Positions 1-64,000 of a DNA stretch of 64,000 nucleotides are shown here, piece after piece (the stretch's first letter is position 1; the number at the start of each line of letters is the position of its first letter). The translations under genes and the position numbers were made by a program. Origin of the DNA: Selaginella moellendorffii (Eukaryota > Plantae > Lycopodiophyta); assembly GCF_000143415.4 (NCBI RefSeq), contig NW_003314274.1, positions 1,901,149 to 1,965,148 on the forward strand. The letters run 5' to 3'. The notes under the pieces are model-generated. The model searched no databases, was not told where the DNA came from, and saw only the letters and a list, made by a program, of their open reading frames with translations.

Positions 1-455
1 CTGTGGCCTAATAACCTGGTATGGGTACCTTTACTCCCCCACTTCCATCCCGAAGGGAAGGCCCAAGCCCCTAGGAAGGGTGAGGACCAATGAGCTGCAA
101 GGTACTCAAGTGGGGCACCACTCCTTCTTTGGGTGGCCCTCTAGCACCACTTGAATGCATGCTCACTCCCACCCAAGGCCCCTCAACCCCAATCTCAACC
201 TCAAGTCAGTTTGGAAACACCATTGGAGAGTTCCTTCAAAATTGGTTCCTGAAACTCACTATCCCTACTATATTATTGGAACCCCCTGCAGCACCCCCCC
301 CGGGAGACACATGCTTTGGGCTTTCACCCCACGACTTGTATTAGTATTTGGACTTGGTCTCAAACTCGATCTCAGACTCGACTTCGGACTCGGTCTTAGA
401 CTTGATCTCGGACCCAACCTCAGACTCCATCCCGAACTCAATCTTGGACTAGGAC
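1..455 (-). mobile_element. Truncated fragment of the chromovirus 5' leader (same family as 48235-64000)
   Basis: 1-455 aligns by eye to ~62845-63540, including the CACTATCCCTACTAT...GGGCTTTCACCC block and the CTCGGA/CTCGAT repeat tract (340-455). No PBS or LTR follows at 456, so it is truncated. Confidence 0.8.
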
Positions 456-497
456 TGTAGAGTCGTATAAAGCCAGTAAATGAGAGAGAAATACTGA

Positions 498-1547
498 CTT
501 TGGTGGTTTCCATGTGAAGAGTGAAGCTGCCAAACTTCCCTCGTTGCTACATGCTGAAAGCAGTAGCTTCACTTGGCCCACCGTGAGGGGTCCCCAGGCA
601 AGAGGGGGAGGATACTCTGCCAGATCACAGCCATATATGCTCAAGCTTTGCTCAAAGTATCGGTCCCAGTCCTCCTTCGACAAGTCTACAGCTTCCATCC
701 TGTAACACTCGATAACTCCGCGTTCAATCTCTCTCAGCTCCTCCAGTTCGTTGCTAGGCTGCGATTCGACTTGAGATATGCGGTTTCTGATGAAGGCCAG
801 CGCAGTCGCACAGGCAGGCCCCTGAAGATACATATAACGTAAGAACGAAAACAAGGCAAGCACATAAAAATACCTCGTCCCGCCCGGGTAGCGTCACAAA
901 GTATAATGAGCGGACAAGTTGTTTAACGATGTCAAGCAAAGGGCTCGAGCTCTCACTGATCAGCAAAAGGTTAGACAGTTAGAAAGAAAACTTCAAGGCC
1001 CCAATCATGCTTACAGCTGCTCGACGAGTGAAGAAGGTACGCTTCGCCAGCCGAGCTCGAGAGCAGCTCTGGCGCTATCTTTGTCCTTGAAGTCAAGAAA
1101 AGCGTCCCATGATGAAGCCATCTCTGGTGGTTCATTTTCCCATTTTGCACCAGTTGGAGGTGTGACTCGAGGGACTGTGATCACACTTCGTAGAATGACC
1201 TGAGCGAAGCATACAAGTCGACGGATCTCAGCAATCGAAACCGACGCGCTAGCACTCAGAGCTTCAATGTCATGGAGGTTGTCGCAGCGGGAGACGTAAA
1301 GAATGGCCAGGAAGTAGAAGAGGTCGGCATCGTAAGCCTCCGGGCGCCAGTAATCGGTACCCCAAATAGAAGTAGCAGCGTGAAAACACTCGGCTTCACG
1401 GAGATCGTCCTCAGCTAACTTGACTAACTCATCCTCCACCTGTTTAGCTTTCAAGTAGCGCAGCGCCTGCCATTCCCTTGCCGATCTCCTATACAAACCT
1501 GACCTCGGGTCCAAACATTCTGCCTCTAGAAGCCGGTCTATCGCCAT
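498..1547 (-). CDS. Spliced gene of unknown function (at least 3 exons, ~310 aa)
   Basis: ATG at 1547. Exons 1547-1015, 955-874 and 821-~498 are joined in frame by GT-AG introns 956-1014 (59 nt) and 822-873 (52 nt), giving ...VEQL|ESSSPLLD...PGRDE|GPACATALAF.... No family recognised; 3' end uncertain. Confidence 0.6.
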
Positions 1548-1592
1548 AACGTTAGGGCTTTTCACACCGCTAACTTTTTAAATCGGGCGATC

Positions 1593-1598
1593 TTTATA
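1593..1598 (-). promoter_or_regulatory. Putative TATA box of the orphan gene
   Basis: TATAAA on the minus strand ~46 nt upstream of the ATG at 1547. Confidence 0.4.
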
Positions 1599-2071
1599 AG
1601 GGTTTCAAGCCAACTAAACGATTGAGACTAAACGATCGAGACTAAAAACAGTACTTTTTGTACATAGTATTGTCCATGTTACAAAAAACGTCGTCCTAGC
1701 CTAGTTATTTATCACATCCTGCCATCAAGCCGAAATTGCCTCTTGCTTTATAGAGTATCTAAACGATTCTTTTCTACCTTGCAATGGGTGGTGCTTCTTT
1801 CATGTGTAAGCCCTACATTCCAAGTTATTAGTTTGGAATGTACTGCTGTTCTGTCAACTTTATGAAGATCGTACTATACAGTTTAATAAATCTAAAGTTA
1901 TCAGAGTTCTAGATGAATTCTATGACGTGATAGAGGGGTCCAGTACCTCTAAGCACAGATAAACTCCTACATAAACTTAGAAATCACTTTGGAATCAGCT
2001 ATTCTCCTGTTATGGGGTCCACAACTTAGTGTGTACATAAGCACATCTTATCATCGAATGCTCACAGCACC

Positions 2072-3560
2072 ATGTTTCGTGTAGGGTTGCAAGTGGCCTC
2101 CAGATCTTTCTCGTCCGCGGCACCTGCTAAGGTAAGCTAGAAAAGATTTTAAAAGTTTCTCACGGGCTCTATGATCAAACCCAGAAGCTCAAGGTTGTAG
2201 GAGTTTTCTACAAAGGAGGAGAGCATGCTGCCAAAAACCCCAAATTCATTGGGAATGTTGAGAATTGCCTGGGAATTCGGCAGTGGCTCGAGGATCAGGG
2301 CCATGACTACATTGTGACTGATGACAAAGAGGGCCCAAGTTGTGGTAGGCTAATTTTTTTGTTATAACATTTCTCGGAGCACATAGCGACATTTTGATTC
2401 TGTTTTTGGTTTTGGCTAGAGCTGGAGAAACACATCCCAGACATGGATGTGCTAATCACCACACCATTCCATCCCGGCTACATGACTGCCGAGCGGATCC
2501 AAAAGGCCAAAAACCTCAAGCTAGCACTCACTGCAGGGATTGGCTCTGACCACATTGACTTGACGGCTGCCTCCAAGGCTGGCATCACAGTCGCAGAAGT
2601 CACAGGTAGCTGACTGGGCTTTTCGACTCTGACCCAAACCATCAAACACGGTCTTTGCATTGACGATCTCCCAGGGTCAAATGTGGTCTCGGTTGCGGAG
2701 GACCAGCTCATGCGTGTCTTGATCCTTTTGCGCAACTATCAGAATGGGTGGACCCAAGTCAACGCTGGCGGCTGGGACGTTGCAGAGATCGTTTCAAAGG
2801 CCTACGATGTGCAAGGCAAAACCATTGGCAGTGTGGGAGCTGGAAGAATTGGGTACCATTTGCTCAAGCGTCTCAAGGTATTACTTTTAACGAAGTTTTA
2901 AGGCTCGCCACCTTTGTTACATCCATGCAGGCGTTCGATTGCAACCTTTTGTATTACGATCGGGTGGCCATGCCCAGTGACAGGGAGAAAGAGACTGGGG
3001 CGACGCGCGAGGCCGACTTGGACACAATGCTGGCCAAGTGTGACGCGGTGGTGATGAATGTGCCGCTCACTGAGAAAACCAGGTAATGATATATGCTGAA
3101 AGAAATGATCATACATTAGTTTTCTGACATTTGTGACATTTGTGACAGGGGATTCTTCAACAAGGACCGCATAAGCAAAATGAAGAGAGGTGCGGTTTTA
3201 GTGAACAATGCGAGAGGAGCCCTCATGGAAGCAAATGCGGTGGCGGAAGCGTGTAAATCTGGACACCTTGGAGGTCTCTCTTTTCTTCTATTCTTCTGCT
3301 GTGATTTTGTTTGATCTTGGGAACGTGATCTAGGCTACGGTGGCGATGTTTGGTACCCGCAGCCTCCTCCGAAAGATCACCCATGGCGATCCATGCCAAA
3401 CAACGCAATGACTCCTCACGTCTCTGGATCGACGCTCGACGCCCAGGCTCGCTACTCGGCCGGCGTCAAGGAGATGCTCCGCCGCTACTTTGTTAACGAG
3501 GAATTCCCTGCGGATTATTACATTGTCAAAGACGGCAAGATCGCACCCCAGTACTTATAA
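2072..3560 (+). CDS. FDH: NAD-dependent formate dehydrogenase, mitochondrial (multi-exon)
   Basis: Transit-like [20 protein letters not shown], then [11 protein letters not shown]...DDKEGP, ITTPFHP, AGIGSDH, Rossmann [13 protein letters not shown] (NAD-type Asp), NNARG and [14 protein letters not shown]...TPHVSG. Short GT-AG introns; TAA at 3558-3560. Confidence 0.95.
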
Positions 3561-3808
3561 ATTCTCAAGTGAGTTCTCAAATAATGCAAAAACAAATAAT
3601 AATTATAATAAGATATTATTATAATTATGAATTCTTATATTTAAATTTAAATTAGTATAAATAAACAGCCTTATAACAAAATAGTCATACTTAAACCTCG
3701 GAATATCTGTTCAACAGAAAATGTGTCCTAGAATATGCTCGTGGTGTTTTAGACTGGCTATTCTTTCCCGGGCAACCGCTGGAAAGAGGGCCAGGGCGCC
3801 CCGCGGCT

Positions 3809-6800
3809 ATGGAGGATGACGAAGAGCGCGGCGGCCAGGCTCGGATTCTCCACGGCGATGTCAAGACCGCCTCGTTCCCGGTGCGCGCCAATGCGCTCAT
3901 GGCGAAGAATCTCGTGTTCCAGGTAAATCTCCCAGCTGCATTCCAGGGTTTGGATTCTCAGATCTTCCGCAGCGGCGAAGCTGGAAGACGAATGCTTGCC
4001 TGGTCATGTTTCCGGCATTGCTGTGCTTGCTGCTGTTTGGGATCCAGAAGATCGTCGATACGCTGATGAGAGAGCCGGCATTTACCTGTGGGTGTATGTG
4101 TGTTCCAGTGTCATCGGGCGACTGTGAGACACGGTGTGGCGTGGAGTACTCGGACAATGTCCAAGCCGTGACTTGCCCAGTTCCATCGCCTTACAAGATC
4201 CCCGCGATGATGCAAATATCGAGGAGACCCTTTCAGGCTGTTAACTTTGGAGGGGAGTTCCCAGGTTTTCCTGATCCATCGTGCCGGACGTTCTGGAGCT
4301 GTCCATACGTGTTTGTCTACACCGGGCAGAATCGATCCATCGCAGACCGTAAGTAGAGTTTTCTTTTTCTTGTTTTGGTCATGTAACTTCTATTGTTTCC
4401 TTTCCTTGCAGAAATCACGAACCAAATGCTGAATGACGAACTGGATCTCGGAAATCCGCTTTCTTCTCTTGTTCCAGTATGTCTTTTTTTCTTGGAACTT
4501 TAGATTTCTTATGCTGATGAGGACGTGTGCTTAGCGGTTTTGATACGTCCAGGCTAGTTTCAGAAGGCCGCCGCTTGCTTATTTCATGGAGCCAGGATTG
4601 CCCAACCATTTCTATGTCTTGCGTCGAGACTGCTCGAACTACAACGGCCAATGGATAGCTCCGTGTACGTAAGAACATACTTTACATTTCTCAGGTTGCA
4701 TAAGAATGGTTTATCTCTGTAGGCATTCCCACGCTTTTGCTGTGGCGGGAAGATAGACGGATCATAGACAAGGAAATTTACAGAGGCTACATGAAAGGAA
4801 ACGAACACAGATGGATCAATGAGATTCCTGCAGGTAAGATTTATAGTTTTCTTGTGATGCCTCTAGAGCTAACTTGCTAAAACTTGCAGCGTATGACTTT
4901 CAAAGCACGAGCTTGCAGAAGCTCGATGTAAATATCTTTTATAACGCAACATATGCTGGTGACATTCGAATGGAGTTTCCAGGAATACTTCGAGTTGCTC
5001 GTAGCCTGAATCTGGTATGTTCCTTTCCCGGTTGTAATTGTCCTTCATTCACGAGTTTTGAGTTTTGCAGGTCACAGAGGCCTTTCTAAAAACTATCCTG
5101 GGTTCAGTTGCTCGGTTGCCACTGCTGTTTATAAAGGAGATGCCAAAGCCAGAGACGAGATATGTTTTAGATTTTTCTTCGTTGCTTGGTCCCCTTTTCT
5201 ACATGTGGGTTGTCCAGCTTCTACTTCCAGTAAGTACGCTCGGTTAATAATCTTTTGGACTCTTTGACGATAAGAGACGAAGGCTCATTTTGCAGGTGAT
5301 GCTGACTTACCTGGTTTATGAGAAAGAACGAAACCTTCGTATGATGATGAAAATGCATGGTCTGGGAGATGGTCCATACTGGCTCATTACATACGCTTAT
5401 TTCCTTGCGCTTTCAACCTTGTATATTATTTGCTTCATTTTGTTTGGCTCTCTTGTCGGTATGGTTTTCCTGATTTCATTCACTGGAACGTGAATCACTG
5501 TGGCAGGCTTGCAGTTTTTTCGGCTCAACGACTACTCTCTTCAGTTTACTTTTTACATGGTGTATATGAACTTGCAAATAGCTTTATCCTTCTTTGGCGC
5601 CACACTGTTTTCTCGAGTCAGCACAGCCACAGGTATGTCGGTGCAAACATTTGTTACTCTGTTATTTACCTTCGGATGCGCAATGCAGTTTGCGGGTACC
5701 TGTATGTTTTTGCCTTCGGGTTGCTAGGAGCTTTTCTCTTCCAAAATTATGTCGAGGACGTGCATACTAGCAGTACGCGTTTGCCTTTGTGCTTTCTGGT
5801 GTATTGTCTTATTGTTACTTGGTTTTAGGAGTGTTTATATTCTTGTTGGAACTATTACCTGGTTTTTCTCTTTATCGCGGCCTCTATGAATTTGCACAGT
5901 ATGCGTTGGTCGGTGGGAAACAAGGAACTCATGGCATGCGCTGGAAAAATATCCACGATCGCGAGAATGCCTTCAAGCAGGTTGTTACAATAATGGCAGT
6001 CGAGTTACCGATCTTTACGATTTTAGCATTATATCTAGATCAAGTAGTTTCATCTGGAAGCGGGTTGAAGAGGCACCCTTTGTTTTTCCTGAAGCGATAT
6101 TTTCCCAGGCCTCAAGAAAATATTATTTCTCGAGTGTCTGAAGAAGGCGAACAAAAGCCAGATATTGCCAGAGAGGTATCTGCTTACAAAGTTGTGAGAG
6201 TACTTGCTTAATGCTTTTCTTGATAGGTACAAACTGTGCAAAGCTTAAGGGATGGGAATACGTCACTCTATTCGGTAGTTTGTGATGATCTGAAGAAAGT
6301 TTATATTGGGAAGGATGGCGGTCTTAGTAAATATGCTGTGCGCGGTTTATCATTGGCTATAGAGCGCGGAGAGTGTTTTGGGATGCTGGGACCAAATGGT
6401 GCAGGGAAGACGTCGAGTATCAACATGGTGACCTTTCTTTTCTTTTCACTCGATGTGAAGCTGTATATAACGTTCCTGCAGATGATTGGATTCCTTACAC
6501 CTTCGTCTGGAAAAGTATATATCGATGGCAGGGACATTTCCAAAGACATGGATAAGCTGTACGCGGTCATGGGAGTTTGTCCTCAGCACGAGTAAGGTGT
6601 TCACTAACTAGTGCTCTCTAACATTTCCTCGTTACTTTGGCAGTCTGATATGGGAACTATTGACTGGACGAGAGCATCTCCTCTTTTATGGCAGGCTAAA
6701 GAGCTTGAAAGGGTCTGCGCTTGAAAATGTGCGTATGTAACTGCTTAGTTCTATGCTTAATAACTCGTTGTTTTCTGCAGGCTGTGCAAGCGTCGTTGAA

Positions 6801-7556
6801 GAGCGTGGGCCTTTTTAATGGAGGTGTTGGCGACAAGAAAGCTGGGACATACAGTGGTGGGATGAAACGCCGGTTGAGTGTAGCTATATCCTTGATAGGA
6901 AATCCAAAGGTGAATGCCATCTCAGCACGATCACTAAACTTTCCTTGTTTCTGTGAAGGTTGTTTACATGGACGAGCCTAGTACAGGATTGGATCCAGCC
7001 TCGAGGAGGACACTCTGGAACGTGATAAGACAGGCCAAAGAAGACAGGGCCATCGTACTTACAAGTAATCTCTTTTTTTAACATGTATATTGTGCCTTAA
7101 CTCTCCAGTACTCTCACTGCAGCGCATTCTATGGAGGAGGCAGAAGCATTATGCGACCGGATCGGAATTTTTGTCGAAGGAAAACTACAGTGCATCGGCA
7201 GCTCCAACGATGTAAGCGGTGCACGATTTTGTTTTTCCTCTTTTCAACGCCACGAGTGTGACTTCCAGCTCAAATCGAGATACGGTGGCTCATACACTTT
7301 TACAGTCACGACGAGCCCGTCCAAGGAGCTGGAGGTGGTGGGGCTGGTTCACACTTGGTCACCTCGAGGAAAGAGAACATACAACCTTTCCGGCACGCAG
7401 AAATTCCAGCTACCGAAGGAAGGCGTGGAGCTGTCACGGGTGTTTAGAGACACAGAGAACGCGAAAGAGACGCTCGAGCTACAAGCGTGGGGCCTGGCGG
7501 ACACAACCCTGGAGGACGTGTTCATCAAAGTGATGAAGGAGCTCAAGCAGATGTGA
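3809..7556 (+). CDS. ABCA: ABC transporter A family half-transporter (ABCA7/ATH-like), copy A
   Basis: ANALMAKNLVFQ start, Cys-rich extracellular loop, [18 protein letters not shown], Walker A GPNGAGKT, signature [15 protein letters not shown]-loop HSMEEA and terminal [10 protein letters not shown]. Many short introns. Confidence 0.92.
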
Positions 7557-7756
7557 TGGAGAAGAAGGTCGTGGGGGTGTTTGAATACGAATATCCGCTT
7601 GTACATGGCGGTTCACGATTGCGGGAACCTCAACGGTGGATCTTCATCGACTACGAGGCATTCGAAGTATTTTTTCCTGGGTGCATGACCGATGAGGCTT
7701 AGTGCTTCTCTCGAGATCCAGCTCGTGGAAGACGCGGGAAACGCAGGATCAAAGCG

Positions 7757-9800
7757 ATGCCGCTGCCGGAGACACGGTCGCATTCTCGACTCAAGCCAAT
7801 GCGTTGCTCCGCAAAAATCTAGTTTTCCAGGTAAAGTTTACTTGACGGCGCACCTGAGTTTCTCTTTTTTCTTCCGTCGAACCATGAATTCCGATTTCCA
7901 GAGACGGCGATGGCTGCTAGTGCTCCTCCCGGGGCTGCTGTGAGTTTTGCGCTTTGCAATGCAAAAGATAATTGACTTCGAGAACAACAAAGCCTCCAAC
8001 AAGTGCGGCTGCGGTTGCGTGCCTCGCAACGATTCCAGCGGCGCTTGCGACAGAGTCTGTGGCAATGAGTATTCCACCGACAGGCAGGCGCTCACTTGCT
8101 CGGTTCCGTCGCCTCCGGAGGCCCCGGCCATGCTTTAAGTCCCAGATGCAAGATACCGAGCCGTCAACTTTGAAGGAAAGTTTCCTGGATTCCCAGATGT
8201 GACTCCGGATCTTGCGATTTAGTGCTCCTGTACACTGGGAGGAATCGATCATTGGCCGACAGTTAGTAGACGATCGAGAGATTGATTTCAGCCGACTAAA
8301 GATTTGATTGTCGCTTGTGCAGCACTGACGGATTATTTACTGAGCAATGGCTTCAATGCGTCTGCTGATCCCATCTTGTCAACTATCGTGCCAGTATATT
8401 CACGTTTTTCTTTTCACGGCAGCAAAGTATCTCACTTCATTGTCTTGGCGGCCAGGGAATATCTAGAAAAGTTTCATTGTCTTACTTTTTGGAGTCAATT
8501 TCCTGCACACAAGCTCTACAGAAGCTGGATCTCGTTGTCTACTACAACTCAAGCTATAGAGGCGATGTTGTCCGTATTCTTCGGGTTGCTCGAAGCATGA
8601 ATATAGTAAGCTCTCTAAGCTTCTCACGTTTTGGATTAATTTTTTCACTTGCAGGTTGGTTCAGCGTTTCTGAAACGTTGCTTGGCAGCTGCCTTTGGCT
8701 CTTCGGAAAGAAGTGCCGAAGAAACTATTTATAAACCTCACAGCCCTCTCTTTTATATGTGGGTAGTACAGCTTTTATTTCCGGTAAGTTAACAGTCCAT
8801 AGTACTTATATGCTTAGCTCCGTGGCTTTTGCAAGCGTAGGTGATTTTGATCTCCTTGGTTTATGAGAAAGAACGAAGGCTTCGAATGATGATGAAAATG
8901 CATCGATTCGGAGACGACCCCTACTGGTTTATCAACTACGTTTACTTCCTTGTGTTTTCCATGTAGTTCTTTTTCATGATTTTTGGCTATGCCATCGGTA
9001 AGCTCATTTGCATCTGCAATATTCCGCTTGACGACCATCCTTTTCTAGGCTTGGACTTTTTCAAAAAGAACTGTTACAGCATACAGTTTATAGTTTACTT
9101 TGTCTACATGAACATGAGAATAGCTATGGCTTTTCTGGCGACGAGACTGTTTTCGGATGTTTTGACTGCCACAGGTTTGATATTGTTTTCATTTTCTAAC
9201 TCAAGTTCTTTCCTTTTCATAGTTTGCGGGTACTTGTACGTTTTTGGGTTCGGGCTGTTAGGAACGTTTCTCATGGTAGTATATCGAGGACATGACTATT
9301 AGCAGTAAGTGAACGCATGAAGATTTTTTCAATCCAACTTCTGTCTTTTTTAAAAATTGTCTCAGGAAAGATATCTCTGCGACCGAAATACTTCCTCCCT
9401 ATACGTATTCTCGCAGTACGCGTTGCCGGGATCGAGGGCTGGTACAAAGGGAATGGAATGGAAGGACCTCGATAATGGATTGCGGGAGATTCTTCGAATG
9501 AATTATTTTCCTAGTTCTGGCACATTACCTGGATAAAGTGATTGCTTCGGGCTACGGGCTGAAGAGAAGGCCATTGTTTTTTCCACAAGTCGGCAGCTGC
9601 AGCCAGACCATCTAAGCAGGCCAGATGTTGCAAACGAGGTATGTATCTCTTCAACATGAAACGTACCTGACCTTTGCGTTATGTAGAGAGCAATCGTTAC
9701 CATCAAGGTGGAAAGAACGAGTGGAAAGAACGGCTGGGCATCCAAGCGTGGGGATTGGCAGATACCACGCTAGAAGATGTTTTCATCAAATTAGCAAACA
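7757..9800 (+). pseudogene. Decayed duplicate of ABCA copy B (B')
   Basis: Colinear with 10694-14404 but has stops and frameshifts (e.g. ATGCTTTAA at ~8130). A deletion at ~9700 jumps from the equivalent of ~13080 to ~14317 and removes the nucleotide-binding domain. Confidence 0.85.
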
Positions 9801-9834
9801 AGTAAAACTCTACATTCAAACTGGCTGTAAGGCG

Positions 9835-10473
9835 GAAACCTGGAATACTTCGAGTTGCATGAATCTGGTATGTTTCTTTCCCGGTTGTAATTTCCCTGTA
9901 TTGACGAGTTTTGCCAGGAGATGAGAGACGAGATATGTTTTAGATTTTTCTTCGTTGTTTTCTACTTATGGGTTGACATCCAGCTTCTGCTTCCAATAAG
10001 TACGCTCGTTTAGTAATCTATTTGCATGTTTGACGATAAGAGACGAAGATCCATTTTGCAGGTGATGCTGATTGCGAGAAGAACGAAACCTTCGTACATG
10101 GATGATCCATAAATCTTGTATAGTATTTGTTCGGCTCTCTTGTCGGTAAGGTTTTCCTGATTTCAGTCACTGGAATGTGAATCACTGTGGCATGCTTGCA
10201 GTTTCTTCGCTCACTCTCTTCAGTTTAATTCGTACATGGTGTATATGAACTTGCAAATAGTTTTATTCTTCGTTGGCGCAACACTGTTTTTTCAAGTTAG
10301 CACAGCCAGAGGTATGTAGATGCAAACATTTGTTACTGTGCTATTTACCTTCGGATGAGCTATGCAGTTTGCGGGTACTTGTGTGTTTTTACCTTCGGGA
10401 TGTTTGTACTTGTATGTCCAGCTCAAATCGAGATACGGCAGCTTGTTCACTTTCACAATCACGACGAGCCCGT
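9835..10473 (+). pseudogene. Decayed partial duplicate of ABCA copy A (A')
   Basis: Fragments match ~4980-5720 and ~7263-7320 with many internal deletions; the NBD is absent. Followed by a copy (10475-10700) of the spacer seen at 7565-7760. Confidence 0.8.
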
Positions 10474-10693
10474 GAGGCCGTGGGGGTGTTTGAATCCGAA
10501 TATCCGCTCGCACGTACGGCTCACGTTTTGCGGGAACTCAACGGTAGATCTTCATTGACTACGAGGCAGCCGAAGTTTCGTTCTTGGGGGGCATGACCGA
10601 GTGAAGGATTTGGGGGCGATTGAAAAGTCGGGGCCTTAGGGCTTCTCTCGAGCTCCAGCTCGTGGAAGACGCGGGAAACGCAGGATCAGGGCG

Positions 10694-13600
10694 ATGCCGG
10701 GGGGTGCCGTGCTGGAGACGCAGTCGGAATTGCCTGCTGCTACATTCTCGACGCAAGCCAATGCGTTGCTTCGCAAAAATCTAGTTTTCCAGGTAAGAGT
10801 TTCGAGCTTTTTCTTTCTGTCGGCGAGCTTCTTCGAACGATTTTATTGATTTCCAGAGGCGACGATGGAAAACCAGCTTGCTGCTGGTGCTTTTCCCGGG
10901 GCTGCTGTGCGTTTTCCTGTTCACGATGCAAAAGATCATCGACTCCGAGAACAACAAAGCCTCCAACAAGTGCGGCTGCGCTTGCGTGCCTCGCAACGAT
11001 TCCAGCGGCGCTTGCGACACGGTCTGCGGCGTTCAATATTCCACCGACAGGCAGGCGCTCACTTGCTCGGTTCCGTCGCCTCCGGAGGTCCCGGCCATGC
11101 TTCAAGTCCCAGATGCAAGATACCGAGCCGTCAACTTTGAAGGAAAGTTTCCTGGATTCCCAGATCCACGATGCCGTGACTCCGGATCTTGCGATTTCGT
11201 GTTCCTGTACACTGGGGGGAATCGATCATTAGCCGACGGTTAGTAGACGACCGAGTGAGTGATTCTAGTCTGACGAAAAGTTTTATTCTCTGTTGTGCAG
11301 CACTGACGAGTAATTTACTAAGCGACGACTTCAATGCTTCTCCCGATCCCATCTCCATCTTGTCTACTATCGTGCCGGTATGTTATGTTTTTCTTCTCAA
11401 GGCTGCCAAGCATCTCACTTCATTGTCTTGGCGGCCAGGGAACATCCAGAAAAGTTCCATTCTCTTACTTTTTGGAAGACGCATTGACAAAAAACTTCAG
11501 CATTTTGTTGCGTGACTGCACGAACGCCATGGGAATTCCATGTAACCCTTTCTTTTTTTCATTTCTATCGTTTTTGTGATCAAGAATTGTGTCAGGTGTT
11601 CCAACCGATATGGTTTGGAGAGACTCTAAGCAATTGATCGAGGAGGATATCTATGACGGCTACAGAAGAGCGAACCCTGAAAGGTTCATAAATGAAATAA
11701 CTTTGGGTGAGACGCTGGTATTCTTTGTTCGTAGTACTAATACACGAATACACTTTCACCACGTAGCTTACAACTTCCTGGACACAAGTTCTCAGAATCT
11801 GGATCTCGTTGTCTACTACAACTCAAGCTATAGAGGCAACGTTGCAAGTAATGCTAATTCGGTTCTTCTTCGGGTTGCTCGAAGCATGAATATAGTAAGC
11901 TCTCTAAGCTTCTCACCTTTTGGATTAATTTTGTCCCTTGCAGGCTGCTTCATCGTTTCTGAAAATGTTGCTTGGTCCTTCAACACAGCTGCCTTTGGCT
12001 TTTATGAAAGAAATGCCTAAGCAAGAATCAAAACTACTGATAAACTTCACACTGCTGCTTGGCCCTCTCTTTTATATGTGGGTGGTGCAGCTTTTATTTC
12101 CGGTAAGCTAACAGTCCATGATTACTATATTCTTTGCTCTGTGGCTTTTACAACTGCAGGTGATTTTGGTCTCTTTAGTTTATGAGAAAGAACGAAGGCT
12201 TCGAATGATGATGAAAATGCATGGTTTAGGAGACGGCCCCTACTGGTTTATCAACTACGTTTACTTCCTTGCCTTTTCGATATTGTACATACTCTTTCTC
12301 ATGATATTTGGTGCTGCCATCGGTAAGCTCATTTTCATCTGCGGTATTCTAGTTGACGAGCATGCTTTTCCAGGCTTGGACTTCTTCAGACAGAACAGTT
12401 ACAGCATACAGTTTGTATTCTACTTTGTCTACATGAACTTGCAAATAGCTATGGCTTTTCTTGGGACGGCACTATTTTCACATGCTTTGACTGCCACAGG
12501 TTTGATAGTTTCATGTTTTTTTACTTTCTCTCAAGCTCTTTACTTTCATAGTTTGCGGTTACTTGTACGTTTTTGGGTCCGGGCTGTTAGGATCGTTTCT
12601 CATGGAAAACTATATCGAGGACACGAATATTAGCAGTAAGTGAACGTTTGTAGATTTTTTCATCATAACTTGAACGTTTCTCAGGAAAGATTATCTTTGC
12701 GACCGAAATACTTCCTGGTTTCGCTCTCCATCGTGGCCTATATGAATTCTCGCAGTATGCGTTGCTGGGATCAAGTGCTGGTGAAAAGGGAATGGAATGG
12801 AGGGACCTTGCAGACCACGATAATGGATTGCGGCAGGTTCTTGCAATAATGCTCGTCGAGTGGATTATTTTCCTGGTTCTTGCACAATACCTGGATAAAG
12901 TGGTTGCTTCCGGGTGCGGGTTGAAGAGAAGGCCCTTGTTTTTCTTGGAAAGGTTTTTCCAAAAGTCGGCAACTGTAGCAAGTGATACAGATGATATAAG
13001 CAGACCCGACGTTGCAAATGAGGTATGTATCTCTTCGACATGAAAAGTACCTGATCTTTGCGTTACGTAGAGAGCAATTGTTGAGACGTTAAGGACTGCT
13101 AGCAATTCATCCTTTGCTATCATATGTGACGACTTGAAAAAGATATACGCTGGTAAAGATGGAAATCCGGATAACTACGCAGTTCGAAGTTTGTCGCTGG
13201 CTATACGGCGTGGAGAATGCTTTGGTATGCTAGGTCCAAATGGTGCTGGAAAGACTACTAGCATCAACATGGTAAGAATTCTTTTCCATTTTCATATCGC
13301 GAAAAAGACTGACTTTGCTATTGCGATAGATGATCGGGTTTTTGACTCCATCCTCAGGAAAGGCATTTGTTGCGGGATTGGATATTTCCAAAGACATGGA
13401 TAAAATCTACACAGTTATGGGTGTCTGCCCTCAACACGAGTAATAACTGAAAAAGACTTCCTTTTTTCCCTTTTATTGGTCTAACTTGAATTTATTTTTG
13501 TCCAGTTTGCTATGGGGATCACTGACTGGAAGGGAGCATCTTCTATTTTATGGACGCCTAAAGAATCTCAAGGGTGCTGCTCTGGACTCTGTATGTGTTT

Positions 13601-14404
13601 GAGTTTCCATTTCCTACCTGCACTCATTTTTTCGGATGTTATCAGGCCGTGGAAACATCTCTGAAAAATGTAAATCTCTTCTATGATGGGGTGGGAGACA
13701 GAAGAGCAGGGACATATAGCGGTGGAATGAAAAGACGGCTCAGCGTGGCCATTTCTCTCATTGGACATTCAAAAGTACGTATACACCTTGAAAACTCCGA
13801 CTGAAAAACTAAAGCGTTGTGGCAGGCGGTTTATATGGATGAGCCAAGCACCGGATTGGATCCTGCCTCACGAAGGACGCTATGGAACGCTATCAAGAAG
13901 GCAAAGCAAGATCGTGCTATCATATTAACGAGTAAGTGATTCTTCAAGATTCGCGAGAGAGGATTGTTATCGCTTGTTGTTTTGCAGCACATTCAATGGA
14001 AGAGGCAGAAGCCTTGTGCGATCGCGTTGGTATTTTCGTGAAAGGTCAGCTCCAGTGCATTGGCAACACGAGAGAGGTGAGTGAAAAAGAGAGCTCTCAC
14101 TTTGTTTCATCAATTTTCTTTCCTCCAGCTCAAGTCCAGATATGGTGGCACTTACGTCTTCACTGTGACTGGCGACCCCTCGAAAGAGCAAGAAGTGGGA
14201 AATCTGGTGCGCGAGTGGTCGAGTGGTGCAAAACAGGTTTACAACCTCTCTGGCACTCAAAAGTTTGAGATACCGAAGGACGACGTGAAGATAGCTAGGG
14301 TGTTTAGAGAAGTCGGCGAGTGGAAAGAGCGGCTGGGCATCCAAGCGTGGGGATTGACAGATACCACTCTAGAAGATGTTTTCATCAAAGTAGCGACCAA
14401 TTAA
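10694..14404 (+). CDS. ABCA: ABC transporter A family half-transporter (ABCA7/ATH-like), copy B
   Basis: [88 protein letters not shown] then TAA at 14402-14404. Confidence 0.92.
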
Positions 14405-16796
14405 ACGAGAAAGAAAGAGATCACATGCAGTGCAGCAACCCGTGCATTGCAACTTGTGCACAGATACATACATGCTTAAAGGAAGACCGATGATCGTAGA
14501 ATATGCCCGAGGCCAAAAATAACAAGCGCGAATAGAATCAATGATCGTCAAAATGACCAAAGGTTTATCGTAAGGAGCATTACACTACCTCAAGCCCGAG
14601 CTGGGAATACAAGGGAATTCCATCATGGAAGGCATTGTGGTCGGATCCACCAATGAACCGCCGGTTTCACACCCAATCCTTCCACCAACAGTCCGCTGGA
14701 AAGATGAAAAGTAGTTGTGAGTATACACAAAGAACGAAAACCAAGAGGATTCACCTGAGATGTCCGTCTTGTTCCTCAGCCGCTGGAGCACAAGTCTAGC
14801 TTCCAATGAACTGCGGCAGCGTGGACAGCGTCTCACGTATCTCCGGAGGAGCAGTCTCGGCAATGTATCACTGTCACTGCGATGCCGAGACCCGAGCCGA
14901 CCAGCAACCTTGACAAGATCAGCACGGCGACCACAGCATGATCGCAGAGCTCGTGGTGTAGAAAACCGCCGAGAATAGCTCGCTGGCCCAGCCACGATCC
15001 AGGCCCCGAGCTAAGGAGAGCTGCGACGAGCGAAGAATGGGTGTTCGAACCGGCTCCACCGAAGACCAAGAACAAAGGTTCGTCGTTTCTCGAGAATGGA
15101 TCCAGCCAGCACGTTTTGTATACACTGGAAGTCTCGTGGATCGCCAAACCTCTGCTCAAATCCGATCCAACACACAGCAGCTTCTCACAAGCCGGTAGTC
15201 TCCTTTTGGAAACCTCATCAATGTGGCTCCCAGCAGCAATCGTGCTACGAGTCCAACGTCGAGAAAGGCGAGGGGATTTCGAAGAAGGTGGGGTGGTGGG
15301 AGAGATTGAGGAGCTCTTAACTCCACTGCTGTGACAATGTGCAAGCTCAAAGTTGGCAACATGATGGGAGTTAACTCAGTGTGAATGGGACTACGGTTGT
15401 GAACCTGACTGTGAGTGCTGGGATCAGTAGCAGCTGGCACTTTGGAATGGGATAACCAGAGGACCATTGTCAGTGATCAAGAACACCACTAGTTTTTTCT
15501 TAACTTTGAAAGAAATTCATTGAAACTTTGAAGCCATAAATTTTTAACATACACCATTGGATCGCTTTGAAACTTTTGAGCATGTTACTCCCTTATCCTC
15601 CTAGCTTCTCACCATTTAGATTTCCCATCTGAGCGTTCAACAAAAATTCTGAAGCACTAATAGTAACTAATAAACTTTTCATGTGCTTTGAAACTTGATT
15701 AAGTCATTAGATCATACTAAATTTAGTCCACAGATACCCACTAAGGTCCTCTCCAATCCCATCAGAGCAATTTGCAATCCAAGTAGTGGTTCCTCTGCAA
15801 CATTTGAATCAAAGAGGCAATAAGGCTAGAGTTAAGATTGAGCAGAACTCTATTACAGCCCATTTGGATAGATTTTATAAGTTTGGTGGGAGGTTTGATT
15901 TTGCAAGTGATGCCCAAATTTAAAACTCACCCAAAACTTTGGAACCATGAATCTCCAACTTCAACTAGTATGTGCTTCTCCACCTCAACTATGTCTCTAT
16001 TGCTTAAATTTTGCATCTGATGCCTGAAAATAAACTCTATTGCATTGGTAGAAACTATTAAACTTTTGTTGTGCTCAGAATTTTTGATGTTGATATTTTG
16101 TGATTCAGCCATTAGATCTTTATGAAACTTCACTAATAAGTTATTTTATTTCTAAATAGTTCTAAAAAATTTCAGTAATTAATATATCCAAATCTCATTC
16201 CATAATCACATAGTCTATTCTCAATAAGGTTTTTGTGGCAATGCTTCTAGTTCTAAGCTCTACCATCGACATTTGTTCTCTATATTGGATTGATTAGAGT
16301 TCTAAAGTTTAGGTGAAAAGCTTTGCAAGGCTGATTACTATCTCTAGAGCTTTATATATAATGCCTTGGTGTGTGAGACTACATATCGCAAATGTAACTA
16401 TAAGCATTAAAATTATTGTAAATTGGGCATAATTAACCAACTTGACATATAGTCTAGCTCTTATTTGTTTGGCTATCCTTATTTTGTATTTAACTTGGGT
16501 CTAAGCCTAAACTCTATACCATGTTAACTAATGAAGTATTTATATTTTTATGTTAGGCCACTGGTATGTCGAAATAGTGCCAAACTTCAACCCTTAAAAA
16601 TTTACCCCCAAAAACGAGTATGCAATTTCATGCTAAATTAAAACACAGCCATCATTTGAGATCTCCATTGGTGACTTCTTGGGTCCATGCAAATTTATGT
16701 AGATTGCAATTGGATTTCCCAACCTCTCACCTTGCATAACAACCTAGCACTTCTTTCAAGCTGGTCTTTATATTACCTCCTCATTATAGTCTTTGT

Positions 16797-17040
16797 GTGT
16801 TAGATCCTAAACTTCATTGTCACTGTCCTTGTGATTGTTGTCATTGTATGTTAATCTTGGACTTCGTTGTCATTGTCCTTGTTATTGTTATCATTGTATG
16901 TTGGATCTTGGACTTTATTGTCACTATCTTTGTTATTATTGTCATTGTATGTTTGATTTTGGACTTCATTATAACTGTCCTCATCATATGTTGGATCCTA
17001 GAAATCTTGGACTTTATTGTCACTGTCCTCACCATTACCT
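16797..17040. repeat. Minisatellite, ~51-bp unit, ~5 diverged copies
   Basis: Recurrent GTTGGATCTTGGACTTYATTGTCACTGTCC...GTCATTGTAT; the 17-aa periodicity is visible in the ORF translation. Confidence 0.8.
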
Positions 17041-17986
17041 TTAGCATATAGGCTCTATTATTTCCTTTATGTGGATTTACTTAGAAGATGCTGGGAAACT
17101 TTATCCTCGTTGTGTTGGAGTTTAACATCCCTACTGACTGAAGGCAGATCTTGGAGATGGAACATTAACTATGCTAGCTTTATCCACCCACCTACAATAA
17201 ACATAAAAAAGGACTAGTAAATCAAGTAGGTGAAAATGAAAAACTTACTCTAAAGCAACATTTTAAAGTCTTTCAAATTTCACTATATATGAATTTTTGT
17301 GTTGAAACTGAACAAGCATGGCTTACATTCTATCACTCCAAAGCTCGTATATCCCATCTAGTCCTGACATGAGTACAGGCAGTAATGTGTTATATGCCTC
17401 TTGGTTCCATTGCAGTATAATCGCCACACCACTCACAAAGTAAAAGAGCATTTAACTCTATTTTGCATATTGGTTTTAGCATTAGGATATTAGATGTTTT
17501 AAGATTGTTTCAATATTATTCCTTGGGCTATATGCTTAAGAGTTATTTTATGCTTTAGTTCATTCATTTCTTGGTTAAATGCTTAGGAGTTTTACTCCAT
17601 CCTTATGTTTAAAGACTTAAGGCATTGAAGTTTGAGTTCCACTCTATTGCCTTTGACACATGTGTTCAAGGGTTATTATTCTGCTCTATGGTTATCCTAT
17701 ACACCATATTAGTGGTGTTTGACACATTGTGCTACAAGATGCTACAAAACAAATTAATTGTTACAATTGCCAAAAGGAGAGAAGGGAGGAGAGATGTGTG
17801 TTATGTTTATTTTTTTTGTAGAAGGTAAAATTTCTATCCTTCTTATACAAAGCATTGTGAAAGGTATAATATTTCATCCTTTTTTTACTTTCCCCAAAGA
17901 GAGAATGTAAAAGATGACAATTACACTAATTATAACTTGTATGTAACATTTCATCTTTCAGTTAGTGCCTTTTTCTTATCTTGTGT

Positions 17987-20900
17987 TCTGAGGGCCAAGT
18001 GTATGGCTACAATGCCGCATACTAATATTAGCGTAGTGGGAGCCGTCAGATTGATTTCAATCTGGACCACTTGCTCCTGTATATAAGTTAGGGTTTTTTG
18101 GGCTAATATATATACACATTTTCTATATTCCCTTTCTATATTCTAAGCACTCACATTGGTGGAGATGAGGGGCACCCTTGATTGTCCCTGAGGAGTGCTT
18201 GAATTTGGGATTTTGGTTTAGATTTAGCTTTTTGCATCGTCTAGATTTAGCTTTTTCCATTTCCTTTCTTTTGTTCTTCCCTTCCAGAATTTTGGTTTAG
18301 ATCTAGCTTTTTGCATTGTCTAGATCTCCCATTTCCTTCTTGCTTTTTGTCATTTTTTTTCTTTTGCTCTTTCTTCGTCCGTCTTCATGGTAGATCAGCA
18401 ATCTCCTCCTTTTACTCTGGAGCAGCAGTTGGTACAATTTCTTGATGCTATGCGCTTGCAATTGAACAACCAAACTCAGTTGATAGCGGCGTTCACGGCA
18501 TGTGGTACAACTCCTCTTGCTCTTGGTGCTAATCCTCGCGTTCGGCCGGAGTTCTTTCGCGGGAATCCTGCGGATGATATGTACCATTGGTTCAATCACT
18601 TCACGGTGATTGCCACATATCATTCTTGGGATGATGCTCAATGTTTGCGTGAGTTTCCCATGTGTCTCCAAGGGACGGCGTTGCAATGGTACAATAGTCT
18701 GAGCACAACCACTCGTGGGGATTGGAGTGTTCTCCCGGACGTCTTCAAAAGTGCCTTCGGACATGCCGACGACTATGATGATGCCTTCTAACAATTGCAT
18801 CGTCTTCACCAAGGGCCATTTGAGTCAGTGATGCAATTTGGCATTCGTTTCCGAAGTCTTTTGTTTCGTGCGGAGCCCAATATGTCGGAGCGGATCAAGC
18901 TAGGAATGTTGTGGCTAGCACTTCATTAAGATCTTGTCGGACTTGTGCATGCACTTGCTCCTGCCACCCTTGATGATGCTCTTCGCTTGGCACAACGTTA
19001 TGAGACGTCACCTCTTCCACTTCTTGCTGCCCGTCCTTTAGCTCCCCATCTGATTCCAACCGGGGATGCTCGTCCAATCAAGGTTCCTGTTCGTCGTCGG
19101 TCACCCAAGGAGATCAAAATTTTACGTGTAAACGTTAAGGAGATGTTGGAGAAGGGTGTTATTTGGAAGTCATAGAGTCCTTGGACATGTGAACCTCATT
19201 TTGTGACAAAGCCTGATGGGAGTATTCATTTATGCATCGACTATCGTCTGTTAAACGAAGTGACGATCCCAAATGTGCCACTACTAATCTCTTGGATTGT
19301 CTGGGGCGAAGTCATTGGTTCACCAAGCTAGATCTGGGTACTGGCAAGTACCGATGGCCGAAGAAGATATTCCTAAGACTGCTTTTCATACACCATTTGG
19401 TTTGTACGAGTTCTTGGTGATGCCGTTTGGTTTGAACAATGCTCCAGCAACTTTCCAGCAGATGATGGATGAGGTTCTTTGCGATATGCCAGAGATGATT
19501 GTTGGTTTCATTGATGATGTCTTGATCCACTCGGAGGGGACGTGGGAGGAGCATGTTCGTGATGTTTGTAAAGTGTTGGATCGGCTACATGATGTTGGTT
19601 TAAAGTTGAAGCGGTCAAAGTGCATGTTTGGGTCCAAAGACACAACCTATCTTGGGTACTGTATTTCTTGTGAGGGCTTGCAAGTTGATCCTGACAAACT
19701 TATAGCTTCTAAAGTTCCTTACTCCGAGGTGTGTGAATGATGTGCAGCGCTTCTTGGGCAAGGTGTAGTATCTCGGTCGTTTTGTGGATCATCTTTCTAA
19801 TCGCACTGCACTGTTGCAAGCTTTGCTAAAGTCATCAACATCATCTTTCATCTGGTCTCTAGATTGTGAGCAGGCATTCGTGGATCTCAAAGAGCTATTG
19901 ACGACTCCTCCAGTTTTGGCATATCCTGACTATACTTGACCTTTTATTTTGCGCGTGGATGCTTTTGACATTGGTCTTGGAGGTGTGTTGATGCAAGAGA
20001 GCTCGAGTGTGCCTAGTCAACGCCATCCCATTGCGTATATAAGCCGTACATTACAACCAGCAAAGATGAACTACTCCACGACATTATTAAAGCGGAAGAA
20101 CCTGGTTGGTCGTACTGCTAGATAGGCTTTGAAGTTTTAGATATATGATTTTGATGTTGTTCATTGCTTAAGGAGTTCTATGTCTGATGTTGATGCCCTG
20201 TCTCAAACTCTTCTTCCTTGTCCACTCTCTTCTCATATTTCTGACGAACCTATTATTCCAACATCTGTGGATTTTCTAGATGAGGATTCTGTGCCGTCGG
20301 CGGTTGCTATACTTGACATTCAGTGTCCACAAGGCACAGAGCAAGATCTACCTTCTCTTAATGAGGTTTGCAAGGCTTAAAAGATTGAGCCATGAATTCG
20401 AAAGCTTCGAGATAGGTTTGAGAATTCTACATCACTTGCTGATGACTTGCCTTTCCGGCATTTACAATCTCAATATTGCTTTGTAGACGGCCTTTTTTAT
20501 TTTGTGGGGACGGATCTTGATGATCATTTATGGCTGGTGGTGCCTTCTATCTTTATTCCACAGTTTCTCCATGTCTACCATGATTCTCCTGTTCTAGGTG
20601 GGCATATGGGACATCGCCATATAACAAAAAAGCTGTGCAGGTCTTTCTATTGGCTGGAGATGCGACATGATATTATCCGATATGTGCGTAGTTGTGTTTG
20701 GTGCCAAGCTCATAATACTCCCCCTCGGGCTATGGAAGGACGGTTGGAGTCAATTGTAATTTCCCGTCTGTTTGAGTTGATGGCATTTTATCTTATGGGA
20801 CCTTTTCCATGGTCGACTGCTGGCAATGAGTATGTTATTATTGCTTCTAACTACTTGACTCGTTGGGTGGAAGTTGGTGCTCTTGCTAGCGCCTCTGCAA

Positions 20901-21901
20901 CTACTATTGGATATGTCCTCCTCAATCGAGTGGTGTTCCAGCATTCTTGTCCAGAGCGGATTCTTTCGGATAATGGACCCGCATTTATGGCTGAGGCATT
21001 TCATGTTTTGACGTCTCGGCTGGGGATATGCCACAATTTCACAAGTGCTTATCATCCACAATCAGACGGTCTGGTGGAACAGCTCATTTAGACATTCAAA
21101 GGGATGATTGCAAAATATGTGAACTTTCAACATTCGGATTGGGATGGTTATTTGCCGTCTCTTCGGTATGCATATGTCATAGAGGTGCAAAGTTCTATTA
21201 GTGCTTCACCATATAAACTCCTATATGGTCATGATTTAATATTACCAACGGAGCTGGGTTTACCTTCGCGATTGCCACGAGTTACCGATGCTAGGTTGTG
21301 GGATCAGTATTTGATGAGCATTCTTCCACTTGTCCGAGTAGAGTCTGCCAAACACTTAAACCGCATACAAGTGGGACAACAACGGCACTACGACTCCCAT
21401 CATCGCCCACCTGCGGAGTATAAAATGGATGATTTGGTGTTAGTCTGTTTTCCCCATCTTACGGTACATGGTTTATCTAAGGGGCTCCTTGTGCAGTGGA
21501 AAGGACCATATCGCGTGTTGCGGCAAGTTGAACCACAAGTTTATGAAGTTCGGCATGACGTCCAACAGGTTGATCCTCTAGAGATTATATATGTGCAGCG
21601 GTTGAAACACTTCTTACAAAGGGATCAGGAGCAGTTAATACCACCTATAGATCCACCGATGCCTCCTCCTGATGTTCCTCTAGATCCCAGCGCGTCTACA
21701 AGAGAACCCTGATGGTCTTCCATTATTTCGAGAGGAGGGGATGATGTGAGGGCCAAGTGTATGGCTATGATACCGTATACTAATATTAGCATAATAGGAT
21801 TTTGGTAGCTGTCAGATTGGTTTTAATCCAGACCACTCGCTCCTATATATAAGGTAGAGTTTTTTGGGCTAATGGATATGCACATTTTCTATATTCCCAC
21901 A
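17987..21901 (+). mobile_element. Decayed Ty3/gypsy LTR retrotransposon (non-chromovirus, tRNA-Ala PBS), copy 1
   Basis: Short LTRs 17987-18155 and 21745-21901; PBS TGGTGGAGATGAGGGG at 18157-18172; PPT GAGAGGAGGGGATGA. Contains gag, RT (MPFGLNNAPATFQ, FIDD), partial RNase H and integrase (HHCC, SDNG, GPY). No chromodomain; many stops. Confidence 0.92.
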
Positions 21902-24232
21902 GTATAGAATATTAGGTTCCTAAAAAATGAAGTTTTTTGTTTTTTAGCATTAAAGGACATGGTTGTTAGTGACAAGATAATAGTATTCCTTGTATGATAT
22001 ATACATCTAAAAGCTTATAATTTTATATCATTTTATTTGAATTGTTTTTAGTAGATGACACTATTTAGTAACTTGAAAAGAGGCATTTCATTTCTTTCTA
22101 GAAGGTTTAAGCTAAATTTGTCATTGATTGTGTAGAGGTATTGGTATGCTACTTTAGCAGAAAAACATCTTGCTCATAGAGTTGAATGAAAATAATTGAT
22201 AATTCATTTCTCCCTAACTTAGAAGGTTTAAATTTGCTATTAATTGCAAACTCCCTCCCATATGATAAATTGCTCACACGAAGAGGAGCACTAGAGTTCT
22301 ACACACAAGATCATACAAAGAAATAAGGAGCAATAGAGACGAATTCATATAGTTAAAAGGAGAATAACACTCAATTCTCCAAGTATTGCTTCCATTATTC
22401 TCAAATATTGCCTTTAAAGTTTTATTTGTTTCTCCCATGGTGTTTCATTCCTTATTTAAAATCTACTTGAAGTGTTGCTTCCTTACCTTTTTATTTTTTG
22501 TAAGTGATACTCAAATTTTGAAACTCACTGAAACTTTGAAGTTATAAATCTCCAACAACACTGTTGGATTGCATTTAAAGATTATAAGTGTATTCTAACT
22601 TTTCCCTTGTAATTTCTCACTGTTCAAATTTCCTTTATGAGCTTTCTATAAAAATCCCGAAGCATTGATAATAACTAAGAACGTATTTATTTTGTGATTG
22701 AGCCATTAAATCATGCTAAAATTTTATCCATAGATACCCACTAAAATCCAAATGGGATATAATAAAGGTATGCTCAACCCTGAGTGTGTAACCTCATTGC
22801 CCCTTTGATTTTTGTAAGTGATACTAAACTCATCCAAACTTTGGAGCCATAAATTTTCAAATTCAACTGTTACACTATCTCAAAACTTCTTGAGTATGTA
22901 CCCTTTCACCCCTACTATGTCTTTGCTACTCAAATTTTACATATGAATGCCCAAACAAATCCTAATGCATTAGTAAAAACCTTAAACTTTTGTTGCAGTA
23001 AAAACTTCCATATTGATATTTTGTGATTCAACTGTTGGATTTTAATGAAATTTCACCTTCAAGATGCTGCAAAACAAGTTGATTGCCAAAAGGAGAAGAG
23101 GAGGGAGGAGAAATCTATATCATACCCATTATCTTCTAGGCATATGATTAATTTTTATGGTCTAAGAGGTAAAATCTTTGTTTTATTATACAAAGCATTA
23201 TAGAAGGTGTGGTATTTCATTCATTCCTTACTTCCCTAACAAAAAAATGTACAAAATGGCAATCACACTAGTTATAACTCACACTTGTTATCCATACCTT
23301 CTATATTTTAGTTCTTTAGCTTTTTAGTTGAATGCTTGAGAATTTTATTCTACTCCTCTGTTTAGAGGCATAACTCCTTGAGGCTCATGTTCCGCTCTAT
23401 TGCCCTTGGCACATATGTCCAAGGGTTATTGTTTTGCTCCATAGTTATCTTATATTAAATCATTATAAGAGGGTGAAAACCATATGTGTTATACCACATT
23501 AGTGGTGTTGGACATATTGTGCCACAAGATGTTGCAAAACAAATTGGTCATTGCAATTGCCAAAGGGAGAGGTGGAGGGAGGAGAAATGTTCATCATGCC
23601 ATGATTAGTGTTTATGGTACTAAAGGTAATATCTTTATCCTCTTTATATGGTATTTCATTCTTTCCTTGCTTTCCTTAATGAGAAAGCTTCTAAAAGACG
23701 AAGTCTTTCATTTTCAAGCATCAAAGAACATGGTTGTTGGTGGCAAAGTAATAGCATTCTTTACATAATATATATAGATCTAAGAGTTTTTGTGATCTTA
23801 TTCATCTTATTTGGATTGTTTTTCAGTGGAAGAGACTATTTAGCAACTTGAGAATAGGTATTTAATTTTTTTCTAGAAGCTAAATTTGTCATTGATTTTA
23901 TAAAGGCATTGGTATGCTACCTTAGTAGGAACACATTTTACTCAGACAGTTGAATGAAAACAATTGATAATTTATTTCTCCTTAGCCTAGAAAGTTTAAG
24001 TTTGTTATTGATTGCAGAGCCTCTTCCTGATTATAGGTTCCTCACACATCGAACAAGAAGAAAAGCACTAGAGTTCTATCTCAAGAAGAAAACAATTTAC
24101 ACACACAATCATATGAGGAGATAAAAAACAATAAAGAGGAACTTATAGAGTCAAAATAAAACAACACTCTCTTCTCTAAATGTTGCCTCCATTATTCCCA
24201 AATATTACCTCTAAAGTGTTATTTTATTTCTC

Positions 24233-25100
24233 TTCAAGGATGGCAAGCAACTCATTGCAAAGGTTTATAGTGGGAGTGAGGTACATGCAAAGTTGTAAGT
24301 GTTGCCATTGCAAGAGAGAAGGATCAATCACCAAAAAAGAATGTACCAGTTATAATGCAGAGAAATGATGATGCAATTGCATCTTTGACACCTTGTCAAA
24401 CTTCCTTCAGCAAGATTGAGTTTCACTGCATTGCCTATGTATAACTGCTATTGCTGCTCAGGCCATCCTGTACCACCATTGTTATAAATCTCCACTGGTT
24501 TTCTGGTTATGGGCCCAGGAAAAGCAGCCTTACATCTCTCTTTTATGTTGGGAAACATTGGAAAAAATGTCGGTGGTAGATCTCTCACAATATTTCATAA
24601 ACTCCATACGTTTTTGCTGTGCAAGGTTATTCTCTTATGAAAGACAAAAAATTTAAAGAGAGGCTGAATAAAGCACTGGCCCTGTTGGTTTGAAGCTGAT
24701 AAGAAAGCTTCGATCTCTGGCACTCTTTCATTGACAATGAAAAAGTCCCAGGTGATGAAAGCTTAACAAGGATGAAAAAAAAGAAAAGAAAGGCCTTTTT
24801 ATGACACTTCCATATAAGTAAGCATAAGCAGGGCAGGCTTGTTGATGTTGTTGAGCTTCTTCCTGCATCCCAAGCGGACGTTATTCTTGATAGCATAACA
24901 TCCTGAAGGTTTTTTCCAATAACAACTGAAAATTTTACGTAGGTCGCAGCGATCATCCCCAACTGTGGTAAAAAGCTTCTCCCCAATTTCCCGCAACACA
25001 AGGTGAAACCACTCTCGTCTTAATCCACCCATATCATGTCTTGATTCGCCCACAAACTCCAAAACCAGAGCCTGAGCACCTCCGGCGTCAGCTGCGCAAG
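24233..25100 (-). pseudogene. HECT-domain E3 ubiquitin ligase remnant
   Basis: LVLEFVGESRHDMGGLRREWFHLVLREI matches the HECT N-lobe motif (F.GE.G.D.GGL.REWF). A frameshifted YVKFSVVIGKNL follows, then FLCIITG and PTINLCNELL, which resembles the catalytic-Cys segment. Interrupted by stops. Confidence 0.55.
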
Positions 25101-25525
25101 ACCCTTGTGAGAATCCTGTAGAATGCAGTCCCTCTTCACGCGGAGCAGCGGACGTGCAGATTTCGTGCAAGACGTAGAGCTGCCTCGTACAAACTAGACC
25201 TTGAACTCCAAGCCCAAGCTCAAAAGGCACGGCCACTTCCGGAGCATGGGCAGCGCGAGCTTGAGGGCACGAGGGTGTCTATTGGCTATGCTTTATAGAA
25301 GAGTCACGGGGTGCGCTACTGGAGCCGAGTGGTTGAGTGAGGGGAGAGAGACTTTTGCCAACAACGAATTGAGGGATTCGGTTCATTTACTCTGGTCACC
25401 AAAGCTCAAGGGAATCCGTGATGAGCCCGCAATTGGAATTCTAGTAATATGCAATATGTGCCAGCTTTAACGGAGTTACGCACAAGAAGGTTCAAAGCTT
25501 GAAAAAGAATCCTATTTCATATCAT

Positions 25526-26563
25526 CTAACTAGCTGCCAGCTGTTGAATGTTCACAGGGGAGACATCACCCTTGCCTCCACTCCACCACCTTTGTGCCGC
25601 AATCTTATAAAGGCTCTGCGTGTGGTGGATACCATCAAAGTACATGTAGCTATCCGGACGAAGGCAAGCAGGAGCGTTCACCCCACAAAACATACTCCCT
25701 GTGCAGCACCCCCGAGCAGTGTTGCTAAACCCATACTTGCTAGGGTTCTTCATCGTCTCCACCATTAGGCCATAGTAATCCGGCTTGACAATCGCCACTC
25801 CGTCCAGGCTCTTGCGCAATCCATCCAGCATCTCGTCCAGGGCGGCGTTAAACATGACCGACACCTCGTTCGCGTGCTCGTCGCACTGGCCATTCTTCTG
25901 GTTCACGGGGATGCATCCCACCGCAGAGAGCCCGACGATCACGAACTTCCTTGCGCCGCGGCTGTGCATCCGCGTGATCTGCTGCGCAAACCTGGCCAGC
26001 AAGTTCGCCTGGAAGTCTGCCGGGAGGGAGGTGAGCCTGTTCTTGTTCGTGCTGCTCCGGAAGAAGTTGTTCACGTCGTTGTTCCCCACGCTGATGTAGA
26101 AGATGGACTTGGCAAAGAACTGCGAGGCGGCGTGATTCCCCATCGTGGCGTATAGAACGTCCGCCACCCTTTCGAAGTCGTCAAGCTGTTGATCCATGAC
26201 GAGCGCGCCGTTGAGGCGAGTGGTGGGCAGGATCCCGGAGCTAGCAGACGCGAAGTTGACGCCCCGGCCGTAGGATCTCGTCCCGCGATAAGGTGGCACC
26301 AGAGGGAGACCCAAGTTCTGGGCTATGAAATCCGGGACCGTCTTGCCGTTGGTGAATCTGCCAGTGGGAAGGCCGCCCGGGAAGCTCATGCCGTAGGGGC
26401 GGTGATTCGCTCGAGCATACGTTGGCAGGAAGTTGTTGTTGCCGGCGTCCACTGTCGAGTCGCCAAAGATGAACATCGCAGGAGCTTGCGCGGTGCAGGC
26501 TAGAGGGAGGAGCAACGCCGCGAAGAGAAGAACGCACATACTCGGACGAGAAGCCATCTCCAT
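25526..26563 (-). CDS. GDSL esterase/lipase, secreted, single exon (345 aa)
   Basis: Signal peptide, then FGDS (block I), GRFTNG, GVNFASA (II), GNND (III) and FDGIH (V) in one uninterrupted ORF. TATA-like sequence at ~26595-26601. Confidence 0.95.
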   Translation of the reverse strand: MEMASRPSMCVLLFAALLLPLACTAQAPAMFIFGDSTVDAGNNNFLPTYARANHRPYGMSFPGGLPTGRFTNGKTVPDFIAQNLGLPLVPPYRGTRSYGRGVNFASASSGILPTTRLNGALVMDQQLDDFERVADVLYATMGNHAASQFFAKSIFYISVGNNDVNNFFRSSTNKNRLTSLPADFQANLLARFAQQITRMHSRGARKFVIVGLSAVGCIPVNQKNGQCDEHANEVSVMFNAALDEMLDGLRKSLDGVAIVKPDYYGLMVETMKNPSKYGFSNTARGCCTGSMFCGVNAPACLRPDSYMYFDGIHHTQSLYKIAAQRWWSGGKGDVSPVNIQQLAAS

Positions 26564-26873
26564 CTCTCTGGATTCTCAGGGTGGTGGGGGCTTCTTTATA
26601 CTATTTGGTTGGCGACCATGTATGGAATGGCCAAAGTGAGCCTGCTCAAAAGGGAGTGACTTAAAGGGAAGATGTAACAAAGAAATGCCGGGTACCTTAG
26701 CTTTTGTATCGGGTCCTTTCACGGAGCTTCGAGTCTACACAAAAGTATCAAGTAGATGATCATCAAGCAATTTATCAAACTCACAGCGAACTTATGCCTG
26801 ATTGTAACTGTTTTGAAAAAGAAAAACGTGATCAAAGATTGGATGAGTAAAAAATGAATCCCACCTTAATCTG

Positions 26874-28840
<1,967 letters not shown>

Positions 28841-28954
28841 CCCACGCTAAAACCCTAGAGGTAATCTCCTTCGAAATATTTGCCCGCGCTTTATGCAACC
28901 ATATATCCAAACAACACTGTACATTATAAGCGTAGATATTACATCGCAGGAACT

Positions 28955-30361
28955 TTACTCGATTTCCATTCCTTGAATGAAATCGTCCTCGTCAGTGTCA
29001 GCCTCATTGTCAAGGCTTTCATCAGCTGCTAGTTTGCTAAGAACAAGGGAAAAAAAACCGAAAGAAATCACGAGAGGAAAAATATGGTAAAGAAAAACTT
29101 TACCTCACGCTTTGGCAGCTGAAGTAAAGCACGCGTTTTAGCTTCTTGTTGTAGAAGAAGTAATTGAAGGACCATCTACACAATCTCCCACTCGCTATAA
29201 TCTATCAGCCGCAAAAACAACCGCAAGTTACTCACATCATGCCACCGTCGTTGAAAGGCCCGACTTGAAACTCTGGTGAGAAACTGTATATGTCACAGTC
29301 CTTGATGTCTATCACCTGGAGAAAGAAATGAATGAAATGTATAAAACACCTAGTGCGCAAGAGCTGCGTACCTCGTCGACTACTTCCCAGATAGCATCGA
29401 TGAGAAGAGAACTATTTCCTAGCTCCGAAGCCCAAACCTGGCAGAGTTTTCACTTTCTTAGTCATAAACAAACTTCCAGTAAGATACAGAAAAGCAAAAC
29501 ACTACCCGAGTCGCCTCTAACAGATGATAACCGATGCTCTCCTTCACACCAAGAGGATTTTCTTTCGAGAAATGGTGCGCACGCAGAGTACTGGGCTCCC
29601 AGAGAGTATTAGAAGGAGATCAAAATGAGGAAAAAACGAAAGAACCACCACCACGTCTACGGATAAAAAAATGGAAATGGAGAGACTTGAACTCTCAAGC
29701 CCCTCACGGAGCAACGGCATTCACCGTTTGTCAACATTGGACATCACTTCCAGAAAGTATAGAGGAAAGGTCGGGTTGCTAAAAGCCACTGTTGTACCCG
29801 GAAAAAACTGGTTACCTGAAATCGTAGTCTGGATACATATGAGACAGCGTCAGTATGAGATGAATCAGCGTCCTCCGACTAAAGAAAAACCAAGAAAAAC
29901 GTAAGCAAGAAAGAAAGAAAGCAAGGAGAGTTGCAATTAAAGTGTGTACCTCGACAAGCTAGAGAGGGGGCCAACAGGCGAGGAGGAAAGGTTTTGCGGT
30001 GACATTTCAAGGGAGTCAAGAACCTGAAACAAAAGGAAGACAAAAATCTCGCATAGTTCTAAGAAAATGTGAGCCAAGATATCACGACTTACTTCTTGCT
30101 CTATGCTGCGAGAGAGCTTCTTGTCCGTGCCAGCAAGCTTGCCTGTGCAATAGAAAGCTTTCTGTCATTTTGATCCTTTGTGGAAGTCAAACTTACAGGA
30201 GTAAGCTTCAAGAACCCCTTTGAGACGACAATCCCCAAGATCCAAATTGCTTAGAAATCCATTTATCCTGCCCGTGGGAGAACTGCTCAGCGCAAGAGCC
30301 TAGCTAGAATCTAGTAGCAAGAGAAGTACCTTGTGAAAGGTGTGTATTCGAGGAACTTCAT
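28955..30361 (-). CDS. MAF1: MAF1, repressor of RNA polymerase III transcription (multi-exon)
   Basis: MKFLEYTPF..., [16 protein letters not shown] (box A), [22 protein letters not shown] (box B), acidic tail [26 protein letters not shown] at 28955-28957. Confidence 0.93.
29672..29751 (-). ncRNA. tRNA-like (cloverleaf) structure inside MAF1 intron 29591-29815
   Basis: GGAAGTG-AT-GTC(CAATGTT)GAC-A-AACGG(TGAATG)CCGTT-GCTCC(GTGA)GGGGC-TT-GAGAG(TTCAAGT)CTCTC-CATTTCC-A, then TTTTTTT at 29665-29671. All five stems pair; B-box GTTCAAGTC; anticodon and D loops are non-canonical. Confidence 0.85.
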
Positions 30362-30618
30362 GGCGATGGTAGATCAAATTGGTACTGGCGAGATGGCGCT
30401 GCGAGAAAAGAATCGTGGTGTTGGAACTAGAGCAAGAGAGAACAAGGTTGCTCGTTTACCTGACACGCGCAGACCATCAAGGCGAGACAAAAACCTAATG
30501 TGGGCAGTAGAGAAAATATGCTCCAAAGGATATACTACCACATCATCCGGAAAAATAGCCTTGAGCTAATAAAGGAATGGTTAAACTGCCATTTTGCCCA
30601 AGAATCAGCAATGGTCAT

Positions 30619-31781
30619 TCATTGCCGGATGATCGCAATCGAGTCTAGATTTCTTTTTCCTTCTGGTCCTTTGGAGTAGAAATCCGAGACGTTATCCCGG
30701 AAGAGAACTTCACCGTAGAGGCGAGGATTTTGCTCGTCAATGAGCTCCGGAGCGGGAGAGATCCTCGTGTTCTTCGAGGGATCGTAGAACGCAGCAATCG
30801 CCATTCTTTTTTTGGTGGAGTTCACGACGACCCTGTGCTCCACGCTCTTGTATCGTCCATTGCTAAGGACCTGTAAGATCGGAGCATAGCTTTTTTCTGG
30901 AAGAACATGAAGATTACCTCAACTTGGTCGCCTAGATTTGCGATGAACGCCCCTGGAACAGGCTTGACAGCAAACCATCGGCCGTTCTTCCGGACTTGTA
31001 AGCCACCGACGTGATCTTCCATGAGCAAAGTTATGGCACCGAAGTCGGAGTGTGATTGTAAGCCGAGAGTTAGATCCGGCTGGGGGCATGGCGGATAGTA
31101 GTTCATCACTATGTTCTGGAATGGCTCCCCGATCGCGTCCTCGATGAATTTGGACCCAAGTCCCAGGGACTCGGAGATAGCAGCAAGCAATTGCCTCGAG
31201 AGGGCGAGCACTTGAGCGCTATAATCTTCGATCATTTGCCTGCGAGCAAACCATCCATGAGCAAAAGCTTCGCAAAAGTTGGTAAGAATCAAAGAAGTTC
31301 TTCACCTGTAAGATTGTTCGTGAGGCCAATTGCTCGAATTCCTCCTCCAAATGGGAAGCGCGTGATGGTTGAGATAGTCTCTCCAATCCAAGACCTGATC
31401 GTCCCGAGTGAGCATCCGGTTCGCGTAGCCCTCGGCGGCCATCTCTCCAGGTGGAGTCGAGAATTGGAGCTTCTCACACATCGGCCTCTCGAAGAAAATC
31501 TCGGCAGCTCGTCGCATTCCATCCATGAGTTGCAAGGGCACGCCGTGATTCGTAACATGGAAGAAGCCCCAATCCTTACAGGCAGCGCCGATTCCCCTCA
31601 CAATCTCGGCGCGCTCGCGTTCTGATCCCTCTCCCAGCCCCGAAATATCGATCACTGGGAACGATTCCTGGAAGAATGCGTCGTGCGCTAGACCCGGGCG
31701 CTCGCATTCCGGCCGAACAAAGCAGGATGGAATGGATCCGCAGCTCCTCTCCGCGATGGACTGGACGCTCTCCATAGCCAT
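30619..31781 (-). CDS. 2-oxoglutarate/Fe(II)-dependent dioxygenase (DOXC class, 3 exons)
   Basis: MAMESVQSIAE, PVIDIS, ACKDWGFFHVTNHGV, LDWRD, NYYPPCPQPDLTLGLQSHSD (HxD), second iron-binding His in EHRV, RMAIA. Confidence 0.93.
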
Positions 31782-31834
31782 AAACCCTAATCTTTGGATG
31801 CTGGCGGAATATTTCCATTTGTTTTTGGGCGGCA

Positions 31835-34800
31835 ATGGAGGAAGGAGGCGATGGCGGCGACACCATAGCCAGCGGCAAGAGATTGAAGACTGGATGCGGC
31901 CTGTTCGCCCAGCAATTCAAGGCGCTCATGCTCAAGAATCTCAAGGTCTCGATGCGCAACAAGAGGGCTTTCTTCCTCCAGGTGGCCTCCTCTTTCGGCT
32001 TCATCTTCTTGCTCTTCGTCGTCGATCAGGCAGCTATGGCGAGCCGCCGCAGCGATGCCTACTACAGGGACGTGGTCGCAGCGAACCCTAAGCTTGTGGC
32101 TGCTATCCCGGCTTGCGAGAGCAGCGCCTTTATCCGGCCGCCGTGCTACGATTTCTTGTGGAGCGACAGTAGTAATCCGGATTTCGCAGCCATCGTGGAG
32201 AAGATCATGGCAAACAATCCAGGACGACCGATCCCTTCGCACAAGGTGATTCATTCTTTTGCTTTAAGTTTTTTTGCCTTGTGATATCGAATTTTTCTTT
32301 GGTAAGTTTTTCAGGTGAGAGGCTTTGGATCATCCAGCGAAGTGGATTCGTGGTTGCTATCAAACCCAATGGCGTGCAGTGGGGCATTGCATCTCGAGCA
32401 AAGCTCCCCAGGTGTGATCTCCTATGGCTTACAATTTAACTCCACTCCCAGCGGTGTTTTGTTGCGTGGAAAGCATGAGAACGCACCCTTTAACTTCCAG
32501 CTGCCTTTGCAAGCGGCTGTGGAAAGGGAGATTACTCGCTTTCTAACTGGTACGCTCGAAACTAATACCATCAATTGCTTAGTACCGTGCTTTCGTTTAT
32601 GCAGGCAAGGATATCGAGTGGAATGTATGGTTTTCCGAGTATGCCCACCCCGATCTTGGAAGGTTTTCCAGTGTTGGAAGCTTTGGTCCTACTTTTTTAT
32701 TCGCCTCTACTATGTTTTCAGTGGTGATTCTCATCAGCAAAATTGTTTACGAGAAAGAACTTAAGCTCAGGCAGGTACGATTCTAAAAAAATGGTCAAGC
32801 AGAAGTTTCTGACGCTTACACTTAGCAGGCCATGTCGACGATGGGCCTGTTTGATTCCGTTTACTGGTTAACTTGGCTTACTTGGGAGGTTATGTTGGCT
32901 TTGAGCTCTTCGGCCTTTCTAATTATTTCAGGGATGATTTTCCGGCTGAACTTTTTCTTGAACAATAGCTTTCTCATACTGTTTCTTATATTTTTCTTGT
33001 TTCAGTTTAACATGGTAAGTTTCAATGATTTGTCTCTTTCGTTTTAACGAAGTACTGGCAACAGATTGGATTCGCATTTCTGTTCTCGACTTTTGTTACT
33101 AAGCTAGAAACTTCAAACTCCATGGGCTTTTGTATTTTTATTTTTGGGAGCTTGACTCAGGTATGCACAAGTCTCTCTCTTTACTGTTTGCTAAGTTCTT
33201 CTTTCCATTTAGCTGGTGACAACGATGGGCTTCCCTTACGACCCCCGTTATCCCTCTTATATCAAAACGCTGTGGTCATTCTTTCCTCCAAACGTATTTG
33301 CCATTGGACTCATGTATCTTGGAGAGGGAACTGCAACTAAAAGAGACCGAGGTCTTCTTTGGAAAGATGTTTCATCATGTCCTCCATTTCACGTGGACTG
33401 TAATATTGTGATGGTAAGCTTGCAATGTTGTCCGCTCTCTAATGTGTTTGATACTGCCAGGCGGAGGTTTTCGTGTGGCTCCTTGGAACATTTTTTATCT
33501 GGTTCTTTCTCGCAATTTACTTCGACAACGTGTTGCCTGACGCAAATGGCCTTCGAAAGTCCTTATATTACTTTGTGCGGCCATCCTACTGGGCTGGGAG
33601 ATCTCGCTGCAAAAGAGGTACGCGAGCATCTTCCAGTAGCAAGTGGTAAATGTGCAATCTGAACAGCTGAAAGAGATGGAACCGTGGATCTGAATGTGGC
33701 TGTACAGCTCAGAAACCTCACGAAAGTATTTCCTGGTGTAAGAACAAGAGGACGCTGGAAGAAATCACCTCCTTTTCATGCACTCCAAGTAAGTTATGGC
33801 TGTTCATTCTTTTCTGGTTGCAAAATCGTCACAATATTCAGGGGGTAAGCTTGGACATCGAGAAGGAGAAAGTGTTTTGTTTGCTTGGTCATAATGGAGC
33901 TGGCAAGACGACAATCATCAACATCCTCACGGGCATTCTTCCTCTAACTTCAGGGGATGGTAATGCTCTTCGAACCAGCTGTAATCCATTCAAAGCGTGA
34001 AACAGTCGCTCTTTGGCAGCTCTGGTCTATGGAATGTCAGTTACGAACGGTATGGCTCAAATTCGACATAGCATGGGAGTTTGTCCACAGGTAAGTCAGC
34101 AATGTATATTTCAAAAGCTCACCGAAAGTCCACTCGTTCTCAAATCAGTTTAATATTCTCTGGGACGCGCTTACTGCGATTGAGCATCTACAAATTTTTG
34201 CCAGCATCAAAGGAATGCAGCCATCAAGAAGAAAAACGGTCAGCTCATCTCCGTAACTTTCTTTTCATTGTTTTGAGTTAGTTCTTTGATACAGGAGTGT
34301 AAACGACTCTTGCTCAGTTCTGATCTGTTGGAATCATCTCGGGGGAGGGTCAGCGCCTACAGTGAAGGGATGAAAAGGCGGCTGAGCGTAGCAATAGCTC
34401 TTATTGGTGACCCGAAAATAGTCTTCCTCGACGAACCAGTACGTAATGCAATGAACGTAAGTTTTATGTATATAATCCTCTTCCTTTTTGTCAGACAACA
34501 GGCATGGATCCAATTTCACGGAGGAAGGTATGGGAGATCATTGAGAAGTTAAAAACAGATCGAGCGATTGTCTTAACTACTCATTCCATGGAAGAAGCAG
34601 ACAACTTGGGTGATAGTATTGCCATCGTAGCAAATGGCACACTTCGGTGTGTCGGTTCCTCGATTCAGCTGAAACAGCAGTTTGGAGAAGGCTACATCGT
34701 CACTTGCAGCGTTAAAAGCACGGATAACAAAGCCGCGGTCAAGGATTTCTTTAAGCTTGTAAGTTTCAAAACACTTCTGCGTTTAAGTTGTAATTCCTGT

Positions 34801-35096
34801 ACATTTCTTCTGTGCAGTACATGGACGTTGTAGCGAAGGAAGAGACCAGGTCTTACATGTCGTTCATTCTTCCGCGCCGAGATGAAAATCTACTTGCGGT
34901 AAGACCCAAGCATGCATGTACACAATCTAATATTTGTGACATGTTTCTCTGGAAGGTTTTCTTTGAGTTGCTTCAGAAGAAGCAAGAAGAGCTTGGCATT
35001 TTAGACATCCAACTCAGCCTCTCAACGTTGGAGGAAGTTTTCTTAAACGTACTGGAAGGAACAGGACAATCATGCAATTCAGAGCTTAAAGACTAA
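31835..35096 (+). CDS. ABCA: ABC transporter A family half-transporter (ABCA2/ATH9-like)
   Basis: [16 protein letters not shown]...[23 protein letters not shown], Walker A GHNGAGKT, variant signature [33 protein letters not shown] at 35094-35096. Confidence 0.9.
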
Positions 35097-36031
35097 CCCA
35101 AGGGTATTCCTCTATGTTTAATTTTCTAGGGCCCCTCTTTGCAGCCTTGCATTCACCTTCTTCTCCAGCATTGATAGAAATTGATTTAATCCAGGCATTC
35201 TCCTGCCATTTTACAAGGCTGGCCACAAAGCCAACTTGCCATTACTTCCATTGCAGGTTGTCCATGGTGGTGGACTCATTCTTAGCAGGTATGCCAAAAG
35301 CTAAGGACTGTGTTGGGCATTTTTCACCAACTTAGCAGACTTTCTCATGCCCGGAGCTTTGAAAGTCCTTCAGTCAGAAGTGCCTCAACTGGCTCAATGA
35401 AAAGAGCCCGTCCTAACTTGGCAATATGAAGTGTTTACAAGCCCAACTAAAGCAAGTACCCATATGTATGCATGCAAGTCCACTACTTGGTGGTATTATC
35501 TCATTTTAATTATGGGATATGTCGGCTTTGTTGTTCTTGGTGGATTCTAACCTCAAGGAATAAGTTTCTCTTATTTTCTCTTATTAGTCCAAATGTAAAA
35601 ATTATATCTAAGATATCCAAGCATATTCAAAAATATTCTTTAATTCAATGGCTGTAATATTCTGCTCTTAAAATCTTCTCTAATTTCTTTCAATTAACAT
35701 TTATTTTTATAATCTTTCTTATCACTAATGCAAATCAAGTAAGAAATTATTAAGAGGGATCACTTCCAAGTTATCACTAATTCATGAGATGATTTTGGGC
35801 TTGCAATAATCAATCACAAAGACCATTAAGAGTTTAGGTAAAAAATACAAGTTATGATTTATTGAGAAGTAGATATGCCATAAATAGTCAAATTACCCTT
35901 TATCATCTTTTACATGTTGTGGTATAACACAATTTTTTTTATCATTAATCTATTTCTAACCTTTTGAGGAAATAATGCTATTTTGGTTGTTGTAGATTAT
36001 TTTATGAAAAACTTATTTCTTCTCAATGAAG

Positions 36032-36218
36032 TGTAATCAACTAAAGAAAACAACTTAATTTATAAGGGTTTAAATATAAAAAGAAAGGGCCCATTAATAA
36101 AACTATACCCTTTTTTCTAATTACTTAAAGGTCTTGGGATAATTAGGATTAAGTATATTTGTGTTTAAGTAATATTTGGTTGGCTGACCTCCAAGAAGTG
36201 CAGATTCAGAAGCTTATA
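36032..36218 (+). mobile_element. Highly decayed Cassandra-type LTR
   Basis: TGTAA...AGCTTATA is colinear with LTR 46522-46716, including GGTTGGCTGACCTCCAAGAAGTGC (5S remnant). Followed by a PBS-like TTTAGTATTAAAAG. Confidence 0.6.
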
Positions 36219-36395
36219 TTTAGTATTAAAAGATTTCAAATTAGATATTATTAGAAAAAACAATACATCCCTTTTTCTAAATATAAAGGAAAAAAGCCCA
36301 TGAATATTGTTTTTGGTTTGAGGTCACCCATCCTTGGGTAGGTGACCTCCTAAGAAAAAGGTATTTTATGAGAAACTTGACTCAATAAGAAGTAT

Positions 36396-37093
36396 NNNNN
36401 NNNNNNNNNNNNNNNNNNNNNNNNNNNNNNNNNNNNNNNNNNNNNNNNNNNNNNNNNNNNNNNNNNNNNNNNNNNNNNNNNNNNNNNNNNNNNNNNNNNN
36501 NNNNNNNNNNNNNNNNNNNNNNNNNNNNNNNNNNNNNNNNNNNNNNNNNNNNNNNNNNNNNNNNNNNNNNNNNNNNNNNNNNNNNNNNNNNNNNNNNNNN
36601 NNNNNNNNNNNNNNNNNNNNNNNNNNNNNNNNNNNNNNNNNNNNNNNNNNNNNNNNNNNNNNNNNNNNNNNNNNNNNNNNNNNNNNNNNNNNNNNNNNNN
36701 NNNNNNNNNNNNNNNNNNNNNNNNNNNNNNNNNNNNNNNNNNNNNNNNNNNNNNNNNNNNNNNNNNNNNNNNNNNNNNNNNNNNNNNNNNNNNNNNNNNN
36801 NNNNNNNNNNNNNNNNNNNNNNNNNNNNNNNNNNNNNNNNNNNNNNNNNNNNNNNNNNNNNNNNNNNNNNNNNNNNNNNNNNNNNNNNNNNNNNNNNNNN
36901 NNNNNNNNNNNNNNNNNNNNNNNNNNNNNNNNNNNNNNNNNNNNNNNNNNNNNNNNNNNNNNNNNNNNNNNNNNNNNNNNNNNNNNNNNNNNNNNNNNNN
37001 NNNNNNNNNNNNNNNNNNNNNNNNNNNNNNNNNNNNNNNNNNNNNNNNNNNNNNNNNNNNNNNNNNNNNNNNNNNNNNNNNNNNNNNNNNNNN
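36396..37093. other. Assembly gap (698 N)
   Basis: Run of N. Confidence 1.
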
Positions 37094-37428
37094 CGGTGGC
37101 GACTAGGTATTTTCTAACAAGTCTTTTGTTCTCTAATTTTTTTACATTTTATCTTTATTGCATGTGTGTGCATTGCTTATTGGGTTATTATAAACTTTAA
37201 AAAATCTAACTTAGGTATTTGTAAAGGGTTTAGTCCCTTGTTAAAGAGTTTAGAGTGATTGAAAATATATTACACTTAATTTATACTTCTAATTTCCTAT
37301 AGACCAAGCACATAAAGATTATAGGTGGGAATTCATACTATGATATGTTAGTTAAGATTAAAAAGATACAAAAAGTTGGAAAAATTATCAATTTGTAAAA
37401 TACTTTTGGTTTTTAAATTCTTTGCTTT

Positions 37429-40400
37429 TGTGAGTGCTTGGAATATGGAAAGGGAATACAGAAAATGTGTATATCAATTAGCCCAAAAACCCTAATTTAT
37501 ATATAGGAGTGAGTAACACGGGCTCGGGCTTAGGCTTGAGCACATGGGATGGTCCGGATTGAAACCAATTTGATGATTACCAAAATCCCACTATGCTAAT
37601 GTTAATATACAACATTGTAGCTGTACACTTGGCCCTTATATCATCCCCTCCTCTCGGAATAATGGAAGACCATCAAAGTTTTCTGGTAGATGGGCTGGAA
37701 TTTAGAGGAACATCAGGAGGAGGCATTTGCGGATCTGTAAGTGTATTAATTGCTTATGATCCCTTTGTATAAAGCATTTCAACCGCTACATATACACAAT
37801 TTTTGGAGGATCGGCCTACTCGACGTTATGTTAAACCTCATAAACTTGTAGTTTAACTTACCAAAACACCCGATATGGTCCTTTCTACTGTGCAAGGAGC
37901 CCCTTAGATAAACCACATACCATAAAATGGGGAAAATGGACTAACACCAAGTCATCCACTTTATATTCTGCAGGTGGACAATGATGGGAGTTGTAGTGCT
38001 ATTGTTGTCCCATTTATATGCGGTCTAAGTGTTCGGCAAACTCTGCTTGGATAAGTGGAAGAATGCTCGTCAAATATTGATCCTACAACCTAATATTGGC
38101 AGTTTGTGGCAATTACGAAAGTAAACCCAACTCCGTTAGTAGTATTGGATCATGATTATATAGGAGTTTATATGGTGAAGCACCAATAGAACTCTGCACA
38201 TCTGTGACATATGCATACCAAAGAGACGGTAAATAACCATTCCAATCTGAATGCTGAAAGTTCACATACTTCGCAATCATCCCTTTGAACGTCCGAACGA
38301 GCCATTCCACTAGACCATCTGATTGTGAATGATAAGCACTCGTGAAAGTGTGGCATATCCCTAACCGAGATGTCAAAACATGAAATGCCTTAGCCATAAA
38401 TGTGGGACCATTATCTGAAAGAATCCACTTTGGACAAGAATGCTGGAACATCACTCGATTGAAGAGGAAGTATCTAACAGGCTAGCAAGAGCATTAACTT
38501 CCACCCAACGAGTTAAGTAGTTAGAAGCAATAATAACATACTCATTACTAGCAATCAACCATGGAAAATGTCCCATAAGATTAAACCCCACCAACTCAAA
38601 TGGACGGGAAATTGCAATTAACTTCAACCATCCTTTTGCGGTATGAGGGGGAGTATTACGAGTTTGGCACTAAATGCAGCTATGCACATACCGGATAATA
38701 TCACGTCGCATCTCCGGCCAATTAAAAGATTTGTGCAGCTTCTTAGTCACACGACGATGTCCCATATGCCCGCCTAGAATAAAAGAATCATGGTAGTCAA
38801 GGAGAAACTGTGGAATAAAGACGGAAGGCACCACCAGCTATAAAGGATCATTAGGATCTGTTCCCATAAAATAAAGAAGGCCATCTTCAAGGTGATATTG
38901 AGAATGTAAATGCCGGAATGGCAAGTCATCAACAAGTGATACAAGATTTTCAAACCCATCTCAAAGCCTTCAAATCCATGGCTCAAGCTTTTGAGACTCG
39001 CAAACCTCATCAAGAGAAGGTAGATCTTGCTCTGCACCTTGTGGATACTGAATGTCAAGTATAGCAACTGCCAACGGCACAAAATCCTCCTCTAGAAAAT
39101 TCATAAATGCTAAAACAACAGACTCATCAGAAATATGATAAGAGAGTGGAGAAGGAAGAGGAGTTTAAGATAGAGCATCAACATCAACCATAAAACTCCC
39201 TAAGTGATGAATAACATCAAAATTATATAACTGAAGCTTCAAAGCCTACCAAGTAGTACGACCAACTAGGTTCTTTCACTTCAATAATAAAGTAATGACA
39301 GCATGATCACCTTCAAGTAACATCTAAGAACCATGTAGATATGCATGAAGTTTCTCAAAACCCAAAATTACTACTAAACACTCCTTCTCTGTTGTGAAGT
39401 AGTTCACCTCTGTTGGTTCTAATGTATGGTTTATATATGCAATGGGATGGCACTGACCAAGCACACTCAGGCTCTTTTGCATCAACACACCTCCAAGACC
39501 AATATCAAAAGCATCCATACGTAAAATAAAAGGTTGAGTATAGTCAGGATATGCCAAAACCAGAGGAGTAATCAATAGCTTTTTAAGATCCACGAATATC
39601 CACTCACAATCTTGAGACATGATAAAAGATGACATTGATGACTTCAGCAATGCTCGCAATAGTGTAGTGTAATCAGAAAGATGATCCACAAAATGACTAA
39701 GATACTGCACCTTGCCCAGGAAGTGCTACATATCATTCACACACTTCGGAGTATGGAACTTTAGAACAACCATAAGTTTGTTAGAATCAACTTGCAAACC
39801 CTCACGAGAAATATGGTACCTAAGATAAGTTGTGTCCTTGAACCCAAATACGCACTTTGACCGCTTCAACTTTAAAACAACATCCCTTAGCCGATTCAAC
39901 ACTTTACAAACATTACAAATGTGTTCCTCCCACATCCCCTCCGAGTTGATCGCCTTTGGCATATCACAAAGAACCTCATCCATCATTCGCTGAAAAGTTG
40001 CTAAAGCATTATTCAAACTAAACGGCATCACCAAGAATTTGTATAAACCAAACAATATACGAAAAGCAACTTTTAAGAATATCTTCTTCGGCCATCGATA
40101 CTTGCCAGTACCCAAAAGCAAAATCTAGTTTGGTGAACCAACAACTTCCCCAAACGATCTAAGAAATCAACAGTGTGAGGAAGAGGGTACACATTCGGGA
40201 TCGTCACTTCATTTAACGGATGATAGTCGATGCAAAAACGAATACTCCCATCAGGTTTGGTTACAAGATGAAGTTCATATACCCAAGGACTCCACAACTT
40301 CCAAATAACAACCTTCTCCAACATATTTGCACATAAAATCTTGATCTCTTTAGGTGTCGACGACAAATAGGAACCTTGATTGGACAAGCATCCCTAGTTG

Positions 40401-42438
40401 AAATTAGATGACGTGTGGCACTCTTGGCCACAAACAATAGGTCAAATTCAAAGAGATCAAAATACTCTTTCATAAACTAGCTAACTATTACAACACAAAG
40501 ATTGTAAAAGGGATCGAAAAAGGGAAGAGCAAAACAAGATAGAAATATAGAAGGAAATAAAGGGGGGGGGATAAAAGTAATGGAAGTAGAGGTAGAAGTA
40601 AAGAGATGAAGAGGTACAAAAGTGAGAAGAATAGATAAAATATAGAGAAGAGAAGCCTCAAAGTTACACTTTGCATGATTGCACTACAACTAATCCATAC
40701 CAAGAATGAGGTCAAAAGCTTGACTCAATATCACCCGCAATAACTGCAACCCAAGCTTGAGATCGCACACACACACGATCAGATCTGCCTCATTCTGTGC
40801 ACATGCATATGTACGGCTATTGCCATAAAGAATGAAAACTAGTCTGCCGCACGATGCAAGTGTAGACGGCAACATGTGGCAATAGGTCAAGCAATAGAAG
40901 ATAAACTCGAACCTGTATCAACCAACATGGAAAGAATAATAAGAGACCTTTTATTATAAAAACAAGCTTGGAAAGTAAACACTGGGTGAACCCCTTGATG
41001 ATACTCCCGAAAGAAAAATGAAGGGGTCACTGACTTATTCACATAACGTCCCTTCATTATTCGCACGACTCCTCATTTCTCAAATGCATCTTGGTGTCCA
41101 GACCTTCCACTGCAGCACCACCAATAGAACGTTATTGATGCCAAGGTTGTCAAGACCCCCAACAAGATCAAGACTGGAAAATGCAAAAGACAAAGAGAAA
41201 AACTAGTGGAAACAAAGAAGAAGCCTTAGACTGGCGTTGATTCAGATTGTGGAGAAATGGAACAAGGCTAACCTATATATACTATAGGTTGATGAAGCTC
41301 CACCACTCTTGGATCATGGACGACCTAAATATAGCTGAGGTCGAGGAGGCGCCACATTAACATCAGGAATGTGGCTCGAGACTCAGGAATCGTACAGGAA
41401 ATCAGAGAGTCAGAAATAGGGAAGTGTCTCGAGAGTTAGGAATAGGGAAGTGTCTCGAAAGTCAGGAATAGGGAAGTGTCTCGAGAATCAGGAATGTGGT
41501 CTGCAGGTCAGGAATCTGGTGAGAGTCAGGAATGTGGCAAGAATTGGGGGATTCCTAACAAAGGTCTCCACCCAGGAAATGGAGGTTGTCAATCCGGAAA
41601 ACACCGACAACGTCGATAAGTGTGACCAACTTCATCACATGCCCAACAGTGAACATCATGGCCATGACTATGTCCTTGCCCTTGTTCTTGAACTTCAGCA
41701 GTAGTGGCATCAACCTCCATTGGAACATGACTATTGGCCACAGGAAGTGGAGCGAAATGACGTGTAGCGAGAAGTGGAAAAAGTGATGTCTCGTAACGTT
41801 GTCCCAAGTGAAGAGTATTGTCAAGGGTAGTTGGAGCAAGTGCATGCACAAGTCCGATAAAATCCTGATGAAGTGCTAGCCATAACATTTCTAGCTTGAT
41901 CCACTCCAACATATTTAACTCCGCATGAAGTAAGAGGGTTTGGAAATGAATGCCAAATTGCATCACCAACTCAAATGGCCCTTAACGAAGATGATGCAAT
42001 TGTTAGAATGCATCATCACAATCATCGGCATATCCGAATACGTGTTTGAAGACGTCTGGAAGAACACTCCAATCCCGAGTGGTTGCACTTAAACCATTGT
42101 ACAACTATAGTGTCATCCTATGGATGGAAAAGCTAGATCTAAACCAAAATCTTGAAAGGAAAGAACAAAAAAAAGGAAATGGAAAAAGCTAGATTTAGAT
42201 AATGCAAAAGTTAGATCTAAACCAAAATCCCAAATCCAAACACTCCTCAGGGACAATGAAAGGTGCCCCTCATCTCCACTAATATGAGTGCTTGGAATAT
42301 AGAAAAGGAATAGTGTATATCAATTAGCCGAAAAACCCTAATTTATATGGTGCAAATTGAAATCAATCTGATGGCTACCAAAATCTCATTATGCTAATAT
42401 TAGTATATGGCATCATAGCCGTACACTTAGCCCTCACA
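37429..42438 (-). mobile_element. Decayed Ty3/gypsy LTR retrotransposon, copy 2 of the tRNA-Ala-primed family
   Basis: LTRs 42283-42438 and 37429-37640 are homologous to copy 1; PBS complement CCCCTCATCTCCAC at ~42266-42279; PPT at ~37641-37655. Contains a gag zinc knuckle (CWACDEVGHTYRRC), protease (DTGS...ILGMD), RT, RNase H and integrase. ~26-bp tandem repeats at ~41360-41540. Confidence 0.92.
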
Positions 42439-42762
42439 CTTCCAATAATTGTATGGATTTTAAATTTAATAAAACAATTTTTTGTAGAAAGCTTTTCTTT
42501 ATTAAATAAAATAAAATAGAAATAGTTTAAAGTTAGAAAGAAAAGTATTTTTATATAAAGATCTAAACAAAAATCTGGAAAGAATTATCACATCTAGCAA
42601 TTAAATATATTTTTGGTATTATGCAGTAAAGTTTGGTTTGCTTTAGTTCTGTTTATTTTTAAATTAATATAGAAAGTAAATATTTTTTAAATGTAATTTT
42701 TAAAATTAAAATAAATTTAATTTTCCTATTTAAGTAAATACTTTTATTATATTTTAGTTCTC

Positions 42763-42972
42763 ATGGATTATAGGTATTTATATTCTGTTTTATTTATTAC
42801 TAATATGGTTCTACTTATTATGGCAAATAAGTTATTATGTATACAAGTTTGTAGTGAATATAATGGTTGTAAAAAACTCTGTGGCACACCATGTTTTCAC
42901 CACGATCAATGTGAAGGGTCAAAATTTTGTAATATACATTTAGGATTTTGTATTCCTATGACACAATTTTAG
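42763..42972 (+). CDS. Candidate secreted cysteine-rich peptide (69 aa, 8 Cys)
   Basis: Hydrophobic N-terminus followed by C-x3-C-x5-C-x3-C-x3-C-x5-C-x5-C-x6-C, an intact ORF in very AT-rich DNA. Confidence 0.45.
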   Translation: MDYRYLYSVLFITNMVLLIMANKLLCIQVCSEYNGCKKLCGTPCFHHDQCEGSKFCNIHLGFCIPMTQF

Positions 42973-43399
42973 AATTCAGTATAAAAGTTTGGAAATATCA
43001 TTTACACTATAAAATCATATCATAATTAATACTATAAATATATATAAACAAAAACATATATATGTGTTCAAGAATTGTTTGTGTTACTTATGCTATCAAA
43101 TTTTTTAACTTATCACTCATACAATTGATCTATAAGCATTGAGAAGCTAGGCATATGTGAGGATGGGAATTGTAAAGAAATCAAATTTACACTTTCTTTA
43201 GGTTCTAAAAAATTTCTTTCTTCTTTTATAAATTATTTTGCTTTTTCCAAGTGAATTGGTGACAAGTGTTAGCAAGAGATTAATCCGAATAATGGCAATT
43301 AAAATTTTAAAAGTGATTAATTTTTCATATAAAAAATGTTTAATATTTTATAAAGTTCATGTGTAAGAAAATAAAAAGAATAACAATTCAAAATAAAAT

Positions 43400-44065
43400 T
43401 TATAAGAGTAAAAATTATGGAAAAATTAACCCATGAATAGAAGTGCACCCCTTTTCAAGGTATTAGGAATAGTAATAAATTGGTAACCTCTCAAGAAGTC
43501 TAAATTTAAAATTTTACATTTTGTATCAAAAATATGATTGATTTTAAAAAATTAAATAAAATGACTTAAAAGATATACTTAATTGTAAGGAACTAAAGAA
43601 AACAACTTTAAATACAATTTATAGAAGTTCAAATATAAAGGGAAAAAGCATGTGAACAAAAGTGCATCCTTTTTTCCCAATTGGTTAAAGGTTTTAAAAT
43701 AATTAATGTTAAGCATCATTAATTTGAGTAATATTTGGTTGGGAAAAATTTTAAGAGCTTATATTTTATATCAAAAGTGTCTCAAGTTATACTCTATTGG
43801 TTAGCTAAAGGAATTATACCATATTGAGATTGATTAGTTTTCCAATTTATATTAAAAATGTCTTGAGTCCAACTTTATTGATTAACTAGAAAAATCACAC
43901 TACATAGATTGATTAGTTTTCTAATTGGTTAAATGTTTGGAATATTTATTCTTGGGTTTAAATGAATACAAATACACTCCTTTTTAGAAGATTACATTAT
44001 GATGATGTTTCTATTACTAAGTTAAATGGCCTTCTGAAAAATTTAAATTCAAAAACTTACATTAT
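43400..44065 (+). mobile_element. Highly decayed tandem Cassandra-type LTR remnants
   Basis: LTR-like ends at ~43518 (TTTACA+TTTTGTATCAAAA), 43584-43763 (TGTAAG...GAGCTTATA+TTTTATATCAAAAG) and ~44061, each resembling 46522-46716. Confidence 0.5.
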
Positions 44066-44599
44066 AGTGGTGTTTCTATGGAAGTTTTGGTTTATATTAT
44101 AGAAAGAATTCACTAGGAATATAAGTGTTTCAACTCTAGAATAGAAAGAGCTCTTAAATCTGGCAAATTATAAAATGATAGTCTTTGTAGTAAATAATTT
44201 GTTGAGTTGTGCAGCAATAATAATATGGTTTGCTTTATAAATAAAAAATCTAGCTAAAAAATTTATTATATTCACTTAAATTAAGATGTCTAATTCCACC
44301 CTTAGAATCAAAATGCTCATAATGTAATCTCTAGCCTAATGTCTCAATCAACATGTCCCCACACTAAAAGCCCATTTTCATTTTTCATTTTCATTTTTCT
44401 GCCTTCTTAAAACCAAGTTGGCATAAGTAGGGGGCAATAGATTGTATTGAACACTAGTGGTGATAAAAGGACTATGGGAGGCAATATATGAAGATCATAA
44501 AATATTTGTGCTAGATTAGGTGCAAAGTGTTCAATTCAAGATCAAGAATATGATGGTAGGCATTTTGAATGTATACTCTTTGGCTGACTATTCTTGAGA

Positions 44600-45015
44600 G
44601 AGAGCTCAATTTTCCAAGTTTAATATGCTCTACAAAATCATTGCAAAAGAGATTGATACTAATTTTACTAGAGACTATACATGGCACATAATGGAAGGGA
44701 AATAGCTAGTGGATACTATGCTTTTAACACAAGAACAAGTTAAGGACTAGGAACTACAAATGGCTTTGATTCTTTTAGACTATGAAAAAGTGTATGATAG
44801 TTGGGTATTCTTGCAGGCAGCCACTCTATATCAAGATGTAGTTCGTAAAGTTACAATAAATAGGACAATTGAAAACCTCTTTCATTAGAAGTCTACTAAT
44901 TGTGTGTTTGCTTAATTTGTCTTTCTTTTAGTGGCTAACACACTACTTGTTGAGACTCATTGCAAGACAAACCAAGGGCCAACATAAATTTAGTGCCTTT
45001 ATAGATGATATAAGA
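44600..45015 (+). mobile_element. LINE (L1/Tx1-like) reverse transcriptase remnant
   Basis: Decayed frames read NMLYKIIAK, ALILLDYEKVYD-SWVFL (cf. LDFEKAYDRVSW.FL) and AFIDDI (cf. YADD). Confidence 0.6.
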
Positions 45016-45103
45016 GTAGTTAGCTTGCTTTAATTTATTAAAGAGTACCTGACTCTTTAAATTATTTTAATGTAATATTATAAAAGTATAAAAAGAAAAA
45101 CAC

Positions 45104-45133
45104 ATAATAATAATAATAATAATAATAATAATA
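45104..45133. repeat. (AAT)n microsatellite, ~10 units
   Basis: ATAATAATAATAATAATAATAATAATAATA. Confidence 0.95.
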
Positions 45134-45799
45134 TTGAGAAGTTATTTCCAAATGTAGGAAAGTTTAAACTAGAGATTGATAGGATTTAATTAGATTTTTT
45201 TGTTAGTGTATTTAGTCTAAGCTTGTGATATTTATTTTGGCTCTTTCACTAGTATAAATTAACTGGTGTAATTCTGTTTAATCATTCACATAGTTATGTC
45301 TAACTTGTACTTGTCACCAATCCTATTACTTTTTGTTGTCAAGGAATTGCCATTGACAGCTGATAGTTGAGGTTTTTCAGTAAAGTGAGGTTTTGTTTTG
45401 TTTTGTTTTTTTCTTTAGATTATATAAAAATATTATAGTAAATGATATTTTAAAAAATGCCTTTTGCCTCCCGTTAAACACCATCATGATTCAATCTCTC
45501 TCCACTTACCTGGCAGTGATGTGGCATCAGGCCTTCTTTTTGTTTTATCTCCAGCACACTCCCCTCTCCTGTCTGTCACCGCTGTGCACTCCCGCCTGCG
45601 GCTCCTGCCCGCCCGCACTCCCACCCAGCGTGTGCCCTAATCACTTCCACGTGGCCACAGCCCCAACACCAAATTTCAATCAGCGCGCACATGGATGCCT
45701 TTCTACGTGCTTTACGTGGCCAATGAGTGTCATGGATGACCATTAGGAGTGGTAAACTTATGAAATCTTCTCACTAATTTATATATGCAATATAAGTAT

Positions 45800-48234
45800 A
45801 TAAAGAGTTTCTATTTATTCTTTGCTAAGATTGAGTTTTTTGTTTAAAGAGCTTTTCTTTCTTGTCTTCCTCTGCCTAGTAAAAGGAGTTGCTTCTAGAC
45901 TACTAGAAGCTTTTCTTTTACCTGTAATTCTTGCCACTAAAGGTTTTGCTCGCTTCAAAGATGTACCATAACTATCAACACGCTGTTGAAATTCTGTTGT
46001 AGGATGAATAAGATTGTCTGGCCTAGCTTTAAAAGTTGCAACTTTCTGTTATATCATTTCTAAATCGTTGTCAACCATAAATAAAAAAGCTTCTTCATCA
46101 AGAAGATTTTGTAAGATATCTATCATCTTTTGTTGTAATATCGCTTTTGTAACTTTTGATGGAGTAATATCTTCCTGCTCAAAGTTCATATCAATATTTA
46201 AAATTTCTTTAATGTAAATGTAAGCAACCAAAGAGAATAACTCAAGAGACGATCCATGGGGTTCAAATATAAAAGGAAAGTTGACCTCCCGGGAAGTCCA
46301 AACTCAGGAGTTTACATTTGGTATTGGAGGGGTCTCAGGTCCGACTCTATTAGTTGGCTTAGAGGAATCACACCATATGTTGATTGACATTTGGTAGGTC
46401 CAATTTGCTCTGCTAGGCTCGACTCGAGGGGTAGGGTATCAAGAGAGTAGGGCTTTCGGGAGAGCTGCGGCTCTTAGCTTCCGTTCACGAGGGCGTGAAC
46501 TTGTAGGGAAGCGTGGTGGATTGTAAGCAACCAAAGGGAACAACTCAAGAGACGATCCATAGAGGTTCAAATATAAAGGGAAAGGGTTCATAAATAAAAG
46601 TGCATTCCCTTTTTTAATCGATTAAGGGTCTTGGGACATTTGGAGTTAAGTGTCCTTGGGTTTGAATAGTACTAGGTTGGGTGATCTCCCGGGAAGTCCA
46701 AACTCAGAAGCTTACAGTAAATTACCTTTATAATAGTCCTTAGTTGAATTTCTTGTTGATGCTGTATATTTTGATGGATATCTTCCTACTCAATATTCAT
46801 ATATATTAGTATATAAAATATGCTAGTTTACCTTTAATGTAGTCTCCAATTGAATTTCTTGCTCATGATAAACATTTTGATGGATGTTTTCCTGCTCAAA
46901 TTTTTAATTAATAAATGAAACACCTCTGTCATAGCTTCCAAGTCAAGTGCTTCAAAATCTTGATGACGATAAAATAAGTCATCTAACCTAAGTTCTAAAA
47001 TTGCATGCGATTGTGATGGTTGAACCTCATAACTAGTTGTAGTCCAATCGGTTTTTTCTCCTTGTTTTAACATAATAACTTTTTTTGATGCTTACAAAAG
47101 TTTCCTTTGGTTGCCCACGGATAATTACACTAAGTCGAAAAAGCCCAATTATTGTGTCCTTCACCCCCGACAACAAGATACCATATAGCTAGATCTGAAG
47201 AGGATTGTACATAGGATTTGTGAGTATTATCCTTATCAAATTTTACTTGAGAGTTGTTAATATTTCTTGCTTTAACAATCGCACCATCGATTAGTTTTTC
47301 ATATGCATAGTTTCAGATAAAACCATAATCTTTGCAATAACTAGTAAATAAGTACCTTGCATGAACCTTAGTAATAACTTGATGAATTGCCCAATCCATC
47401 CTTCGATTGTGGGCATGTTTTTATTTGGACGAGAGTATAGCTTTCATATTTGCATGAAATGCCTCAATTAAATTATTTGTCTCCTTGTTAGCATGAGGGA
47501 AATTTCAGCAGCAACAACCCACATATCTATCAAATATAAATTAAAATAAATTATAAAAATTAAAATATTGATTCACTTACCAACTTTTTCCTTCCATTCG
47601 TCTTGAAAATACTTGATAAAGGCTGCTTTATTTTGAAAGTCCACCTCAAAATTTTCAATATGTTATTTAATCTCAGCTTGCATAATATATCATCATGAAA
47701 AGCTATATGAATTGAATGATACATAATCTCCGAGATGTTTTCATATTTCCATCATAATATCCCAAGATTTCACCTTCCGAATACTATGTTTGAGCCAATT
47801 CCTCCTTACATGCCAAATACATAATAGAATTTGACAATCAAATGTAGCTTTATTTAAAAGAAAAAAATTATATTATATTATATCAAATTAATTACCTTAT
47901 AGCATTAATCTCTGCTTTAGTATCATCAATCATTATCGCACATGTTTTCGAATTTGGCATGTGTTCTAAAACTCATTTTTTAAGAGCTATCATCCAATTC
48001 TTCATATGTTCTCCTTTCTCACTAGAAGTTAAAACCCATGCAATTGGAATACCATTTCCATGATAATCAAAAGTAAGCATGGTGTATAATGGGAACTTTA
48101 AATTATTAAATATTATTTATTAAAAAATGAATGAAAATTTTACCTTATAGCAATTAGTTCCAAAAGTTGCATCAAGACTCAATAAATTGCCATTTTTTGT
48201 AGTTGCTAAGTTGTCTGAATCCCAATAGTAAAAT
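45800..48234 (-). mobile_element. Mutator-like (MULE) transposase remnant with introns, cut by the LTR insertion at 48235
   Basis: SLDATFGTNCYK|FPLYTMLTFDYHGNGIPIAWVL, IMIDD, LLCIWHVRRNW (CxxH), ETNNLIEAFHANMK and a SWIM-like C...CKHQ. In-frame stops; GT-AG introns. Confidence 0.8.
46219..46716 (+). mobile_element. Cassandra-type TRIM carrying 5S rRNA sequence in its LTR
   Basis: LTRs 46219-46316 (internally deleted) and 46522-46716, both TG...CA; perfect TSD GTAAA; PBS TGGTATTGGAG. 46644-46699 AGTTAAGTGTCCTTGGG...TAGTACTAGGTTGGGTGATCTCCCGGGAAGTCC matches the plant 5S internal promoter region. Confidence 0.9.
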
Positions 48235-50067
48235 TGTAGCACACCTGAATTTGGAGCCGAACTCCAAGCCCGTTGCGCTACAAAACGAGGGTCCGGTACA
48301 ATCCCATGAGCACCAGCTCCTAGTATCTAGCACCTACATACAAAATGGTGTCAGACGGAGTTTGGCACAATTTTGGCATACCGGTGGCCTAACGCGAGGA
48401 GGAGGGTACCCCACCGACTAGAGCAGCGTGGAGCTTGGGCTTAGACCCAAGCCGGACGCAGAACAAGGAGCGACACAGCCCAGCAGAAGCTAAACTAATG
48501 TCTTAGGTGGTCGGACATGCATTCCAACCACTATCCCTACTATACATTTGGAACCCCCCACAGCCCCCTCTCCCCCCCCTTGAGGAACACAGGCTTTGGG
48601 CTTTCACCCCAAGCCTCCCTTAGTACCAGGAGTTAGTCTCTGGGACAAGCTCAAAACTTATTAAATATGGAATGATGCTAGATTGCGAATTTGGATACAA
48701 GATGAACACCATTGTGTTCGAGCCAATCTCTACATTCCATAAATATGCCAAATGAGCTAATCTAGACACTTTCCATAAATAGCATTTGGGACCGAAATGA
48801 GACTAACACAAAGGGCGTGATAGCGAGGGTGTTTGGCAGACATGGTAAGCTATCATCTAGCGAATATTGAGGGACTAGTCTCAATATTGCGGGAGTTCCC
48901 AACATTAGCAAGTGCAAGTCAACATCATGAGTTTCTCGTCACTATGTCAAGTATGCTTGACTTAATGACAACTTAGGATTTCCTTCCTTAGTGCCCTTCT
49001 GGTCTAAGTGCACATGTGTTGACCAATTTCTCAACTAGCTTGGGTGGAGACCATAAAGGGAACCAGCAATACCGACCTCCTGCCATCCTGGCAGTAAGGA
49101 GAGAGTGTCCGTAAGGACTAGCCGACAAGTATCTTTCGACACCTGAAGTCACATTCGCGACACTCTCCCCCCCTTAGGGAAGATCAACATCCTCGTCGAT
49201 GCATACCCGAGTCTAGCAAACCATCAAGGAAACAACTTCGAAAGTTAACGGAAAGCACACTATGTGGGAAACGCACCGACTTAAATGAGTCATGGAACGA
49301 CCTCTCCTCTACGTCCAAAGACATCAAGACTCAGACACCCTCCGGCTGTCACCGACAAGGAAATGACTAACAAAGGTAGCCACCCTTGTTGCTCCGAGTA
49401 CCACTCGACTTACAAAGGAATGATACATCCGTGCCCACAGGAACATAGGGAGAAGGCCAGAGGCCCAACTTCCCCTGAGCAAGAAATCAACCCCGTCGGG
49501 AAGATTTAGACAACTACTATAAATTGGCAAATTAAGTAGTTTACACGACCACGCCCCTTTTTTCGAAAATGAGTCATTGAGAGAGAGGTGGGGACTTGTG
49601 ATCAGTCTATAATAGTTATCCCCATGGTTATGGATTGGACCCATGCACCGAAGTGCCGAAGTCAACCTGCCAAAACTAACCCAAGTATTAACGAACGAAA
49701 GAAATGACATTTTTTATTTATAGAAATATATTACTTTATTAATTTACAAGATTTATTACAAGATTTACAAAAGCTATTTTTTATTACTATTCTCATACTC
49801 CAGGACAAGCTCACGAGCATGTATAAGATTCCTAAGAGGTTCCCAAGTTGATTCACAAGATGGGTAACCTTTCCACTTAACTAGGTATTCCTTCGCACGA
49901 CCACCACGTGCCTTACGAGACAAAAGGATGGCCTCAACCTCATACTCCAGTTCACCATCAATAACATCTAGAGCTGGACGAACATCCCTAGAGCGGCCAG
50001 GATCCTCATTATATGGGGCCAGTAAACTGACATGAAACACATTATGAAGGCTGGACATCTCTTGGGG

Positions 50068-53000
50068 TGTCGCGAATGTGACTTCGGGTATCGAAAGTTA
50101 CCTGTCGACCAGTCCTTACGGACACTCTTTCCTTACTGCCACGATGGCAGGAGGTCGGTATTGCTGGACCCTTTATCAGTCCCTCTTGTGCTAGTGGAGT
50201 TAACTGGGCATTTCGAGTGTACTTAGACCGGACGAGCATAAGGACGGAATTCCTACGTGTTATTAGCTAAGCATACTTAGCCCGGTAAGGAGTTCCCGTC
50301 TCGTTATGTCTTGCACTGGCTAGTGACAAGAACCCTCGCGTATTGAGATTAGTCCCTCAATATCGCTACATGATAGCTTACCGTGTCTGCCAAACACCCT
50401 CGCTATCATGCCCTTGTGTTAGTCTCATTTCGGTCCCAAATGCTAATTATGGAAAGTGTCCAGATTTGCTCATTTGGCATACCTACGGAATGTAGAGATC
50501 GGCCTGAACACAATGGTGTTTGTCCCATGTCCAAATTCACAATCTAGGGACATTCCATATTTAGTAAGTTTCAAGCTTGTCCCAGAGACTAACTCCTGAT
50601 ACTAAGGGAGGCTTGGGGTGAAAGCCCAAAGCGTGTGTTCCTCAAGGGGGGGGGGCTATGGGGGGTTCCAAATGTATAGTAGGGATAGTGGGTAGGTCGG
50701 GCATGGCCGACTAACCTGAGGCATAGTCTAGCTCCCGCTTGCGTGCCTGTCCTTGTTCTGCGTCCGGCTTGGGTCTAAGCCCAAGTTCCATTCCATGCTA
50801 GTTGGTGGAGTACCCATATCCTCGCGTTAGGCCACCGGTATGCCGAAATAGCGCTAGACTCCGTTTGGCTCCGTTTTGCGTGCTGGTCCTGGCATTGGGA
50901 TGCTGGTTGCTCCAGGACTGTTCCAAGTCGCTCCGGGCTCCTGTCCCTTCGCTCCTTGGGCTGTATGCTCGGGAGTTGCTCCGTGGTCCGGTTCCATCAC
51001 TCCTTGGCGTCACGCTTGGGAGTTTGGCACCGTTCCTTCGTTCAGTGGCCCAAGGCCCTGAACCTCGGGTTCCTATGGACACGTGGCACGGACACATGGT
51101 ATGTGACACGTGGCATCTGTCACGTGGCACAAAGAGGGTTTAGGTTCCGCTTCGTGGTGTTATCCTATGGTAAATCACCATAGGATAAAGGGTCAAAACC
51201 ACGTGCGCTACATTTGGTATCAGAGGATGAGTCTCAGCGAGTACTATTCAATGAGATTGGGCAACTAGTCTCGTTGCATACGCAGAGATGAAAACGATGA
51301 TCCGAGTGGGTACACGTTTGGGTGCAAAGGCTTCGCAATTGGTTCCTTGGGTATGGATATTGTTACCTTATTGTACCTTATGATGTGAGCTTGCGCTTGG
51401 GCTCATAGGATGGATTTGAGTTGTTCCGGTAGCACGAGTTTAAGCTTGAGCTCGTGAGTGAGGCGCATTAGCAACTCGAGGTTACACTTTGAGTTGGCAG
51501 GATTAATGTTAGCCTATCGGTGGTTCCATGAGTTGTTCCATGTACCATGGGTGAAAGTAAACTTTCCCTGAGTTTGCTATGAGTGGCAAATAGGCTGGTC
51601 CGTAGCTGTTTAGTACGGCACTAGTGGATCCTTCCTAGGCATGATTATAATTGGATCAATCAAGACTGTAGGGAATAGTCTATTGGTTCAAGTAATCATT
51701 GCTGTGCTCTCTCATAAACTTTTCTTGGATTGAACTGAAGGCAGTGTGAAAGCAAGCTTGAGGTTTGGTCAAAGATGAGACCGAAAAGAGAGTCATCGAG
51801 GACGGAGGATCAAATACGTAAATCATTTTCTCTTCTTGGAGAGATGATTTGCAATGAGGTGTTAACTCATTGCTTGTGTTCACATTATGCAATCAAGAGT
51901 CCCTACCTTGATGCATATTGGAGATGATGGTCTTACAAATGGTGAGTTATGGGATGGATAGTGGTGAAACACTAAACCATTTTGTCTAGGCTCGCTATTG
52001 GAAGACTTGGGTTGCAATGCTCAATTCTTTTCAGGAGGAACCTTGCTATTGCTCCTTAGGTAGCTTGGTGTTGGATTAGTGTTGAGTTTGGTCGGAAAGA
52101 GAGTGGCATGAGCTTGTCCGTGTTGTGAACAAAAGTTAGTGGTGTTGGGTGTCGTAAACCTCTATTGGTGGAGTGTGGCATTTATGTTGCATTTTGTTGA
52201 ATCGAGTTGGCATTTGATACTCACATAAACGTTTGAAGTAATGACATAGGCATTGCTCATTGTGTTACTCAATTGATGATCAAGTCATTGTGATACTTAT
52301 ATCATATCCATGTGATAAAGAGCAATGTGTTTACGAAGTTGCTTGGGTAAATGATGATCAACCCCAAAGTGGTTGATGGAGAAGCTAGTCTACTTGCACG
52401 AAGTAGCATTGTAGTAGCTTTGACTGGATTCTCAATGGTGGTCCATTATGCTAAGCTTATGTTAGTACCTTGTTTCCTTGAGGGTTTGCCCATAAGGTGT
52501 TGGGAATGGGTTGTAGCATTCATTTGCTATAGCTCATCTGTTGATCCGTTAGCACTTGGAGTAGATTGTTGGATGGAGAAGATGTGTAGTTGGGGCATTG
52601 ACATCACTAGCACTTGTGTTAGTGGAAGTGGCATTGTTGATTCGAGTGATGAGGAATTTTCCTTAGAGCTTGATTCTCCATGTCATTTTTCTTGTTAGTG
52701 TTTTGGCTTCACATTGGATCTTGAAGGTGATTGAAGAAGAGTGTTAGTGCAATATGGATATCCGAAGATGTGGTCTTCGTGATCAAGCCTTGGATGTTCA
52801 TTTTGCACTTTGCGGATGTCGGAGTTAGATGTCGGAAAAATGGGCAAAGATGTTCGATACTTAAGCATGTTGTTCGATCATGAGAATTTTTGTTGAGGTG
52901 AACCTATGTGGAGTTGTTAGTAGGAGGAAGTTGGTTGAGTCTTGAAAGCTTGCAATCCTGGACTGAGAGTCATTCTTTCTCTAGGATGGAAATTTTCCAC

Positions 53001-56000
53001 AAATTTTCTTAGACTTTTCCAATGGCTGATCTATTGATCACTTTGCTCGAAAACCATTCCATTTTCGAAAGCCAGTACAAACTAGTGAAGGGGTTGGAGT
53101 TGACTTCGGTTGGCTTAGATCTTAGTAGGTAGTTTGTATGATGCGGCCCGAAAGGGATGCTGACTTTTGAGGCTAAGGCAATTAAGTTGGATAGAGTCTA
53201 GAGTTGGTATAGAAAAGTGGCCGTTACACTTTTCTAAGAAGGGTGACTCTTGTGCCTTTCTTTTGTAGCGTTGTGCTTGGTGGCAATTTGCACCTTGCAT
53301 TACGTTAGACTCTATGAGAGTAGTGAGTTCTCACTGATCTTGACTTGGTCTTGGTGGCCCTGCACCTTGGCTGAGGATGGTGATATCCAACTTAGTTGTT
53401 TGAGGTTGAGATGTTGGCACCCGTACTATAGCTTTGTCTATGAGGAGGTTGTGTACCGATGTGAGTTCATCTCATGGTCTTCACTTTAGTTTCGACTGAG
53501 TGTTGATCGTGCATAGCTAGCCTCTTCAAGGCATGCTCAGAGCTAGTGGCTAAATGTTTTAATGAGCTTATTACGGTTGAGTTGGATTCGAGTGGTCATT
53601 TAGTTTGTGCTTGTCCATGAACTTTTATCTCATGTTTGAGGTATTATGTTTATGCTAGATAAGTATATAACTTGATGACAAGAGTTGGTGTTTGAGTCTT
53701 GTGAACGCAAGTTGAGGAGTGATTGTTAGTTGCTTTGCGACTAGTGATTACTTGTAGACTTCATCAAGGACCGTTGACACTTGCTTTGCTCGATGATGAT
53801 TTAGCAGTGGTGGGCTTGCTTTACCGAATAGTGTTGCGGAGGATCGTGTCGTTAGACATACATGGGTTTTCCATGTTGACATGTCGACTCTACCTCTGTT
53901 GATATCATTTGGTTACATTTAGTCCGTAGTGTTGGATTTCATTGAGTCTTGGACGTGGTGAATCACTCCTTGATGATGTGTTATCTGTAACTGAGTATTG
54001 TTAGAGGATTGGTCTCGGTTACTAATTAAAGTATCTTCGACCTTGGTTAGCTTGGTTGCTGGAAAGCTCCGAGTGGTGATTCACTCATGCTTTCTTCTAG
54101 CTTTGTTTTGGTGTTGATGGCATTGAAGTGATGCTTTGTCATTGACATTGTTGATATTGAGATCTGAGTGAAATGAGATATCCTTCCAAGGATTGATATT
54201 GAGTTTCACTAGTCTTGATGAATATAGTGTTGATGATTTGGCTATAGCTTTGTGTTGTTGGCATTCGTGTATTTGCTAGTTAGCAACTGTGTTGACGTTC
54301 AAACGAACTGAGTGGCAAGTTGAGTTAGTTGTGTTCTAGACGAGATTATTTAGTAGAGGGTTGAGCTTTAGCTTTTCCTTGAAAGGTGATTTAGTCGTGG
54401 ACTATGCTAACTCTACGAGAAGAAGAGTTAGTGATCGATATTAGAATGTTGAGTCCTTGCTGGATTTGAGTTCGGAATATAGCAATCATTAATGATTCTT
54501 TTTGAGCTTGTTATGAAGTGAGTTACGTCTTGCTATAGATGGATTCATGGAGGATCGTTTGATGATCACTTGTTGAGCATAGCTCCATTGTGCTTAGCTT
54601 TTGGATTGATGCAGAAATGCTCTTCATTAGCTTTAGCATTATGAAGTTTAGCTTATGGATGTGTTGAGGAAGATATTATGAGTTGCATCACGATTTCTTC
54701 TTTCACATTGAAGTTAGCTTCTATGTGACTTGTGATCATTGTTAGACAAGACTTGGCTATAGACTTCTTTGAACTTTCGGTTCCTTGAGTTTTATGCTCA
54801 TTGTTCCATTTGTTTGAAGTTGTTGGGGGAAGGCATTTTGGCTCATTAGCTTCGATGTTGAAGTTGGTTTTTGCATCTAGCAATCATAGGTGATGATTAA
54901 CTATCATCTAGGAAAGTTGATTATCCATGTCAAAAAGTTTTGCTTGATTATTGTTGGTATAGAATGGTTTGCCGTTCTTCGGGATGGTGGATTCCTACTT
55001 AGACGATGATTATGCATTTCTTTATTGATGGAATGATTGACGATCTTTCATGATAGTTGGTTGTTCTCTTTGATGGCTTTTGGCTTTTCGCAATACCACA
55101 TGTTCTTTGTGGTTTGCTCTGGATTGGTCTCTTGAGCTTGAGACATCCATAGGATGTTGCTAATACTTGCTTAGGCAACTTGAGTTCCTTGATATTGTTG
55201 GCTGGGATCTATTTAGATTGGCTTTTGTGATAGTTGGCAGGCATGAGTGTTTGTTGGTCTTACCACATTCATTCTCTTCTATTGATTGTTGCTCGAGTTA
55301 GTTTTGATAGATTTGGATGTTATTTCCTTCGGGTGATACATTCGCGAGCATTGTGCTTGTTAGTCAATGATACTTTGTGTTCTTTGAGTTGTGTTTTGTG
55401 AGTTGTTTGGCATGCTATCTGCAATCTTTAATAGTTAAATTTTATCATTGAGTTTACTTAATGATATACTTGCTATTGAATTTTGTTTAATGGTGAATCC
55501 TATGTTTACCAATTATGCTGATCTTGGTGGTTCCTGCACTATAATACTAGTTTATCGGATGATAACTTACTTGGAATACTTTTGTGTTCTACTCTAAGCT
55601 TTATTCACTGATAATTAAATCTTTAAGATATCATTGTTTATGACTTTGATATAGTCCCTCTATATTGATCTTTGAGTTTGGGCCAGTATAGGCAGACTGG
55701 CTTTGGCACTTCGTGTGCATGGTGAAATCTCTAGTCATGGGGTAGCTACTGTCGACTGGTCACATAACCCGCCTCTTTGTCGATGTTCCTTGTTCCGTGA
55801 AAGGGCGTGACCGTGTAAACAACTCTAAACTGCCTGTTGCCAGTAGTCTATCTAAACCTTACCGACGGGTTTGGTTTCTTTGCTTAGGAGGGTCGGGGCC
55901 TCTGGCTTCTCTCTCTATGTTCCTGCGGGCAGGGCATATCACACTTTTGTAAGCTGGGTGACTCCCAGAGCAGCAGGGGTGGCTGACTCCGTTGGTCATT

Positions 56001-57348
56001 TCCTTGTCGGCGACGGCCGGACGGTGTCTGAGCTGGTAGCGCATCCGCGTTAGACAAAGAGGTTGCCCCCTAACTCATTTAAGTTGGTGCATTTCTCACA
56101 TAGTGTGAGTACCGTGAACTTTTTCTGGAGTTGTTTCCTTGGCGGTATTCTAGACTCGAGTATGCATCGACGAGGACGTCGATCTTCCCCAAGGGGGGGA
56201 GAGTGTCGCGAATGTGACTTCGGGTATCGAAAGTTACCTGTCGACCAGTCCTTACGGACACTCTTTCCTTACTGCCACGATGGCAGGAGGTCGGTATTGC
56301 TGGACCCTTTATCAGTCCCTCTTGTGCTAGTGGAGTTAACTGGGCATTTCGAGTGTACTTAGACCGGACGAGCATAAGGACGGAATTCCTACGTGTTATT
56401 AGCTAAGCATACTTAGCCCGGTAAGGAGTTCCCGTCTCGTTATGTCTTGCACTGGCTAGTGACAAGAACCCTCGCGTATTGAGATTAGTCCCTCAATATC
56501 GCTACATGATAGCTTACCGTGTCTGCCAAACACCCTCGCTATCATGCCCTTGTGTTAGTCTCATTTCGGTCCCAAATGCTAATTATGGAAAGTGTCCAGA
56601 TTTGCTCATTTGGCATACCTACGGAATGTAGAGATCGGCCTGAACACAATGGTGTTTGTCCCATGTCCAAATTCACAATCTAGGGACATTCCATATTTAG
56701 TAAGTTTCAAGCTTGTCCCAGAGACTAACTCCTGATACTAAGGGAGGCTTGGGGTGAAAGCCCAAAGCGTGTGTTCCTCAAGGGGGGGGGGCTATGGGGG
56801 GTTCCAAATGTATAGTAGGGATAGTGGGTAGGTCGGGCATGGCCGACTAACCTGAGGCATAGTCTAGCTCCCGCTTGCGTGCCTGTCCTTGTTCTGCGTC
56901 CGGATTGGGTCTAAGCCCAAGTTCCATTCCATGCTAGTTGGTGGAGTACCCATATCCTCGCGTTAGGCCACCGGTATGCCGAAATAGCGCTAGACTCCGT
57001 TTGGCTCCGTTTTGCGTGCTGGTCCTGGCATTGGGATGCTGGTTGCTCCAGGACTGTTCCAAGTCGCTCCGGGCTCCTGTCCCTTCGCTCCTTGGGCTGT
57101 ATGCTCGGGAGTTGCTCCGTGGTCCGGTTCCATCACTCCTTGGCGTCACGCTTGGGAGTTTGGCACCGTTCCTTCGTTCAGTGGCCCAAGGCCCTGAACC
57201 TCGGGTTCCTATGGACACGTGGCACGGACACGTGGTATGTGACACGTGGCATCTGTCACGTGGCACAAAGAGGGTTTAGGTTCCGCTTCGTGGTGTTATC
57301 CTATGGTAAATCACCATAGGATAAAGGGTCAAAACCACGTGCGCTACA
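50068..57348 (+). mobile_element. Recent non-autonomous LTR element (LARD-like, ~7.3 kb) of the same LTR family
   Basis: 1145-bp LTRs 50068-51212 and 56204-57348, with only 2 differences seen by eye; perfect TSD TGGGG; PBS TGGTATCAGAG; PPT AAGGGGGGGAGAG. The ~5-kb interior has no ORF over 115 aa. Confidence 0.93.
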
Positions 57349-57866
57349 TGGGGAATATCCAACTGATAGGATACATCACCCAATCGTTTCAACACCCGAT
57401 AGGGTCCAGCATATCTCGGCAAGAGCTTCCGAGACAAAGAACCCTTAATGTTCAAGTTCCGGGAAGATAGCCACACCTAATCTCCCACTTGATAGGATAC
57501 ATTCCGACGATACTAATCCTTATCATGTCAATACCTATCCTGAGCTTTGCCCATTGCCTCAGTAGCTCTAGACCAACCTTGGCGTAGCTACTCTGCATAA
57601 GTCTTAATAGTCAGGACCAACACTTTGGACATTGGTTTCGGGACAACAATCTATTGAGGCACCCCACAAGCATTCCCTTGCAGCATCTCCTATGGAGAAT
57701 AGCCTATAGCACTGTGAAATGTGTTGTTATAACAGATTTCTACTATATCCAAATGCTCAACCTAGTCGGGTTGGTCCACCGCGACATAGTACCGCAGATA
57801 ATCCTCAACTTGAGCATTCACACATTCGGTCTGCCCATCAGTTTGAGGATGATAAGCTGTACTAAA

Positions 57867-58537
57867 TGTAGCGCATGTGATCATGGGATGAAATTTAGAT
57901 ATACTATCACCGTGGATCCTTGGAACCTTGGGGGATAAATGGGGATAAAATAGCCACTAAGGGCTCTCTCATCAAGCAATTGCCCCTTTTCCAGTTGGCT
58001 TAAGGGGAGAGAGATAAAGTGCGCTACAGTTGGTATCAGAGGAAATGGCATGGGTTTGATTTCCATTGATTAGTGGCTACCTAAAATATAATATACCCTT
58101 GAGCAAGGTATATTCTTACCCCTAAATTTGAAAATCATAAGTATTGGGCATCCATGCATACATCCTTCCTCTTGTGGAGCATCCCAGATGAACGTATCCA
58201 CCGTGGGACTACGATACGGGTGGATGACTAGTTGCCTCACATGGAATAGCTAGTCTACACAATGGAAGGATTGGTAGATTCAGTGTGGAAATGGAGGTGT
58301 TGGTTCCCCTTGGCTCAGTAGGGGTTGTTAGTCAATAGTCAATGAGGACATTGACATCTCTGAAGGGGGGGTGAGTGTAGCACATGTGATCATAGGATGA
58401 GATTTGGATATACTGTCACCGTGGATCCTTGGAACCTTGGGGGATAAATGGGGATAAAATAGCCACTAAGGGCTCTCTCATCAAGCAATTGCCCCTTTTC
58501 CAGTTGGCTTAAAGGGAGAAAGATAAGGTGCATTACA
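57867..58537 (+). mobile_element. TRIM (671 bp) nested in the chromovirus integrase
   Basis: 162-bp LTRs 57867-58028 and 58376-58537 (TG...CA), PBS TGGTATCAGAG, PPT GAAGGGGGGGTGAG, perfect TSD CTAAA. Integrase KLKFS|[12 protein letters not shown] is split at the site. Confidence 0.93.
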
Positions 58538-61500
58538 CTAAACTTCAACTTAGTACCGAACAACTGGAACAGTGTGCCCCAAAACTTCCCCGTAAACCTC
58601 GAATCCCTATCCGAGATCATCTCTTCGGGAAGACCACAAACTCGCACTACTTCATGGAAAAAGAGCTTTGCTGCTTGTTTCGCATTTACCATTCCCACAG
58701 TTGGAATGAAGTGTGCAATCTTTGACAACCGATCCACAACCACCATCAAAGTATCATAACCCTTAGACTTCAGCAAGCAAGTGATGAAATCAAGTGTCAC
58801 ACTCTAAAATGGCCATGCCGATGCTGGAATGCACTACAACTTTCCAGCCTGCTTCTCAGTTCTACGCTTACATTGTTGGCATATAGGGCAGGAATGGACA
58901 TAGTCCGCTACATCACCTTCCATACCAGACCAAAAAAATCCCTTTTTCAACGAAGCCAGAGTCTTTCGCTGTCCACCATGTCCCGCTGCTGAAACATCAT
59001 GATGTTCCCGCAGAAACAATTGTTGCAGATCCTTAGAGGGAAGATACAATCTTTCTTGCTTATAGAATATAAGCCCATCCCGAACTGAGAAGTGAAGCTT
59101 CACATTGGTGCGGTCAGCAACTTTTACTGCCTCACTACTAGAGTTCTGCTTCGACAACTCTGCACGGCATAAGATTGCCTTCGCCAATGGATCACTTCCA
59201 TACGAAGCCTGAACGTCCTCCAACCAATCCAAACTGATTGCCGATATCACCCGGAATTGAGCTTGACGACTCAACGCATCCAAAATAATATTGTCTTTAC
59301 CAGGTTTATATATGATTTCAATATCATATCGAGCAAGCTTCTCTTGCCAACGAGCCTGCTTCAGCGTAAGCTTAGGCTGCGTAGCAAAGTAACTTAGTGT
59401 GTTACTATCTGTATAAACCTTGGTATGTCCACCCAAGTAGTGTCTCCAGTGTTCAAGGGCCAACACTATAGCAAACATCTCTTTATCATGAATTGGCCAT
59501 CTTCGTTGGGTTTCATCCAATTTCTTGGAATAGAACGCAACGGGACAACCATGTCACCTTAGCGTAACACCAACCGCTTTGTCACAATCTTGCTGCAACA
59601 CGGCACCAATAGCATAGCCAGATGCATCACAATGCATTTCGAAGGGTTTATCAAGATCTGGGATCCTGAGAACAGGACCCGTAGTCAAGATCTCCTTCAA
59701 CCGTACAAAAGCACGCTGACAAGCTGGTGTCTAGTGAAATGGAATACTACTCTTTGTCAACTCAATCAACGGAAGAGCAATTCTTGCAAAATTGCAGACA
59801 AACTTGCGATAGTATCCCGGCAAACTGAGAAATGAACGAACATCTGATACAGTGGTCGGGACTTCCCAAGACTTCACTTTTTCCACCTTCTTTGGATCGA
59901 CCTCAATTACACCACCACCACCTATATGACCGAGAAAGTTTACGCGCAATTGACCAAAAATGCATTTACTTTCCTTAGCATATAGTTTGTGTTTGCGCAA
60001 CTTCTAAAACACCAGCTCCAAGTGTTTCAAATGATCCTCCAATGTTTTGCTGAAGACTAGAACATCGTCGATATATAAGACAACAAATGTGTCCAAATAA
60101 TCTCCAAATATTCTATCCATCATAGTGCTGAACATTGCCGGAGCATTGTATAACCTAAATGGCATGATAAGGAACTTATAAAATCCGTACTGAGTCTTAA
60201 AGGTTGTCTTCTCCACATCCTGATCTGCCACCTGTATCTGATGATACCCCAAATCAAGTCGCGTAAAATACTTAGCCTTTAAGAGTTGGTCAAACAAGTC
60301 ATCAATGCAAGGCAAAGGATAATTGTTTTTGACTGTGATCTTGTTGAGTGCCCGATAGTCGATACACATCCTCATGGTTCCATTCTTTTTCATAACAAAA
60401 AGGATTGGCGCTCCATAAGATGACTTGCTTGGTCGAATATGACCTTTGTCAAGAAGCTCCGTGAGTTGCTTCTTAAGTTCAGCCATCTCCTTGATGTTCA
60501 ACCGATATGGAGCTTTCATAGGTGGTTTAGAACCCGAGATAACCTCAATCCAATGATCAACCTCACGGCTAGAAGGTAGCCCTGGTGGTAAATCCTTCAG
60601 GAAGATATCCTGATTCCACGCCAACAACTCCAATATCTTCTTTGGTACAGGATCAACCCCATCACCAATTCGAACTGAGTCACTAACACTCTCAGCTTCC
60701 ATCACTTGAACCTAGAAGGTCTGACATCCCCTCTTAGCTGCTTTTTGAGCGGTCCTCGCAATCAAGAACTTTGCATCCCAATCCTTTGAGGAGCACTTTT
60801 GCAACTGAAAGGACACATCGGGACATCCTTCGGACTTCAATATGATATGACTTTGTCCAGCACCATAAATCCCTTTTATATATTTGTTGAAGAAGTCCAT
60901 ACCAAACACCATCTGAAAATCTGGTATTTTCAACACTACCAAGTCCACTCTTTATTTCCACTTGGATATCTTTATTGGAACATCACTCACAAACTTTTTG
61001 GCTACTTGCCCACCTTCCGCAAACCAGAAGTGTATAGGCGACATTTGCTCAGCATTCAATCCTAACAACTTAACTAAGTCTTCAGATATGATGCTGTGCA
61101 TAGCTCCCGTGTCAATCATCACTTGGATTCGGTATCCACGGACAAAGCCTACTAGATACATCAACAGATTAGTGTTTGCATTGACTGCAAGAAAAGCTCG
61201 AGGAAAGCAACGAAAGTTACTCACCTTTTCTTCCTCATAATTTGCATTGACCAACTCGTCAACCCCTTCAACTTCACCACCACCATCTTCCTTCATGACA
61301 TTAACCCGAGACCTTGTCTTATGCTTGTTGGGACATTCCGAGGACCTATGTCCTGACTCTCCACAATGGAAGTAATGACCCACACTACCTATTCCGCTAG
61401 GAGCAAGTTTTGCAGGTTGCTACTACTTGTATCCACCAGGAGGAGGAACAAAGGGCCTAGGACCAGAAGAAGTTGCTGGTGGTCTCCAACCACCACCACC

Positions 61501-63257
61501 TTTGTTAACCATTGCTTGTGAGCCTCCAGGGTGGAACCTGCTTTCCACCCTCTGTTTCCAATCACCTTGTTTATTCCCAGAATTCCTATTCTTGTCCGAG
61601 TTACTAGCATATGGTTGCTAATATTGTTCCATGAGCGAGTGACTAAAGGCAATTTGCTGTGCTGCCTCCTTACACTCCAAGTACGTCTTCAGCTTAAACT
61701 TCAAAATCTCATTGCGAGAAAGTGAACTTAAACGTTCCAGGAAATAACTCCAAGCATCTTCGTCACTCATATTTGCAATCATAATGCGCTTTTGAGCAAA
61801 CGCATTAATGTAATGCATGAGGTTCCCTCGCTGCTTTAACCGCTATAACTCTGTGCGAAGTCTTAGACCAAGATCATCCGGCAAGTATTCCTTGCGGATA
61901 CGAGACCGCATCTTGGTCCAACTTCTAGTCTACCCTTTTTTAGCACACACTTGGTGCCACCAAGTTTTGGCATGATCGGTGAAAAAAGATTGTGCACACG
62001 CAACTTTTGTACAATCATCTACATCTGCCGCTATGAAATAGTTTTCCATATTGTAGACCCAGTCTTCCAAAACCTGATAGTCCCGCATGCCTTTGAAATT
62101 GGGTGGTTTCGGAGGCTTGAACTTTGAAACTCGTGCAACCAGGGGTGGCTGCAAAACTTCATCGTCCTCAGAACTTGAAGAGGAGTCCGGTTGGTTAGGT
62201 TTAGCTAGTTTAGCTGGTTTAGCTGCCTCAGCTTCTTTCTTCCTTTTCTTGTTCTCCTTCTTCAATTTGCGAATCTCCCTTTGCAAATTCTCAATCTTGA
62301 CTTCTTGAGCCGTACGCTACAACGCCGCAGCATCTGGCTCTTCCTCTTCTGACTCGGCCTCAGCCTCTTCCGCAGCATCTCTAGTAGGAGTTTCCTCCTC
62401 TTGATTCGCCCGTTTAGAGGTTTCAGCGTCATCAGCACAGTTCCTCTTCACCATCCTGCTAGCTGCATGCATGCTGTAAGCCACAAATTTTTCCTTTCCA
62501 CTTTGCCAGCTTACCTCGCCTATCCGTCCAACACTACCTTGGCTTTTGCTAAGTTCCCTCGCCAAGGTTCTCGCCTATGGTACCAACTCCTACTTGGTTT
62601 CAGCTACTCACTGCACGAGCAACGGAGTGTTAGCCATCCTTCCATGGATTCCCAAATCACTCCCAATCCCCCTCCCCGGGTTAGACTGGACTTAAGGTTC
62701 GGCTACACTCCCCGCAAGCACAAGCAGCCAAGCACACCAAGCTTCCAGGTTCCTAACATCCCTTGGTACCACAAGACTTGATCATGGGACCCTCTAAATC
62801 CCAAGTCTTGAGTGCAACACTTGCTTCGGGACGCCGGGGCGAAACACCGTGGCCTAGCGGCCCGGTATGGGTACCTCTCGCCCCCCTTTTCCATCCCGAA
62901 GGAAGGCCCAAGCCCCTAGGAAGGGCGAGGACCAATGAGCCGCATGGTACTCAAGTGGGGCACCACTCCACATGAGCCGGGAGCACCGCAATCGGTTTCC
63001 CTTTCGGGAGTGGGAGTTGCTCTTGAGCACTTCCTTGGATGGCCCCTCCGGCACCAGCCAAGTCCATGCTCACTCCCACCCAAGGCCCCTCGGTCCCAGT
63101 CCCAACCTCAAGTCGGTTTGGAAGCCCAACTGGAGAGTCCCTTCAAAACTGGTTCCTGGACCTCACTATCCCTACTATACTTTTGGAACCCCCTGCAGCC
63201 CCCCCCCCCCCTGGGAGACGCACGCTTTGGGCTTTCACCCCTTGACCCGTATTAGTA

Positions 63258-63545
63258 TTTGGACTTAGTCTCTGGCTCGATCTCGGACCCAATTTCGGAT
63301 CCGACTTCGGATTCGGGTTCGGACTCGATCACGGACTCGATCTCGGACCCGATCTCGGACCCGACCTCGGACTCGACCTCGGACTCGGTCTTGGACCCGA
63401 TTTCGGATCTCGGACTCCGTCTCGAACTCGGTCTCGAACTCGGACTCGAACTCGGTCCCCGAGTCGGTCTCGGACTCGATTCCGGACTTTATCTCGAACT
63501 CGGTCCTAGAGTCGGTCTTGGACTCGATCCTCGACTTGGTCCCAT
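63258..63545. repeat. 6/12-bp GC-rich tandem repeat in the chromovirus 5' leader
   Basis: Reiterated CTCGGA/CTCGAT/CCCGAT hexamers; a shorter version is at 340-455. Confidence 0.9.
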
Positions 63546-64000
63546 CCGATGAACTCTTTGTCACTTCGGTCAAGCTTTTGGGGATCCTTTAGCCTACGAC
63601 ATCTCGGGGAGTCGGTTCCTTACACATGCCTCTATCAGTAACTGAACATGCATACAACATTCTTACCAAATGGTGCAATCCAACTAATCCTACATAGGTT
63701 GTTTCGGATCTACTAGAAAAGTCTCTGCATATGCAACTTGAGTCAGAAAATCCGACAAAAGTTGGATAAGAATCGCTGAGACATTTGCTCTGATACCAAA
63801 TGTAGTGCACCTGAATTTGGAGCCGAACTCCAAGCCCGTTACGCTACGAAACGAGGGTTCAGTACAATCCCATGAGCACCAGCTCCCCGTATCTAGCACT
63901 TGCACGCAAAATGGTGTCAGATGGAATCTGGCCCAATTTTGGCATACCGGTGGCCTAACGCGAGGAGGAGGGTACCCCACAGATTAGAGCAGCGGGAGCT

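Follow-up and report, generated by a model that had tools for sequence, protein, structure and literature searches.

The MAF1 gene of Selaginella moellendorffii carries, in sense orientation within its one long intron, a tRNA-like cloverleaf of 80 nt with a short hairpin just upstream of it. From the comparison of sequences and folds, the hairpin and the cloverleaf are one two-part intronic module across the land plants sampled, and the cloverleaf is best read as an element which was lodged in the MAF1 intron before these lineages diverged. The land plants began to diverge more than 450 million years ago. RNA polymerase III (Pol III) has its universal brake in MAF1, the control of which is, to our knowledge, understood almost wholly via phosphorylation. 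The analysis was done on a stretch of 64,000 nt of the S. moellendorffii genome (the window), and the positions of the features are collected in Table 1.

Table 1. Positions of the features of the MAF1 module, in the window unless a locus name is given.
Feature	Position	Strand	Remarks
MAF1 coding region	28955..30361	minus	10 exons, 224 aa; Pfam PF09174 on the NCBI record P0215
Host intron, 225 nt, phase 2	29591..29815	minus	between the ...YPDYDF exon and the (S)TLRAHHF exon
Shortened hairpin, outer stem CGGGT/ACCCG	29770..29802	minus	21 nt 5′ of the cloverleaf; counterpart of the ‘MAF1 motif’
tRNA-like cloverleaf, 80 nt (CPIR-1 orthologue, by description)	29672..29751	minus, sense to MAF1	fold, model R1 and alignment with 11 other land-plant copies
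A58 of the T loop (last A of GUUCAA)	29687	minus	G in the RNA contigs of two studies, A in both genome haplotypes and a DNA run
T7 run	29665..29671	minus	directly 3′ of the cloverleaf; Selaginella-specific
Marchantia element copies	L002:2405-2484, 2589-2668, 3589-3668; L003:2405-2484, 2589-2668		third copy 1 kb downstream, in one assembly

The MAF1 proteins were reached from the open reading frame of a 33-aa exon, and the genomic loci of the orthologues were then fetched. The protein spliced from the window is identical in 223 of 224 residues to the MAF1 of S. moellendorffii at NCBI (protein record P0215). The transcript data are assembled contigs of three runs from three studies, a form of data in which RNA ends, strand and mismatch rates are out of reach; the contigs lack all nine introns, with joints at GT-AG, and the runs are therefore taken as RNA. 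The gene model given by these spliced contigs has eight introns of 54-72 nt and one of 225 nt, the joint of which is seen at 29590/29816, so the single long intron among short ones that an earlier note on this DNA had pointed out is present. Protein identity, the PF09174 domain and the RNA joints agree that the host of the cloverleaf is an intron of the MAF1 orthologue. At the Selaginella MAF1 locus (L006:2523-3408 and L006:1-750), the downstream neighbour is a class I aminoacyl-tRNA synthetase (PF00579) and the upstream neighbour is a 2OG-Fe(II) oxygenase.

All the stems which the earlier note had listed for a sense cloverleaf in this intron were found on the minus strand, read from 29751 to 29672. 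The acceptor stem has 7 bp (GGAAGTG/CATTTCC) and is followed by a discriminator A, the D arm is a 3-bp stem (GTC/GAC), and the anticodon stem has 5 bp (AACGG/CCGTT) with a loop of 6 nt. The long variable arm GCTCC(GTGA)GGGGC has 5 bp, and the T arm GAGAG-TTCAAGT-CTCTC is canonical. Folding by RNAfold gave -32.6 kcal/mol (z = -3.3) for the 96-nt stretch with the cloverleaf, and none of 200 shuffles was as stable; the fold of the whole 225-nt intron has z = 0, and the unusual stability is confined to the cloverleaf. No tRNA was called on the Selaginella element by ARAGORN at default settings or by Rfam at the gathering score, and RF00005 had no match to it even at E values up to 10. At 80% of its threshold ARAGORN recovered exactly the same cloverleaf, with a 2-base ‘anticodon’. 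The 6-nt anticodon loop and the missing GG of the D loop, both noted before, are borne out in the Selaginella copy and are peculiarities of it, as the GG is kept by most orthologues and several of them have 7-nt loops.

An element of this kind has been published before. Under the name CPIR-1, a tRNA-like sequence has been described from an intron of plant MAF1 (Akkuratov et al. 2014, Gene 548:81, PMID 25014137; PMC12218528); its RNAcentral entry is URS0000C5172F_2711. The earlier note had mentioned, as uncertain, a report of a tRNA-like structure in an Arabidopsis MAF1 intron. This was right, and with CPIR-1 published the claim of novelty falls. A hairpin called the ‘MAF1 motif’ has also been described from MAF1 introns of 105 flowering-plant species, in Magnoliophyta only (PMC12218528, RNA Biology 2025); it is listed there as ‘intron/CE’, with a conserved AG which in Hevea carries the annotation of an alternative 3′ splice site, and no link to nonsense-mediated decay was found for it. 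In the published descriptions, function is assigned neither to CPIR-1 nor to the MAF1 motif (PMC12218528), and our literature searches found no functional study of the plant MAF1 tRNA-like element.

Judged by its traits, the Selaginella cloverleaf is the orthologue of CPIR-1, matched by description and not by deposited sequence. It lies in the same gene and in the same kind of intron, it has the tRNA-like cloverleaf fold, it is homologous to the angiosperm copies, and a hairpin is placed a short distance upstream. Compared with CPIR-1, the Selaginella copy is the most degenerate one, with a short hairpin, loss of G18, a 6-nt loop, an extra base after the variable arm and the T7 run.

The same MAF1 intron bears the element in each of 10 named land plants and five metagenomic plant contigs, and it lies 64-270 nt 3′ of the YPDYDF exon in the orthologous introns. 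The loci which bear it include those of Diphasiastrum, Marchantia, Ceratodon, Sphagnum, Adiantum, Cryptomeria and Macleaya, along with a Ceratopteris paralogue and the second Selaginella haplotype. The sample was made up of a liverwort, mosses, lycophytes, ferns, a conifer and angiosperms together with two green algae, hornworts and streptophyte algae being outside it. In the MAF1 loci of the two algae, Chlamydomonas and Coccomyxa, there is neither an intron at the corresponding codon nor the element anywhere in the locus. The deep conservation surmised in the earlier note therefore holds in every land plant sampled, with the element at the orthologous intron position, and the orthologous introns, which that note had named as the place where its idea could fail, do contain it.

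The metagenomes were scanned with the invariant T-arm core as the pattern; 120 stretches matched, with 122 pattern matches in the loci, and two contigs in the scan, used for the pattern match only, are labelled human-gut metagenome. Five of the 120 stretches belong to plant MAF1 contigs, in each of which the YPDYDF exon is followed by the element after 130-270 nt. The remaining matches look like true tRNA genes of microbes, with many of type II (Leu or Ser) among them. The covariance model R1 was built from 12 copies of the element. It scores the plant copies at 79-104 bits and has only one match in the 64-kb window, the Selaginella element at 82.7 bits, and in a 203-Mb set of DNA contigs from the same species (run X3) the element is covered by one contig only, at 80% likeness. 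This one match and one contig rule out a dispersed SINE family. The dispersed SINE or tRNA pseudogene family, which the earlier note had named as a further way to be wrong, was thus looked for, and a single copy was found, with all the plant copies in MAF1.

In the element the other plants share 65-81% identity with Selaginella, and in the most conserved adjacent coding exon 65-80%; the rest of the intron cannot be aligned between lineages. The Selaginella element can be aligned with those of Macleaya and of four angiosperm-like contigs, and 42 columns of the alignment are invariant.

Some loci hold additional copies. In Marchantia the hairpin-plus-cloverleaf module is present in tandem within the intron at a spacing of 184 nt, as two or three identical copies depending on the assembly. 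One metagenomic angiosperm contig (L027) has an extra hairpin and a truncated cloverleaf upstream of the full module. In Ceratodon purpureus another intron of MAF1 contains a full-length 5S rRNA match in sense orientation (L004:3364-3484, plus strand; 99.3 bits, E 1e-20), with about 40 nt between its end and the 3′ splice site of the WSFNYFFYN exon, and with no T run after it; the Ceratodon MAF1 introns thus hold both tRNA-like and 5S-like sequences. A search of the MAF1 loci of Marchantia, Sphagnum, Adiantum, Cryptomeria, Macleaya and Selaginella gave no 5S match.

The pairing of the element was analyzed across its copies. The named structure has 95.8% of cells paired in the MAFFT alignment and 97.5% in the model alignment, against at most 56% when the partners were slid by 1-3 columns, and RNAalifold recovered the cloverleaf unaided. 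The T stem and the D stem show zero variation across copies, and the acceptor stem retains a G-U at its fifth pair. Within the cloverleaf, compensatory changes occur in the anticodon stem only, where three of the five pairs exchange A-U, G-C and G-U. The anticodon loop is 5-9 nt long and its sequences are unrelated between lineages. An additional pair between positions -1 and 73 lengthens the acceptor stem to 8 bp in the non-seed plants (liverwort, mosses, lycophytes and ferns), and this pair covaries (U-A, A-U and G-C; alignment A2, columns 4 and 89); it is missing in the conifer and the angiosperms. In the covariation shuffles, 3 to 56 of 500 attained the observed values. These statistics are modest because most paired columns never vary, and for the same reason the case rests on conservation and a few clear compensations. 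As read from these alignments, selection acts on RNA pairing, beyond promoter boxes alone.

The hairpin is found 18-37 nt upstream of the cloverleaf in 13 of 13 plant sequences. It is designed as an outer stem GGGT/ACCC, a small 5′ bulge and an inner stem ending in GGCA, and the outer stem together with the GGCAACCC block is conserved in all 13. Both the outer and the inner stem have compensatory changes. The hairpin carries a GGTAA block and, in many species, a CAG, and in Selaginella it is reduced to the outer stem. Its occurrence in liverwort, mosses, lycophytes, ferns and conifer extends it beyond the flowering plants.

The features for which tRNAs are recognised are kept in the element, namely the acceptor/T-arm minihelix, the GUUCRA T loop, the G(G) of the D loop and the long variable arm. 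A decoding tRNA was considered and rejected, since RF00005 stays below threshold (best orthologue score 21.9 bits against a gathering threshold of 29 bits), the loop varies in length as given above and no anticodon is conserved; relaxed ARAGORN calls of the anticodon vary by lineage among Lys, Phe, Ser, Thr and undetermined. Fold and T loop are kept and loop length and anticodon drift, in line with the earlier suggestion that the element is selected for shape and not for decoding.

With regard to origin, R1 also matches true bacterial tRNAs over their full length, with 24-44 bits, and many real tRNA-Leu/Ser genes of the metagenomes have the T arm plus CAT in exactly the same letters. RF04351, a plastid trnS-derived family, gave a weak antisense match. 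Because the long variable arm and the T arm are shared with tRNA-Leu/Ser, the latter letter for letter, we infer that the ancestor was probably a type-II (Ser/Leu-like) tRNA whose decoding has since been lost. The likeness to bacterial and organellar type-II tRNAs hints at an ancestor and not at membership, for the MAF1 element, unlike them, has no stable anticodon and is sub-threshold for RF00005.

In Selaginella the 225-nt MAF1 intron behaves unlike its neighbours in the RNA data. In each of the three RNA runs an unspliced contig of 282 nt (29564-29845) reads through this intron from one exon into the other, at depths of 7.5, 28.7 and 8.9 against 41, 83 and 68 for the spliced joint. No such unspliced contig was found for any other MAF1 intron in the three runs, and a purely intronic bin at 29444-29497 has zero depth; together these two results exclude DNA contamination. 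The retained intron reads AGG TAA, which is an immediate stop in frame. The selective retention is no more than suggestive, because the intron is about four times longer than its neighbours and its length may explain the retention.

The RNA contigs differ from the window at three sites, 29380, 29626 and 29687, the first two of which are alleles of the second reference haplotype. At 29687, which is A58 of the T loop, G was read in RNA runs X7 and X15, and A in RNA run X12, in both genome haplotypes and in DNA run X3. The tRNA m1A58 methyltransferase TRMT6/61A recognises GUUCRA T-loop-like hairpins, mRNAs included, and m1A causes misreading by reverse transcriptase (10.1101/202747). The A58-to-G reading may be the reverse-transcription signature of m1A58 or may come from an unsampled allele, and we give the two about equal weight. 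Like the TRMT6/61A sites in mRNAs, the MAF1 element has a GUUCAA T loop of 7 nt on a 5-bp stem, and the RNA-DNA difference falls on the methylatable A; the mRNA sites were mapped by a dedicated method in human cells, whereas the MAF1 case is one base in assembled contigs (10.1101/202747).

As to how this tRNA mimic may work, we put at about an even chance that it acts as RNA and in cis, in the unspliced MAF1 pre-mRNA, as a handle for tRNA-pathway proteins which ties MAF1 output to the load of that pathway. Our confidence in any single enzyme as the reader of the mimic is lower than in this general mode. The candidate readers would be modification enzymes, PRORP/RNase Z and other tRNA binders, and recognition by such proteins would slow or divert the splicing of the 225-nt intron. 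Because of its immediate stop, the retained form would halt translation at once, and in this way MAF1 output would be coupled to tRNA-pathway load. We infer both the recognition of the mimic by tRNA enzymes and any feedback on MAF1, and autoregulation of MAF1 by the mimic is a plausible hypothesis.

P5SM is a 5S rRNA mimic in the pre-mRNA of plant TFIIIA; it lies in a cassette exon, binds ribosomal protein L5 and is carried by unproductive TFIIIA isoforms. The two cases are alike in that a mimic of a Pol III product, conserved in land plants, is placed in the pre-mRNA of a Pol III regulator. In MAF1 the mimic-bearing intron, with its immediate stop codon, is selectively retained. They differ in that the MAF1 mimic is intronic and is seen with intron retention only, and in that the partner of P5SM is L5. 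The mascRNA of MALAT1 and the plant mitochondrial t-elements are tRNA-like structures in non-tRNA transcripts which are recognised by tRNA-processing enzymes. These are located at transcript ends and their cleavage has been demonstrated, whereas the MAF1 mimic is intronic and its cleavage is hypothetical.

The element could alternatively work at the level of DNA, where its B box and A-box-like D arm would bind TFIIIC, either as a nested Pol III gene or as an ‘extra TFIIIC’ site obstructing or insulating Pol II, and this we hold to be unlikely. The T arm GAGAGTTCAANTCTCTC is identical in 13 of 13 distinct plant copies, without covariation, and fits the B-box consensus at G53, T54, T55, C56, R57, A58 and C61; in the A-box-like D arm, A14 and G18 G19 are invariant in most copies. 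The conservation of the T and D stems exceeds what pairing requires, and so a promoter or TFIIIC role at the DNA level fits them too. The T7 run, which the earlier note had described after the discriminator, is present directly after the Selaginella element. It is specific to this lineage and is changed to TTTCTT in the S. moellendorffii haplotype of DNA run X3. Other plants have their first T4 3′ of the element at +14 to +228, or lack one within 300 nt. The conserved make-up of the MAF1 element does not include a Pol III terminator, and the Pol III route is weakened by a T7 run that is lineage-specific and broken in one haplotype. Moreover, a promoter role leaves the compensatory changes of the anticodon stem unexplained, and the RNA contigs connect the element to both flanking exons, so some of this RNA, at the least, is a Pol II transcript.

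It is also conceivable, though distinctly unlikely in our judgement, that RNase P and RNase Z excise the cloverleaf from the intron as a small RNA which would act elsewhere in trans, for example as a decoy for a tRNA-binding factor. The acceptor/T minihelix and the elbow are intact, conservation is tRNA-like everywhere but in the anticodon loop, and tRNA-like structures in Pol II transcripts do undergo processing (mascRNA, plant tRNA-snoRNA precursors). However, the 8-bp stem formed with the -1/73 pair in non-seed plants leaves no free discriminator and would be an atypical substrate for RNase P/Z, and the conserved upstream hairpin suggests a role inside the intron.

A purely structural splicing element, in which the hairpin and the cloverleaf set splice-site choice or a cassette exon with no tRNA machinery, is in our view very unlikely. 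It would agree with the ‘intron/CE’ listing and with the conserved AG as an alternative 3′ splice site in Hevea (PMC12218528). The GGTAA block of the hairpin and its CAG in many species would also suit it. Against it, no alternative joint was found inside the 225-nt intron in the three Selaginella RNA runs, and an invariant GUUCRA T loop with a D-loop GG, kept for more than 450 million years, is more than a generic structure would call for.

A neutral relic, be it a tRNA pseudogene, a tRNA-derived SINE or a chance fold, would suit the silence of default tRNA detectors on the Selaginella element but keeps next to no probability, being refuted by the orthologous position in every land plant sampled, by the single copy (one in the window, one covering contig in the 203-Mb set, 5/5 metagenomic plant copies in MAF1) and by the conservation of the element beside flanking intron that cannot be aligned.

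The preferred reading, that of an RNA handle in cis in the MAF1 pre-mRNA, can be carried further, and we offer the extension tentatively, as possible but doubtful: the module may be a land-plant-wide sensor of spare tRNA-maturation capacity which gives homeostatic feedback on Pol III. When few competing pre-tRNAs are present, enzymes would modify or cut the mimic and productive splicing of MAF1 would be held back. MAF1 would then go down and Pol III output would go up, and the A58-to-G reading would be the first molecular trace of such sensing.

The following points are new beyond the published CPIR-1: the hairpin is present in all the land-plant lineages sampled, compensatory changes within the cloverleaf are confined to the anticodon stem, the T7 run is Selaginella-specific, the 225-nt intron alone is retained in the RNA contigs, and the one RNA-DNA difference left over by the known alleles falls on A58. 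These additions are modest but useful, and by them a published curiosity becomes experimentally addressable in Marchantia or Arabidopsis. On this evidence MAF1, the brake on Pol III, has held a mimic of the main Pol III product since before the sampled land-plant lineages split, and the mimic points to a second, RNA-based layer of MAF1 control.
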